Assembly: GCA_965226795.1 (NCBI GenBank)
Contig: CBDDDZ010000005.1
Location: forward strand, 1,984,001 to 2,048,000
DNA length: 64,000 bases
Origin: Candidatus Latescibacterota bacterium
GTDB lineage: Bacteria; Latescibacterota; UBA2968; GCA-2709665
Reading direction: 5' to 3'
This document shows positions 1-64,000 of the stretch, in pieces (position 1 is the stretch's first letter; every line of letters begins with the position of its first letter). Made by a program: the position numbers and the translations under genes. The notes below the pieces were generated by a model. The model was not told the origin of the DNA. It made no database searches and worked only from the letters and a program-made list of their open reading frames with translations.

Positions 1-275
1 GCGCACATGGCGCACGGCTCCAGCGTGACGTAGACCACGCAATCCGTCAGCCACATCATTCCGGTGCCCGACGTTGCGGAACGAATGGCCATCATCTCCG
101 CGTGCGCCGTGGGATCGCCGTCTCTCAGAATACGGTTCTGCCCCCGCCCGACCACCGTTCCGTTCTGAAGAATCACCGCCCCGACCGGCACTTCACCGGC
201 ATCGCCGGCGCAACGGGCCTCGGCCAGCGCCAGTTGCATTCCGGCTTCGTCCGCATCCGTCAATTCGCGCACCAT
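1..275 (-). CDS. tadA: tRNA adenosine(34) deaminase, 5' part (runs off the window)
   Basis: Manual translation: MVRELTDADEAGMQLALAEA...GEVPVGAV...DPTAHAEMMAIR...YVTLEPCAMC, with HAE and PCxxC zinc-deaminase motifs. Not in the ORF track. Confidence 0.93.
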   Translation of the reverse strand, partial: MVRELTDADEAGMQLALAEARCAGDAGEVPVGAVILQNGTVVGRGQNRILRDGDPTAHAEMMAIRSATSGTGMMWLTDCVVYVTLEPCAMC

Positions 276-427
276 TCAGGCGAAAAATCGTCTACCGAAA
301 AACCTCTAAATAGCTGGACAATAATACCGATTTACGGGTTTGGCGTCAACCATTTTCCGCTGGTACGGCGGTTTGCCGCACGGGCGTTTCCAGAACAAAG
401 ACCCTCCGGACTTTCCATTGAAAAGAG

Positions 428-1753
428 TCATCCTGCAGCGCCCAACTTCATCGCAAAGAAAGGCACCAGCATTTCCCGCTCGTGCAACCCGCCGTGGCGG
501 CCGCCAACCAGATCTGACGGTACGGCGTCGTCCCTGTAGGCGTGAAACAGCGTTGTGCTGCCGCGCATCAGCGCAAGGAGATCGCCGATCCTGCCGGAAA
601 GTCCCGCCGCGCGCGGCCCCTCCCCCCACAGGCCATCGGCGAGCGCGCGCTCGGTTTCCACAACACATGCCCGGTCCGCCAACCCGCGCTTCAGGGCGGA
701 TTTTACTTCTTGCGTCGCACCGTCGCGCACGTGGAAATACGCTCCCCGCGCCGTCCCGGTAGGCGGCGCCGCGAGCCGGCCCTCCAGCCCCTCCAGCGTG
801 GCAACGGGCACAATATCCGTCTCGTCGACCTGAATGTGCCCGTGGTCCGCGAGAAGCATGAAGGCGGCGCTCACTTCCTGTCCGTCGAGAGGCGCAATCA
901 GTTCTCTTTCTATCGAGTAGCCCAGACTGCAGATCTCTCCCGCGGGTTCTTCCCCCCCGGCGCCGTACCGATGCTGAATCGTATCCAGCGTATCCGTGTA
1001 CAGCCAGATACACGCCGGCTGACCCGGATCCGTAGTCACCATTCTTCGAACCTGGATGAACAGATCCGACGCATTCACGAACGGGATTACGTCGGTGGCG
1101 CCGTCGTACAACATCTCGGACAGGCCGCTGTGCGCCAGCGAGCGATGAATCATGCAATAGGATGACACCCCCGCCCCGGTCAAGAGCCTGTGCACGGTGG
1201 GCACGCCCAGCAAGTCCCGGGCGTCTCCGCTGTTTGGCAACATCCGGCCGAGACGTTCGTCCACCTCCGGACTCAACCGGATCATATTCGCCACGTATCC
1301 CCTGTCTGGCAGGTACATCCGGTAGCCCGCGACGCCATGTCCGGCCGGAGGCAGCCCCGTGTGAAACGACGAAAGCACCGCCGCCGTGGTGGATGGAAAA
1401 ACCGACGTGAGCGGCACGAACCTCCCGCGGTCCGCCAGCGTCCCGAACCCCGGCACCGGCCCCGATTCCATCACTTTCGTCAGCGTGAGATAGCCCAGCG
1501 CGTCTACCAGCGCGATCACCAGTTTCCCGGCGCCCTCCAGCTCGCCGCCCACCACCTCCGTGGCCAGCCCCGGCGACCTGACCGCGCCGATGCCGAAATG
1601 CCGCAGCACCGTGGGCGCCACATTCGCCACGCTGTACCCGTCGTACGCCGGCCACACGAACTCATCCGGCAACGGCGTATCTCCGATACTGCCAGGCCGC
1701 TGCAATCGCTTCAATATCTGCTGTGCAATCGGATTCATTCCATCTCCGGACAA
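428..1753 (-). CDS. Alkaline phosphatase superfamily / type I phosphodiesterase-nucleotide pyrophosphatase
   Basis: LVDALG, SVFPSTT, DTIQH, LADHG and GGRHGG metal and nucleophile motifs. The start may be ATG 1738. Confidence 0.85.
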   Translation of the reverse strand: MSGDGMNPIAQQILKRLQRPGSIGDTPLPDEFVWPAYDGYSVANVAPTVLRHFGIGAVRSPGLATEVVGGELEGAGKLVIALVDALGYLTLTKVMESGPVPGFGTLADRGRFVPLTSVFPSTTAAVLSSFHTGLPPAGHGVAGYRMYLPDRGYVANMIRLSPEVDERLGRMLPNSGDARDLLGVPTVHRLLTGAGVSSYCMIHRSLAHSGLSEMLYDGATDVIPFVNASDLFIQVRRMVTTDPGQPACIWLYTDTLDTIQHRYGAGGEEPAGEICSLGYSIERELIAPLDGQEVSAAFMLLADHGHIQVDETDIVPVATLEGLEGRLAAPPTGTARGAYFHVRDGATQEVKSALKRGLADRACVVETERALADGLWGEGPRAAGLSGRIGDLLALMRGSTTLFHAYRDDAVPSDLVGGRHGGLHEREMLVPFFAMKLGAAG

Positions 1754-1915
1754 AGGGGTTCACTGTCTCCAAAAACAAGCCCCAAAATAGACCGCACCTG
1801 GCATAATGTCAAGGCCGAATCCCGGCACACAAGCGCCATCCGCGCCCTCTCTCGTGAACGCGCGAAACCGTCCATTTCACTGCGGCGACGAGGGCGGCTT
1901 TTGCCGATTTTGTGC

Positions 1916-1944
1916 TTGACACCACAATCCCCTTGTGGTAAGTT
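1916..1944 (+). promoter_or_regulatory. Sigma70-type promoter of tRNA-Asn
   Basis: TTGACA (1916-1921), 17-bp spacer, extended TG-n-TAAGTT (1939-1944). Confidence 0.75.
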
Positions 1945-1968
1945 CTTCCCGCTCTTGGATTACAGGGT

Positions 1969-2044
1969 TCCGGCGTAGCTCAGCTGGCAGAGCGGGTGGC
2001 TGTTAACCACTAGGTCGTAGGTTCGAGTCCTACCGCCGGAGCCA
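1969..2044 (+). tRNA. tRNA-Asn (GTT)
   Basis: 76 nt; acceptor stem TCCGGCG/CGCCGGA, anticodon arm GTGG-CTGTTAA-CCAC, GGTTCGAGTCC T-arm, encoded CCA. Confidence 0.98.
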
Positions 2045-2084
2045 TTTTCCTTTGTCGTCTTCCTGCCCCCTGCATACCAACACG

Positions 2085-2118
2085 AGACCCCGCGGCGAAA
2101 TGCCTGCGGGGTCTTTTT
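2085..2118 (+). terminator. Rho-independent terminator after the tRNA
   Basis: AGACCCCGC...GCGGGGTCT stem followed by a T run. Confidence 0.8.
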
Positions 2119-2245
2119 GTATCCAATTTTTTCTTAATGGTTTACGCCCGGCTGCTCATACTTCCTGATTGTCCGGATGACATGTCGCGGACGCATCCAT
2201 TTCGGGTTTGGTCCGATACCGACCGTTCCTACTCTGGAGAGGGGC

Positions 2246-2590
2246 CTACGCTTCGACGCGTAGTCGTCCGGACCGCTCCTGCTGGGATTCACGGATGACG
2301 ATGTCCACGTCGCGCCCAAGCGTCGTCAGAAGGCGCAGGAGCCGCTCCATGGAGTACTCCCGAAAGTTGCCTCGCAGCAGACGCGACACATCGGGTTGAG
2401 ACAGCCCGAGCAGTTTCGCCGCCTCCACCTGCTTGAGGCCGCGCTGGCGAATAATCCTGTCGATCCGCGTGACCAGCTCGGCTTTGAGCAGGTGCGCGTC
2501 GGCATCCGGGATTCCCAGATCAGCGAATACGTTTCCGCTGCCGCGTTCGATCTTCACTTTGTCGGTCTTCATCGATCTACCCTCCGCCAT
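2246..2590 (-). CDS. XRE/HTH antitoxin (HigA2-like)
   Basis: GSGNVFADLG N-terminus and LKQVEAAKLLGLSQPDVSRL HTH; overlaps the upstream toxin gene. Confidence 0.88.
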   Translation of the reverse strand: MAEGRSMKTDKVKIERGSGNVFADLGIPDADAHLLKAELVTRIDRIIRQRGLKQVEAAKLLGLSQPDVSRLLRGNFREYSMERLLRLLTTLGRDVDIVIRESQQERSGRLRVEA

Positions 2591-2945
2591 AGTTCTCGCG
2601 ATAGTGTTGCTCTGCCGCTTTCAACCTAAGCCTGATCAGGTCGATTTCCCACTTCGGGGTTGCGATGCCCCGCCTGGCTTTCTTCTGGAAGGCATGCAGC
2701 ACGTAGATGGCTGCCCTGAACCGGACCGTGTACACCGTCCGAAAGGTACCACCTTCGTGACGCGAGATGACTTCCAAAACGTTACTTCCCAAGCCTCTGA
2801 GTGGCTTGACGTCACGGTGTCTGAGTCCGACCTGTGCCTGATATAGCGCATAGCCGACTATACCCTGCACGGCCTTCGGAAACGACATGAGATCGGTTTT
2901 GCTGGAGCCAATCCATTCGACAGGTTTGGGTGTCTCAGCGGACAT
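2577..2945 (-). CDS. RelE/ParE-superfamily toxin (Gp49/DUF891, HigB-like)
   Basis: KPVEWIGSS...FRTVYTVRF..AIYVLHAFQKK..GIATPK signature; toxin-before-HTH gene order. Confidence 0.9.
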   Translation of the reverse strand: MSAETPKPVEWIGSSKTDLMSFPKAVQGIVGYALYQAQVGLRHRDVKPLRGLGSNVLEVISRHEGGTFRTVYTVRFRAAIYVLHAFQKKARRGIATPKWEIDLIRLRLKAAEQHYRENYGGG

Positions 2946-2950
2946 TTCTC

Positions 2951-2979
2951 AATATAGTGAATCCACCATATCTGTGCAA
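2951..2979 (-). promoter_or_regulatory. TA promoter with operator palindrome (leaderless transcript predicted)
   Basis: Minus strand TTGCAC-17-TATATT; imperfect palindrome ATATAGTG-N4-CACCATAT at 2952-2971; 5 nt separate the -10 from the ATG. Confidence 0.65.
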
Positions 2980-3272
2980 GCCTTATTGTTCGCGCGCACG
3001 GTTGGCGGCGGAGCCTGTCGCGGCTGCCTGCAACGCGCCAGGCATCTCCAATACGTTTTTCAAAGCGCCGGGATCCGCCTTACGTCCCATATCGGCGCGG
3101 TTTTTTTGGCGTTTGCCCAACTTCGGAATTGACCTGAACCCGTTGAGATCATATATAGTTAGTACTCTTTCGATATCCGGTCCGCTTCTGTTCGAAGATG
3201 AACCGGATTCGCCGTTGGATGTCCGATATCAATGTCAAGTGCTGCCTTGATGTACTATGGAGATTAAAACGC

Positions 3273-4922
3273 GTGCCTGAAATCGACTATCTCAAGGATC
3301 TGATAATCGTACTCGGCTCGGCGGTGCTGGTCGCAACCGTACTGCGGCGCGCGGGGATCCCATCGATCGCCGGGCTGATTCTGGCGGGTCTGCTGGCCGG
3401 ACCCACGGCGCTGGGCCTCGTCGACGACACCCACCAGGTGGAGGTGCTGGCAGAGATCGGAATCGTCCTCCTGCTCTTCGGGATCGGTCTGGAACTCTCA
3501 CTGAGCCATATGCGGCGCCTCTGGAAAGCCATCCTGCTGGGCGGAGGCATCCAGGTGACCGCCACCATCGTCTGCACCGCGGCTGCGGCAAGCTGGTTCG
3601 GTCTTGCGACTGGCCCAGCGGTGTTTCTGGGCTTTATTGTCGCCGTTTCCAGCACGGCCATTGTCCTGCGAGGCCTTTCCGCGCGGGGTGAACTCGATGC
3701 GCCGCACGGTCGCCTGGCCGTTGGCATCCTGATTTTCCAGGACCTGTGCGTGATTCCGATGATCCTCGTAGTGCCTTTTCTGGCCGGACAGGAAAGCTCC
3801 GCGCGGGAAATCGCGTTGGCAGCCGCCACAGGCCTCGCCATCCTGGTAGGTGTGCTCGTTGCAGCCAACCGCGTTGTTCCATTTATACTCGCATTCGTGG
3901 CCAGGACGAGGGAGAGAGAATTATTTATTCTGACCGTCTTTCTCGTCTGTTTTGGAATTGCCTGGGCGCTTTCGCTGGCGGGACTCTCGCTGGCGCTGGG
4001 TGCGTTCCTGGCGGGCCTGATCGTCGCAGGAAGCGAGTTTCGTCACCAGGCAATGTCGGACCTGATTCCCGTGCGCGAAGCCTTCACCAGCCTGTTCTTC
4101 GTTTCCGTGGGCATGCTGCTGGACGTTTCGGAAGTGTTCGCGCACCTTCTGCCGACGCTCGGGCTCTGCGCCGTTATTCTCGTGGGCAAATTCGCCATCG
4201 TGCTTGGAATGGGCCTCGTGCTTCGGCTGCCGCTGCGCGTAGCGATCCAGTCCGCGGCCACACTGTGCCAAATCGGCGAGTTTTCGTTCGTGCTCCTGAA
4301 GGCAGCCTCGGGAACCAGCCTCCTCGATCCCACACTATCCCACAACCTCCTGGTGGCGATCATCCTGTCCATGTTGCTCACACCAATGGCCATCGCATTC
4401 GCCCCGCACTTGGCGCTCGGCGTAAGCCGCATCCCATGGCTCAACCGGATTCTGGGTGCCGAGCCTCCCGGAATCGATTCCCACGAACCGTACAGCGACC
4501 ACGTTATCGTCGCCGGGTACGGCCGTGCGGGCAGAGAAGTCTGTCGGACGGCTCGAAACGCGGGGTTCGCCTGTGTTGCAGTTGACGTGAACGTCGACAA
4601 TGTCCGCAAGGCAAAAGCGGCGGGAGACCTGGCCGTGTACGGTGACGTGACGCAGAGGGAAGTCCTCGAGTACCTCGGTTGCAAGGATGCGCGCCTTGTT
4701 GTGGTAACCATCAACGACACACGTGCTACCGAGATCGCCGTCCGCGCGATCCGCGCCGCGGCTCCCGACATCCCCATCGTCGCGCGCACCCTTTACGACA
4801 TGGACGAAAACTCGCTGCGGGACGCAGGCGCCACCCGGGTCATCACGGCGGAAGCGACGACCAGTGACGTGGTCGTCAACACATGCCTTGCGGAACTGGA
4901 ATCGGGAAAGATGAAGGCGTAG
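3273..4922 (+). CDS. CPA2-family cation:proton antiporter with C-terminal TrkA-N (KTN) domain
   Basis: Many TM segments, LAEIGIVLLLFGIGLE, GILIFQD, QIGEFSFV, HVIVAGYG, YGD. GTG 3273 follows a GGAG RBS. Confidence 0.92.
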   Translation: MPEIDYLKDLIIVLGSAVLVATVLRRAGIPSIAGLILAGLLAGPTALGLVDDTHQVEVLAEIGIVLLLFGIGLELSLSHMRRLWKAILLGGGIQVTATIVCTAAAASWFGLATGPAVFLGFIVAVSSTAIVLRGLSARGELDAPHGRLAVGILIFQDLCVIPMILVVPFLAGQESSAREIALAAATGLAILVGVLVAANRVVPFILAFVARTRERELFILTVFLVCFGIAWALSLAGLSLALGAFLAGLIVAGSEFRHQAMSDLIPVREAFTSLFFVSVGMLLDVSEVFAHLLPTLGLCAVILVGKFAIVLGMGLVLRLPLRVAIQSAATLCQIGEFSFVLLKAASGTSLLDPTLSHNLLVAIILSMLLTPMAIAFAPHLALGVSRIPWLNRILGAEPPGIDSHEPYSDHVIVAGYGRAGREVCRTARNAGFACVAVDVNVDNVRKAKAAGDLAVYGDVTQREVLEYLGCKDARLVVVTINDTRATEIAVRAIRAAAPDIPIVARTLYDMDENSLRDAGATRVITAEATTSDVVVNTCLAELESGKMKA

Positions 4923-5018
4923 GCAGGGTAACGACGGAAAACGTCGAATGACGGATTATGCTCCGGGCCTGTGAGGTAACTTCGCTCTGCCTTATTATCT
5001 CATTTTTCTTTTTTCTTC

Positions 5019-5219
5019 GTCCTTTTTCTTGTACGCCCAAGAAAAAGGACCAAAAAGAACGGCGCCTGCCTGCCGAGCACGACTCGGCGCAGGCAGGCCG
5101 TTCGGCACGGGGCCGGTTTTTCCGCGAATTGCCTAACGACCTGGCACAGGCTTCTTTGCCCTGCGTACCCGTACGAACCCACAGGGCTCCGGTGCTGGAC
5201 GGATTAACGCGGAAAAACC
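5019..5219. repeat. Cluster of REP/MITE-like palindromes
   Basis: GTCCTTTTTCTTG-N6-CAAGAAAAAGGAC (5019-5050); GCCTGCCTGC...GCAGGCAGGC hairpin; GGTTTTTCCGCG...CGCGGAAAAACC inverted repeat. Confidence 0.6.
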
Positions 5220-5560
5220 CCCATCTCCGCCACCGTTCGCACGAGGGATAAAGCGCAGTAGTGGGCGAAACGACCCAAATTCCACCCGACCGGGTTCATG
5301 ACGCGTGAAACCGTGAATGGGCGGGTGTAGGGTCGGCAGCCGCAATACGCTGCACAGGCTTGCCCCTTCTGACCCGATCCCGGCGTTGATGTCAATCGAT
5401 TGGCTTTTTGCTGTACGCTGACGGCTGACCGTTGATTGCTTTCCTTAGCCATTGAGAAACATAGTGTTATTTTCTCGCACCAGGCGACGAGCGTCCATAA
5501 GCTGGGTTTCACCGAGGTCCATCTTTCCCGCTTTTTCCAGCCGCCCGCTGCTAGACTCGA

Positions 5561-5595
5561 GATCCGATTGAAAGTCCTGTCGGGGTCTTTTTTTG
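5561..5595 (+). terminator. Putative terminator
   Basis: GATCCGA...TCGGGGTC stem followed by T7. Confidence 0.5.
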
Positions 5596-5799
5596 TACGG
5601 AACAATGCACCAGAACTGTCGCAAAATGCAACACATCCGGATCAGGGTTGAATTGCCCATCATTGCCGATTCTCATATATTCCCCTTGCATCCAATTGAC
5701 TCCATCCAAGCGGGTTTGGTCGAAGATAGCCATCCATGTAGACTTATGGCTTCCAAAGTGGTGAGTCGTAATCGTGGAAACGAGAAACGTGAGTCGACA

Positions 5800-6606
5800 A
5801 TGAACGATCCTCATGTGGTTGCGTTGATTTACAATGTCGATCATGGAAAAGCGGTGATATACGACGAAGCGGAACCGCTCGTTGTGGAAGAAAAAGCGTT
5901 TCGTCTCAAAGTGAAGGACAAGAAAGCGTCGTTCTATCTGAAATATCATTACGCGACAGAAGCAGAAGCCCGTAAAGCCATCGATGAATACATCCGCAAT
6001 TGGGAATTTGATGGTTGTCTGCAAGGTGGTCCCGACTGCATTAGTTTGGAATTTGAAAGCGCCGATATTAAGGATCGGGATCCACCACCTCCACCACCTC
6101 CAACACCGGGTATCAAAAACATTGGCGCTACGTTTGTACGTAGTGGTGGAACTGTATCTGTAGCTGTTTCCAAAGGAGTCACGAATTACCCGTCACCACC
6201 AACCGATGTCAGCGTCACTCCGGACGTTCAAACGATGTATGATCGGTATATGGGCCATCGTCGCGGCCACGAGCCGTTGACCGGAATGGCGTATTTCTGC
6301 TTTACGTTTCTGAATTATTTGGGAGAAATGGGATTGAACAATGGGACAAAAGGCGTAGGTGCGGCGGCTGGATATTTCCAAATTGGAAGGAAAGTGCTCA
6401 CAACGGTGTCTGAGCTTTCTTCAACGAAAGGTGGTCGGCTCGAAGCCAGAAAACACATGGGCGTTGGACAAGACCTGACAATTGAAGAGCGACGATTTCT
6501 AAAAGAGGCTGTCAAGAAGATAATCCGCCGAGTGGCTGAGAAGGCGCACGCGCCCGAGAAGGATCTGACGAAAATCACATTATTAGATCTACCACGATGC
6601 GAGTAA
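5800..6606 (+). CDS. Hypothetical protein with poly-Pro linker, lower GC
   Basis: Open frame from MNDPHVVALIY; DPPPPPPPTPG tract. Confidence 0.7.
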   Translation: MNDPHVVALIYNVDHGKAVIYDEAEPLVVEEKAFRLKVKDKKASFYLKYHYATEAEARKAIDEYIRNWEFDGCLQGGPDCISLEFESADIKDRDPPPPPPPTPGIKNIGATFVRSGGTVSVAVSKGVTNYPSPPTDVSVTPDVQTMYDRYMGHRRGHEPLTGMAYFCFTFLNYLGEMGLNNGTKGVGAAAGYFQIGRKVLTTVSELSSTKGGRLEARKHMGVGQDLTIEERRFLKEAVKKIIRRVAEKAHAPEKDLTKITLLDLPRCE

Positions 6607-6786
6607 ACATTTCGAGCCTGGCGTCCGTTACGCAAAAATGGCCGATTGGAGGCCCAATACTGTCTGCGATGGTTTCCTCGAATTTCTCCTTTTTAGCGAA
6701 TCCAGTCAGTCGCATACACTATCAGCGGACGTTGAGCGGCAAGATTTCGTTCAGATCCCGCGACTTGAATCCTACATGGGCGACGC

Positions 6787-7329
6787 GTGATCAATCATAA
6801 AGGAACATCTGCGGTGTTAGAAAATGAAGGTCGTCGTGCGACGTGGGATCCGGATCACATGATGTTGAATGCAAAGTCGTTGAAGTGTGTCGCCAGCGGC
6901 TTGGATGAGAAGTTGCCCGAAGCTCGAAATGCTGACCCGGTTCTTTTCAGAGGTATGTTCTTGGCGGCTCCTATCCTATGGACGCTGGCAACAGAAATCG
7001 CGCTGAAGGCATTTCAATGTCGAGAACGGGAGAGTGAACCTGACCACATTCATGACTTGTTGGCGCTGTACGAAGCGCTGGATCCATTGTCACAGACTCT
7101 TCTCGCAAACGTGATGTCAGGTGAAGAACGCCAAATCCGGTGTTTGATTTCGGAGATATGGATGCCCGGAGATACGGCCTTGCGTGCAATCCTGAGATAC
7201 CATAGATTCACTTTCGAGCGCTGGAGGTATTATTACGAAAACCAAGAGGATGTCTTTTACAATTTCCTCGGCCAAGCGCTGACGGAGATTATCAATATCT
7301 ACGATGAGACTCGGAGTGATCCAGCCTGA
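6787..7329 (+). CDS. HEPN-domain-like protein
   Basis: LATEIALKA...HIHDLLALYEAL...FERWRYYYE pattern typical of HEPN domains. Confidence 0.65.
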   Translation: MINHKGTSAVLENEGRRATWDPDHMMLNAKSLKCVASGLDEKLPEARNADPVLFRGMFLAAPILWTLATEIALKAFQCRERESEPDHIHDLLALYEALDPLSQTLLANVMSGEERQIRCLISEIWMPGDTALRAILRYHRFTFERWRYYYENQEDVFYNFLGQALTEIINIYDETRSDPA

Positions 7330-7872
7330 CGTCCTGACAATGGAAAGACGCACGCCATCAGTGAAGCGACGTAGGACGAGTACACGTGTTTAACGCAAAT
7401 GTGGCTACCTTTCCGTTTTAGCTTGCCAACCGCTGGATAACGCGAAACACCCAACGGTTGATCCCATCGGAGTTTCTTGCAATTCGAGCGCCGTTATTTG
7501 AGGCATCCGTGGTAACTGCCGCGAAGACGGCGTGGCTGAGCCGCTGTACGGCAAGCCTTTTCGAAGTTTATTAGCCGTGGCTTCGGGACTGTGTTCGCGA
7601 CATTATTGACGATATGGGATTGTAGGTGACGTTCGTGGCTCGTCAGATCACCCGCGCTAGGCAGGTGGTCAAAACGGATTGATCAGAGGGCAAGATTTCA
7701 GCCGGCGTGGAGACGTCGGATCTGCGAACATGAGACGTGCTGTCAATCCTTCAGTACGGCACGAAGTAAAGTGCGATAACGTAAATAGTAGGAGGGGTGA
7801 AGAATGACTTGCAATTTCAGACACGACAGGTCCGGAACGAACGACGCACGGAAACTCGAAAGTTCACGCCCC

Positions 7873-8896
7873 ATGCGCCGAAGCCAGCTTTTTCGTTGGA
7901 GTCTGTTGGCCGGCCGGAGTGCTGCTACTCCTGATCATCGCCATACCGTTGATCATGGCGGCGGCGAAGGATCGGCAGCTGAAGCTCGTGTCGACGGCGT
8001 GGTCGCCGTTCACCAACGCTCCAGAACAGCCGCGGTTCGCCCTCGATCTGGTCGAGGCGGCTCTCGAACGCATCGGGGTCATCGCCGAAACGGTCATCGT
8101 GGATGAGGCCAGGCTGACGCCCTCACTGCTGAGCGGCGATTTCGATGGAAGCGCGGCCCTCTGGAAGGACGCGGAGCGCGAACGCGTACTGATTTACTCG
8201 CAGCCGTATCTCGAGAACCGGTTGATCCTCGTCGGTCGGAACGGCAGCGACGTATCCGCGGCCTCGCTGGCCGACCTCGCCGGCAAGCGGATCGCCCGGG
8301 TCGCCGGGTACGCGTAAGGCGAGGCAGTCGAGACGACGGACGGGCCGATCATCGTTGGCTCCAACAGCGAAGAGAACAGCGTCGCAAAACTCCTCAAAGG
8401 TGAGGTGGACTACACCTTGATGGACGACCTCGTCATCCAGTACCTCATCAGCAACCACGCAGAAGTCGCTCGAACGCGACTGGCGTTCGGCTCGACGCCG
8501 CTGCTCATACGCTCGCTTCACCTTGCCGTCCGCCGGTCGCTTCCGGACGCCGGGTCGATCATCTCGCGGTTCAACGACGAGTTGCGCGGCATGATCGCCG
8601 ACCGCAGCTACCATCGCCTGCTCCGTCTCGACTGGATTCGAGCAGACGTGGATGGCGACGGTCTCAGGGAGTACGTGCCTCACGTCGACCAGACCGGACC
8701 GCGCCCCCCGGAGCGATCCTACGACCTCTTCGCGTCGGGCAGTCCGACCACGGAGGCCGGAAAGACGCGGCGGTTCTACTTCGGCGGCAACATTTACGAA
8801 GGCTGGTCCAGCGTGCCCGACAAGTTTAAAGCCCAGGACTTCACGAAAGCCGAACCGGGTCGACTCAAGATCGAAATTTTCACCTTCGAGTTTTAA
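7873..8896 (+). pseudogene. Polar-amino-acid-type ABC substrate-binding protein with two lesions
   Basis: 4-bp GGCC duplication at 7908-7915 frameshifts the signal peptide; in-frame TAA at 8315-8317 (GYA*G); ORFs 7919 and 8405 share a frame. Confidence 0.8.
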
Positions 8897-8951
8897 CGGG
8901 AGCGAGGTCACTGCGATCGTGTCAAGAGATCTGTCTATGGGGAGCGTGCAG

Positions 8952-9746
8952 ATGGTGTTTGGACGAACAGGGTTGACGACGACCGTCCTCACGATTCTCG
9001 TGCTTCTGGCCGCAGCCTTTACGGGTTCCGCGGAAGAACAACGCGATAAGGACGTGGAGGATGTGCGGCGACGCGCCGGACAAGGCGAAGCCGAAGCCCA
9101 ATACAACCTCGGGTTGATGTACCAAACGGGCCGAGGCGTAAAACAGGACGACGCGGAGGCGGTCAGGTTGTATCGTCGAGCCGCCGACCAGGGTCACACG
9201 GGAGCGCAGAACAACCTCGGATGGATGTACGCCAATGGTCTGGGCGTCAAGCGGGACAATGCAGAGGCAGTCAAATGGTACCGGTCCGCCGCGGATCAAG
9301 GACACGACGACGCCCAGGTCAACCTCGGGACGATGTATCGAATTGGGCAAGGCGTGAAGCCGGACGTCAAGGTGGCGGTCACGTGGTACCGGCGCGCGGC
9401 CGATCAGGGCCACGTTGGCGCCCAATACCTCCTCGGGACCATGTACGCCAACGCCCGCGGGGTGCCCCGGGACTACCCCGAGGCGCTCAAGTGGTTCCGC
9501 CGCGCTATCGATCAGGGCTATGCGCCTGCACGATCCCAACTCGGAATGATGTACGCCATGGGCCTCGGCCTGGATCGGGACGACGTTTCAGCCCATGCAC
9601 ACTGCAGTCTGGCCGCCGCCTCGGGTGACAACCTGGGGAGAACCGTGCGCGACAACCTGGAAAAGTCGATGACGGCCGCCCAGATATCGGAAGCCCGGCG
9701 GCTCGCACAGGAGTGGAGCAAGAAAGCAAAGTCCGTGCAGGAATAG
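8952..9746 (+). CDS. Secreted Sel1-like repeat protein
   Basis: Hydrophobic signal segment, then repeats of AQxNLGxMYxxGxGVxxDxxxAxxWYRxAADQG. Confidence 0.93.
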   Translation: MVFGRTGLTTTVLTILVLLAAAFTGSAEEQRDKDVEDVRRRAGQGEAEAQYNLGLMYQTGRGVKQDDAEAVRLYRRAADQGHTGAQNNLGWMYANGLGVKRDNAEAVKWYRSAADQGHDDAQVNLGTMYRIGQGVKPDVKVAVTWYRRAADQGHVGAQYLLGTMYANARGVPRDYPEALKWFRRAIDQGYAPARSQLGMMYAMGLGLDRDDVSAHAHCSLAAASGDNLGRTVRDNLEKSMTAAQISEARRLAQEWSKKAKSVQE

Positions 9747-9996
9747 ACGACGGGGCCGCGTTTCGCGCGATTGGAAACTGATTCGCGGGTATGATTTTCG
9801 CAGGTCGAATTGGCAATCTCAGCGAGAAATCAGAACCCCGCACCTTTCACCCTTTGACCTGCCTCGACCGTCTCACTTTGAATTGGGCAAAACATATTTG
9901 TCCCCGTTGACATACGAACCACGCTGCTGCATTTTGTTGTCAATTCAGTACTTGTTTCAGCCGGAATCTGCCTCTCTCCCACATGGAGATATGGAT

Positions 9997-10503
9997 ATGG
10001 CATCGCTTCTTCCCGTTGAGAGACCTTATAGTTTCGTCGCAGAATCGACGCCGAGTTACACGGATGCTCGCAACCTCAAGGACGACTCAGCCGTTGAACG
10101 ATTTATTCAGGATGTCCGACGTGCCGTAGACGAGATAAACGCGGTTGCGCTAAAAAAAATCTCTGGACTTCACGATGCCCTGGAGCACCTGGAAAAGACA
10201 CCAAAAGATTTCCGTTCGTTGGGTAAGGATGTAGACGTAGGAACACTGATCAAGCAAATTGAGAAATCCGAGCGTGAAGAAAAGAAGGCGAGGGTATTTA
10301 TCTCCTCTTCTCAGAAAATACTGACGGGAACAGATCAAATCCTGGTCCGTAAAATGCAGGAGGCAGACGAGAATTTATACGACATAATATCTCTGCTTCA
10401 AGAGATCCAGTGGCGCATTATGATCCTTGATAGCAAAGAACAACCCGGTTCCGGGAAGGTCTATAGTTCGGCAAGAGAAGCCCTCGATGCTTTATGGAGT
10501 TAG
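9997..10503 (+). CDS. Hypothetical helical protein, probable antitoxin of the downstream RelE-like gene
   Basis: GGAGA RBS; C-terminal GKVYSSAREALDALW resembles RelB/DinJ-type antitoxin tails; its stop overlaps the next ATG. Confidence 0.6.
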   Translation: MASLLPVERPYSFVAESTPSYTDARNLKDDSAVERFIQDVRRAVDEINAVALKKISGLHDALEHLEKTPKDFRSLGKDVDVGTLIKQIEKSEREEKKARVFISSSQKILTGTDQILVRKMQEADENLYDIISLLQEIQWRIMILDSKEQPGSGKVYSSAREALDALWS

Positions 10504-10845
10504 GGCGTACACGGATTTCAACTACCTCCCTTCAATACATTCAAGTACAATTCTCTGATTAAGGGAGACGTCAAGCGTTTACCGCCTGAAATAAAGAGCC
10601 AATTCGAGGCGGTTCTCTTTGAATTAGAAAAAGGTACATTGTCCAGTGGCCGACGCCTTGAAAAAGTGGGTGGTTCTTTTACAGTTCGTCTAAACCAAAA
10701 ATTCCGATTGGCTTTTTCCATCCACAACAGCGACACCATTGAATTTCTAACCGTAGGAAATCACGATCAAGTGTATGGATATTTGAACAGGACACGGATA
10801 AAAAGAAAATCGGCAGAGTACCTGAGGCGACAACGGAAACGATAG
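10494..10845 (+). pseudogene. RelE/YafQ-like toxin, frameshifted
   Basis: ATG 10494 gives ...YIQVQFSD then TAA (10560). The +1 frame continues KGDVKRLPPEIK...SFTVRLNQKFRLAF...FLTVGNHDQVY. Confidence 0.7.
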
Positions 10846-10864
10846 ATCCGCAAGGACGTTACGA

Positions 10865-10897
10865 AAAAAGTAGGCCCCCTGAAAACCGGGGGCCTTT
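10865..10897. terminator. Bidirectional terminator between convergent TA modules
   Basis: AGGCCCCC-TGAAAACC-GGGGGCCT stem with A and T flanks. Confidence 0.65.
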
Positions 10898-10921
10898 CGT
10901 ATTGACGATATCGGGTCGATC

Positions 10922-11215
10922 TCATACGGGTTTCGGTTCGTAGCGATCGACCTCGATTTCATGCTCTCGAGCCTGCGCCTGAGCGACGTCGTAGGCCGCC
11001 TGCAGGCGTATCCAGGTCTCCGTCGTGGAGCCGAAGGCCTTGGCCAGCCGAACCGCCATGTCGCCGGAAATACGCGAGTGGCAATTGACCAGGTTCGAGA
11101 GCGCCTGGCGGCTCACTCCAAGGACCTTCGCGCCGTCAGTGACGCTCAGGCAAAGTGGCTCCAGGCATGACACACGCACCACCTTGCCTGGGTGCGGCGG
11201 GTTCTTCATCGGCAT
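10922..11215 (-). CDS. higA: HigA-family antitoxin
   Basis: MKNPPHPG...LSVTDGAKVLGVSRQALSNLVN...MAVRLAKAFG...WIRLQAAYD. Confidence 0.93.
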   Translation of the reverse strand: MPMKNPPHPGKVVRVSCLEPLCLSVTDGAKVLGVSRQALSNLVNCHSRISGDMAVRLAKAFGSTTETWIRLQAAYDVAQAQAREHEIEVDRYEPKPV

Positions 11216-11231
11216 CGTGGTTCTCCTTTTG

Positions 11232-11510
11232 TCAGTGGTAGTCGATCAACTCCACGTCGTGGACGTCCCCGCCATCAAAGCGAAATATAATGCGCCAATT
11301 GGCCCTCACCGTGACCGACCAATAGCCCTTCAGATTCCCCTTGAGGGCATGCAGCCGGTATTGAGGTAAACGCATGGCTTCAGGGGAGCCGGCGACATCG
11401 AGCAGGGCGAGCATCGCTTCTAGCCGGTCGTGCAGGTCCGGACGGATAAGGCTGCGGTCGTCGCGTTCGTAGAAGCACTTGAGTCCTCGATGCCGGAAGC
11501 TCCGTATCAT
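11232..11510 (-). CDS. higB: HigB-family toxin (plasmid maintenance killer type)
   Basis: MIRSFRHRGLK...LHALKGNLKGYWSVTVRANWRIIFRF...VELIDYH. Confidence 0.95.
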   Translation of the reverse strand: MIRSFRHRGLKCFYERDDRSLIRPDLHDRLEAMLALLDVAGSPEAMRLPQYRLHALKGNLKGYWSVTVRANWRIIFRFDGGDVHDVELIDYH

Positions 11511-11516
11511 CCAAAT

Positions 11517-11545
11517 AATGTAAAGTGTCTATGGACACTTGTCAA
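11517..11545 (-). promoter_or_regulatory. higBA promoter and operator
   Basis: Minus strand TTGACA-17-TACATT; perfect AAGTGTC-N4-GACACTT palindrome (11523-11540) filling the spacer. Confidence 0.8.
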
Positions 11546-11851
11546 TAAAGAGCCGAATTGAATCCCAGCCGACAACGCCCGGCGCCGTCCTTGTCGGAGC
11601 GCCGGGTCCAGATGGCCTCGACGTGTGGTAGGGCTTGGTACCGGCGATGAGATGTAGGGGGTCGTCGCACAAACGGTCAATTCCTGGGAGCGTGGGTGGG
11701 AAAGAAAATTGCGAGATTCCATCCAAGCGAATTCTCATCGTGCAAACCCACAGTTTGCTCAACGGTACGGATCTTAGTCGCGCAAAGTACGACGTAGACG
11801 CAGGAGTTTATTGGGTCGAAATTTTGCATTTCAATTGCATAATTTCCAGTT

Positions 11852-12724
11852 ATGTGCAAAACGTACATCAAACGCTCACTGGAACCGGTCCTCAAGAAGG
11901 CGGCTGTCGAATTCCCGGCCGTCGTCCTGACCGGACCGCGCCACGCCGGCAAGACAAACACTGCTTCAGCGTCTCTTAGCACAGCAGTGTCGCTACGTAT
12001 CTCTAGAGCCCCCGGACGTTCGTGTGGCTGCCACGGAAGACCTGCGCGGGTTTCCGGAGTTGTATCCGGCGCCGGTAATCTGTGACGATGTGCATTACGC
12101 GCCCGATCTGCTTCCATATATCAAAGAGAAGATCGACGCGAACCGAAACAGAACCGGTCAATACGATAAAGGCCTGGCTGTCCGTACTCGAGGCCACGTA
12201 CCAGGTGATCGTCCTGCGGCCCCTACTTCGCCAACGTCGGAAAACGGCTTGTCAAGACCCCGAAAGTCTATTTCACCGACGTCGGCACGCTATGCCACCT
12301 GGTCGGCCTCAAGGATCCGGAGCATGCTGCCTCGGGGCCCATGGGCGGCGCCATCCTGGAGACAGCGGTCCTGTCCGAAATATATCGGACGTTGACCCAT
12401 CGCGGAATAGAACCACCGGTCTACTTCTGGCGGACCCTGGCGGGAACGGAAGTCGATTTCGTGGTCGAGACAGGCGCCGGGCTCGTTCCCATCGAGGTGC
12501 GGTTGTCCGCTACGCCCCGTCCGGTTATGGCCCGGGCCATCAGGACGTTCCAGGGCGATATGAAGACCGGGTCGAAACCGGGCTACGTCGTGCATCCGGG
12601 CGACATCCGCTTACCGCTCGGACCGGCTGTTACCGCCTTGCCTCTCGCCGACCTCTGGCGTTGCCTTAATGATCTAGGGACATTGCAGACGTGCAAGATC
12701 GTGTGCCGAAACAAGCGTGTGTAG
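11852..12724 (+). pseudogene. AAA+ ATPase / DUF4143 family protein, fragmented
   Basis: GPRHAGKT Walker A, degenerate DDVHYAP Walker B, WLSVLE, KTPKVYFTD and YFWRT..GTEVDF..IEV pieces lie in different frames with a large internal deletion. Confidence 0.85.
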
Positions 12725-12931
12725 TGGGCACTATCATGTATCACACTATACAAGAGCAAGTGATGCGTTTTCCGCAGGATTCCGTGTTGGGTAGGCCACC
12801 CGCCCGAAGAACCCACACAACCGAATGCAGAGACGACGGAAACTGCGGAACTCGAGCTTCGGCACCGTTATCATCAGTTCCAAACGCACGGCATGGTCCA
12901 CAACCTGTGGACTGACGACCTCGCGCCTGGA

Positions 12932-14434
12932 CTAGCGAGAGATGGCTTCCTCGAATTCCGCGAGTTCAACATCTTCGTAATTTTTCGCAATGATTGAAGT
13001 CGAGTCGTTTCTCTCCCATGCGTCCCAATGCTTCCGGATGGCGCCGCGGGCGTTCTCGACCAGGCTGTCGGGTTCCGGGTGAATGATCACAAACCGCCTT
13101 CCCGATCTTCCATAGTACCAGTCGACCAACTCGCTGTTGATTCCCCTATCGCCGAAGCCGTAGCCCCAGACGACCATTGTACTTGCGCTGGCAATGGTCG
13201 ATCGGAAACGATGGTGGAGTTCGCGAAAAACACCTGCGCCATATTCGAGGACATCATGAATCGCACCGATCAACATCATCCGCGGGCTGTCTTCGGCGTA
13301 CAAAAAGCCGCCGCCATCCTCGATGCGCTGGGGATAGATATTCGGCGGAACGCGTCTTATTCTCCCGTCCCTGTAGCGGTACCAGTTGACGGAGCCGCGC
13401 AACTTCAGGAACGGAATCTTCACGTCCGATGCGAGATCGCCGTTCCACAACGAAATGTTATCCTCATGGCCCGAGAATCCGTCGGCGAGCGCGATACCCC
13501 TGCCCTTCAGAAAGGACTCGACGTGCGTGTCGTGACAGAGCGTGGATATACTGGTGACGTTGAAGGCCTTGCAGGCGTGTTCCACCACATTCAGCTGAGG
13601 GTTTCGCTCCGGCGGCGGCCGGTGAATCAGGAGGCTTTGCCTGACAACGTCCGCAATGTAGTGGCAGGTCTCCCTCAGCAAGTCTCCCAGATCGTCCGGA
13701 ACACCCGGACCAGGCAGCTGCCCGCCGTGTGCGTTGGCGTCGGATGCGGCCTGGATCAGTGGCGGCCAGTCGGCTCTCAGCCTGTCCACGAACCGGCGAA
13801 CGGCTGGGTTCTCCTTCTCGCCGGTCTCCTCATCCAGCGCCTGCCGGGCCAAGAAGTAGATATCCTCATAGGTGGCGTCTCTACGGGCGGGTGTGGAAAG
13901 GTACGATTCCGCCTCTGCGCGAAGCCGTCCGACCATGCTGTTCGGTAGCTTTACCGCCGTCGTTCGCGGTTCATCGCCCCCACCGATGTAAAAGCACCCG
14001 TCGCTGTGCCTGGTAACGCCGCGACCGGAAACAACCAGGTCGGTGAGGTCCCGCATTGACGGGAAGCCGGCCGTTAACGACGCGTCGGAGCCCAGCAGAA
14101 GCGCGATATCGGGATTCGCGATTGCGCCGTGTCCCCGCCGCATGACGGCGTGCGGCCCGAAGCGCTCGACCTCGATGCGATCTTCCTCCCGGCGCGCCTC
14201 CAGGAGATCGCAGTCGGTCTGCCGGCGCAGCCATAAATCCGCGGTGGACCACCCCGCCTTTTCCAGTCTTATGGCCATTTCGGGCGAGACCGCCGCGTGG
14301 CCGTTGAGCACCCGCGACAGCGTGTGGCGCGCAACGCCCAGCACCCGCGCCGCGTCGGTGACGCTCAGGCCCAGCGGTTCCAGAAAGTTCTCCTTGATAC
14401 TTCGGCCGGGATGGGACGGATTCTCCATAGCCAT
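12932..14434 (-). CDS. HigA-type HTH fused to a SIR2-like domain with degenerate motifs
   Basis: aa 1-95 HigA (NPSHPG...SPEMAIRL), then [27 protein letters not shown] and GYGFGD.GIN, matching SIR2_2-like motifs. Confidence 0.75.
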
Positions 14435-14452
14435 GATCTCTACCTCGTGCCG

Positions 14453-14517
14453 TTGATGGTCAACCAGGTCCGGCGCCGGACGCGTTACCCTCCCCGGAAG
14501 GTTGAGTTAATTCGCCA
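14453..14517 (-). pseudogene. Remnant of a higB 3' end
   Basis: WRI...FR / EGNASG / DLVDHQ fragments in shifting frames just upstream of the HigA-SIR2 ORF; compare NWRIIFRFDGGDVHDVELIDYH of the intact higB. Confidence 0.55.
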
Positions 14518-14836
14518 ACCTATTGATTCGTAGTATGTTACATCGTCATCGGATTGGGTTTCGCCGGGCGACGCCGACGAGATCAGTCCATGCGGGGGCG
14601 ATCCGTTCCCCCGGGGTCGGCGCGAACCGTTCCGGATTCTCCATGCTCGCATAGGCGTTTGAGACCGCGGTGCAACAGCAGGCCGATTGAAAGTAATATA
14701 TCGCGTACCGGTACGCATATCAAATAGTTTTTTCCGTAATCTTTGCCGGATCGCAGACAATCTCATGGGGCCAGCTACGCCACCCAAAAGACACGAGCGG
14801 GTCGTCGCACAGACTGCCAATTTATGGGCCGGAAGT

Positions 14837-15233
14837 TCACATTTGCGACACGCCGTCAATCCGCGCAGTCTTTTTGTCGAAGCTGTAGAGCGGATACGCT
14901 CCGGATCGTTCGGACGCCGCAAGGATCATCAGATCGGAGAATCCGCCGCCGGACGCGCGGTATTGCAACGCAGCGCGAGCCACGTCGTTGGCCTCTTCCA
15001 TAACGAGTCCCTCCGGTGGCCACCAGTTCCACCAGTATCTTCGCAACCTTTCCAGGCGAGAAGCCGTAAGCCCGTTCCAGCACCCGCACAAGCTCGATGA
15101 TCACCTCGCGGCAGACGAACCCCGGACGGTCGTCTGCAGTGAGTGACTCCAACAGGGCGCGGGCCTCCTCGGCCTGCTGCTCGTCGTCGCGCACCAGAAA
15201 GCGAACAAGCACATTCGTATCGAGACCGATCAT
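14837..15233 (-). pseudogene. vapC: PIN-domain (VapC) toxin, frameshifted
   Basis: MIGLDTNVLVRFLV..E in one frame; FSDLMI...YSFDKK in another; shift near 15013. Confidence 0.85.
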
Positions 15234-15460
15234 TCCCCGGCCGCCCCATCGGATACGGCCTGCTCCATTTCCTCGACAGTCACGGCGGCGCCGTGATGCC
15301 GCAGCACCCCGTATAACCGGCTGATCGGCCGCAATGGCAGAAGGCGCACGTCGCCGTCGGTAACGACGTACCGCAACCGGTGCCCGGCCTGTACGCCGAA
15401 CGCCTCCCGGACGGACTTGGGAATTGTCTCTCCCTTACTGGTTATTGAAGATTCATACAT
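15230..15460 (-). CDS. AbrB/MazE/SpoVT antitoxin
   Basis: SSITSKGETIPKSVREAFGVQAG; ATGA overlap with vapC. Confidence 0.85.
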   Translation of the reverse strand: MYESSITSKGETIPKSVREAFGVQAGHRLRYVVTDGDVRLLPLRPISRLYGVLRHHGAAVTVEEMEQAVSDGAAGE

Positions 15461-15797
15461 GGCGATTCCTCATTTTGCCTTTCAATTTACAATAATTCCG
15501 TTCTTTTTGATAAAGTAAGGAATGTTTCTCATCGCCGTGCATATTCTTGCGAGTCCCGCCCCACGGAAGCCAACTCACTTTACCCGGCACTCCTCGTCGA
15601 TCTCTTACATCGCATACGGTCTCCGGCTTCCAGCATCGTCGGCGCCGTACTGCCGTGCCTTGATCGATACGTCCTGCGGTCCGGGTCGCAGGCAGCGCGT
15701 AGTGGCCCACGATTGGGAAACGATCGTTTCTTTCGGAAACTTTTGCGAATCGTTCGTTTCCTTAAAGGTCGCGATTTACCCTTCGCCCATTCAATGC

Positions 15798-15834
15798 AAA
15801 ACCCCGACGGGAGTTCCCATCGGGGTACTTTTTT
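15798..15834. terminator. Terminator downstream of the coaE operon
   Basis: ACCCCGA.GGGA...TCCC.TCGGGGT stem with an A run on the left and a T run on the right. Confidence 0.6.
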
Positions 15835-15906
15835 CCGCGCTCCGGCAGATAGCGCATCCGGTCGAATGAATGCCGGTTCCGCGACTCCCTATTTCTCTTC
15901 AAGGCC

Positions 15907-16503
15907 CTACGGCCCGACAATCCGGCGCCAGACCGCCAGCGCTCGTGCTTCCAGTTCCGCTACCTTTGCCGCGTTTTCGATGACATAGTCCGCGGCCCTA
16001 ACCTTCTCCGATTCGGACATTTGCGAGGCCATCCGGTCCCGAACTTCCGCCTCGGACAGCCCCTTCCGTTCCATGGCCCGCTGAATCCGGATCGCCTCCG
16101 GCGCGGTGACAACCACCAGGACGTCGCACAGCGCCCGATGGTCTCCCCACTCCAGGAACAGCGCGGCATCGATCACCACCGGCCGGTTCGGACACTCGGC
16201 GAGCGCGCGCCTGGAATCCTCCCGCAACATCCGCCCAAGCGGCGGCCACACAATGACATTCAGCCGGTCCCGCGCCTCGGCCGAAGCGAACGCGCGCCTT
16301 CCCAGTTCCCGGCGGACAAGGACCCCGTTATCATCCAGAATATCCCTGCCGAAAGTTCCGGCCAGCGCCCGCAGGACCGCCGGGTCTTCCACCGCCCGCC
16401 GCCCCACCTCGTCGGCTTCGATCACCCGCGCGCCTTCCCGGGCGAAAAAACCACACACACAACTCTTGCCCGCGCCGATGCCCCCTGTTACGCCGACAAT
16501 CAC
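15907..16503 (-). CDS. coaE: Dephospho-CoA kinase
   Basis: IVGVTGGIGAGKS, DAALF.E, RMASQ, ADYVIEN. Confidence 0.96.
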   Translation of the reverse strand: MIVGVTGGIGAGKSCVCGFFAREGARVIEADEVGRRAVEDPAVLRALAGTFGRDILDDNGVLVRRELGRRAFASAEARDRLNVIVWPPLGRMLREDSRRALAECPNRPVVIDAALFLEWGDHRALCDVLVVVTAPEAIRIQRAMERKGLSEAEVRDRMASQMSESEKVRAADYVIENAAKVAELEARALAVWRRIVGP

Positions 16504-17441
16504 GACCGGTCCCCGGATCGCCGCACCCGCAACCGGAGACGCAACGGCAACGCATCTTCGGGAGATTCCTCATCCCAGCGTTCGATGATCCGCCGGTTGC
16601 GGACCCTGACCGCCACGAACACCCCGAGAAGCAGCAACGTCGTGTAGAGCCAGAAAGCCTCCGCCGAGGTCAGCAACGCCGTTGCACTGAACCGACCCCT
16701 CGCATAGCCGGTCCACTCCCGTTCAAACTTCCGCGGGGTGAGTCCGGTTATCCGATACAGCGCGACGTCGAATGAAACCCCGGACCCGAGCGAATGTACA
16801 ATCTGCGCCACGGCACCCGGCCCGCCCAGATGAATCAGGTAGAGGACGGCCAGCAGGCTTTCCGTGTACGCCAGGCGCGCCCTGGAAGAAGAAAAACCGA
16901 GGACCCCTTCAATTTCCCCCAGCGGAACCAGCCCGCCGGAGAAGATCGCATAGGAAACCTCGGTGCTTTCTCGAAATCGCCATTCCTGCGCGGCCCACAT
17001 AGCCACGCCTTCGTCGAACCAGCGTGGCGTGGGCGCCCGCGCCAGGTGGTGCAGCAGAATATGGGAGAGTTCGTGCCGGGCCGTCTTCAAGACCTGGCCG
17101 CGCTGCCCGGCCAGCAGGCGCAACACCGCAATCCGCTCGGCCGGAAAGGCGCAACCTACCCCCCAGTGGGGAATGCGCCCGCGCGTGACGGTCTGAAAGA
17201 GTTGCTGCGAACCAGCCACGTAGATCATTATCGGGACATCCCGGCCGCCGCCCAGCTTTTCCGCGACCTCGGACCTCCCGGAGATCAGTTCATCCAGAAG
17301 CCCCCACGCCGACGCCCTGTCGATGTCCTGAAACCGAAGCGACATTCCCTCCCGTTCGAGCTGCTCCCAACCTGCCGCGGATAGCGGGCGGCACGTCAGG
17401 CAGAACACCCAGACCAACGGGCAGAACCGCCGCGCGTTCAT
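16500..17441 (-). CDS. Peptidase MA-like metalloprotease with signal peptide and C-terminal TM anchor
   Basis: HELSH and PRWFDEGVA gluzincin motifs. Confidence 0.85.
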   Translation of the reverse strand: MNARRFCPLVWVFCLTCRPLSAAGWEQLEREGMSLRFQDIDRASAWGLLDELISGRSEVAEKLGGGRDVPIMIYVAGSQQLFQTVTRGRIPHWGVGCAFPAERIAVLRLLAGQRGQVLKTARHELSHILLHHLARAPTPRWFDEGVAMWAAQEWRFRESTEVSYAIFSGGLVPLGEIEGVLGFSSSRARLAYTESLLAVLYLIHLGGPGAVAQIVHSLGSGVSFDVALYRITGLTPRKFEREWTGYARGRFSATALLTSAEAFWLYTTLLLLGVFVAVRVRNRRIIERWDEESPEDALPLRLRLRVRRSGDRS

Positions 17442-18301
17442 CGTTTTTTCCTGTGACCCAGAAACTTGAAGAAGTCCGTGCGCAGGGGTAACACAACCGT
17501 GGTGTTGCCCTGCGTGAGCGTGCGTTCGTAGGCCTCGAGCGTGCGCTGGAACTCATAGAACCGCGGGTCTTGCTGAAATGCCTGCGCATAAATGGCCAGC
17601 GCCTCGGCATCGCCCTGGCCCCGGGTCAGTTGCGACTTATGAAACGCGTCGGACGTGATCCGCGTGACCTCCAGGTCGGTATCGGCGCGGATCTTGAGGG
17701 CCGCCTCTTCGCCCTCGGCGCGATACTCCTTGGCCTGCCGGGCGCGCTCGGCCCTCATCCGGTCGAACACGTTCTTTTTGTTCTCCTCCGGCAGATCGGC
17801 GCGTTTGACGCGCACGTCCACCACTTCCACGCCCAGTTCCTCGGCGTCCTGGCGCGATCGCTCCGTGACCTTATCCATAATCGCTTTCCGATTCCCGGAA
17901 ACGATCTCAGTGAGTGTCCGCCGACCCAACTCCTCCCGCACGGCAGCATAGATGATATCGTCCAAGCGGGATTGGGCGCCGCGGACCGTCTGCACGGACT
18001 TCAGGAATTTCAGCGGGTTGACGATACGCCACCTGGCGAAATTGTCCACGATCAGGTTCTTTTTGTCCGACGTGTAAATGGGCGCCGGTTCGGCATCGCT
18101 ATACAGCAGGCGGTCGTCGAAGGTGTGAAGCCGTTCGACAAACGGCACTTTCCAATGCAGGCCCGGGCTGGAGATGGTGCGCCTGGGCGAGCCCAGCCGG
18201 GTTACGACCACCTGTTCGCGCTCGTCCACCGTAAAGAGGAACGATTCGATCAGCAGCCCCACCAACACGACCCCCACAATCAGTTTGATTATCGATTTCA
18301 T
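17438..18301 (-). CDS. hflC: FtsH modulator HflC
   Basis: SPFH domain; DKKNLIVD, VKRADLP, RMRAER, FYEFQRTLEAY. Confidence 0.96.
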   Translation of the reverse strand: MKSIIKLIVGVVLVGLLIESFLFTVDEREQVVVTRLGSPRRTISSPGLHWKVPFVERLHTFDDRLLYSDAEPAPIYTSDKKNLIVDNFARWRIVNPLKFLKSVQTVRGAQSRLDDIIYAAVREELGRRTLTEIVSGNRKAIMDKVTERSRQDAEELGVEVVDVRVKRADLPEENKKNVFDRMRAERARQAKEYRAEGEEAALKIRADTDLEVTRITSDAFHKSQLTRGQGDAEALAIYAQAFQQDPRFYEFQRTLEAYERTLTQGNTTVVLPLRTDFFKFLGHRKKR

Positions 18302-18303
18302 CG

Positions 18304-19305
18304 TTAGTTCCCCCCTGCTCTCGTCGACTCCGCGGTTCTCGGCGCGTTGGGTTGCAAATTCAACAGATTCAGAAAACCGCCCCCCTTGCCATCGGACTCG
18401 ATCACGAATTTCTGGATACTGGGCAGAATCTTCTCCATCGTTTCCAGGTAAAGCCGTACTTCGGTCACATCTTTGGCCTTGCGGTACTCTGTCAGAACCT
18501 CCAGGAACCGCTCCGCGTCTCCCTGTGACCGCTTGACCCGCTCAACCGTATACGCCTCCGCCCCCCGAAGCATTTTCTGGGCCTCGCCCCGCGCCCTCGG
18601 GATCACTTCATTCTGATAGGCTTCGGCCTCGTTGCGCAGCCGTTCTCTATCCTCCCGGGCGCTGGCAACGTCTTTAAATGCATGGTCTACCTCGCGCGGC
18701 ACCGACACCGTCTGCAGCTTCACGTTCTCCACGTGCAAACCGAGCTGATAGAGTTCGAAGACGTCTTTAACCTGCTGCTCGATCTCACTCTGGAGTTTGA
18801 ATTTCCCTTCGGTGAGCACCTCGTCAATCGCCGACCGCCCCACCACCTGGCGAACCGCCGCTTCCACCACGCTTCGGACGGCGTGCGCCTGGTCCGCGAC
18901 GTTGAACACATAGTCTTCAATGTTGCTGATTCGATACTGAACGATCAGCTCGACGTTCACGATATTCTCGTCGCCGGTGAGCATGGACGACTCCCTGCTC
19001 ACGGGCTGATACCGGGGCGCCGGTTCCACAGCGATGGTCCGGAACCCGATCTCCACCCGCTTCACCTCACTCACCTGCTCGATTTCCACCGACTCGATCG
19101 GCCAGGGGATATGGTAGTGAATACCGGGCTCCGATACCCCCATGGTACGTCCGAAACGAAATACCACCGCCTGTTCGGCCGGCTGCACGATGAAGATCCC
19201 GCTGGCAAGCCACAACAGGACCAGAATGCCCAGCCCGTAGTAGACCAGCCGAGGGTTCAAGGACAGGTCGAAGTACGGACGACCGGGAAAATCATATTGT
19301 TGCAT
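18304..19305 (-). CDS. hflK: FtsH modulator HflK
   Basis: MLTGDENIV, AFKDV..ARED, NEVIPRARGEA, RLYLETME. Confidence 0.96.
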   Translation of the reverse strand: MQQYDFPGRPYFDLSLNPRLVYYGLGILVLLWLASGIFIVQPAEQAVVFRFGRTMGVSEPGIHYHIPWPIESVEIEQVSEVKRVEIGFRTIAVEPAPRYQPVSRESSMLTGDENIVNVELIVQYRISNIEDYVFNVADQAHAVRSVVEAAVRQVVGRSAIDEVLTEGKFKLQSEIEQQVKDVFELYQLGLHVENVKLQTVSVPREVDHAFKDVASAREDRERLRNEAEAYQNEVIPRARGEAQKMLRGAEAYTVERVKRSQGDAERFLEVLTEYRKAKDVTEVRLYLETMEKILPSIQKFVIESDGKGGGFLNLLNLQPNAPRTAESTRAGGN

Positions 19306-19386
19306 AGGACAAACCCCTCGAGAAAGTTGTCGGCGACACCCTCGCGGGACGCCGCCGGGGAGAGAAATAACGGCATGCGTACGTCA

Positions 19387-20313
19387 TTATTGCTCGAAGT
19401 ACTCACCGATCCGGCTCATCTGCTCAACGCCGCGGAGGCAGCACGTGATGCCCGCGACCCGATTGGCGAACCGGCTGGCCGTTCCAAGGCTGCCCGTTTG
19501 CAGGAACGACCAGGTAAAACCCGCCAGAAACGCGTCTCCGCAACCGGTTTCGTCGAAGGGTGCATCCGCGGGCTGTGCGGGGTAACGCCGGACTTCGGCT
19601 CCGCCCCGCCTGTTCCTGGCCACCAAATCGGCACCGTGTACGCCGCGGGTAATCAACAGCGCATTCGGACCCAGATCCAGAACCCGCCCGCCGAATCTCA
19701 GGATGACTTCACCGGTATCCAGAGCCTCGCCGGCCAGCACTTCGCCTTCACGTTCGTTCAGCTGCACGACGTCGGCACAGCCCAGCCACGCCTCCCAACG
19801 CGGCGGGGTGCGAAGAAACCTGCGGCGATGCCTGTCGATTCCCAGCGTGAGGCTGTGCACGTCCATCAGCACGAGACCCCGGGCGACGCGCCGGAAAGCC
19901 TGCAGCGTGCGCAGTTCAAGTTCCATTCCGGTGATGAAATTGAAACAGATCGCGTCGCAGCCCAGGAAAGGCAGAAGCCGCTCTACCGTCAGTAACGGTA
20001 CGCCGCCCAGAAGCGTTTCCTGCTTCCGGTTCCGGTAATCGTAGGTCAAAAAACAGTGGGGATTCCGTTCGGGTACAAACCGCACGCCATCCAGCCGCAC
20101 GGACGCCCTCGAACCCAGCAGACGACGAACTGCGACTTCGACGTCTTTGCCCACGTTGCACACCGGAAAGATCGTGGCGGGCCCCACCTCGGCCAGAGCC
20201 GCGATACTGTAAAGGATACCGCCATAGCTTTCGGTGCGGGTCCCGTCGGGCGTACAAATCGTATCGCGGTTGATTGAACCGACCACCGCGATACGGCGCG
20301 CGTTTCCTGGCAT
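19387..20313 (-). CDS. PfkB-family carbohydrate kinase
   Basis: VVGSINRD, GG, NEREG, ITRG, DETGCGDAF. Confidence 0.9.
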   Translation of the reverse strand: MPGNARRIAVVGSINRDTICTPDGTRTESYGGILYSIAALAEVGPATIFPVCNVGKDVEVAVRRLLGSRASVRLDGVRFVPERNPHCFLTYDYRNRKQETLLGGVPLLTVERLLPFLGCDAICFNFITGMELELRTLQAFRRVARGLVLMDVHSLTLGIDRHRRRFLRTPPRWEAWLGCADVVQLNEREGEVLAGEALDTGEVILRFGGRVLDLGPNALLITRGVHGADLVARNRRGGAEVRRYPAQPADAPFDETGCGDAFLAGFTWSFLQTGSLGTASRFANRVAGITCCLRGVEQMSRIGEYFEQ

Positions 20314-20424
20314 TGCCCACCTCACCGGGGATAGTTTTTGAATGTACCACAAATCCCGGTAGGTGTCAACCCCTAAGCCCGCTCAACCGAACCGCCCGGC
20401 GCCGCCATCCGATCGCCGCCCTGG

Positions 20425-22506
20425 TCACCCCGCGTGCCCCGTCCTCCCGTCCAGGTTCACGGATTCCACGCGCCGGCGCAACGCCTTATGGCTTTCGAGG
20501 TCCGGATCCTTTTCCAGCAGGCGGAACGCCTCCCCGCGGGCCGACCTGACCAGGTCCACGTCCCGTGCCAGGTCGGCGAAACGGAACTCGGGGTACCCCG
20601 CCTGCCGGGTGCCGAAGATCTGTCCGGGCCCGCGGATTTTCAGATCCATCTCCGCGATTTCGAACCCGTCGCCGGTGGCGACCATCGCGTCCAGCCTGGC
20701 GCGCGCGCGCGGCGTGAGCTCATCCTCCGGGTCGGCAATCAGGATACAGTACGAACCGACGGTCCCGCGACCCACCCGGCCCCTGAGCTGGTGGAGTTGC
20801 GCCAGCCCGAATCTTTCCGCGTGTTCAACCATCATCACCGTCGCGTTGGGAACGTCCACCCCGACTTCGATCACCGTTGTGGACACCAGGACATCCAGGG
20901 CGCCCTTCCGGAACGCGGCCATCACCGCCTCCTTCTCCGCGTGAGGAAGCCGGCCGTGCAGCAACCCCAGCCTGAACCCCGCCAGGACGCCGTCCCGCAA
21001 TTCCTCTAATGCCGCGGCGGCGGCCCTGATATCCCTCGCTCCGGATTCTTCGATAACGGGAAAAACGATATAGGCCTGCCCGCCCGCCGACACCTGTTCA
21101 CGCAGAAAGCGATAGGCTTTCTCCCGGTCCTCCGCGGTCCGCCATCCGGTCTTCACGGGTTGACGCCCGGGCGGCAGTTCGTCAAGCGTCGTCACGTCCA
21201 GGTCGCCATACAGTGTCAGGGCCAGGGACCGTGGAATGGGCGTGGCCGTCATCACCAGCAGGTGGGCGCCCGCCTCCTTCTCCAACAGTGCGGCGCGTTG
21301 CAACACGCCGAACCGATGCTGCTCGTCCACCACCGCGAGCCCCAGCCGGGCGAAAACCACGCCTTCCTGCAGGAGTGCATGCGTACCCGACACGAGGTGG
21401 ATGCGGCCCGAGGCCAGGCCTTCGAGGACCTCACGGCGTTCACGCTGTGCCTGCCGCCCGGTCAGGCACGCGACCGAAAGCCCCAGCGGCGCCGTGAGGG
21501 CGTGAATGGTTGCCGCATGCTGCTCCGCCAGAATCTCGGTGGGGGCCATCAGCGCCGCCTGCGCGCCGCCGTCCACTGCCGCCAGCATCGCCGCCGCGGC
21601 CACGAGGGTCTTGCCCGACCCCACGTCACCCTGCAGCAGCCGGCGCATCGGCCTGCCGCGCGCGAGGTCCCCGCCAATCTCCTGAAGCGCCCGGCGCTGG
21701 GCTCCGGTTGGGACGAACGGCAATGTCCCCATCAATCGCGAGGCCAGGGCTCCCGATGCGGGAAATACCGGCCCCGGCCGTTCGTTTCGGCCCGACTGAA
21801 GTACCCTCAGCCGCAGCTGAAAATAGAGCAGTTCATCGAACGCCAACCTGCGGCGCGCCGCCTCCACGTCCCTTCCGCGGTCCGGAAAATGCAGCTTTCT
21901 TACCGCCTCGCCGAGCGAGAGCGCCCCGTATCGGGCCCTCATCCCGGCCGGCAAGGGATCCACCAGGTCCACGTCTTCCAGCGCCTGGTAGATGACGCGG
22001 CGCAGACCGCGGCTGGTGAGGCGCTCGGCCTTCATACGCGACGTTGTCGAATAGACAGGTATTACGCGCCCCGTATGGAGGCGCGTTCCATCCTCACGCT
22101 CCGAAATCACCTCGACGTCCGGGTGAACCATCTGTCGTTTGCCGCCGAACCGGGTCACCTTGCCTCCGACGGCCAGGAGGTCGCCGGGCGCGAACGCCTG
22201 TCGGAGATACCGGTGTCCTGAAAACCAGACGCATTCCAGCGTGCCCGATTCGTCTTCCAGCACCAGAGTGAACCGGGGCCGCCTGCCGGGAACCACGTTC
22301 CCCCTGCGAACCGTGGCGACGGCCGTGACTTCCGCGCCCACCGGAAGATCCGCGACGGGCGACTGCCGCGTGCGATCCACGTACCGGTACGGCAGGAAAA
22401 GGAGAAGATCCGCATGGGTTGAAATGCCGACCTCCCGAAGCAGACCCTCCCTTTTTGCGCCGACACCGCGCACGGTGCTTACTGGAACGTCCAGTTCCGG
22501 AAACAT
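20425..22506 (-). CDS. recG: ATP-dependent DNA helicase RecG
   Basis: QGDVGSGKT, DEQHRFG, SATPIPR-like TATPIPRSL, EVGVDVPNA, LHQLRGRVGRG; start MFPELD. Confidence 0.98.
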   Translation of the reverse strand: MFPELDVPVSTVRGVGAKREGLLREVGISTHADLLLFLPYRYVDRTRQSPVADLPVGAEVTAVATVRRGNVVPGRRPRFTLVLEDESGTLECVWFSGHRYLRQAFAPGDLLAVGGKVTRFGGKRQMVHPDVEVISEREDGTRLHTGRVIPVYSTTSRMKAERLTSRGLRRVIYQALEDVDLVDPLPAGMRARYGALSLGEAVRKLHFPDRGRDVEAARRRLAFDELLYFQLRLRVLQSGRNERPGPVFPASGALASRLMGTLPFVPTGAQRRALQEIGGDLARGRPMRRLLQGDVGSGKTLVAAAAMLAAVDGGAQAALMAPTEILAEQHAATIHALTAPLGLSVACLTGRQAQRERREVLEGLASGRIHLVSGTHALLQEGVVFARLGLAVVDEQHRFGVLQRAALLEKEAGAHLLVMTATPIPRSLALTLYGDLDVTTLDELPPGRQPVKTGWRTAEDREKAYRFLREQVSAGGQAYIVFPVIEESGARDIRAAAAALEELRDGVLAGFRLGLLHGRLPHAEKEAVMAAFRKGALDVLVSTTVIEVGVDVPNATVMMVEHAERFGLAQLHQLRGRVGRGTVGSYCILIADPEDELTPRARARLDAMVATGDGFEIAEMDLKIRGPGQIFGTRQAGYPEFRFADLARDVDLVRSARGEAFRLLEKDPDLESHKALRRRVESVNLDGRTGHAG

Positions 22507-22938
22507 CGACCGGCCTTTCGTGACTTCGGAGGATCGAAACGACCCACTGTCGCGTCCCTGCGACCTGCGTTGCGTAATGCAGGCGGCTGCGTTCACGGTG
22601 ACGGGCACGGGGTGGTTCCACGCTCGCGTCCAACCGACGCAACGCGGGATACAGCAGATCGTGCGAATATAGATAATCCGCAAAAACCCGTCAAGAACCG
22701 CCGCCCTGTTCCCACGGATGGAGAACGGATAACGCGCGGCGGCCTTTTCCTTGTTCCCGTCCCGCCCGCGCCCTATCTTTCAAGGGGTTCACGCGCTCGT
22801 CGAGACAAACGTCGTCCACGGCGCCAACCGGCTGGTCTCCAGGGGTTCTTTCCACGGGCGGAATGGGGGTAAGCGACGACGGCAGGCGTGCGACGCCGCA
22901 TTCAACGGCGGCGATTCAACGGGGCAATCGCGTGGGGG

Positions 22939-23631
22939 ATGACCATGGGGCACGAATCCATTCACGAAGCCGCGGGCAGAGGCGACCTCGACACATTGAA
23001 AAAAATGGTCGAGGAACGGCCCTGGGCGGTCGACCAGGACGACCGGCACGGGTGGCGCCCCATCTTCCATGCCTGTTTGCGCCGCCGCCTCGATATTGTC
23101 CGGTATCTGATCGATCGCGGCGCCGATCTGGCGGCACACGACGGCTACGCGATGCACTACGCGGCCGAAGTGCCCGACAATAAAGACGTCGTGTCGTTGC
23201 TGGTCGGGTACGGCAGTCTGGACGCGCATACGAAACCGGCGAGCGAAGTCGCACGCCAGTTCATCTACGCGGTTTTCCTGGCCAACGTCCCCCGGGTCGA
23301 CGCCATGCTCCGCGCCAATCCGGCGCTGGCGCGGGAGCGCTACGCGCGTGGGGACGCCGCCCTGCATCACGCCGCGCGGAACGGCGACCTGTACATCGTC
23401 ATGCGCCTGGTCGGCCACGGCGCCGACGTCAACGCTACCTCCGACAACGGCCACTTTCCCCTGTACTGCGCCGCCGGACACGGACACGCGGAGACAACGC
23501 GGTATCTCCTGGAAAGCGGCGCGGATCCGGAAGCGACGTTGGCCGACGGCAAGACGGTCGCGGCGTGGCTTAAGCAATACACAGATCACGACCGGCGCCT
23601 GAGATCCTGTCTGGAAATCCTGGAGAGCTGA
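22939..23631 (+). CDS. Ankyrin repeat protein
   Basis: IHEAAGRGD, GDAALHHAARNG...GADVNA, PLYCAAGHGH. Confidence 0.92.
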   Translation: MTMGHESIHEAAGRGDLDTLKKMVEERPWAVDQDDRHGWRPIFHACLRRRLDIVRYLIDRGADLAAHDGYAMHYAAEVPDNKDVVSLLVGYGSLDAHTKPASEVARQFIYAVFLANVPRVDAMLRANPALARERYARGDAALHHAARNGDLYIVMRLVGHGADVNATSDNGHFPLYCAAGHGHAETTRYLLESGADPEATLADGKTVAAWLKQYTDHDRRLRSCLEILES

Positions 23632-23746
23632 ATATTGCGCGGCGTCGAGAGAACGGCAGTCCTCGCACCCGGACGCCAGGTGAAATTACCTGCCCTGATG
23701 GATGAGGGATAAATTCACTTGACAACGCTTGCACCATTACTTTTAT

Positions 23747-24833
23747 TAGGGAATCGTGGAAGTCCATTTGGACCGCGCTATTCAACCTTACTCTCCCCCG
23801 CACGTGTAACAGTCGCTACCCGGAGAAGTTATCCGCTGTGGCATGGTGGCCTGCGCTTCAGTGAAATTCGTGTAAGGCAAGCCGTCCTGCCGTACGCCAA
23901 TCCAGTCCAAACGCGTGGGTCGAACGAAATCAGTTCCACGCGCGAATAACGCAACCCGCGAATCGGGCGTCCACGCGATTCAATACAAGCGCGACGCGGT
24001 TTGCGAATCAGCGTACTGAAGTCTCCCGGGCTGATCGGACTGACAGGTACCATCGGTTCGCGATAGCTGAAATCTGAAGTCGGTTTTTGTGGGATGTTCG
24101 TGACGGGGGGCACACGCTGACGCCCACGCCGCCCCGTCGGTAACCGTTGCGGCCACAATCTTCCACGGGCCGCGGCAAGTAACTTATTTTTAGGGAGGTA
24201 GACATGGCAGGTAGAGTTATCGTAGGTCTCATCGCCCTCGGTGCGATCATTGGGGGCCTGGCGGGCGGCGCGATTCTGGGAGAAGGCATCCTTGCGCTCG
24301 TGCTGGTCATCTTGGGTCTCGCCTATGCAGGCGTTGCGATTGACGCTGAGGACGCAACGGGCTACCTCGTGCTTGCACTTGCCGTCGGCGGTGCGGGAAT
24401 GGCGAACGTGCTGGGCAACATCCCGGGAATCGGCGAGAAATTGGACATGATCGTCGATCTGGCCGGCATCTCACTGTATGCCGGTGTGGTCACCGTGCTA
24501 GTGCAGAGGACTGTGAATCGCATCAAGGGTTGAGCACCTCCGAAGAATGAGCACCCTTTAACGGCAGGCCTACTCTCGAAATAAGGCAACCGGCGTCGCG
24601 TTGCGTTTGACTTTCTTCGCGTCTCGTTATTCGACGTCCCCCATCGAAAAACGGATGCTTCGGCGGTAGCGCCGGAAAGGTAGCCTTTCGAACGAGAGAA
24701 CGGGGATCCTCGTCAAACCGTGTCCGCCCCGCAAAGACGGACGGATATTGATAATACCATAAATAGAGGAAGATCCCAGTCTGCCGAAAAGCGGTAGTTA
24801 AAGAGGTATTCAGACAGGCCGCCTGATTCCCTA
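23747..24833 (+). ncRNA. Candidate large structured RNA with paired ends enclosing a small ORF
   Basis: TAGGGAATCG/TGATTCCCTA end pairing, CCTGCCGT/ACGGCAGG long-range helix and more than 10 nested local helices (see findings). Confidence 0.55.
24204..24533 (+). CDS. Small Gly/Ala-rich hydrophobic protein (109 aa), unknown function
   Basis: Strong AGGGAGGT RBS; about 4 hydrophobic helices and a basic C-terminus. Confidence 0.85.
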   Translation: MAGRVIVGLIALGAIIGGLAGGAILGEGILALVLVILGLAYAGVAIDAEDATGYLVLALAVGGAGMANVLGNIPGIGEKLDMIVDLAGISLYAGVVTVLVQRTVNRIKG

Positions 24834-24857
24834 CCCCCAGTTGTCGGTGACCTGTTC

Positions 24858-24907
24858 GCGGATACGACAAGACCCCCGGGTGCACCCGGGGGTCTTGTCG
24901 TATCCGC
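24858..24907. repeat. Perfect 50-bp palindrome (terminator or cruciform candidate)
   Basis: GCGGATACGACAAGACCCCCGGGTG|CACCCGGGGGTCTTGTCGTATCCGC. Confidence 0.9.
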
Positions 24908-25024
24908 CACGTCCGGAGTCCACGGGCGAGCGCTAACCTGCAACTCGCGCGTCGATGGGCCGGTGTTCCCCGTAAACGGCCGCGACACTTCGATAAATTT
25001 CGCCCGCATGCGGAGACACGTACG

Positions 25025-27415
25025 ATGTCGCCCCATTGCCCTCTGCGAAATTCCATACTGGTACTTGCCCTGATTTTCGTCGGATGCCAGCCGGACGAGA
25101 AGGTGACGGTTTCCGGCGCGGTGACGAAACCGGGCGCGTACCGGTACGCGCCCGGCAGACCGGTGGCGGACTATCTGGAAGATGCCGGCGGCGCAACCGA
25201 GGAGGCGCTGTTGGACGAGGCCTACGTGTCGCGCGTGCGCGCGGACACGTCCGGGGTGGCGGAAATCGGAGACGTGACGATTCCGTTGTCGGAGAATCCT
25301 GAGATATCGCCCGGGGATGAGATTCGGATTCCCGGGCGCATTTATGACGTGCGATTGGACACGGTTCGGCTCGTGGACGACGTACGGTTGGTCGACGGGA
25401 ATCGAATCTATCGGATTCCCTCGGGCGCCCTGGTGACCGGGTGGACGGAACGCGGCGTCCAGGTGGCGCTGATGCTGGGACGCGGAAAGGTATTCGAAAC
25501 GCCCGATACGTCCAAGGCGGTGTCGGCCTTTCACTATCTGTACATCCATCTGCATCCCGGAGAATATCCGCGCCTGGCGCGATTTACCGGGGAAGTGGTG
25601 GACAGTCTGGAGGCGCTCGAAGACGCCCACACCATCCACAGGCGGGTGGTAAACTCCCTGGAACATCTGCGTGACGGGGGTCTGCAGCTTCCGACCCACG
25701 GGTATTGGCGCGTGATAGAGGGTTATTTCCTGGCCCCGAGGAGGACATCGCGTCCCGGGAGTGGCATGCGCCGGCGCCGGTTCAAGGACGGACGCGTGTT
25801 GACGACCTTTCCGGACGGGCGGCAACGATGGCAGCATCCCGACGGGCGGGTCAGCGAGGCGTCACCGAGCGGCGCCACCGAAGACCGGTTTCCCGATGGA
25901 CGAATCGTGTTCACCGACCGGTGGAAAAACGTGCGCACCACGTATCCCGACGGGCGGGTCAACGTGGCGTTTCCGAGCGGCGCCACCGAAGACCGGTTTC
26001 CCGACGGACGGATTGTGTACACCGACCGGTGGAAGAACGTGCGTACCACGTATCCCGACGGCCGCCGGGAATGGAGAATGGCGTCGGGAAGGCGGGTGGA
26101 ACGGGCGACCGACGGTCGGATAGTCGGGCACAATGTGGACGGCGATTTAATTGAAAAGATGCCGGACGGCGGAACCCGCCGCGTTGCTCTGGACAGTTCG
26201 ACGTGGATTAAAGACGCCAACGGCGTGATCACATTGATCGGCGGGAAATCCCTGAAAAAGATATATCCAGACGGACGACATGTACTAATTACGGAAAAAG
26301 GCGACGAGATCACCACGTTTCCGGACGGACGGCGCGTCTCTCGTCTGGCCGATGGCTCCGTCGTTCATTCCGATCCCGCAGACAGTGTGGCCGCAAGGCC
26401 CGCTTCGCGACAGGTGCAAGGCATCCCGGTGGAGAAATATCCCCGGGGGACGCCGCGCGAGGGTGTCACGTCGATTCGGAGCGGCGACGGCCGGTTGGCA
26501 ACCCGCGGAGAGGGAAGTTTGCGTACCGTCCGCCCCGACGAATATTTGACCTCAAAAGGAGGGACCCGGGAGACGTTTCCCGATAGGCGGTTGGTGGAGA
26601 CCGGTCCCTTTGGCCAGAGAATCACCTCCTGGCCGGACGGAAGAATGGAAATCCGGATGCCCGTCGCTTACGGGTATCCGGGGCGGTTGAGAACGGACCT
26701 GGCAACGGTCGATCGGCTTCCGGAGGCGGTCGCCATCGGCGAGGAACTGACCGTGTCGGGACAGATCCATGGCGAGGTGGAAGATATAAACGTGATGGCA
26801 TTTCTCGTACCCGACGGAGACGCGATCAAAGGCGACGTGCGCAGGCGGGGACGGCGGTTTCGCGCGCGGTTCCGGTTCGGCGAGGCGGGGCATTGCCGCG
26901 TACAGGTCCAAATTGTATTGCCCAAAGCGCGTTCGTTTACTGCTTCCCACCAGTCCGTGATTGTCGGCAATCCCGATGATCTGGAAGACAAAGTCCTGGA
27001 AATTGCTCCATATCCGGGGGACGAGGCCGCCCAGCTTGTTCTGATCGATCGGATCAACGCGGCCCGGAAGCGGATTCGACGGGGTTCGGTATTTCCACAT
27101 CCCGAGTTGATGCACGTGGCGCGCATCCGGCTCGAAGAGATGCTTGCGATGGGTGATATATCCCATTTTTCCATGACAGGACTGGACGTGGGATGGCATG
27201 CGACCTACCGGCGGTTGCCCTTCCACCGCGTAGGTGAAAATGTGGCGAGAACGCATTTTGTCGAAACGATGCACGCCGGCTGGATGCTGAGCGCGGGGCA
27301 CCGCGCGAATATCCTGGCGAAGCACTGGACGCATGTGGGGGTGGCGGTTGCCGAAGCGGAGGGATCGGTCTGGGGCGTTCAGGTGTTCGGGCAGCGTTTC
27401 GACCAGGGCCCTTAG
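25025..27415 (+). CDS. Lipoprotein with SLBB domain, PDG beta-repeats and C-terminal CAP/SCP domain
   Basis: Lipobox FVGC; VTVSGAVTKPGAY...LEDAGG (SLBB); many xPDGR repeats; GENVA...WMLSAGHRANIL...HVGVAV (CAP). Confidence 0.8.
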   Translation: MSPHCPLRNSILVLALIFVGCQPDEKVTVSGAVTKPGAYRYAPGRPVADYLEDAGGATEEALLDEAYVSRVRADTSGVAEIGDVTIPLSENPEISPGDEIRIPGRIYDVRLDTVRLVDDVRLVDGNRIYRIPSGALVTGWTERGVQVALMLGRGKVFETPDTSKAVSAFHYLYIHLHPGEYPRLARFTGEVVDSLEALEDAHTIHRRVVNSLEHLRDGGLQLPTHGYWRVIEGYFLAPRRTSRPGSGMRRRRFKDGRVLTTFPDGRQRWQHPDGRVSEASPSGATEDRFPDGRIVFTDRWKNVRTTYPDGRVNVAFPSGATEDRFPDGRIVYTDRWKNVRTTYPDGRREWRMASGRRVERATDGRIVGHNVDGDLIEKMPDGGTRRVALDSSTWIKDANGVITLIGGKSLKKIYPDGRHVLITEKGDEITTFPDGRRVSRLADGSVVHSDPADSVAARPASRQVQGIPVEKYPRGTPREGVTSIRSGDGRLATRGEGSLRTVRPDEYLTSKGGTRETFPDRRLVETGPFGQRITSWPDGRMEIRMPVAYGYPGRLRTDLATVDRLPEAVAIGEELTVSGQIHGEVEDINVMAFLVPDGDAIKGDVRRRGRRFRARFRFGEAGHCRVQVQIVLPKARSFTASHQSVIVGNPDDLEDKVLEIAPYPGDEAAQLVLIDRINAARKRIRRGSVFPHPELMHVARIRLEEMLAMGDISHFSMTGLDVGWHATYRRLPFHRVGENVARTHFVETMHAGWMLSAGHRANILAKHWTHVGVAVAEAEGSVWGVQVFGQRFDQGP
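25838..26062 (+). repeat. Intragenic 108-bp tandem duplication (36 aa)
   Basis: PDGRVxxAxPSGATEDRFPDGRIVxTDRWKNVRTTY occurs twice. Confidence 0.9.
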
Positions 27416-27576
27416 AAGCTGTTTTAAAATTCCCAGCGGTCTTCGCGCGGCTGCAAAAGCGCCGGTCGGCGTTGGTCAAACCCACCCGTATCTTTAGATA
27501 TGGGCGGATTTTCCCGCCTTGACCGCCACTTTTTCGCTCGCGCTCGGGAACTCACCGATAATTTTAAAACAGCTTC
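27415..27576. mobile_element. 162-bp MITE, IS5-family-like
   Basis: Perfect 17-bp TIR GAAGCTGTTTTAAAATT / AATTTTAAAACAGCTTC, TTA direct repeats at 27412-14 and 27577-79, internal hairpin. Confidence 0.85.
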
Positions 27577-27645
27577 TTAACGGTAAACGCCGTCACCCTT
27601 CCCCGTGCCCGGAACACAGTGGAAAATAAAGTTGGAAGAAAACAC

Positions 27646-27672
27646 TTGACAAAACAGACATTTGTCTGTTTT
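27646..27672 (+). promoter_or_regulatory. imuA promoter -35 with overlapping operator (candidate LexA box)
   Basis: TTGACA at 27646-51 and perfect AAAACAGACA-TT-TGTCTGTTTT palindrome at 27651-72. Confidence 0.7.
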
Positions 27673-27738
27673 TTTTGTTTATGAACGTTCCTTCAGGAGA
27701 ATGCAGAACCGTTTTCACTCCCGGGAAAGGTCATCGAA

Positions 27739-28404
27739 GTGCAGGGTGTATCGGGCAACATCAGACGAGAACGCTTTTCAGCCTTACAGGACAGCGGGTT
27801 ACAGCGCCTCCGGGCCGATCTGGACAGGATCAGGACCCGAACGAAAACGCCACGCTGGTCGCTGGCGCAGTTGGCCGGGCGCCTTTGCGAACTCTCCTCC
27901 AATTCAGGAGCCGGTCTGCTCACAGCTGCCTTCCGGCTGGTGCTGGATGCGCAACTCGGGCATGAGCCGGTGGCCTGGATCACGGCCACGCCGGATACCT
28001 TCTTCGCGCCCGATGCAGCCGAAAGCGGCGTGGACCTGAGTGCCCTCGTCGTCATCCACGTGCCCGATGCCCAGTCCGCGGCGCGTTCGGCGGACCGGCT
28101 CCTGAGGTCGGGCGCCTTTGGCCTGATGGTGATGGATCTGCACTCCGATCCCACAATTCCGTTTCCGCTGCAGGCGCGGCTGGCCCACCTGGCGCGGGCC
28201 CACGACACCGCCCTGCTCTGCCTGACCTCAAAAGCCAGGGAGACACCTTCGCTGGGACCAATGGTCTGTCTGCGAGGGCAATCCTCCTGCCGGCGCCTGG
28301 GGGTCGACCGCTTCCAATACGACATCGAGATTTTGAAGGACAGACGTCATGGACCGGGTTGGCGCCACACCGAAATCTGCCGCGGGCCGGACGGCCTGCA
28401 TTAA
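27739..28404 (+). CDS. imuA: RecA-like ImuA protein
   Basis: GRLCELS, FFAPDAAESGVDL, LLRSGAFGLMVMDL; no intact Walker A; first gene of the cassette. Confidence 0.85.
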   Translation: MQGVSGNIRRERFSALQDSGLQRLRADLDRIRTRTKTPRWSLAQLAGRLCELSSNSGAGLLTAAFRLVLDAQLGHEPVAWITATPDTFFAPDAAESGVDLSALVVIHVPDAQSAARSADRLLRSGAFGLMVMDLHSDPTIPFPLQARLAHLARAHDTALLCLTSKARETPSLGPMVCLRGQSSCRRLGVDRFQYDIEILKDRRHGPGWRHTEICRGPDGLH

Positions 28405-29851
28405 TATCCGGGCGCTGCCGCTGCAACTCCTGCTGAGGAGGCGCCCGGAGTGGCAGCGGAGACCGGTCGCGGTGGTGGAAAAAGAGAATCCTCAGAGCCC
28501 CATCCTCTGGACGAACCCGGCGGCCGACCGGGCCGGCATCCGCACGGGAATGCGCTATGCCTCCGCCCTCTCGCTGGACCGGAACCTGTGCGCGGGAACG
28601 GTTTCCGAGAGGGAAATCCAGACCGCGGTGCGGCAGGTCCACCGGCTTCTGGACCGTTTCAGCCCCCGGATCGAGCCCTGCGACGACGAGCCCGGGATTT
28701 TCTGGGTCGATGCCAGCGGACTCGACAAGCTCCATACCTCTCTCGAAGACTGGGCCAGGCAGATCGACTCCCACCTCTCCCGGCTGGCGCTGAAAGCCAG
28801 TATCGTCGTCGGCTTCAGCCGTTTCGGCAGCTATGCCATCGCCAAGTCGGCGAGCCGGGTGACCGTGTTCCCTTCCCTTGAGGTCGAGGAGACGGAAAGC
28901 CGCATGGTGCGGCTGCTGCATCTGCAAATCGACCCGAAGCTGCGCGACCGGCTCGAAAAACTGGCGGTTCATACCGTGAGCGACTTCCTGGAGCTTCCCG
29001 CAGGCGGCATCGCGCACCACCTCGGCGAGCAGGCCCGGAGCCTCTACCGTTTTGCGTCGGGAACGCTGTCGCTGCCGATTCAATCCCGAAAGATCCCCGA
29101 GCCCCTCCGCGTCCGGATGGACCTGGACGAGCCCGAATCCAATGCCCAGAGACTCCTTTTCTGGATCCGGGAGCGGCTGGATCCCCTGTTGCGGGCGGTG
29201 GCGGCAAGGTGCCAGGCGGTGGCGGCCCTGCATCTGCAACTGCTGCTGGAAGACGGAGACCGTCATCGTCAGCGCATCCAGCCGGCAAGGCCGACCCTGG
29301 AGGCGCCGGTGCTGCTGGACCTCCTCCGATTGCACCTGGAGACGGTCTCTTTCCCCGCTCCTCCGGTGGAATTGGTCCTCGAGGTGGAGGGCGTGTACGT
29401 CTCCGCCGAAACACTGAACCTGCTGCAGCGGAATCCGCGCCGCAATATTGAGGCGGCCCTGGATGCCCTGGCCCGGGTTCGCGCCGAGTTCGGCCCCGAT
29501 TCCGTGCTGTCGGTCCGGCTCAAATCGGGGCACCTGCCGGAAGCCCGTTTCGAGTGGCAGCCCTTCAAGAAGCTTGCCGCAGCCAGTCCCCAACCGGTCC
29601 CCATGCGCCCCCTGGTGCGGCGCGTCCACGCCTGCCCCGAACTTCTGGAAGGGGCTTCCCTTTACCATGCGAAAAACCGGAAGCCGTCGCCGGGCGCGGG
29701 GCATCCGCCGGGACATGCGATCAGTGGAGAATGGTGGCGCCGGGAGATCCGGAGAGACTACCGGTTCATCAAGACCCATCGGGGAGAACACCTCTGGATC
29801 TATTACGACCAGCAAATGCATCGCTGGTACGCCCAGGGCCGCGTCGAGTGA
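28349..29851 (+). CDS. imuB: Y-family polymerase-like ImuB
   Basis: PVAVVE, AGIRTGM, FSPRIEP and C-terminal [12 protein letters not shown]...LWIYYD...WY.QG. Confidence 0.9.
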
Positions 29852-29890
29852 CCGCACCCGCCAGGCCAGGGCCGGGCGCAGAGACGCACC

Positions 29891-29910
29891 GGGAATTTTA
29901 AAACAGCTTC
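29891..29910 (-). mobile_element. Solo end of the same MITE/IS family
   Basis: GGGAATTTTAAAACAGCTTC is the exact reverse complement of 27415-27434 and is followed by TAA. Confidence 0.75.
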
Positions 29911-29927
29911 TAAGAAGGACGGAAACC

Positions 29928-32900
29928 ATGAACGGACCATTGGCTCCGGGCCGTAACAGCGCCCGGGCGCCCGCCTCCGATTCGCCCTACGTCCCCCTCT
30001 GGTGCAAGAGCAACTATTCCTTTCTGGAAGGAGCCAGCCATCCCGAGGAACTGGTCGAAGCCTGCCGGCAGAATGGCCTTCCCGCCATGGCGCTCACCGA
30101 CCGGAACGGCGTGTACGGGATCGTCAGGGCTCATGTTCAGGCCCGCCAGGCGGGTGTTCACCTGATTGCAGGATCGCAGATCGGCCTCCAGGACGGATCG
30201 GAGATCCTGTTGCTGGTCCAGAACCGGAAGGGCTACGGCAATCTCTGCCGCCTGCTGACCGACGGGCATCTGCGTTCTTCCAAGGGGGCGTGTAAGCTGG
30301 GCCTGGAGGACGTGTGTCGCTGCAATCCCGGTCTGATCGCCCTGTGGATCGGCCGGGCCGGGCCGGAAGCTGCCGCGGAGGGCGGCCCGGAACCCGTGCT
30401 GGAACAGCTCAAAGCGGCATTCGAGGACCGCCTGTACATCCTGTTGGCCAGACACCGTCGGGCGGAGGAGATTCTGCAGGAAATTCGGCTCCGTGAACTG
30501 GCAGACCGGTTCGGCCTTCCCACCGTGGCCGCCGTGGAGGTCCTCTATCACGCTCCTGAACGACGACGCCTGCAGGACGTCCTGACCTGTATCCGGAAAG
30601 GCGTGACCCTGTCCTCGGCGGGCCGGCACATCCAGCCGAACGACCAGTACGCCCTGAGGCGTCCGGACGATCTGGCCCGCCTCTTTATCGACGATCCGGA
30701 ATCGGTCAGGCGAACCCGGGAAATTGCCGACCGCTGTTCCTTCTCGCTCCAGGAACTGCGTTACCGCTATCCGCTGGAACGCGTGCCGGAGGGCAAGACT
30801 TCCATCCAGTACCTGCGCGATCGGACGTTCGAGGGAGCCGCCCGCCGGATGGGCGAAAAGTTCCGGCACCAGATTCCACAATTGGAGAAGGAACTCGAGC
30901 TGATCCAGGAACTGGAGTACGAAGGCTACTTCCTGACCATGTACGAGATCGTCGAGTACTGCCACCGTCAAAAAATCCTCTGCCAGGGCCGGGGGTCGGC
31001 CGCCAACTCAGCGGTCTGCTTCGCCCTGGGGATCACCAGCGTGGATCCGACCCAGGTGGAACTTCTCTTCGAACGCTTTCTGTCCAGGGAGAGGGCCGAG
31101 CCTCCGGATATCGACCTGGATATCGAACATAACCGCAGGGAAGAAGTGATCCAGCATGTGTACAAAAAATATGGGCGCGAACGCGCGGCGATGGTGTCCA
31201 ACGTGGTGCGTTACCGGTACCGATCCGCCATCCGGGAAGTGGGCAAGGCGCTGGAGATTTCAGCAACCAGCCTGGATCGCCTGGCCAAACTGGTGTCCCA
31301 TGAAAGCTGGAGCGATGCCTTCATTGCGCAGGCCGGGCTCGATCCCCGGAACCCGGCCCTTCGCCATCTCGCTTCCCTGGTAGAAGAGATTCAGGATTTT
31401 CCCCGCCACCTCTCCATACATCCCGGCGGCTTTCTGCTGGGCCATCGTCCCGTCCACGAACTGGTGCCCATCGAGAACGCCACGATGGATGGCAGAACGG
31501 TCATTCAATGGGACAAGGAGGACGTGGAGCATGCCGGTCTGTTCAAGGTGGACCTGCTGGGGCTGGGCGCCCTCACCCATCTGCATCTCTGCTTCGATCT
31601 CCTGCGGCGGCACCGCGGGCAGGACCTGTCTCTGGCCACCCTTCCCCGGGGCGACGCCGCGACCTTCGACATGATCTGCCGCAGCGATACCGTGGGGGTG
31701 TTTCAGATCGAAAGCCGGGCGCAGATGGCCATGCTGGGGCGCCTCAGGCCGCGCAGTTATTACGACCTGGTGATCGAGATCAGCATTGTACGCCCCGGAC
31801 CCATCACGGGCGGCATGGTGCATCCCTATCTGCGACGGCGCAACGGAGACGAGGAAGTCGAATATCCCCATCCTTCCCTCGTTCCCGTCCTGAAGAAAAC
31901 CCTGGGCATTCCTCTGTTTCAGGAGCAGGTGATGCAACTGGCCATGGTTGCGGCCGACTACACCCCCGGCGAGGCCGATCAGCTCCGGCGGGATATGGCG
32001 GCGTGGCGACGTTCCGGACGCATCGAGCGGCACCATCGCCGTCTCGTCACCCGCATGGTCAAAAAGGGCATCGAACACGAATTTGCCGAACGCATCTTCA
32101 ATCAGATCCGCGGCTTCGGCGACTACGGCTTTCCCGAGAGCCATGCCGCCAGCTTTGCCCATATCGCCTATGCCACCGCCTATCTCAAATGCCACTATCC
32201 GGCGGCGTTCGTCTGCGCCCTGCTGAATGCCCAGCCGATGGGGTTTTACGAGCCCGCTACCATCGTCAACGACGCCCGGAGGCACGGGATCTCCGTGCGG
32301 CCCGTTTGCCTGCGCGAGAGCCGCTGGGACTGCACCCTCGAGCCGGCCCGATCCCGCGCGTCGCCCGCTCCGTTCGCCGTGCGCATGGGGCTGCGTTACG
32401 TCAGCGGACTGGGCGATGCGGACGGACGCCGGCTCTCGGCCGCCGCGAGAGAGCGCCCTTTTCAGGATCTCGAAGACGTCGCCCGGCGGAGCGGGCTTCG
32501 CCAGGACAAGCTGGAGGCCCTGGCCGAAGCGGGCGCCTTCGAGTGTTTCGGCCTGGACCGACGCGGCGCGCTCTGGCAGATCCACGGTATCGCAACCCCG
32601 AAAGAGCCCGCGCTGCCACTGAACGGCCACGTTTCGCCGCCCCGGTTTCCCCTCCTGAGCGGGTTGGAGACCGTTCTCTGGGACCACCAGGCAACCGACC
32701 ACAGCACGCGGGGACACCTCCTGAAACCGCTGCGTTCCGCGCTGGCCGCCCGGGGACTGCCCACGGCGCACCAGATCAACCGGATGCAGGACGGCCTCCG
32801 GGTTCGCTACGCGGGGATGGTCATCTGCCGCCAGCGCCCGGGAACCGCGAAAGGCGTCACCTTCATGACCCTGGAGGATGAGACGGGGTTTGTGAACCTG

Positions 32901-33077
32901 GTTATCTGGGAAAGGACTTTCAAGCGCTATTCCCTGCCGGCCAAAACACTTTCCTGTATGGGCGTGACCGGAAAACTGCAGGTGGGAGAGGGCGTAACCC
33001 ACCTGGTGGTTGAAAAAATCTGGAAGCCGAAGCTGGATACCGGGGCGGTCCAGGCCAAGAGCCGGGATTTCCATTGA
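29928..33077 (+). CDS. dnaE2: Error-prone DNA polymerase DnaE2
   Basis: [54 protein letters not shown] and terminal SRDFH. Confidence 0.97.
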
Positions 33078-33223
33078 CACCATTTACCGGAAGGCCGAAA
33101 TTGAACGGTGCATGCAGCGCGCCGAAGACCGCAACCGACCCCGAAGCACATGCGCCTCCCGCCCCGGCTCGCACACCCCGCGGACGTTACCGGGTCGGTA
33201 CCAGAACCAGAGGAGATGATCCT

Positions 33224-33910
33224 ATGTGCGGACGCTTCACCCAGATGATGACCTGGCGCGAACTCCATGAACTTTACACCCTGGCAGAACCCCTGGCCCC
33301 GCCGGACCTGCAACCCCGATACAACGGCGCGCCCACCCAGGACTTCTCGGTATGCCGCCTGGACGAAAACGGCAACAGGATCATCGCCAGGCTCCGCTGG
33401 GGCCTGATTCCCATGTGGGCCAAAGACATCAGAATGGGCGCGCGCATGATCAACGCCCGTTCCGAAACCGTCCACGAGAAACCGGCATTCGGCGCCGCCT
33501 TCCGCTCGCGACGGTGCCTGGTCCCGGCCGACGGCTGGTTCGAGTGGCAACGGGCGGGGCACGGTAAACAGCCCTACTTCCTGGCGCTCGCGGACGGATC
33601 GCCGCTATCGTTCGCCGCACTCTGGGAAAACTGGGACAGAGGCGGCGAATCCCTCCAAAGCTTTACGATCATCACCACCGCCGCCGACGCGCCGCTTGCG
33701 GACGTCCATCACCGGCAGCCGGCCATCATCAATCCCGAACATTTCTCGGTCTGGCTCGACACCACGTCATCGGCGCCGACGCTCCTCGACCTGGTCCGCG
33801 AACCCCGAGCGGGACCGTACGAAATCCGCGCCGTCAGCACCCGCGTAAACAGCGTCCGCAACGACGACCCGGATATCCTCACGCCCATGTCCCAACAGAG
33901 ATTGTTCTGA
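33224..33910 (+). CDS. SOS response-associated peptidase (SRAP)
   Basis: MCGRF N-terminus, RYNGAPTQ, WGLIP, INARSET, RCLVPADGWFEW, HHRQP; AGGAG RBS. Confidence 0.95.
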   Translation: MCGRFTQMMTWRELHELYTLAEPLAPPDLQPRYNGAPTQDFSVCRLDENGNRIIARLRWGLIPMWAKDIRMGARMINARSETVHEKPAFGAAFRSRRCLVPADGWFEWQRAGHGKQPYFLALADGSPLSFAALWENWDRGGESLQSFTIITTAADAPLADVHHRQPAIINPEHFSVWLDTTSSAPTLLDLVREPRAGPYEIRAVSTRVNSVRNDDPDILTPMSQQRLF

Positions 33911-34272
33911 CCGGTACGAGGAATATCACTTACCGCAAGAAAAGCAGGCCAGGCTGCGAATTGGATGTCGGACGAGAAATCCGTTCCTGCGTTGCCGGCT
34001 CCCCTCTTCAATTACGTGCCCTATCGGTACCTTAAATGCAGATACAATACGTAAGATAAAAATTAACAATCATATATAATGAATGACAAATAGAGGTCTA
34101 TGCCGACCTCTATTTTAGTCTTGGGTTGACCCCGGACATAACGGGTTGTATATAAGGAACGATTGGACCGACGATCTATCCGCATATCGGCTCTCACCTC
34201 CCCAACCACAATCTTCCGAATCCTGACTGCTGCCCGTAGCGATTCCTTTCGCGTTCACCATAGGTGTACGGC

Positions 34273-34731
34273 ATGGCGAAAACCTGCATATATGCGGCAA
34301 TAATCGTCTGCATCTATTGGGATACGTGCCCCGCGTACCGGCTCGTCGGGTCGGAAATCCTGTCAGACGCGCTCGTCGCGAATCATTACACCATCAATGC
34401 CAACCTCGACGCCGTCATCGTGGTGGATCGGACGATGCCCACCTTTGAATATCAGACCTTCTATGCCATGGGTCACGCGGATGAACCGGAAGGAGAGCAG
34501 GGAAAACTTCATTTCCTCGAGCACATAATCGCAGGTACGGGAAGCCATCCACCCGGAGAACTCAACCAACTGATTGCCCGCAATGGAGGGCAACATCATG
34601 AGAAATACTTCGTTACAGAGAATATGATCATGCTTTTTTTCGGACCCAAAGACCACATCATCGAAATCCTGAAGAAACACTGGCCTGACGCGGATATTCA
34701 CGTGCAGGCAGTGGAAAGTGCAATCGATTAG
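34273..34731 (+). pseudogene. M16 (insulinase) zinc peptidase with internal deletion
   Basis: Signal peptide and G.ADE...HFLEH...NGG joined directly to a C-terminal-like EKYF..ENM segment; only about 150 aa. Confidence 0.65.
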
Positions 34732-34928
34732 GTTAGCAGCCGGGACAAACGACTCGAAGCGCCCGATTCACACCGCAGGGGTCCAGAGACAGGGTTCTGA
34801 CACAGTTTGAAGCCCATACACATCACCGGAGCAAATGCATTGAACCTTGTCATTCTCGCGTATGAACCCGGGTTGCACGCCGAATGGATCCCTCCAGTGA
34901 CCTCTCGCCGTGTACACCGAACACTTCC

Positions 34929-36311
34929 ATGACCCGCCCTCTTTCGCCCCCCCACCCCGATACGACCCCCTCCGGCGAGGCGCCGGTGCTTCCCCTGGTC
35001 TGGGCCATCGCATGGCCGGTGGTTGTCGCGTCGATGCTCGACGCCATGGAGGGCCTCATCGATATCTCCATGGTGGGGCAACTGGGTCCGGCCGCGATAT
35101 CCGCGGTGGGACTCAGCCGGCAGATCCTGTTCCTGACGATGGTGATGGCGATATCGGTCAGCACCGGATCGCGCACCCTGGTCGCGCAGCTGTACGGAGC
35201 CGGGCGCCGTGACGATCTCAGCAATACAGCGCAACACGCCATCGTGATGGGTATCCTGCTGTCCGCGGTCCTGGCCCTCGTGGGGAGCGCGGTCGCCCGG
35301 CCGGCGTTGGTCGTGATGGGCGCGCAGGACGACGTGCTCGCCCACGCCGTGCCGTTCCTCCGCATGTACTTTGTCGGCATCGTCTTCATGATGCCCAATT
35401 TCATCATCGGCGGAATCTTCGGCGGCGCCGGGGATACCCGGACGCCGTTGAAGATTTCGTGTCTCATCATCTGTCTGAAAATCCCGCTCACCTACGGCCT
35501 GATTTTCGGGGCATGGGGTCTGCCCCAGCTGGGGGTGACCGGAGCAGCCCTCGGCAGTATCGTCTCGCGGGCCATAGGCTGCATCGTCGGGGTCTCACTG
35601 CTTACGTCCGGCCGTTCGCGGGTGCATATGCGGTGGAATTGGCGCCTTCCCATCAACCGGGACATTATCGGGCGAATGATGCGGATTGGGGTTCCCGCTG
35701 GCATTCAGGGTTTTTTCCGAAACGGCGCCCGTGTTTTGATCTATCGTGTGGTGGGGTGGACGAGCCGGCCCACCGCCGCAACGGCCGCGCTGACCATCGG
35801 TTTGCAGATGCGAATGATCGGCATCATGCCGGCCCTGGCGTTTTCCATATCGGCAACCGCTCTGGTTGGACAACGATTGGGCGCGAGGCAGATACGCGAG
35901 GCCGAGCGCGTCGCCGAAAATATAATCCGGCTCGGCATGACGTTCATCACCGTGAGCGCAATTGTCATCTGCATCTTCGCCCGGGAAATTGTCGACCTGT
36001 TCACGGATTCCGCGGCAGTCATCGAGATAGGATACGTTATGCTCCTGTATTTTACGGTCGCCCAGGTCTTTTCAGCGTTGTCCATCGTCGCCGGGGGCGT
36101 CCTGGCCGGCGGCGGCGAGACAAGGCCTCTCCTCTACTATACGATTGTGGCGCAGTGGCTGCTCATGCTGCCCCTCTCCTACGTCCTGGCGTTTCTGTTG
36201 GATATGGATGTCGCGGGTATCTGGATCGCCTGGTTTATTGGCGGCGTCGCACAGGGCATTCTGGCCTGGGCTCGCTATCGGAAGGGCGCGTGGAAACAGA
36301 CGTTGATATGA
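34929..36311 (+). CDS. MATE-family efflux transporter
   Basis: D..MVGQLG..AISAVG, GAGDTRTP, LGVTGAA, LVGQRLGA; about 12 TM. Confidence 0.93.
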   Translation: MTRPLSPPHPDTTPSGEAPVLPLVWAIAWPVVVASMLDAMEGLIDISMVGQLGPAAISAVGLSRQILFLTMVMAISVSTGSRTLVAQLYGAGRRDDLSNTAQHAIVMGILLSAVLALVGSAVARPALVVMGAQDDVLAHAVPFLRMYFVGIVFMMPNFIIGGIFGGAGDTRTPLKISCLIICLKIPLTYGLIFGAWGLPQLGVTGAALGSIVSRAIGCIVGVSLLTSGRSRVHMRWNWRLPINRDIIGRMMRIGVPAGIQGFFRNGARVLIYRVVGWTSRPTAATAALTIGLQMRMIGIMPALAFSISATALVGQRLGARQIREAERVAENIIRLGMTFITVSAIVICIFAREIVDLFTDSAAVIEIGYVMLLYFTVAQVFSALSIVAGGVLAGGGETRPLLYYTIVAQWLLMLPLSYVLAFLLDMDVAGIWIAWFIGGVAQGILAWARYRKGAWKQTLI

Positions 36312-36368
36312 TGGCCTGTCCGGGAAATAGATCGCCGAAATTCGGATGACGCGTCGAGCAGCTGGCAT

Positions 36369-36498
36369 CCTTCGACAGGCTCAGGAACCGGCGCCTGAGC
36401 CATGAGCCGCTCCCTGAGCTTGTCGAAGGGTCGGCGAAGGGCGTTGAAGAGCACCCAACAGGTTACGAAACGCGGGCATTTCGACAAGCTCAATGACC
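36369..36498. repeat. REP-like TTCGACAAGCTCA palindromic repeats (3 units)
   Basis: CCTTCGACAGGCTCAGG (36369), inverted CCCTGAGCTTGTCGAAGGG (36412), TTCGACAAGCTCA (36480). Confidence 0.8.
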
Positions 36499-36776
36499 AC
36501 GTTTCGAATAGCCGTTTCCACAGCCTCACCACAGTCAGCGAAGGGAACGTAACGAGGCGGGATGAATCGGCGGCTGCATGGTGACATATTTCCGGGACGG
36601 GATACTCGTGCAGACGATGCGGCGTGGCGAAGACGAGGTATCGGGCGAGGATTCTGGGGATTCGGTTTGATGCAGATGAGCAGACAAGAATGTCCGCTCC
36701 ACCCTTTCGATATCTTGTTCGAGGGATCGCTCGAGCGTATCAACCATTTGAGAGAAAGGCGACTTAGGGCCTCGAT

Positions 36777-37327
36777 CTATGAAAATCCGTCGCCCCGAAG
36801 ATCCTTCAGCTTCGTCCCCATCTCTTCGATGCCAAGCGTGTTGTCCACCTGCCGGTACAACTGGTGTGCCTCTTCGAAAACCCGCCCTGCCTCCTCTTTT
36901 TTTCCAACACGCTCCAGAAGCATGCCGAAGCCCCGGAGTGCATTTCCAGCGAGTGCATCGGCGTTGGGTCGAGATCTCGGTACATCTGTATTGCCGACCG
37001 GTAATCACGCGCCGCGCCTTGCCAATCCGGAAGATCCCGGCAAACGTCCGCGACGTGACGAAGCGAGTGGGCCATCTTTTCGGTATGGTTCGCGGCCACG
37101 TAATGGTTGTAACCTTCCCGGTACAGTTGAAGAGCGCGTTCGGTGTTCCCCTGATCCCTCTCGAACTGCCCGTAGACGTGGGCGACCCTTCCCAGGGATT
37201 CGTGGCCGTCCTCGCCGCACAGTTTCGCCGCCTCGTCCGCGAGCCGCTTGCCCCGTTCGTAGTCCGCAACCCCCCTGGTCTTCCAGGCCTCGTCCAGAAG
37301 CTGAGCGATCCTCTGTTCTCTTGACAT
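36777..37327 (-). pseudogene. TPR-like protein, frameshifted
   Basis: TPR helices to YRDLDP, continuing in another frame as NALRGFGMLLERVGKKEEAGRVFEEAHQLY...GFS*; shift near 36950-36965. Confidence 0.7.
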
Positions 37328-37417
37328 TTCGTTCCTTTCTTCCTGTCGAGTGGCAACCGTAAGCGATTGTGCGGCGCCAAATTGGATGACTTCGGCCACG
37401 TTCTGCAGCTGGGGTTT

Positions 37418-38173
37418 CTAACGTTTCCTGGGCGTGTAGAACAGCAGGGTACCGATCCGCTCGTATCCGATTGAGGTATACAACAATGCACCCGTGTGGG
37501 TTGCGGTTAAGACAGCCCGGCGTGAACCATGCGTCCGGTCATCGCGGAGCATTCTGCACATCAACGCCCTTCCGACTCCTCGACGCCGGGCAGAGCGTAC
37601 CACGTGCATGTTCGAACACCACGTCGCCGAGTCCACCTCGATGCTTTGAACCCATCCCACGGGCTCACCGTTCTCGAGCGCAACATATTGCCTGAGCGGT
37701 GAGCCCGAGGAAAGATGTTCCGGCAGAATCTGTCTGACTCGCGTTGTCTTGTTCAATCTGTCCGCCATTTCGGCGGCGACGACACGTTCGATGGGCAGTG
37801 GATCCACCACACGAGGTATGCGCCGCAATCGGTGCACCATGACGGCTTCTGTTGTATTCAGGCGATAGTCGAGCCCTCTAAAGTCCGCTCGCATTCCGAT
37901 ATCGGACTCCCCGGTCGCGCAGATCGCGCAAATGCCGAACTGTCCGCGGGTGTTCATTCTGGCCACGCGGTCGATCTCGTCGGCATCGACGCCGTGAGCG
38001 ATCCACTCCTCCCGGCGGTACGCGCCGCGTTTTCTGGGCGCGTCCCGGACCACCCAGATTGAACCCTCCCGACTTGCCAGGTAAGGATGCGTGAAACTCC
38101 TGGTAAAACAATAACCGCGGGCGAAGACCTCCAGCGCCTTTTGCATGAGCACGTTATGGGGCACGGGTTTCAT
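37418..38173 (-). CDS. GNAT acetyltransferase
   Basis: NMHVVRSARRRGVGRALM...GALLYTSIGY. Confidence 0.88.
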   Translation of the reverse strand: MKPVPHNVLMQKALEVFARGYCFTRSFTHPYLASREGSIWVVRDAPRKRGAYRREEWIAHGVDADEIDRVARMNTRGQFGICAICATGESDIGMRADFRGLDYRLNTTEAVMVHRLRRIPRVVDPLPIERVVAAEMADRLNKTTRVRQILPEHLSSGSPLRQYVALENGEPVGWVQSIEVDSATWCSNMHVVRSARRRGVGRALMCRMLRDDRTHGSRRAVLTATHTGALLYTSIGYERIGTLLFYTPRKR

Positions 38174-38396
38174 TCTCCCTTAATTCTCAATGACCTTGAA
38201 AGAGACAACGGTCCGGGTACGTGAAATCTGAACTGGACAGAGGACCGGACGCCTCGTAGTTTTCATTCACGGGGATCACGCCTACGGCCCTATCTCAAGG
38301 CTCCCGGCGATTTCGAGATCCAACACTATCAATCACACGATGCGAAGTAGGACGTCCACCCCATCTCCGGAAACGGATCCACGAAGCCAGCAACCA

Positions 38397-38873
38397 ATGT
38401 TCATTCAGATCCGCGCGGGCGATCGCCTCGGTGTCGTCTCCGACTCCCACGGACTCATCAGGCCGCAGGTACTGGAACTGCTGCAGGGCGTCCGCCTGAT
38501 TATCCATGCCGGCGACGTGGGGAAAATTTCGGTACTTGAGCAATTGGTACAGATCGCGCCGGTATACGCCGTCCGCGGAAACGTCGACCTGGATCCTCCC
38601 TGCGGCGACCTGCCCGAAAAACTCGTGATGCGCGCCGGAAGGCAGCGGATTCTCGTGACACACATCCTTGCCGACGCGGATGTCGCGGGTTTCGATCTTG
38701 CGGTGTGCGGCCATTCCCACATGCCGAAAATAAGCACCCTGGGATCGGCTTGCTGCCTGAATCCCGGCAGCATCGGGCCCCGCCGTTTTCGGCTTCCCGT
38801 CTCCATGGGGTTCATCACCATATCCCCGCAGGGCGCGCTTATTCCTGAACTGCGAACCGTAGAGATAGAATAG
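38397..38873 (+). CDS. YfcE-family metallophosphoesterase
   Basis: SDSHG, HAGD, VRGNVD, GHSH, NPGS. Confidence 0.93.
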   Translation: MFIQIRAGDRLGVVSDSHGLIRPQVLELLQGVRLIIHAGDVGKISVLEQLVQIAPVYAVRGNVDLDPPCGDLPEKLVMRAGRQRILVTHILADADVAGFDLAVCGHSHMPKISTLGSACCLNPGSIGPRRFRLPVSMGFITISPQGALIPELRTVEIE

Positions 38874-38990
38874 CCGTGCGCCTGAAGATCTGACGATACG
38901 AGATTCGGTGCCGATCCTCAAGTAGTTCCGGACATCCAGGATCCGGCCTCATACTCCCATGCATCCATCAGACAATCGAGGATTCCCGAA

Positions 38991-40556
38991 ATGAAAAGCA
39001 GTGCCGCCAGACCGGATCGCGCCCACGCCGACTGGGTCATTTCACGGATGGTCAAGCCTTCCGAGTTGGAGGATTCCGGGTATGTCGCAAGGACAAAGGG
39101 CAGTGGGCCGGAGGTCTGGGCGATGTTCTGTACAACGATACGGGGCGACCTGGAAGCGATTCGGAAGCTCGTGAAGAGGAATCCGGACCTCGTTCGTTGT
39201 GTACATTACTATACCCAACCCCTGAAATTCGCGGTTCGAGAGGGTCACGGGGACGTGGTGCGTTACGTTCTGGAAAGGGGCGCGAGTCCGTTCTATCGGA
39301 CCCGGCACTTTCACGATTCACTGGTCAATCTGGCGGCTGACAGGGAACATGAGGATATCGTGAATATCCTGGAAGAGGCCATCGGCGAACGGAGCGGTGG
39401 CTACACCCGGGAAACGGAACCCCTCGCGAACGAACTCATTGAAGCCGTTCACGCGCTCGATTACGAGAAAACCACAAACATCGTCCGGTCGTCCCCTGAG
39501 CGCGTCAGACTTTGCAACGCGAACGGGACCACGGCCCTTCACGAGGCGGTTGCGGCCGGCGACTTCTACTCGACGCGCCTGCTCCTTGACAGCGGCGCCG
39601 ATATTCAGGCCCAGGCCGGCACGGGCTTCAGCGCCGGTCAGAAGCCGATCCACGTCGCCATCTATGCCGGGTGGCGGGACAGGATTCTCGAGCAGAAGAA
39701 AACGGCGCTGGCGGGCTACCTGGTCGCCAGGGGCGCGGAATACATCATCCTGGTGGCCTCCGCGTTCGGCGACACCCGGCGCGTCCGGGAATTTCTTGAC
39801 GCGGATGCCGACCTGGCCAGTTTCCGCGACACATGCGACAGAGTGCCGATATCCATCGCATCCCGCCGGGGCCATCGCGAAATCGTGACGCTGCTGCTCG
39901 AACGCGGCGCCGACCCCAACGGCAACGTGGACTCGACCGGCACGGCATTCCACCACGCCAGAAAGTACCCGGAACTGTATGAATTGATGAAATTCCACGG
40001 CGGCAGGGCGGATATCATTCCGCCGATCAGCGCCGCGATCAACGCCAACGACCTTAAGGGTGTCGAAGAATTACTGAAACGAAACCCGAAGGAGATCGAG
40101 AACGCGAATCTCGGCAATCCCGCGCGCCGCGGCAGGATGGCGTTGGTTGAGCTTCTTGTGAAATACGGCGCCGCCGTCGCCAATGAGAACCACGGTACGT
40201 TCTACCGTGTATATGAGACGGCGAAGTACTTTTTGCAAAACGGGGCGGATCCGAATTACAGAAACTGGCTGGGAATCTCCTCTCTCCATCTGATCGCGCA
40301 TGAGGGCGACGTGGACAGGGCAGGACTTCTACTGGACTTCGGAGCGGAAATAAACGCATTGGAACCCGAGTACTGCGCCACGCCCCTGGGGCTTGCGAGC
40401 AGGGCGGGTCACAGGACGATGGTTGAGTTCCTCCTGTCGATGGGAGCGGATCCGAACCTGCCGAAGGAAAAGCCCTGGGCAACGCCCCTTGCCTGGGCGG
40501 TAAAGAAAGGGCACGTCCAAATCGCGCGGATGCTGAGAGAACACGGCGCCACGTAG
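38991..40556 (+). CDS. Ankyrin repeat protein
   Basis: GTTALHEAV, GHREIVTLLLERGADPN, TPLGLASRAGH, WATPLAWA. Confidence 0.93.
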   Translation: MKSSAARPDRAHADWVISRMVKPSELEDSGYVARTKGSGPEVWAMFCTTIRGDLEAIRKLVKRNPDLVRCVHYYTQPLKFAVREGHGDVVRYVLERGASPFYRTRHFHDSLVNLAADREHEDIVNILEEAIGERSGGYTRETEPLANELIEAVHALDYEKTTNIVRSSPERVRLCNANGTTALHEAVAAGDFYSTRLLLDSGADIQAQAGTGFSAGQKPIHVAIYAGWRDRILEQKKTALAGYLVARGAEYIILVASAFGDTRRVREFLDADADLASFRDTCDRVPISIASRRGHREIVTLLLERGADPNGNVDSTGTAFHHARKYPELYELMKFHGGRADIIPPISAAINANDLKGVEELLKRNPKEIENANLGNPARRGRMALVELLVKYGAAVANENHGTFYRVYETAKYFLQNGADPNYRNWLGISSLHLIAHEGDVDRAGLLLDFGAEINALEPEYCATPLGLASRAGHRTMVEFLLSMGADPNLPKEKPWATPLAWAVKKGHVQIARMLREHGAT

Positions 40557-40645
40557 AGAGGCGTGCGATTATGCGACTGTTCGTCACCGCCTATGGTGGG
40601 TGCCGAACGGCCGCATTGCTGCAAAGGCGTTCGTCTATCGGACGG

Positions 40646-41410
40646 TCATGGAATCGTCTCCGCCCTGGACCCGCCGCTCCTGGCCTCTGCGTCGCCTGGC
40701 GACAACCCACGAGATTGCCGCCGGTCCTTAATGAAGAACGGAAAATAGACGATGAAGAACATCGCCAATCCAAGTAGGTCGAGGAAAACAAGGTACCACG
40801 GCCACGGCGCGAAAAAGAACGGCGACACCGTTCCCCAGGGCGGCGCGCAGAGATACATGTAGTTGGATCCGCCGAGGAAATTGATCACCGAGACAAACGC
40901 CGCCAGCACGTGCAACAAGACAAATGCCCGGAAGAGTCCGCCGAGCGTGGGCCGCATCTTTAGACACCACGTGGCGTACAGAACCCCCGCCACGATGCCG
41001 GAGTGCGAAACGAAATACTGGAAAAATCGATACTGCGGAAAATCAACTTCCAGACCGCCGGGGGTTATCACGGCGTTTGACGCCCCCACCAGGCCCCAGA
41101 AGTAGGCGATTTCGTACACCTTCTGATTGCGGAGCAGCAGGGTGAGGGAAGTCGCGAAGATCGCGATGCCGCATACGTGGAGCGGCAGGAAGGTCCGAAA
41201 AAAACGAACGGGGCCGAACCCGGCGATTCGGACACCCCAGTGGATCAATTCGTTGCCAAGCAGGACGCCAGCCAGCACAACGCCCACGACGGCGGCCGTC
41301 CGGGACCGCGGCCCTTTCACGAACAGCGTGAGCAGGATCGGCAGGGCCAGCGTCAAAGCCATCGCGACCAGATGTGGCGGCCCAAACGTCTGAAATCCGG
41401 CGGTTGACAT
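40646..41410 (-). CDS. TIGR02206/YwaF-like integral membrane protein
   Basis: FG..H, LPLHVC, YFWG, F.SH, SNYMYL..PP, PWPWY. Confidence 0.88.
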   Translation of the reverse strand: MSTAGFQTFGPPHLVAMALTLALPILLTLFVKGPRSRTAAVVGVVLAGVLLGNELIHWGVRIAGFGPVRFFRTFLPLHVCGIAIFATSLTLLLRNQKVYEIAYFWGLVGASNAVITPGGLEVDFPQYRFFQYFVSHSGIVAGVLYATWCLKMRPTLGGLFRAFVLLHVLAAFVSVINFLGGSNYMYLCAPPWGTVSPFFFAPWPWYLVFLDLLGLAMFFIVYFPFFIKDRRQSRGLSPGDAEARSGGSRAETIP

Positions 41411-41595
41411 GGGGCTACGTCACTGGCCAGAGATAGTCTGGCGACGTGACAACCTGGACAGGAATCCGCGCCGACAGCGTGAACCGGCGCAGACGAGAGA
41501 TCCGGAGTGGGGTTTAACGGGATTCGTGGTTACCAGGGGGCGGGATAATCCCCTCGAGTCGTTCAATCGCTAACGCGTGCGGCCGAATCCTCGGG

Positions 41596-43563
41596 TCAGC
41601 GGATCCACGCCTCGCGGGAAGCGAAGTCTCTTCCGATCGTCCAGGACGTTCCCAACGCGTCAACGACAAACTCCACGCCGTCGTCCCCGGCCTGGAGCGC
41701 GGCCGGCAACTGGGCGGATACCGCCGGCACATTCGCGCCGCGATAGGGTACGAGCACGGTCACAAAAACCGTGGGCGCCTGATTCTCAAGCGCGAACCGA
41801 AATGCCCTGCGCGGCGTGCGATGGCCGTATTCCCAGGCGAACCAGCCGGTTTCTTCGACCATCGATGCCGGACAACCGGCCGCCGCCTGCACCAGTACGT
41901 TGGCGTCCTCAAATTGCGTGAACGCCCTGTTTCCCTCGCCGTCGAACGTGACGTCGCCGGGCGCAAACTGGAAGTGCAAATCCAGCTGACCAGGCGCGCC
42001 GCCGATCGCCTCGTCCAGGAATACGAAGAACCGCCGGTTCACGAACCAGACCGAACGCCGGTGGGTCAAGCCGGGATATGACCGGTTCTCCACCACCAGC
42101 ACGTCGGAATCGGCCCCCTCCGAGACCCACATCAGATTGTGCGCGTCGTCGGAGATATCTCCGCCATTCAGGGTCAGGGTCTGATGCACCGAGGTCTGCC
42201 GGTGCCAGGCGCGGCTCTTCCTGTCGCGGCCATAGGTGTAGAAGCCCGAATCGGGCATCAGCCAGCGCCCGTAGGCGTACAACTCAAACGTCCCGTTGTC
42301 GGGCTGATCGTGGCTTGAAATCGCTGGTGGCGAACAATGAAGCGCCAGGTGAATCTGATCCGGCCCCCAGTCGTTGCGCATCACGTAGAAGCCGGCATCC
42401 TTGAACGCGCGGCTCTTCTGATCGGGCAGGGCTTCGCGATGCAGATTCGCCCTGGCCGCGTATTTGGGATCGCTCAGCAATTCGGTCGCGCTGACAAGCT
42501 CGGCATACAGCGGCCACTTTGTCCGATCTTCCGTGGCTTTCGGCGGACGGGAACCGTCTCCGAACATCGGCGCGCCAAGATCGGGTGACGCGATCCAGAA
42601 GATATAATCGCACATTCTGCGTACGCGTTCTCTGAATGCCTGCGATATTTCGATGCCGAAGGCGTCCAGGCGCCCGAAAATTTCCACCGCGTCCCGCAAT
42701 ACGCCCTGATGATAGCCGAACGACCACTCTCGCTGAACGCCGTCTGCCGTCGTCTGGGCCAGGATATTTTCTTCTACGCGCGCCAACCCCAATTCCATCC
42801 AGTCGCGGGACTCACTGAACTCGCCGAACGTGTAGGCGACATTGATAAACCCACGCTGTTCGAACACGGCCTTGTTGTGGATGAGCCCCATGGGAATCAG
42901 CGTTGTCTTTGTCTGATGGTCATACAGACAGGCCATCAACAGGCCGAGAAATTCGGGCGTAAACGATTCGGCGTGCACCAGACCCCGAAATGCCGCGCAG
43001 ATATTCGTAGCCCGAATCCCGGTCTGGAGATCCAGCCATGCAAATCCCTTCCACCATTTGTAAACGGGATGGGTTCTGGTGTGGTTTTCAAGCGGATGTT
43101 TCGAAATCCAGTCGGTTGAAAGTTCCACGAACGCTTGCGCGTACTTCTCAACGCGGGTCGCCGCGTAGGCAGCGACAAGCGGCGCAGCCCAATAGAAGCG
43201 GTACACGGCCGCCACCCACTCGATATCGCCCGGCGGATCCCATTCCCAGTCGAAGTCGTCGCCATATTGCGCTTCCTCGTAGGGTCCCCACTGAATGATG
43301 CGCGCGCAGATTTTGTCCGCCGTGGAAAAATCACCTGCTTTACTCGCTTCCTCCAGCGGAAATTTCGCCCGGTAATAGTCACGCAGCGCGGTGAGAGCGC
43401 CAGGCGTGTCGCCGGAGTCGGCCGCCCGTTTCACCGCTTCCAACCCTGCCATTGTCAGATCCAGTTTTTCGAGGATCCGTTCCGGGACGAACGACGCCAA
43501 CGGCATTTCGTGATCGATCTGGCCCGCGCCCGCGGGATACTCCTGTATCGAATTCATGGACAT
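41596..43563 (-). CDS. Heparinase II/III-family polysaccharide lyase
   Basis: DGVQRE.S.GYH, PMFGD, AGFYVMR, HDQPDNGTFEL, DSGFYTY, T.VHQT. Confidence 0.88.
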   Translation of the reverse strand: MSMNSIQEYPAGAGQIDHEMPLASFVPERILEKLDLTMAGLEAVKRAADSGDTPGALTALRDYYRAKFPLEEASKAGDFSTADKICARIIQWGPYEEAQYGDDFDWEWDPPGDIEWVAAVYRFYWAAPLVAAYAATRVEKYAQAFVELSTDWISKHPLENHTRTHPVYKWWKGFAWLDLQTGIRATNICAAFRGLVHAESFTPEFLGLLMACLYDHQTKTTLIPMGLIHNKAVFEQRGFINVAYTFGEFSESRDWMELGLARVEENILAQTTADGVQREWSFGYHQGVLRDAVEIFGRLDAFGIEISQAFRERVRRMCDYIFWIASPDLGAPMFGDGSRPPKATEDRTKWPLYAELVSATELLSDPKYAARANLHREALPDQKSRAFKDAGFYVMRNDWGPDQIHLALHCSPPAISSHDQPDNGTFELYAYGRWLMPDSGFYTYGRDRKSRAWHRQTSVHQTLTLNGGDISDDAHNLMWVSEGADSDVLVVENRSYPGLTHRRSVWFVNRRFFVFLDEAIGGAPGQLDLHFQFAPGDVTFDGEGNRAFTQFEDANVLVQAAAGCPASMVEETGWFAWEYGHRTPRRAFRFALENQAPTVFVTVLVPYRGANVPAVSAQLPAALQAGDDGVEFVVDALGTSWTIGRDFASREAWIR

Positions 43564-43759
43564 GTTCTCCGTTAACTCGATGTCGGGATTGTCTTTTTAC
43601 CGCCCGGCAAGGACTGTTTTCCAATCACCGGGGTCCGAAAAATACGTCTGTGGAAACAGGTTTGCAACACATATTGTTGGAAATTTTCAGGGTACGGGTA
43701 ACCTGGAAAGACAGGATGAAAGACGGAAGGCACCACGTTAACGCTCGGTTCCCGGCAGC

Positions 43760-43951
43760 GCATCGGCCGACGCGCCCGGCGCTTTGCACAAAGCAGGGAA
43801 TGTCCCTATAGTTGGGTAGCGACTCTCCGTTTTCCCACTTGGAAACCGCCTGCACGCTGATGCAAACGGCCTGTCCGAGCTGTTCCTGTGCCAGCCCCTG
43901 CTGCTTTCGTCTCTCCTGTATCCTTCGTCCAGGATCCGTGGGGTCAAACAT
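43760..43951 (-). pseudogene. XRE HTH regulator fragment
   Basis: GRRIQERRKQQGLAQEQL...SVQAVSKWENGESLP, then IPALCKA..SADAL in a shifted frame. Confidence 0.7.
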
Positions 43952-44446
43952 TGGTATGCCTCCCCGCGTTTGTGTATTTATGGCGGCGTTCTTTCATCCA
44001 ATGGAAGACCAAATATAGCGCAATCGCCCGGTTGTCGGTATCGAGGAATATGAGAACGGATCAACTGCCGGTTGAGGACGTCTATGCCCAAGCGTTCTCA
44101 CACTGGCAGGCCCTCTGTGGGTAAATATGAAAGTAGAACTTGCAAATTTCCCACTTCTCGGATCGGCATGAGTTACCGTGATCACCCGCGAGACCTCCCC
44201 CAGTCCACTCAGATTACCCAATTCCCCGATTGGCCGCTTGTGGGACTACATCATACCGACAGGACCACGTTCAGGCGAATGCAATTGGGAAGTCGTTTAC
44301 GACTTTCTGTTACGTTACAACGGTTGGCGTCAAATTTCTGTCAAATAACCTACAAAATATATTGTAATTTATGTAGAATATATTATATTTATATATATTT
44401 ATGATGTTTTATTTAGTGTCAAATAGTTTGTTAACTAGGAGATCAT

Positions 44447-45619
44447 TTGGACTGGAAAAACTTCCGCTATGAATATCGGATCCCATTGGAGAACCAGAAC
44501 TCCAACCTGATTCGGATTGAAGCATACAAAGAGGCAGCCCTCAATCTGGTCCTCCCGTCCGACTGGAAGGAACAATTGGACCAGTTGAACCGCGTGCGAG
44601 CCGTTCACGGTACTACGGCCGTTGAGGGCAATCGGCTGTCTGAAGCTGAAGTAAGTCGACTGTTGGAGGCTTCCTCGGACCAACCCCAAAATCAGTCCAG
44701 AGAAGAAAAGCAGGTGAGAAATGCAGGCTTGGCCCAGGACTGGGTTCGGCAAAGGTTCACACCAGATAGCAAGCCCCTCCAGCTTTCTGACATCATGCGA
44801 ATGCATAGGCTGGTCACCGGCGGTTCCGACGAGACCGACAACGTAACGGAAAAGTTGCGGACCCACCCCGTCGTGGTAGGAACGGAGGCATTGGGCGGCG
44901 TGCATCGAGGAGCACCCCCTGCGGAATTAATCCGCCTGATGGAAGAATTCGTGACGTTCGTGAACTCAAACAAACTGGCGGCGCAGCATCCGGTCGTGCG
45001 GGCGCTCCTGGCCCATTTCTTTCTCGTCACCATACACCCGTTCGGGGACGGAAATGGTAGGGTCTCAAGGCTTGTGGAGGCCGGAATTCTATTCCAGGGT
45101 GGTTACAATGTTCACGGTTTCTACGGACCGTCGAATTACTTCTACCAAAACGGCAATGAATACATGTTTTTACTGCAACAGGGCAGAAGGACACAGCCGT
45201 TCGATCTGAGCGGTTTCATTACGTTTGGCATCGAGGGCTTTGCGACCGAGTTGAAGGGAATCAACAATTTCATCAAGACGAAACTCAACCGCGTTATATA
45301 TCGAACCACGTTAACCAAAGCACGGAGTCAGCGGGTGAGCGAGCGCCGTCGCGTCCTCAACCAGCGGGAATACGACCTGCTTTGTTTGCTCCTGGAAGAG
45401 ACCGAGCCGGTAGATCCCTTCGCGGACGAACCGTCCAAACGAATCAGGGTGTCCGAACTAATGAGGGCTCCATATGTCACCGCAGTCTATCGCCACGTAA
45501 CGACCCGCACCTTCTTGCGGGAACTTTTCCGACTGGAGAAAACGGGATTCATCATATTCGAGGATCGGGGGGTCGAGTTAATCATCAAGCTAGACTTCGG
45601 GGCGATCGGCAAGTATTGA
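44447..45619 (+). CDS. Fic-family protein with N-terminal inhibitory motif
   Basis: HPFGDGNGRVSR active site, TTAVEGN motif, TTG start after AGGAG. Confidence 0.92.
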   Translation: MDWKNFRYEYRIPLENQNSNLIRIEAYKEAALNLVLPSDWKEQLDQLNRVRAVHGTTAVEGNRLSEAEVSRLLEASSDQPQNQSREEKQVRNAGLAQDWVRQRFTPDSKPLQLSDIMRMHRLVTGGSDETDNVTEKLRTHPVVVGTEALGGVHRGAPPAELIRLMEEFVTFVNSNKLAAQHPVVRALLAHFFLVTIHPFGDGNGRVSRLVEAGILFQGGYNVHGFYGPSNYFYQNGNEYMFLLQQGRRTQPFDLSGFITFGIEGFATELKGINNFIKTKLNRVIYRTTLTKARSQRVSERRRVLNQREYDLLCLLLEETEPVDPFADEPSKRIRVSELMRAPYVTAVYRHVTTRTFLRELFRLEKTGFIIFEDRGVELIIKLDFGAIGKY

Positions 45620-45824
45620 ACTTGCTGGTCGATCTTATCTAACCGGTTTCGCCGGACGGATTTAAGTGCATTCGTCCCGACAAATTTGGCGATGCATCCG
45701 AATTGTTATTAAGCAGGTGTCGATTGGGCCGCAGATTGGCGTGCAGTTCGGCGTGGACGCCGGACCGCGGTTCGACAGTGAAGAGAAACCCTTTTAAACC
45801 AGTGGATAGCAAGGAGTTGAAACT

Positions 45825-46811
45825 ATGGATTCGATTCGGTTGGGTCTGGTCGGCTCGGGCGGAATGGCGCAGAGTCGGGCGCGGACTTTTGCAGCGATGA
45901 AGGGATGCAGGCTGACCGCATTGGCCGCCCGAAATCCGCACACGGGCGCCGAACTGGCCAGTTGCCACGCACTGCCGCTGCTGGACGAGTGGCAGAATCT
46001 GATGGACCGGTCCGACGTGGACGCAGTCGTGGTCTGCACCAACAACGACAGCCACGGTCCCATCGCCAGGGCCGCCCTGGAGGCCGGCAAACCCGTCTTT
46101 CTGGAATACCCTATCGCGCGGCACGTTGACGAGGGCAACGCCCTGGTCGACCTGGCGCGCGCGAAGGGCATTGTTCTCCGCGTAGCCCATCCGGAAGTGG
46201 TGTCGGACGGGCACCGGAAACTCAAAGAGGCGGTCGGTTCGCTGGGTGCGCTGCTGTTGGCGCTATTCGCGCGCCTGACGCCGGCGAGAGGGGCGCGGCC
46301 GGAGGTGTTGTTCAACATCCACGCGTCGGGGCCGCCCAGTCTATTTTTCGTCTATCACGTATACCCGCTTGTCGACCTTTTCGGCCCGGCGTTATGGGTG
46401 GAGGGGTACACCCATTATGAAGGAATGGACAGCGCCGGAACGTACGAACGCTTCGTCAACCGGGTCGTGGTTGGATTTTCCGGGGGCGGTACGGCGGAAT
46501 GGACGTGGGCGGGTGGCGTCTCGATCGGGAGGGCCGAACAGTACCAGCGGATGGTGCTGGAAGGTGGGACGCTGGTTCATGACGACGGCTGGCGACTCTC
46601 ATCCGGGGAGGGCAAGGAGGTACCGTTGCCGTCAGCCGGACGGGAGGCGTCGCTGGAAAGCCTCTTTCTGGATGAAGTGCGCGGCAGAACAAATGGATGG
46701 CGATCGGATCTGGGCACCGCCCTCGAATCCATTCGCATCGGGCTGGGCGCGGAGACGGCGGCCACCCAGGGCCGGCGTGTGCATCTCAGGGAAGACGGGA
46801 CTGACGGGTGA
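45825..46811 (+). CDS. Gfo/Idh/MocA oxidoreductase
   Basis: LGLVGSGG, VDAVVVCT.N..H, AGKPVFLEYP. Confidence 0.9.
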   Translation: MDSIRLGLVGSGGMAQSRARTFAAMKGCRLTALAARNPHTGAELASCHALPLLDEWQNLMDRSDVDAVVVCTNNDSHGPIARAALEAGKPVFLEYPIARHVDEGNALVDLARAKGIVLRVAHPEVVSDGHRKLKEAVGSLGALLLALFARLTPARGARPEVLFNIHASGPPSLFFVYHVYPLVDLFGPALWVEGYTHYEGMDSAGTYERFVNRVVVGFSGGGTAEWTWAGGVSIGRAEQYQRMVLEGGTLVHDDGWRLSSGEGKEVPLPSAGREASLESLFLDEVRGRTNGWRSDLGTALESIRIGLGAETAATQGRRVHLREDGTDG

Positions 46812-46828
46812 CCGAAATATCGTCCGGA

Positions 46829-47598
46829 CTAGCGCCCGCCGCCCGCCTGACCTTCCTGCGGCCCGAAGGCGGCCATGTACAGGCGCGTACGGTCGTTGAG
46901 CACGCCATAGAAGGCGCGCGTTTCCGGATCGGGGTGATCCGCCAGAATACCGCCGGAATTCCTGAGTCGTTGGCCAGCGGAGGCCTGCTGCGGTGCCCGT
47001 AGTAGATCTGCGCGGTCTTTCGGACGGCCTGCGTGGGGCGTGTGGTCGCCGTGTGAAGGACCGCCACGTTGAACAGGACGCACGTGCCGGCCGGGCCGTG
47101 GAGATCGTACACGCCGCCCCGCTCCAGCTGCTCCGCGGGATCGTCCAGAACGGCCTCGTCGACGGATTCGGGCGAGAGGGAAAAACAGTGGGTGCCCTCG
47201 TCCACGTCGGTGAGGTAGACCATCAACTGGATATAGTCCATGCGAAGGGGGTGTTCGGGCCAGTGGGGCCTGTCGCGGTGCCACCCCCTGTGCAGACCGC
47301 CCGTATAGGGGCCCATCCCGCGCAGCCCGATCTCGCCGAAGCAGACGGAACCGCCCATCAATTCCTCGATCGCGGGCATTATCCCCGGATGTCGGATCAA
47401 CTCATCGAATTGAGGCGTGGTGATCAGGGCGTCGTAGTTGGCTTCCTGGTGGTAGCCGTACGGATGCCAGAAATAGGGAAACCGGAGGCGGTCTTCCTCG
47501 AACAGATCGTGGAAGTAGCGCACCTCATCCGGATTAAGGATCGCGCCGAGGTTCCAAAAGCCATTCCGGGCGAAAGATTCGCGGTCGGTCCGGTTCAT
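46829..47598 (-). pseudogene. PhyH-family 2OG-Fe(II) dioxygenase with a 1-bp deletion near the C-terminus
   Basis: WHRD, VYLTD, VLH motifs; PAVFWR continues as DHPDPETRAFYG in another frame (near 46940). The catalytic core lies upstream of the shift. Confidence 0.75.
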
Positions 47599-47816
47599 AG
47601 TCGTATCATCCGAAGCTTAAAAAAATCGGTGCGCCTTCGCGCTCGACGCGACGGTGGGCCACGGGCTCCCGCGATGTTCAGCGGCAAGTGTATTTGTGAC
47701 GCTGAAGTATACGAGGGCGACGTCCGGAAGCCAAGCACCTTCGGTCCAACCCCGTACCCGAATTCTCACGAGTGCGCGAACCGGAAGAATTATCCCAAAT
47801 GAACGGAGGCACGCCA

Positions 47817-50558
47817 ATGATCCGGAGCGGACACCGATCCCCCGCCCGCCGGACAACCGGTCAATCTTTCCGTCTCTCTGCCATAGTACTGGCCGTCGCT
47901 CTTATGCCGTGCCTGGGCCACGCTGGCGGCGATACCTATTCTTTCGCCCTGATTGGCGACGTGCCCTACGCCAGTGCCGACAGTCTCTGGTTCGCAAGGG
48001 TGATCGATCGGATCAACGCGGATGAAGACGTCAGGTGGATCATCCACGCAGGCGACATCAAAAACGGGGGGCAGCCATGCACTGACGCTTTGCTCGAAGA
48101 ACGCCTGCAGCGATTCAGCCGCTTCGAGGATCCCTTCATCCTCACCCCGGGCGACAACGAATGGACAGACTGTCACCTCAGGAACGCCGGCCGCTTCGAT
48201 CCGCTGGAACGCCTGCGGAAATTGCGGACGCTCTTCTATCCTCGCGCGGGCCTGACGCTCGGGAGACAGCCAATGGCGGTTGAATCCCAGGCGGCGTCGC
48301 CCGAATACGGCGAATTTATAGAGAACATCCGCTGGGAACGGGCGGGGGTTCATTTCGCGACCGTACACATTGTGGGGAGCAGAAACGGGCTCGTACCATT
48401 CCAGGCACGTGATTCTACCGAGGTTGGAACGGTTCCACTGAGGACGGAGAAGCACGACGCGGAGGTCGAGCGGCGCACCAGGGCAGGAATCGCGTGGCTT
48501 CGAAACGCCTTTTCCAAGGCGGCCCAATCCGGCAAGGCGCTGTTTCTGACCGTTCACGCTTCGATGGGACTGGAACGAAAGCGAGGAGCGGATCCGCCGC
48601 ATTACAAGGCCCTCCTCGACGCGCTGCGCGAGGAGACGGAGCGATTCGGCCGGCCCGTCGTGCTTGCGCACGGCGACTCGCATTATTTCCGGATCGACAA
48701 ACCGCTTCGACGCAGGCGGGACGGAAGGCGTCTCTCGAATTTCACCCGCGTGGAGACATTCGGTTCGTCGGACGTGCACTGGATTGAGGTAAGGGTGGAT
48801 CCCGCCAGCGCGAATGTCTTTTCCTTCGAACAGAGGATTGTAAAGCGGGAACAGTCGAACGGAGATCAACCCGAGACAACGGAAAGGACCGGAATGGCTG
48901 TCACAAAATCCGGAGGATCGGAACGTACCCCCCAGCAGAAGATCGACGCCATGCACCGCCCCTCCTGGTGCGTGGAAACGGACGAGGGGCGCCTGTATTG
49001 GGAACTCCTCGGCGCCGCGATCCGAAATGACGCCGGCACCCTGCGCGAACACCTGCTGGCGGATCCGGACTGCGCCAGGCTGCAGTTCTGGTATACCCCG
49101 CCGATTCACTTCGCGGTGCGGGAGGGCAATCTCGACGCGACAAGAGTGCTGTGGGAAGCCTATGCGTTCGACGAGGTGACCGATCTGATCGCCATGGCCG
49201 ACGACCGCGGCCACACATCGGTCGCCGACTATTTGCGGCAGTCCATTGGTTCAAAAGGCGCGGATTCGGATCTCCGGCTGCACGCTGCCGTGGAAGCCCG
49301 AGACCATGGGGAGATCGAACGACTGCTCAAAAACTCGCGTGGAATCGAATCGCAGCGGGATCCGGAAGGCAGGACCGCGCTCCACGTTGCGGTCATCGCG
49401 GGTGACGAGACAGCGGTAAGGGTACTTCTCAAGAACAATATCGACGTCGGCGCGACCGACCATGCCGGTTTCCGAGCCATTCACTACACCCGCTGGGTCG
49501 ACCTGATGTGGCATCGGTCAAAGGTGAATCCGGAATTGGCGGGACTGCTGCTGGACGCCGGCTCCCGCGACAGCCCCACGCTGGCTGCCGGGAGGGGCGA
49601 CCTGGATGCCGTACGGGCATTTGTCGCGGCGGACCCTGCGGCGGTGAACGACGGAGAGAAACTCCTGAAGCGACCCCTGTCGGCGGCCGTAGAGGGCGGA
49701 CACCGCGACATTGTCCGCTTCCTGCTGGACAACGGCGCGGACCCCTCTCTGCCGGAGGGTCGCCTTTGCCCAAACGGGTCGTCGCTTATGACCGCCACGG
49801 TCTCGGAGAACCTGGAAGTCGCCGAATGGCTTCTGGAGGCCGGCGCCGATCCGAACGGACACGTGGACTCCTCGGGAAGCCCCGCGATCCGTGCCGGTTC
49901 CGACGCCATGCGGGGGCTGCTCTACGGCTATGGCGGGCGCGCATCCGGGGCGTGGGGCTACGTGCAACTCGGTCAACTTGAGACCCTGGCCGCTATTTTA
50001 CGTTACACTGACGATCCGTTTTCCGACGAGGAGAGCGAGTATCTGACCACACCCTACACCGCCGTGATCAGCGGCTGTGGACGCATGGAGGACCGGGGAG
50101 AATCCCCCGATGCCCACGAGGCGATGCTCACCATGTTCCTGCAGCGCAAACACCCGATGCCGCGCGTGCTCACCGCCTGCAAGACCTACCTGTACCACGT
50201 ACCACGCATGACGCGCCGACTCCTCGAGCACGGCCTGGATCCAAACCTGCCCGACTGGCAGCGACGAACCCCGTTGCACGACCTTTGCCGCGGCAACCGG
50301 GCCGTGTCCGACGCCGCCGCGATGGTACGATTGTTCATCGAATACGGCGCCCACATCAATGCAATCGACGAGGACGACAGGTCAACGCCGCTGGGGATCG
50401 CCGCGCGCGAGGGAAACGCGCAACTTGTCGGACTGCTGCTTTATCGGGGCGCCGATCCGAATGCCGCGGGCGCCGAATGGGCGACGCCCCTGGCATGGGC
50501 GGAACGCCGCGGACACGAGCATATCGTAAAGATGCTTAGAGACGGGGGCACCCGGTAG
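47817..50558 (+). CDS. Secreted calcineurin-like metallophosphoesterase in frame with an ankyrin repeat protein
   Basis: Signal peptide; GDVPY, HAGDIK, PGDNEWTDC, HGDSH; ankyrin repeats after about aa 400; internal RBS and ATG at 48894. Confidence 0.8.
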   Translation: MIRSGHRSPARRTTGQSFRLSAIVLAVALMPCLGHAGGDTYSFALIGDVPYASADSLWFARVIDRINADEDVRWIIHAGDIKNGGQPCTDALLEERLQRFSRFEDPFILTPGDNEWTDCHLRNAGRFDPLERLRKLRTLFYPRAGLTLGRQPMAVESQAASPEYGEFIENIRWERAGVHFATVHIVGSRNGLVPFQARDSTEVGTVPLRTEKHDAEVERRTRAGIAWLRNAFSKAAQSGKALFLTVHASMGLERKRGADPPHYKALLDALREETERFGRPVVLAHGDSHYFRIDKPLRRRRDGRRLSNFTRVETFGSSDVHWIEVRVDPASANVFSFEQRIVKREQSNGDQPETTERTGMAVTKSGGSERTPQQKIDAMHRPSWCVETDEGRLYWELLGAAIRNDAGTLREHLLADPDCARLQFWYTPPIHFAVREGNLDATRVLWEAYAFDEVTDLIAMADDRGHTSVADYLRQSIGSKGADSDLRLHAAVEARDHGEIERLLKNSRGIESQRDPEGRTALHVAVIAGDETAVRVLLKNNIDVGATDHAGFRAIHYTRWVDLMWHRSKVNPELAGLLLDAGSRDSPTLAAGRGDLDAVRAFVAADPAAVNDGEKLLKRPLSAAVEGGHRDIVRFLLDNGADPSLPEGRLCPNGSSLMTATVSENLEVAEWLLEAGADPNGHVDSSGSPAIRAGSDAMRGLLYGYGGRASGAWGYVQLGQLETLAAILRYTDDPFSDEESEYLTTPYTAVISGCGRMEDRGESPDAHEAMLTMFLQRKHPMPRVLTACKTYLYHVPRMTRRLLEHGLDPNLPDWQRRTPLHDLCRGNRAVSDAAAMVRLFIEYGAHINAIDEDDRSTPLGIAAREGNAQLVGLLLYRGADPNAAGAEWATPLAWAERRGHEHIVKMLRDGGTR

Positions 50559-50661
50559 ACGTGGGTGGAGCGGCCGGCGTCACCGGAATACCGGCGGTTG
50601 ACCGCACGAAACCATAACACGGTGTTCAGATTGCCGCAACGCTTCGAGGAGATATAGGGGA

Positions 50662-50991
50662 ATGACCGGCGACGGGAAACTCATCCTGCGGATACGATCC
50701 ATTCTCTCGCAAGAGGACGGATTCTCCGAGAAAGGGATGTTCGGCGGCGTCTGTTTCATGATCCACGGCAACATGTGCGTGGGGACGTGGAAGGGATCTC
50801 TGATCGTCCGGCTCGACAGGGCGCATCATGACCGGACGCTTGGGGAGCCGCACACGAAGCCGTTCGACGTCACGGGCCGCGTTATGAGGGGATGGGCGCT
50901 GGTTGAATCACCCGCGATAGAATCGGACGAAGACCTCACAGACTGGGTGTATAGGGCGGCCGATTATGTCGGGTCGCTTCCGCCCAAATGA
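50662..50991 (+). CDS. TfoX/Sxy N-terminal family protein
   Basis: EK.MFGGVCFM..GNMCVG, MRGW, LPPK. Confidence 0.9.
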   Translation: MTGDGKLILRIRSILSQEDGFSEKGMFGGVCFMIHGNMCVGTWKGSLIVRLDRAHHDRTLGEPHTKPFDVTGRVMRGWALVESPAIESDEDLTDWVYRAADYVGSLPPK

Positions 50992-51032
50992 AGGTGTGGG
51001 GCTTCTATTGGAAACGAGGGTGGGTTGTTCCC

Positions 51033-51350
51033 CTATTGTAATGGCGAGAAGGCGGTTGGGATGAGGACGTCGGAGAGAACCTCGTCCACGATGGGCCCGT
51101 TGGCTTCGGTTTGTTCCCGGGCTGCGATCCATTCGGGGTCTGAGCGGAAAGAATCCCACGCTGTTTCCATAGCCTCTTCGTTCTCAAATTCGCATAGGTA
51201 GATCAGGTCGTTGGCATCCCTTCGGGTCCAGAAACCGACGACTTTAATGCCGTGCCTGTCGAAGAGGCCGAACGTAACGGTTTCAAACCGGTTGAGGATG
51301 TCCGGCATCCGGCCTTCGGGGATTCTGTAGGTGCGGTGTTCGTAGATCAT
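51033..51350 (-). CDS. NIPSNAP family protein
   Basis: IYEHRTY, HGIKVVGFW, W..F.SDPEW, PT.FSPLQ. Confidence 0.92.
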   Translation of the reverse strand: MIYEHRTYRIPEGRMPDILNRFETVTFGLFDRHGIKVVGFWTRRDANDLIYLCEFENEEAMETAWDSFRSDPEWIAAREQTEANGPIVDEVLSDVLIPTAFSPLQ

Positions 51351-51942
51351 CAGGGTTCTCCTTGGTGTGCAGGATCCTGGATTAATCCTGTATTGGATGG
51401 GTCAGGCGTTGTTTTTCGGATATGTGTTGTTTTGTGCCTCGCTGCCTCAGGCGGGCAGACCGGTGTGAACTTCCGCCGGGGTATCCGGGACCACGTCTGG
51501 CGCGTACACGGCCCGGCATATTTCCACGCACGAGGTATTCAACCTGGCTACGCCCTTCCATGGTAACAAGAATTCAACCGGATGGAAAGGGCCGCCTATG
51601 CCCGGCCGCCGCGCATAGGCGAAACCCAGATAACGGAACGGAGAGCACGCGCACCTTTTCTGTTGACAATCGATGGATGCCAGGGCTATGTTCCCGTGAA
51701 AGTAAGCGTGTGAATGAGCCTGAATTTCCGCATCAATTCAGCAATCCTCCAGCCACCCAATGTCCGTCCGTTTTGTATGATACAGGCGCGCCACCTCGCC
51801 GACTTCGACGAATTCGTCCGTCTCGTTCGAAGTTTTGGCAAGGGTTCGCGCCCGATGCGGGCCTCAACGCCGTACTCGTCATGGTCGCACGGGAATTTAA
51901 ATAATAAGTAATCGTCATCAAGCCTGCGAGGATTCCGGGAAC

Positions 51943-53454
51943 GTGACAACAGACAAACGCGGGGGAATCTGCTTCCGTGTGGACGACAACAAGCCGATTC
52001 GACAATGGATCGAGTTCGCGGAGGTCTTCAACCGGTACGGTTTGAAGTTCTGCGCCGCACTGTGTCCTGGAAGAATGGCCGGCGACGAAACATACACGAG
52101 GCTGGTCAGAACTTTGCAGGACCAGGGGCACGAAATCATGGACCACACGCCCCTTCACAGCGTCGACAAGCTGCCACTCCCTCACGGCGCGGATGCCGAT
52201 GCCTGGCGCAGGATGCCGGGCGTTGACCACGTGGATGAAACGCACGTCTACCTGACCTATGCCGAGATTGACACGGCATCGCTTCCGGAAGGTCGCGCGG
52301 ATATTTCGGGCAACCTGATGACAAGCCGGACGCCTCAAGGTCTGTACGACACCAACCAGACGCGATTCTTCGCCGTCTACCTGCCCCATACCGGCAGTGC
52401 ATTTCGGTTCAGGCAGATAGAGCATTCGGGCGATGGCGTATTGGCGCTACGCAGTTTTTGGGACGAAGACAACGTCCATCCGGGAGAACATCAGGATATC
52501 GTATACCATCCGCTGGGCAAAGCCGACGTTCGGATGACGCTGGCGGCTCGCAGGCTTCTGGCCGAATCGTCGCTGAATCTGTTTGACGACCTTGGTCTTG
52601 GTCGTCCCTTTACGTGGATACAGCCGGGGTCCGGAGGGTGTTCCGACTTCTGGCGTGAAGATGTCAAAGAATCCTTTGGAGACCTGTACGGATACGTGGC
52701 CGCGGCAACCTACCCGGACCGGTCTTTGAAGTGCTACAACGAGGATGATCCCAACGGGGACAAGCGGTTCGGTATGCAGTGGGGAGACTTCAACGACGAG
52801 GCGCAGGATCTGGATTGGAACCTGAAACGAATTGCAGACGGGATCGCCAAGCACCACGTTCTTATCGGCCACAGCCACTTCTGGGAGCACGCCATGCCGG
52901 ACGGTTGGGACGGTTATCTTAAACGGGTCGATCGGATCCTGTCCTGGTGCAAGGACAACCGGGTCCCGGTAAGGACCTATTCGGAGTGGGCAGAGGTTCT
53001 CTATCATATGAGTCCGGATCCCGAAGTGAATGTGTTTCCCGAACTGGGTGTCGATCTGGATGCAGACGGTACTCCCGATGGGTACGACGCGTTGTCGGCG
53101 GAGTTGGTCCGCAGCGGCGGCGGGCCCGATGGCGTCGGTGTTTTTCTGGCGGTACAGAATACCGGGACGATCTGCAAAGTGGATAAATTGGGTGGTCTGG
53201 AAAAGGGCGCAAATACCTTTTCGGTCCGGACATGCGGGCAGCCGGGGGGTACCATTGAGGCAACGTTCAGCTTCTTCGAAGCCGGAACGATGGAGAAACT
53301 CACGTTTTCCGTGGAAAGCCCCAATTGGACCATTCAACAGGCGGCTCTCATGGTGCCGACCGAAGCTTCTCTGGTAAATATCTCAATCGAGTGCGCGCGG
53401 CCCGGCAGCAGCGTTTTAAAGATAGGCGGGATGCGTCTGAGCGCGTGTAAATGA
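51943..53454 (+). CDS. Polysaccharide deacetylase-like (NodB homology) protein with C-terminal beta domain
   Basis: FRVDD, GHEIMDHT, WIQPG, LIGH. Confidence 0.65.
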   Translation: MTTDKRGGICFRVDDNKPIRQWIEFAEVFNRYGLKFCAALCPGRMAGDETYTRLVRTLQDQGHEIMDHTPLHSVDKLPLPHGADADAWRRMPGVDHVDETHVYLTYAEIDTASLPEGRADISGNLMTSRTPQGLYDTNQTRFFAVYLPHTGSAFRFRQIEHSGDGVLALRSFWDEDNVHPGEHQDIVYHPLGKADVRMTLAARRLLAESSLNLFDDLGLGRPFTWIQPGSGGCSDFWREDVKESFGDLYGYVAAATYPDRSLKCYNEDDPNGDKRFGMQWGDFNDEAQDLDWNLKRIADGIAKHHVLIGHSHFWEHAMPDGWDGYLKRVDRILSWCKDNRVPVRTYSEWAEVLYHMSPDPEVNVFPELGVDLDADGTPDGYDALSAELVRSGGGPDGVGVFLAVQNTGTICKVDKLGGLEKGANTFSVRTCGQPGGTIEATFSFFEAGTMEKLTFSVESPNWTIQQAALMVPTEASLVNISIECARPGSSVLKIGGMRLSACK

Positions 53455-53629
53455 ATTCCCGATACACGAACATGAAGCCCGCCTCGTATTCAGTCCCGAA
53501 AATGGATTGCCGAAATTCGGCCGCCGAGTCGCGCGGTAAACGGACACCGCTCAAGATTCCCTTGATGCGCGTCTGAAATGGTCCAAATTGCGTCGGATTC
53601 AGGCAAAAAAACATCCGTCGGATCGAAAT

Positions 53630-54520
53630 ATGGTGAAGATAGAGCCCCTGGATAAATTCCATCTGCCCCAGGTCATGGATCTTGTTAATGCTCATCTTGG
53701 CGCCGTGGTTCCCGGGTGGGCCCTGACGGCCTGCTACTTCTGGGAGCGTCTGAAGAGGAATCCGGCTGAGTGGGTAACCGATCCATGGGTCGCGGAAAGA
53801 AAATCTATCGTCGGCGTCGTCAACGACCGCGTCTGCGCCGCAGCCCATATCCTTCGATACGGAGACGATACGCGCTGGAAGGGAACCGCGGAAGTCGCCT
53901 GGCTGCTGTTCTGGCCCCGGGAGCGTACCGCCGGCGAGGCGATTCTGAAGGAATGCCTGCGCCAAATGAAAGCCTGGCAGGTAACGGACCGGCAGATATC
54001 GGGTCCTTTGCCCGTACCGGTTTGCGTCGGCTTGCCCCATGTCTGGCCACACATAGGCCTCATGCTGGGGCAATTCGGCTATTCATCCAATGCGGACGTC
54101 GACGAATCCGTCTACGGCGGTACCCTGGACGGTATTCCATCTCCAGGCGAACCCCCCGTAGAGGGCGCATCGATTCATCGCGACCTGGGGAAATTCAGCA
54201 CACGATTCGTGGCGCGGTTGGAAGGACGGGACGTAGCCTATGTTGAATGTGTTGCGGATCTCACCCAGGGCGGGCAGTTGCCTGCACTTTCCGGATGGGG
54301 CGAACTCTCGGAAGTGGAGACAAGCGATGCGATGCGAAACCGGGGTCTCGGTTCATGGGTGATGCGCCATGCCGTTGAATGGCTGCGCCTGTCCAGGTGC
54401 AGCCGGATTGTGTTGAGCGTTGCGATAGATGACGAAGAAGCGGGAGCCGGGAGGTTTTACCGGCGGTTCGGCTGGGCGCCGCTGGTTCGTCAAAGCCACT
54501 GGACCCGGAACTCCAGGTAA
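53630..54520 (+). CDS. GNAT acetyltransferase
   Basis: VET...RNRGLG...RFYRRFGW. Confidence 0.85.
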   Translation: MVKIEPLDKFHLPQVMDLVNAHLGAVVPGWALTACYFWERLKRNPAEWVTDPWVAERKSIVGVVNDRVCAAAHILRYGDDTRWKGTAEVAWLLFWPRERTAGEAILKECLRQMKAWQVTDRQISGPLPVPVCVGLPHVWPHIGLMLGQFGYSSNADVDESVYGGTLDGIPSPGEPPVEGASIHRDLGKFSTRFVARLEGRDVAYVECVADLTQGGQLPALSGWGELSEVETSDAMRNRGLGSWVMRHAVEWLRLSRCSRIVLSVAIDDEEAGAGRFYRRFGWAPLVRQSHWTRNSR

Positions 54521-54612
54521 TTATTCCATTGCTGGTCCCCGTCGCCCACCCGGACACCCGAGTCCAATCTGGTTCTCATCGATCCGCAGCGTCCACCGAA
54601 CAGGACCAACCT

Positions 54613-55752
54613 ATGTCCACACCTGACGCCAAATATGATCTGCTGATTACGGCCGGCCGCGTTTTCTGCGCCGAGACCGGCCTGGACGGACCCGGCGCCG
54701 TCGCCGTACGGGGTGACCGCATCGTGGCCTCCGGTACGGACGTGGAAGGAACCGCGTCACGGACCCTCGACTGCCCCGACGCCCTGCTTCTGCCGGGCCT
54801 GGTGGACATCCACGCCCATCCGGCCAGGGGCGGTTCACGGTTCGGCGTCGATCCGGACGTGCACTTTCTCCCGCGCGGGGTCACCACCTGCATGTCACAG
54901 GGGGACGCCGGCGCCCTCAACTGGCCTGCCTATCGGGACAAGGTCATCCGCGCCAGCCGCACCCGCGTGAGGCTGGCGCTGCACCTGTCGAAATACGGCG
55001 AATCGCCGCCGGATCACTGTTTCGAGCGACTCGAGAACGCCGACGTCGACCTGTGTGTCGATACCATCGCGGGGGCGGGGGACGAGATCTGGGGCATTGC
55101 GTTCAACACATTGCTCGAACCCACCCTCCCCCACGACCCGAGAGAGATTCTCCGCCGCGGAATCGAAGCCGCCGAACGCAGCGGACGCCCCATCCTCTAC
55201 GGACCGCGCTTCAAGGGCGACTTTCCCCTCGAGGAACAGTTGCCGCGCCTGCGGGCGGGAGACCTCTTCACTTACACGTTCAGCCCCCGCCCGGATAACA
55301 TCATCGCGAGCGGAAGGGTCCGGCGGGCCGTCTGGGAGGCAAGAGACCGGGGGGTTCTGTTCGACGGCTGTCACGGGGCACAGTCCTTCAGCTTCGCCCA
55401 CGTCGAACAGGCCATCGCCGAGGGATTCTACCCCGACACGATTTCCACCGACCAGTACAGGGCTCATGTGGGCGCCGATCCGCCCCACCACCTGCCCGGA
55501 ACGATGTCGAAATACATCGCCGCGGGCATGCCCGAAGCCGAAGTCCTGGCTCGGGCGACCGCCCGCCCGGCGGCATTGCTGGGGCTGGAGGGAGAAGCCG
55601 GCACGCTGGCGCCCGGTGCTTGCGCCGATCTGGCCCTCTTGCAGTGGAATCCCGATGGACGCCTGTCCGACGTGCTCGGCGTCGAACGCCCGGGAGGATC
55701 CTGGGAACCGCTGGCTACGGTGAAATCGGGCGAGGTCGTTCGACAAGACTGA
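54613..55752 (+). CDS. Amidohydrolase / dihydroorotase-like metallohydrolase
   Basis: PGLVDIHAH, GVTT..QGDAG, HG..SFSF, PDTISTD, GTL.PG..ADL. Confidence 0.9.
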   Translation: MSTPDAKYDLLITAGRVFCAETGLDGPGAVAVRGDRIVASGTDVEGTASRTLDCPDALLLPGLVDIHAHPARGGSRFGVDPDVHFLPRGVTTCMSQGDAGALNWPAYRDKVIRASRTRVRLALHLSKYGESPPDHCFERLENADVDLCVDTIAGAGDEIWGIAFNTLLEPTLPHDPREILRRGIEAAERSGRPILYGPRFKGDFPLEEQLPRLRAGDLFTYTFSPRPDNIIASGRVRRAVWEARDRGVLFDGCHGAQSFSFAHVEQAIAEGFYPDTISTDQYRAHVGADPPHHLPGTMSKYIAAGMPEAEVLARATARPAALLGLEGEAGTLAPGACADLALLQWNPDGRLSDVLGVERPGGSWEPLATVKSGEVVRQD

Positions 55753-55977
55753 CCCGCCCGATTCGAAGCCAACCCTCGGCCCGGCTCACCCACCCTGGAT
55801 TTTCGGTCATCGCTGAGGATGTTGACGCGATCTTTTCCTCAGCGTCGAGATGCCGATTCTGCGCAAGAATCATCTTCAGCCGCATTCCTCCGATTGAACC
55901 CGGTCAGCTGTGTCCACATTAAACACCATCAAGACCCCATCTCTCGAAGGAGTCCCCCATTGAGTCAGGAAGTAATC

Positions 55978-56910
55978 ATGATCGGCGGTTTCGTGCTTGC
56001 TTCCTATTCGATCGTCGGCAACGACGCCATTCAGACTCTGGGGACCTTTCTCAGTTCCAACGCCAAGCGCCCGTGGTGGGTAATATGGATCTTTGCCTGC
56101 AGTATCCTGGTGACAGTCCTGGCTTACGGATGGTGGATTCACCACGACGTCTCCTACGGAAGGTTGGAGAAGATACCCGAACCGGAACAGTGGTCGTGGA
56201 TCTACTGCGTCCCGCCGTTCGTCCTTCTTCTGCTGACCCGCGCCGGCATCCCGGCCAGTACCACTTTCCTCACCCTCACGATTTTTGCGCCGAAGGCCTT
56301 GCCGAGCATGCTGATCAAGTCGTTGAGCGGGTATGCGACGGCATTCGTTGCGGCCATCCTGGTGTACCGGTGGGTCACCCGGACAATCGAATCCCGATTT
56401 CATCGGACAGAGGGGCCAACCAGCGGTTGGTGGGTGGTGGCGCAATGGTGTTCAACCGGTTTTCTCTGGAGCCAGTGGCTGATTCAGGATCTGGCCAACA
56501 TCTTCGTCTTCCTCCCTCGGGACCTGTCGGCGGAATTTTTCCTCATGGCGATGATCGTCATGCTGGTCCTGCACGCGGCGATCTTCTACACGCACGGCGG
56601 CGCCATCCAGAAGGTGGTGCTCACCAAAACCAACACGACCGATATCCGTTCGGCGACGTTCGTTGATCTGATCTACGGTATTGTACTGCTCCTGTTCAAG
56701 GAAGTTTCCAAGCTCCCGATGAGCACGACGTGGGTCTTCGTCGGCCTCCTGGCAGGACGCGAGATCGCGGTCGCCTGGAATCAGCGGCACCGCAGCCGCC
56801 AGGAAGTGAGGCGTTTGGTGGCGATGGATTTCGCGAAGATTACCGGCGGACTCCTCGTCAGCATCGCCCTCGCCTATCTCCTGCCCAGACTGCAGGAGAT
56901 AATTGGGTGA
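55978..56910 (+). CDS. Membrane protein, PiT phosphate-transporter-like
   Basis: GNDAIQTLG, P.STT twice, QDLAN; multi-TM. The start is uncertain. Confidence 0.65.
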   Translation: MIGGFVLASYSIVGNDAIQTLGTFLSSNAKRPWWVIWIFACSILVTVLAYGWWIHHDVSYGRLEKIPEPEQWSWIYCVPPFVLLLLTRAGIPASTTFLTLTIFAPKALPSMLIKSLSGYATAFVAAILVYRWVTRTIESRFHRTEGPTSGWWVVAQWCSTGFLWSQWLIQDLANIFVFLPRDLSAEFFLMAMIVMLVLHAAIFYTHGGAIQKVVLTKTNTTDIRSATFVDLIYGIVLLLFKEVSKLPMSTTWVFVGLLAGREIAVAWNQRHRSRQEVRRLVAMDFAKITGGLLVSIALAYLLPRLQEIIG

Positions 56911-57187
56911 TGGAGGATCCTGGCGAGGATCATACGGCGGCTCCTGAGATCGGTCGATCGTCGCTCTCATTATCGTACGGGTGGGCGATACCGGCTGGCG
57001 TGCACCTTCTATCTGACGAAGGCGGGGTTGAAATCCGGAGGGCCGCTCAAGGAGATGCGGCCCTCCGGAATAACTCATCTAGCGTCAAAGTGGGCCTCAT
57101 ACCCATTTTTATCAAGATAAATCTTGACACTTTGACCCCAACATCCTATATATGGATTGACACAAAAAGGAGCTATGCGTTGTGGTT

Positions 57188-57409
57188 ATGCCGCGAGAGA
57201 AATTCTCGAGCCAGGTGTCGCCGGAGTTGCTAGGCGCGATGCGGGAGATTGCCCGCCATGATGGCCGTCATTTTCAAGCGGTGCTGGAAGAAGCCATGCT
57301 TGAGTACATCGAAAATCGCGCTCAAGGAAAACCGCGCGCCTCGGTCATGGCCCACTTCCAAGCCAGCATCGAAAGAAACCGCCATCTGGGTGAAATGCTG
57401 GCAAAATGA
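57188..57409 (+). CDS. Ribbon-helix-helix antitoxin
   Basis: REKFSSQV..ELL...A..DGR..Q.VLEEA; ATGA overlap with the Doc-like gene. Confidence 0.75.
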   Translation: MPREKFSSQVSPELLGAMREIARHDGRHFQAVLEEAMLEYIENRAQGKPRASVMAHFQASIERNRHLGEMLAK

Positions 57410-57795
57410 CCCATGACTTCCCCACCATACAGGAAGTCATCGTCATGCACCACGCCCTGATCAGCGCCTTTGGCGGCAAACCGGGTATTCGTGATGAAGG
57501 CGCCCTGGCCTCCGCGCTCATGCGCCCCCAGCTTGGATACTACGACGACCATGTCGAGGAAGCGGCGGCGCTTATGGAGAGCCTGGCCAATAATCACCCC
57601 TTCATAGACGGCAATAAACGGGCGGCCTTCTTCGTTACAGACACTTTCCTGCGCCTGAACGGCCACTTCATCGACTGCGACGGCGATGAAGCATTCGGTT
57701 TCTTTGTGCGGATGTTCGAGGCCGGTACATTCCGATTCGCCGAATTAAAGGCGTGGCTGCAGGACAGGGTCGCTCCCCTGCCTGTCGTTCGGTAA
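57406..57795 (+). CDS. doc: Doc-family (Fido) toxin
   Basis: GIRD.G.L.SA..RP and NHPFIDGNKR. Confidence 0.9.
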   Translation: MTHDFPTIQEVIVMHHALISAFGGKPGIRDEGALASALMRPQLGYYDDHVEEAAALMESLANNHPFIDGNKRAAFFVTDTFLRLNGHFIDCDGDEAFGFFVRMFEAGTFRFAELKAWLQDRVAPLPVVR

Positions 57796-57910
57796 CCTCT
57801 GAGGACACGACCCATACAGATTGACGTTTATTCTTTGCGGGAATTGGGTGAAGATTGGCGTGGGCCAGGGGACTCACCAGTGTCCGAGTATATCATCCGG
57901 GAGAATCTGC

Positions 57911-59200
57911 ATGCGGTACCAGGCGCCACGGACCGACGGACAAATTGAATCCTGCTTTCAGCAGGCTGCCGAACAATACGCCGCCCTCGGCGTGGACGCG
58001 CATGAAGCCGTAGAGAAGGCAACGGACGTGCCCATCTCGCTTCACTGCTGGCAGGCCGACGACGTGGCGGGTTTGGAGACCAGGGACGAAGCCGTGGAAG
58101 GCGGCGGCATTATGGCAACGGGAAATTACCCGGGCCGCGCGAGAAACGGGGATGAGCTGCGGGCCGATCTCGAACAGGTGATCGGCCTGTTGCCGGGGCG
58201 GCACCGCGTGAACGTCCACGCGTCCTACGGCGACACGGGCGGTGAAGTGGTGGATCGGGATCGCCTCGAACCCGGGCACTTCACCGGCTGGATATCCTGG
58301 GCGAAGGAGAACCGGATCGGACTGGACTTCAATCCCACGTATTTCGCCCATCCGAAGGCGAATGACGGGTACACGCTCGCCCATCCCGACCAGGAAATCC
58401 GCGAATTCTGGATCCGGCACGGCGTGGCCAGCCGGCGAATCGCAGAGGCCATTGGCATTGCGCTGGATGACGAGTGCGTGAACAACCACTGGCTACCCGA
58501 CGGCGCCAAAGACCATCCCGCGGACCGTCACGGACCCCGCAAACGCCTGATGGAATCCCTGGACGCCGTCCTGGACCCCGCACTGGAAATCGGACCGGCA
58601 TGCGTGGATGCCGTTGAGGGCAAACTCTTCGGCCTGGGCGTGGAAGACTACACGGCGGGTTCGAACGACTTCTACGCGAACTACGCCCTGTCCCGCGGCG
58701 TGGTCCTCTGCCTGGACATGGGCCACTTTCACCCGACGGAATCCATTGCGGACAAGATCTCCGCGCACCTGCCCTTCCACGACAAGCTGCTTATTCACAC
58801 CAGCCGGCCCATACGCTGGGATTCGGACCACGTCGTGCTTTTTGGCGACGACGTACGCAATGTCTTTCTCGAAATTGTCCGGTGCGACGCCCTGGACCGC
58901 GTCTACGTGGCCCTGGACTTCTTCGACGCCGGCATCAACCGTATCGGCGCCTACGTGATTGGCACCCGGGCCACCCGGAAAGCCATTCTCTACGCACTGC
59001 TGGATCCCACGCAAAGACTGCAGGAACTGGAACGGGAAGGCAAACTGGCGCAAAAGCTGGCCCTGATGGAAGAGATGAAAACGATGCCCTTCCCGGCCGT
59101 CTGGGACATGACCTGCCTGAAAACCGGCGCGCCGCCCGGCGCCGCCTGGATTCCCGAAATGGAAGCCTACGAGAAACAGGTCCTGTCAAGCCGGGGATAA
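57911..59200 (+). CDS. rhaA: L-rhamnose isomerase
   Basis: ISLHCWQ.DDV.G.E, TGNYPG.AR, LDFNPT, E.KLFG.G.E, LD.GHFHPTE, RWDSDHVV. Confidence 0.96.
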   Translation: MRYQAPRTDGQIESCFQQAAEQYAALGVDAHEAVEKATDVPISLHCWQADDVAGLETRDEAVEGGGIMATGNYPGRARNGDELRADLEQVIGLLPGRHRVNVHASYGDTGGEVVDRDRLEPGHFTGWISWAKENRIGLDFNPTYFAHPKANDGYTLAHPDQEIREFWIRHGVASRRIAEAIGIALDDECVNNHWLPDGAKDHPADRHGPRKRLMESLDAVLDPALEIGPACVDAVEGKLFGLGVEDYTAGSNDFYANYALSRGVVLCLDMGHFHPTESIADKISAHLPFHDKLLIHTSRPIRWDSDHVVLFGDDVRNVFLEIVRCDALDRVYVALDFFDAGINRIGAYVIGTRATRKAILYALLDPTQRLQELEREGKLAQKLALMEEMKTMPFPAVWDMTCLKTGAPPGAAWIPEMEAYEKQVLSSRG

Positions 59201-59338
59201 AGAAGAACGCCGAACGGGCGGCAAAAAACCCACCCGGTTCGGCGATCCATATCCGTTGTGATTCCCTTTCACAGTTGCGCCGAGTTTATCGTCAGAATAC
59301 ATGTGGCCGATGCACATGATTGGGATTGTAATTTACCA

Positions 59339-61165
59339 TCACTCAGGTCCCTCATCCTGACCTTTTTCTCGACTGCCGTTCCCCTTCGAGTGCGTCGGGA
59401 CGCGATGGTCGAAGGGATGCTCAAAGGCAGCGCGAGCCTGATATTGAGTAAATGTAGTCAGGAGCGCACCAGAACGGGGCTGCCGTAACCGCAGCACTCG
59501 CTTGAGACCGTACCGCACAGTCCTGCCGCTAACCGTACCTGGGAGCGCAACAGTACCTGACGGCGTGGGCAGCGCTAGCAGCTGTACCTCGTGACCAAGT
59601 CCCTCTTTTGTCAGTTGCTCGTATTGAGTAAGGACGGCCCGGTAGAAATTCTGTAATCTCTTGAACCGCTTCTTCCAGGGATCGATAAGTAGTTCAGGAC
59701 ATGCCATGCCGACTTCGATACAAGCGACTCCATCCTCTCGAAAAGAACAAAGGTCGAGCACATTAAGGAGGAAATGGTGAACCTTCGCAAAATTCGCAAA
59801 CGCTGGTCTTCCAGTATTCTGGTCATAATATGGCAACTCTGCCCAACTATCCTTAGTCTTCTCGTTGTTGGGACCGACTACTAATTCAACAAGGCAACCG
59901 GTGCGCCCATGCGTGTCGTAGCTTCGCTTTCCATTTTTTCGTACCACAAGGTCGCACGGCTGCACCAGAAGTAAATAACGCTTACCATTTGAGCAATTTT
60001 CAAAGATGTCACCGAGTTCAACGGGTGCGTGGAACCGGTTGATTTGTTCGTCCGACTCGTAGCTTTCAAATCTGTGTATTCGCAAGGCTTCAAGCGAAGC
60101 GCAATCGTTGTCAAGGGCGGTGGCAATCTCCTGCTCAGTGGTACTCACACGCCGGGCTTCCGCGAACGTTGTAGAGATTTGCTCGTCCTGGTGCAGCTGT
60201 ACTAAAGCTTCTCGACGCATGAGGATTCCAAAAACTCGGAAGAGTGTATCAGGTTCCCAAACGCCCTCCCGACGGGACGATTCGAATACGATTCTGTCAA
60301 AGTCGAATACCGATAGGTCTTCGACGGTAGCTCTTGCCGCAGCAACGGACTTTTCGAAGATGCGCCATGCAGCCGACTTGACCTGTGTATATCGCTTACT
60401 CAGCGCTACCAAACGTAGCATGGCAAGGAATCCGTAGTAGTCTGGCGTATCGTTCGTCAGTCGTTCCTTGGCAATGACCACGAATTTATCCCGTTCCAAA
60501 TTGTATTCACTGGCTAACTTAACCCAGGCATCATACTCACCTCTCACAGGGACCGTGTGGGTGATCATTCCGCAGTACCCGACGTCGGCACACTGCCCTC
60601 GGCGGATTAGATTGAACCCTTCGTCTTCAGTACCTTCCTCCTCCCGGCCAAAGTCACGATCGAATAGCAGCACCGTATTCGCCGATTTAGCATCGGTAAG
60701 GAGAGTTTGCGCTTTTGCCTTCCACTCATTTAGGGAGAGCGTAATGTATTCACACGCTTCAAGCTCGCTTAGGATCTTTTCAAGCGATTCAGCGGCCTTA
60801 CTATCAACGTGTTTATGCGTATCGTTTAATATCCCGTTGGCTTCCGCTGGCAACACCTCACGTTCTGCTTTAAGCGCCTGAGTCAGCAGCTCTCGACGCT
60901 GCGTACCTCCCAGCTTCTCCCACGTTTCCCGAACAAGATCCGTCCAAATACCTCGATCTACCCCAAAGTCGATGCCGGCAAAGTGCGGTAACTCTGCTGC
61001 TTGAGACGGAGCCAATTCCGAGCAAATCCCTATCAGTTCCTCGACGCCGGGGAGTCGGCTGGCGTACTCATCATCAACCACGATGATCCGCGACACACCA
61101 ATAGACGAAAACAGTTGGAGGGCGTGCTTCCGGACAACCTCGGGTGTAGTTACGCTGCTATGCAC
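59339..61165 (-). CDS. Receiver-domain-containing protein of an R-M-associated system
   Basis: IIVVDDE...LLFDRD atypical REC with insert, and Q.CDL motif; overlaps the kinase gene. Confidence 0.7.
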   Translation of the reverse strand: MHSSVTTPEVVRKHALQLFSSIGVSRIIVVDDEYASRLPGVEELIGICSELAPSQAAELPHFAGIDFGVDRGIWTDLVRETWEKLGGTQRRELLTQALKAEREVLPAEANGILNDTHKHVDSKAAESLEKILSELEACEYITLSLNEWKAKAQTLLTDAKSANTVLLFDRDFGREEEGTEDEGFNLIRRGQCADVGYCGMITHTVPVRGEYDAWVKLASEYNLERDKFVVIAKERLTNDTPDYYGFLAMLRLVALSKRYTQVKSAAWRIFEKSVAAARATVEDLSVFDFDRIVFESSRREGVWEPDTLFRVFGILMRREALVQLHQDEQISTTFAEARRVSTTEQEIATALDNDCASLEALRIHRFESYESDEQINRFHAPVELGDIFENCSNGKRYLLLVQPCDLVVRKNGKRSYDTHGRTGCLVELVVGPNNEKTKDSWAELPYYDQNTGRPAFANFAKVHHFLLNVLDLCSFREDGVACIEVGMACPELLIDPWKKRFKRLQNFYRAVLTQYEQLTKEGLGHEVQLLALPTPSGTVALPGTVSGRTVRYGLKRVLRLRQPRSGALLTTFTQYQARAAFEHPFDHRVPTHSKGNGSREKGQDEGPE

Positions 61166-63671
61166 ATACGGCTCCTGTCAAGTCGAGTTCAAAGATTTGT
61201 CGCCGACCGTTCGCGTTCCGGTCGTGAAGAAGCATAATTCCGCATGACTCTGAATCCAGCAACTGGCGCGCAACAAAGAGTCCCAAGCCACGGCCCTCAC
61301 CGGTACGCTTCATCGTAACGAAGGGCTCGAAAAGCGACTCCTCCACACTTAGGTCGACACCTCGGCCGTTGTCCTTGACACGAACCATTGGCGCATCCAC
61401 GATGATCGTAATCCTACCGTTCTTTACTAAGCCGGCACAAATCGCGTCTTTGAGCCAATACTCCGCATTAATCACCAAGTTGTCGAATACCTGTGTCAGT
61501 TTGCCCTTGTTCATGTTGACGGCAAATTCGAGAGAGCCGCCCTGCAGAACCTCCATCTTTATCGCCTTAGATTCCAACTTCTCATTGTAGAATGTTGCGA
61601 AATCCTTCGCCCACGTAAACACCTCGATTCTTTCCCGTTGCTCACGTAGAAAGCGCAGCGAGGGCGTCAAGTGGGCGAGTTGCTTCCGCATTGCAGCAAC
61701 GCTTGATCGGACATGCTCTACATATGAGATCATCGACGCCTTTCGTACAACGCGGTCCAATTCCCGAAGTAATGCCGCGCTTCTTCTTGCGAGCCGGTCA
61801 GCAATGTTGTGGATCTCATGAGAAAGTGCTTCTGCCGTGAGCCCAAGACTGATGCTCTCGTATAACGCTGACACCTCGTCCTGCAGCGTTTCCCACCGCC
61901 GATCGAGGACTTGCCGCAACGACTTCAATTCGGACGCCTGATCCAGAGCAGCCGAGACTTCATCGAGGACTTTCTCCGTGTTTGCCGCCGCGCTCGAAAC
62001 TTTCGTGAGCCCCAAATCGATACGTCTCAATGCGTCGGAAGTAGACGCACCCGCGACGCCAGTCTTGTCCAACTCGTTGCGGGACTCATCAAGCATCTCT
62101 GAAGCCACTCTCGCTGCCTGTCGTAGCGATCCTGCATGGTGCTGGACCTTACTCTTCTCGGACGATAGTCTCGCCGCGACGTCATCGATTCGTTGCGTAA
62201 CTGCAGAGTGCGCGTCGTCGGGTTCAACGCCGGCATTTCTATCGCGATGTTCCTTCAAAAACTGTAAAACACCACGCCGCAGAAACTCCTGGAAGTCGCC
62301 GGCAAACCGGACAAATTCTGATAGGAGACTGATAAAGTTTTCGTAATGTGGGGTCACTTGGAAGCCTTCACGGCTCGTTGTCTCGACTAGATTGCTATTA
62401 TCACGAGCGCTGATCGCCACGAAGCCTAGAACATTGCCCGGCCGTAACCCATAATAAGACGACCCTCTCGTCCATTGCTTCCCCAAGCCGAGCCAGTCCC
62501 CTCCTACCCGAATGCCAAAACCATCGCGATACACGCGGATACCCGCGAGGTCGCGAACAAGGCGACGGTAGTCGGACTGCCTGCCAAGCCCGTGACTCGC
62601 AGCGTCAGAGCTGTCAAGAGAAACCGCATCTACCTCCCCGCGAAACGGACCCGGATTTACCGTAGAACCATCTACTCTACGTATCCCATCCAAATCGTCA
62701 AGCTTACGCTTGGTGCCGAACTCAACAAACCATTCAGCCTGTTTGGCGAATTCAAAGGTTGGCGGCCGACCTCTCCCAGTCCTACTGGAGAGAAATTCGT
62801 AAAGTGCCTTGCCTCGGTCTCTTTGACAAATGTCATTTAGGCGATGTTGGTCGCCTTTGCTGTTGGGCTGTAGGTAATTAAGTCGCGCGACACCAGATAT
62901 TGAGAAGACTCCTTCATCAAACACGAAGTTGTACTTCAGCAACGCGGTCTCCCGCAGTCTCTGAGCGATTTTAGCAAGTTCAAGGCGCTTTCCATCGACC
63001 TCTAGATGTACTTGGAAATCACGCGCTTCTTGAAAAGGCGAGATCATCCCAGAAAGTTCCATCTCAAGGTTTCGTAGGTATGCCTCATCCTGCCACACTT
63101 CTAACTCGCGCAAATCAGAAAGAATAAGCCTTGTTCCGGCCTTTTGTCCAAAGGCCGAACTCTGCTTCCACGTTAGAGGGACGTCTCGGAGATTGGTAGC
63201 CTCTCGGAAGTCCGACCACGAAAATGCAACGTAAAACTCTGTCGTCGGATTCGCGTTATGGCGGGTAACGATCTCAACGTTTCGTGCCAGCCTCTGGCTG
63301 CCTAGCCGCCCTAGGCCTTTGTCGCCAATTGGGGTCCGACCAAGCGGGCTCGTCCCCCCGGCTGCCTTAAGCTCACGCTTTGGCGAGTTCGCTATGGTCA
63401 GCCAGCCGCGTCTAATTGTCTGCTCGTCCATACCGTGGCCATTGTCCTCCACGACAATCGATCCTTTTGCATCACCGTATTTGCGCCCCCATATGTTCCG
63501 TTCTCGGGTGTCAATCGAGACCTTCACCCAGGTAGCATCAGCATCGTAGCTATTCTTAACTAGCTCTACAAGCGCCTGGACGACATCGGTGATGAGCTCT
63601 TCGCCGAGCCGGAAAACAACCGCGGCGTTGATATCGAAATGCCGAGCTTGGGCAATGTCCTTCAAAGCCAA
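61158..63671 (-). CDS. GHKL (MORC/MutL-like) ATPase fused to a histidine kinase
   Basis: N-terminal ELVKNSYDAD, DNGHGM, GDKGLGR; C-terminal SHEIHN (H-box), QVFDNL..N, DNGRG, EPF, GRGLGL. Confidence 0.88.
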   Translation of the reverse strand: MALKDIAQARHFDINAAVVFRLGEELITDVVQALVELVKNSYDADATWVKVSIDTRERNIWGRKYGDAKGSIVVEDNGHGMDEQTIRRGWLTIANSPKRELKAAGGTSPLGRTPIGDKGLGRLGSQRLARNVEIVTRHNANPTTEFYVAFSWSDFREATNLRDVPLTWKQSSAFGQKAGTRLILSDLRELEVWQDEAYLRNLEMELSGMISPFQEARDFQVHLEVDGKRLELAKIAQRLRETALLKYNFVFDEGVFSISGVARLNYLQPNSKGDQHRLNDICQRDRGKALYEFLSSRTGRGRPPTFEFAKQAEWFVEFGTKRKLDDLDGIRRVDGSTVNPGPFRGEVDAVSLDSSDAASHGLGRQSDYRRLVRDLAGIRVYRDGFGIRVGGDWLGLGKQWTRGSSYYGLRPGNVLGFVAISARDNSNLVETTSREGFQVTPHYENFISLLSEFVRFAGDFQEFLRRGVLQFLKEHRDRNAGVEPDDAHSAVTQRIDDVAARLSSEKSKVQHHAGSLRQAARVASEMLDESRNELDKTGVAGASTSDALRRIDLGLTKVSSAAANTEKVLDEVSAALDQASELKSLRQVLDRRWETLQDEVSALYESISLGLTAEALSHEIHNIADRLARRSAALLRELDRVVRKASMISYVEHVRSSVAAMRKQLAHLTPSLRFLREQRERIEVFTWAKDFATFYNEKLESKAIKMEVLQGGSLEFAVNMNKGKLTQVFDNLVINAEYWLKDAICAGLVKNGRITIIVDAPMVRVKDNGRGVDLSVEESLFEPFVTMKRTGEGRGLGLFVARQLLDSESCGIMLLHDRNANGRRQIFELDLTGAVCA

Positions 63672-63674
63672 GAG

Positions 63675-64000
63675 CTACTCCTTCCTGAAGACGAGAATGG
63701 ATTCCTTGCGCATCGTGCTCGAAATGGCGTTCCGGGTTGCCATCCTTTTGCTTGGGATCTTCCGATGTATTTTTGTGACCAGGCAGATCCCTTTGGCGTC
63801 AAGTAACTCCTCTAGTATCTCGTCGGTCGGGACAGGTCTACCTCCCACACGTCGGTTGCCGACTGTCCAAATCATGTAGGCGCCGTGTCTAAGGGCTCGC
63901 AGCACCGGACCAAGGGAAACGGCCAAATCACGGCAGTATCCAGCCACGCGTTTCGCTCGATCGGCAGGCAGCCGTTCTAGCCGAATCAGGGTCTCCTTGA
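63675..64000 (-). CDS. DNA methyltransferase (N4-C/N6-A type), 3' end only
   Basis: LR.GAYMIWTVGNRRVGG..VPTD.IL...RKIPSKRM...E.ILVFRK; the frame is open to the window edge. Confidence 0.75.
   Translation of the reverse strand, partial: KETLIRLERLPADRAKRVAGYCRDLAVSLGPVLRALRHGAYMIWTVGNRRVGGRPVPTDEILEELLDAKGICLVTKIHRKIPSKRMATRNAISSTMRKESILVFRKE

Follow-up and report, generated by a model that had tools for sequence, protein, structure and literature searches.

Does the stretch of about 1.1 kb that lies between an ankyrin-repeat gene and an SLBB/CAP-domain gene in this Latescibacterota genome work as one large RNA with paired ends, or does it carry the gene of a small membrane protein with long flanks? 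The window examined here is the whole stretch of 64,000 nucleotides around it, for which an earlier note had proposed a large structured RNA enclosing a small hydrophobic ORF, with an unusually stabilised mRNA among its options. The locus is a transcribed stand-alone small membrane-protein gene with long flanks, not one large RNA. These flanks are likely mRNA ends that stabilise the message, and the option of an unusually stabilised mRNA likely agrees with the reading preferred here. The claim of a large RNA should be dropped; an unannotated membrane-protein family and a candidate leader motif remain.

Organization and Transcription of the Locus

The ankyrin-repeat gene ends at 23631 and the SLBB/CAP-domain gene starts at 25025. 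Between them we find a single conserved, transcribed unit with a genuine small membrane-protein gene, as had been suggested, composed in order of a conserved promoter, a leader, a 109-codon ORF, a trailer, a 3' hairpin and a palindrome. It is single-copy in the 5.4-Mb genome and present in 13 of the 14 other genomes of the genus. The ORF was confirmed at 24204-24533 (forward strand), as was the perfect 50-bp palindrome at 24858-24907; the five proposed closing helices that were checked directly lie where they had been placed, and the other arms were found by search. In line with the earlier description, neither flank of the 13 orthologues contains a conserved ORF preceded by a ribosome-binding site, and a leader peptide was rejected given the absence of a conserved small ORF. 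Rfam searches of the window, the region and 15 other loci matched tRNAs alone. At the gathering threshold there was no tmRNA, RNase P, SRP, GOLLD, ROOL, HEARO, group I/II intron or riboswitch, and only three matches appeared at E 1-9; the tmRNA of this genome sits on contig C3.

A 20-nt direct repeat (85%) occurs in the gap after the ankyrin gene (23646-23665) and in the trailer (24693-24712). The downstream gene (25025-27415) combines SLBB, Tcp10_C-like repeats and a CAP domain in a product of 796 aa, and a 108-bp repeat unit of this gene is absent from strain X10. Beyond it, 27739-33077 holds three ORFs that resemble an imuA-imuB-dnaE2 mutagenesis cassette.

The promoter (23719..23747, forward strand) has the form TTGACA-17 nt-TTTATT, with TTGACA and CTTTTATTA unchanged in 13/13 orthologues. 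Sites before the tmRNA and tRNAs give the genome pattern TTGACA-N17-TAnnTT, and because the promoters of this genome combine a 17-nt spacer with TAnnTT, we place the likely -10 box at 23742-47. Of the two hexamers put forward earlier, TTGACA at 23719 is retained, while TACTTT at 23738 lies merely 13 nt past it and is replaced. The -10 box departs from the genome pattern in missing the usual A at position 2, which explains why a strict scan overlooked this promoter. From these elements we infer a transcription start at about 23753-23755, within the 5' arm of the proposed terminal helix. A contig of a related strain (run X10) has an A at 23743, giving a canonical TATATT box, in a piece with 7 gaps and uncertain register.

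Twelve runs recorded as RNA contain the stretch, and contigs were compared for seven RNA-type sponge runs (four studies) and one unlabelled run. These contigs give neither strand nor mapped ends, and their depth is a poor measure of level; since the runs were picked because they contain the unit, they show its presence and merely hint at level and ends, and uncovered stretches beside the unit were excluded as evidence. Adapter sequence borders both ends of the contigs in X1 (23821-24834) and X4 (23776-24862); X14 yields 23770-24280 and 24701-24861, and X8 yields 23850-24044 and 24088-24642. The contigs of X2 and X3 (2/7 RNA runs; 22800-24797 and 22792-24797) run through the upstream ankyrin gene. 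In X10 the unit has a depth of 2016, and the long contigs beside it have 79, 32, 99 and 5; in the unlabelled X15 depth is flat at 8-25 per bin. We consider it likely that the gene is abundantly transcribed. A 3' end near 24835, as first supposed, disagrees with the two contigs that reach 24861-62, 28 nt past the 3' arm of the terminal helix. No back-joint of a circular RNA was present in 8 runs, as judged from contigs, which drop rare forms.

The unit closes with a conserved 3' hairpin (24814..24855, forward strand; 46/48 and 47/48 cells paired), whose 12-bp consensus helix has a probability of at least 0.67 in 12/13 orthologues, followed by the palindrome (24858..24907, no strand assigned). 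The core of the latter is 95% paired in the orthologues, its U-tract is weak, and RNA contigs end at or before 24862. The palindrome is likely a terminator. An 82% similar copy lies on contig C3.

An Unnamed Family of Small Membrane Proteins

The product is a hydrophobic protein of 109 aa (GRAVY 1.3). In the 13 orthologues, first, second and third codon positions vary at 20, 9 and 57 of 109 sites; since variation is concentrated at third positions, the ORF is under purifying selection. Homologue searches gathered 70 proteins at 40-95% identity, 116 representatives, and 310 with a wider profile, and the best 80 of 152 matching genome stretches were used for comparison. Record titles name Latescibacterota, Gemmatimonadota, Rhodothermales, Acidobacteriota, and Alpha- and Gammaproteobacteria, several in conflict with GTDB kinship. 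Within the window's phylum, 61/168 genomes contain the family, one of them at no better than E 8e-4; of 401 genomes sampled from the phylum of a gammaproteobacterial locus, 7 do, only 3 of them strongly. Look-alikes in the ESM Atlas fall into unnamed clusters at 0.90-0.91, mostly archaeal (Nanobdellota or Woesearchaeota), and distant relatives of 100-125 aa (E 1e-8 to 1e-3) may be of this archaeal type.

Neither Pfam nor NCBIfam gave a match at meaningful E for the protein or 57 homologues, and PHROG and PDB sequence searches with the protein returned nothing significant. The sequence profiles of SMR, Fluc, SemiSWEET, MscL and LrgA/CidA also failed to match; LrgA reached E 0.014 in 1/58 members only, and 21 relatives hold no LrgA. 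A viral or plasmid origin was rejected, with no relative in IMG/VR or PLSDB. Our literature search, which covered few subscription journals, found no description of the family or unit, and passages of PMC9258230 do not single the family out.

Across 81 loci the gene is present in one copy in 59, two in 13 and three in 9, the copies in tandem, separated by 45-110 nt spacers in place of long flanks. These tandem paralogues form separate position-specific clades. The possibility that the flanks are themselves decayed paralogues was discarded (protein and DNA profiles empty, best E 3.8). Neighbouring genes differ between lineages (74 proteins scanned). In a 56-row tree, one starred branch (97/93) groups a protein each from Latescibacterota, Bryobacterales and Alphaproteobacteria; because this branch mixes three lineages, it suggests that the family may have moved between them. 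A two-copy array after a histidine kinase and a response regulator recurs in L014, L018, L043, L047, L049-L053, L057, L061, L072 and L080, and most loci of this lineage carry the window's TTGACA-17-TTTATT promoter form; in L014 a polyphosphate kinase lies downstream on the opposite strand.

With 79 sequences, AlphaFold predicts a confident four-helix fold (pLDDT 96; helices 2-20, 27-45, 52-67, 69-72 and 77-108). A four-copy model, the copy number being our choice, scores 0.86, where none of 3 controls exceeds 0.00, on a benchmark reached by 20/30 solved homodimers and 1/23 monomers that applies roughly here; its pLDDT is 87 and 94% of contacts agree between runs. One copy contacts two others, using a different face for each; residues 56 and 59 meet their own counterparts. 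From this we predict that the copies join head to tail in a ring whose axis lies close to helix 52-65. Three members are internally doubled (P0142, P0158 and P0167; 218-250 aa), which would suit an even-numbered oligomer. Generic helical bundles were all that either model retrieved in structure searches, which points neither for nor against a new fold: the lowest E from Foldseek was 4.4, and the top VIA hit (Z 7.0; 95 residues aligned at rmsd 4.8) was a designed bundle. In the 79 sequences only A14, G38 and G77 are near-invariant, the conserved residues being small or hydrophobic, and the C-terminal tail is basic and conserved. These small or hydrophobic conserved residues, together with tandem amplification and the lack of a fixed partner gene, suggest a structural ring or passive pore. 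On this view it would most likely be an abundant inner-membrane structural ring, either a scaffold or a hydrophobically lined passive pore, and most likely not an enzyme or ion-coupled transporter. This sponge-symbiont gene encodes a protein without family or structural relative that carries a confident prediction of self-assembly, possibly an envelope trait shared by sponge symbionts from several lineages.

A Candidate Two-Hairpin Leader Motif

Comparison of the sequences ahead of all gene copies revealed a common motif directly before the ribosome-binding site. Two hairpins precede this site, and they are the sole leader helices paired above 90% in the 13 orthologues; the inner 5' helices proposed earlier reach 47-83%. 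Hairpin 1 (24102..24138, forward strand) is 100% paired and kept beyond the genus, with a probability below 0.2 in 2/13 full-length folds, the window's sequence included. Hairpin 2 (24146..24176, same strand) is 93% paired in the genus and common to Rhodothermales, Acidobacteriota and other lineages. An A/U-rich spacer with the Shine-Dalgarno GGGAGG (24193-98) follows in the sequence (24179..24198, forward strand). Covariation was measured in sets of 38 and 23 leaders picked by eye from the 81 loci, whose members are related, so that kinship inflates the shuffle tests and the compensating changes come from few lineages. In the 38, GGAG is invariant and hairpin 2 has 82% of cells paired with covariation of 0.265 versus 0.209 shuffled (0/500). 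In the 23, hairpin 1 is 95.4% paired with two compensated pairs, and the two hairpins taken together reach 95.8% pairing and 24 compensated cells versus 8.5, with covariation of 0.304 versus 0.199 (0/500 shuffles; slid controls at most 0.08). Of the flanks, only these two hairpins are conserved beyond the genus.

Model R1, built on the final 80 nt with Shine-Dalgarno and ATG included, has a single match in its own genome and matches solely at family start codons. It detects 41/56 sources at E <0.001 (33/48 among sources outside training), and all 54 matches in 151 genomes of the phylum, compared by hand, end at a family start codon. No match was obtained in 14/56 sources, mostly gammaproteobacterial loci; members of the family from Gammaproteobacteria and Foliamicus are without the motif. 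Rhodothermales loci carry a TATACT box of promoter-like form some 100 nt ahead of the ATG, with two hairpins following directly. No Rfam family matched the leader. Since it stays with the gene across phyla, we put it forward as a candidate new family of cis RNA that extends beyond the genus.

Near-identical copies occupy several sites of two Acidobacteriota genomes (L031, L032, L034, L036 and L037). At L037:2422-4003 a distance of 1.5 kb, with a transposase-domain ORF in it, separates the motif from the gene downstream; this copy seems to have been parted from its leader by an insertion sequence.

How might the unit work? We hold it probable that it yields an abundant single-gene mRNA, stabilised by its untranslated regions (leader hairpins, strong Shine-Dalgarno, two 3' hairpins), that feeds a self-assembling membrane ring. 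This combines computed conservation, selection, presence in RNA libraries and hairpin covariation with a predicted fold and self-assembly; the start site, the stabilising role and the function of the protein are what we infer from them. Transcription would begin near 23754 and stop in the palindrome. The leader hairpins and the A/U-rich spacer would shield the 5' end and prepare ribosome loading, like stabilising leaders, and the 3' hairpin and palindrome would block decay from the 3' side, making the message long-lived through its untranslated ends. The conservation of hairpins before a strong Shine-Dalgarno is as in UTR-stabilised ompA-like messages; the ompA 5' UTR stabiliser has a two-hairpin anatomy. 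A bolder version, possible in our view yet improbable, is that sponge symbionts, free-living proteobacteria and small-genome archaea share an undescribed ring-forming four-helix superfamily serving as an abundant membrane pore or scaffold, and that in sponge symbionts the leader, co-transferred with the gene between phyla, is a new regulatory RNA that may even be bound by the ring.

One observation does not fit an always-open message: the Shine-Dalgarno is predicted to be mostly paired (unpaired 0.03-0.46). The leader could instead be a translational switch, in which CCUGCC (23886-91) and a run of pyrimidines close by take up the start codon and Shine-Dalgarno in base pairs, silencing the gene until a signal, the ribosome or the protein itself remodels the structure. 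Pairing probabilities assign CCUGCC alternative partners, either local, at the start codon, or in the trailer. It can pair with the start-codon region in 11/11 aligned leaders, with a probability of at least 0.89 in 6/12 full folds; positions 23904-05 are the best partner of the Shine-Dalgarno in 5/13 orthologues, and the sequence of hairpin 2 is conserved across phyla. However, the probability of the start-codon pairing is 0.00 in the window's own sequence, its pairs show no compensatory change, and the entire segment is missing from L003 and altered in L011. Moreover, neighbouring genes suggest no common ligand pathway and Rfam is without a match in 15 other loci. A switch of this kind is thus unlikely.

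Long Flanks and Long-Range Pairing

Both flanks vary more than the ORF. Identity across the 13 orthologues is 58-73% in the leader and 55-87% in the trailer versus 86-94% in the ORF. Leader length varies from 207 to 480 nt across the genus; L003, the nearest relative by its trailer (87%), is without about 245 nt of leader, and about 110-120 nt of trailer are deleted in 7/13 orthologues. Searches with profiles built from the distal leader and the trailer found no homologue among loci outside the genus. The distal leader (23754..24098, forward strand) is genus-specific, variable in length and weakly folded (z +0.83 for 23752-24090), and the 5' flank as a whole (23752-24203), for which nested helices had been claimed, folds no better than dinucleotide shuffles (z -0.31; 14/40 as low). 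The 3' flank has z -2.28 without the palindrome (0/40 shuffles) and -6.19 with it, the palindrome dominating its folding energy. The trailer (24534..24813, forward strand), likewise genus-specific, contains an internal 8-bp helix, 24562-69/24779-86, with a probability of 0.99 in the window's sequence and at least 0.58 in 9/13. Under the preferred reading of a UTR-stabilised mRNA, the distal leader and mid-trailer would be genus-specific, dispensable extensions.

Could leader and trailer nonetheless pair across the ORF, as in the hbs mRNA of Bacillus subtilis? The best candidate, which the earlier note does not list, is a 10-bp complement, 24100-09/24707-16, in which 110/114 cells (96.5%) are paired in the 13 orthologues, within a trailer otherwise about 70% identical (slid controls 33-60%). 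Against such a contact, compensatory change is absent and all 500 shuffles equal the observed value; its predicted probability is at most 0.04 in the 7 folds, out of 8, that contain both arms, the 5' arm belongs to hairpin 1, which covaries locally, and the 3' arm is deleted in L010. We regard this contact as very unlikely. A longer, 15-bp complement (23986 with 24595; 2/100 shuffles) was set aside, since it is not kept as such in the orthologues; it falls in a segment deleted from 7/13 of them.

Less credible still is a large RNA whose folded ends pair and which acts with its own membrane protein, be it an OLE-like RNP or a self-packaging RNA. The high contig depth limited to the unit in X10, the contig that stops at 24834 and the conserved basic C-terminal tail of the protein would suit it, and the 94 pairs proposed earlier lie slightly above shuffles in paired cells (75.8% versus 74.7% across 13 orthologues; 7/500 shuffles reach the observed value). 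Yet the terminal helix, said to join the ends, is just 63.6% paired in these orthologues; its 5' arm overlaps the likely -10 box and its 3' arm lies inside the variable loop of the conserved 3' hairpin. It appears in both MFE and centroid structures of 23740-24840, a cut that leaves out the 3' arm of a competing hairpin, and has a probability of 0.51 when the fold begins at 23740. Contigs, as noted, extend past it.

The 8-bp helix thought to close off the ORF fares no better: in folds begun at the predicted transcription start, its probability is at most 0.01 in 12/12 sequences with the 5' arm. It is 77.1% paired in the 13 orthologues, with a mostly kept 6-bp core and one two-sided change in L011. 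Each arm has local partners and loses to them, the 3' arm being employed by the trailer helix. Watson-Crick runs of at least 8 between shuffled leader and trailer arise in 83/100 mononucleotide shuffles, and of at least 9 in 45/100; the helix is therefore of chance length, and the longest run observed is 9. A conserved large scaffold is also hard to reconcile with flanks that vary more than the ORF, can lose some 245 nt, are missing outside the genus, fold no better than shuffles on the 5' side and give way to short spacers in tandem arrays, or with the lack of viral relatives. Least probable of all is a type I toxin-antitoxin pair whose toxin mRNA is inhibited by fold-back. The small hydrophobic product, long structured UTRs, a Shine-Dalgarno predicted to be paired, patchy spread and multiple copies beside transposases in Acidobacteriota loci might recall such a locus. 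Against it stand a four-helix protein of 109 aa versus 30 aa for AapA1, the lack of conserved 5'-3' pairing (Shine-Dalgarno partners and leader-trailer pairs vary between orthologues), tandem copies set apart by short spacers, and no occurrence on plasmids or in IMG/VR. The minus strand of the 13 orthologues also has no match to the promoter pattern, which fails to recover the plus-strand promoter as well.

Comparison with Known Systems

Among known systems, aapA1/IsoA1 provides a type I toxin mRNA with inhibitory folding and a 30-aa AapA1 (PMC5416894); the hydrophobic product and long folded UTRs resemble the unit. In contrast, our protein is far longer and has four helices, conserved end pairing is absent, and the minus-strand promoter scan gave no sign of an antisense RNA. 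OLE RNA and OapA offer another parallel, an abundant RNA whose partner is a small membrane protein of four helices with a predicted tendency to oligomerise; OLE is a non-coding RNA of about 600 nt with about 25 covarying helices and about 25% of positions >97% conserved, and oapA is a separate gene (PMC12265935). Here, the ORF lies inside, the flanks are genus-specific and only two hairpins covary. The OLE model of Rfam matched neither the window, the region nor 15 loci, and the CNNM-type membrane domain of OapA is absent, by Pfam and NCBIfam, from the 109-aa protein and 57 homologues.

The hbs mRNA shares with the unit a single short gene, a structured 5' UTR, a strong Shine-Dalgarno and a 3' UTR, and its stability is set by the UTRs and initiating ribosomes, with a proven 14-bp 5'/3' interaction (PMC5737220). 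It differs in that our best candidate for such an interaction is 10 bp without covariation, and in that the UTRs here total about 800 nt. The ompA message of E. coli, with its 5' UTR stabiliser, likewise encodes an envelope protein behind a hairpin-bearing leader (PMC2777011). The product here is instead an alpha-helical member of an unnamed family, and the likeness is one of layout. By analogy with these two systems, the unit likely works in the manner of the hbs or ompA messages.
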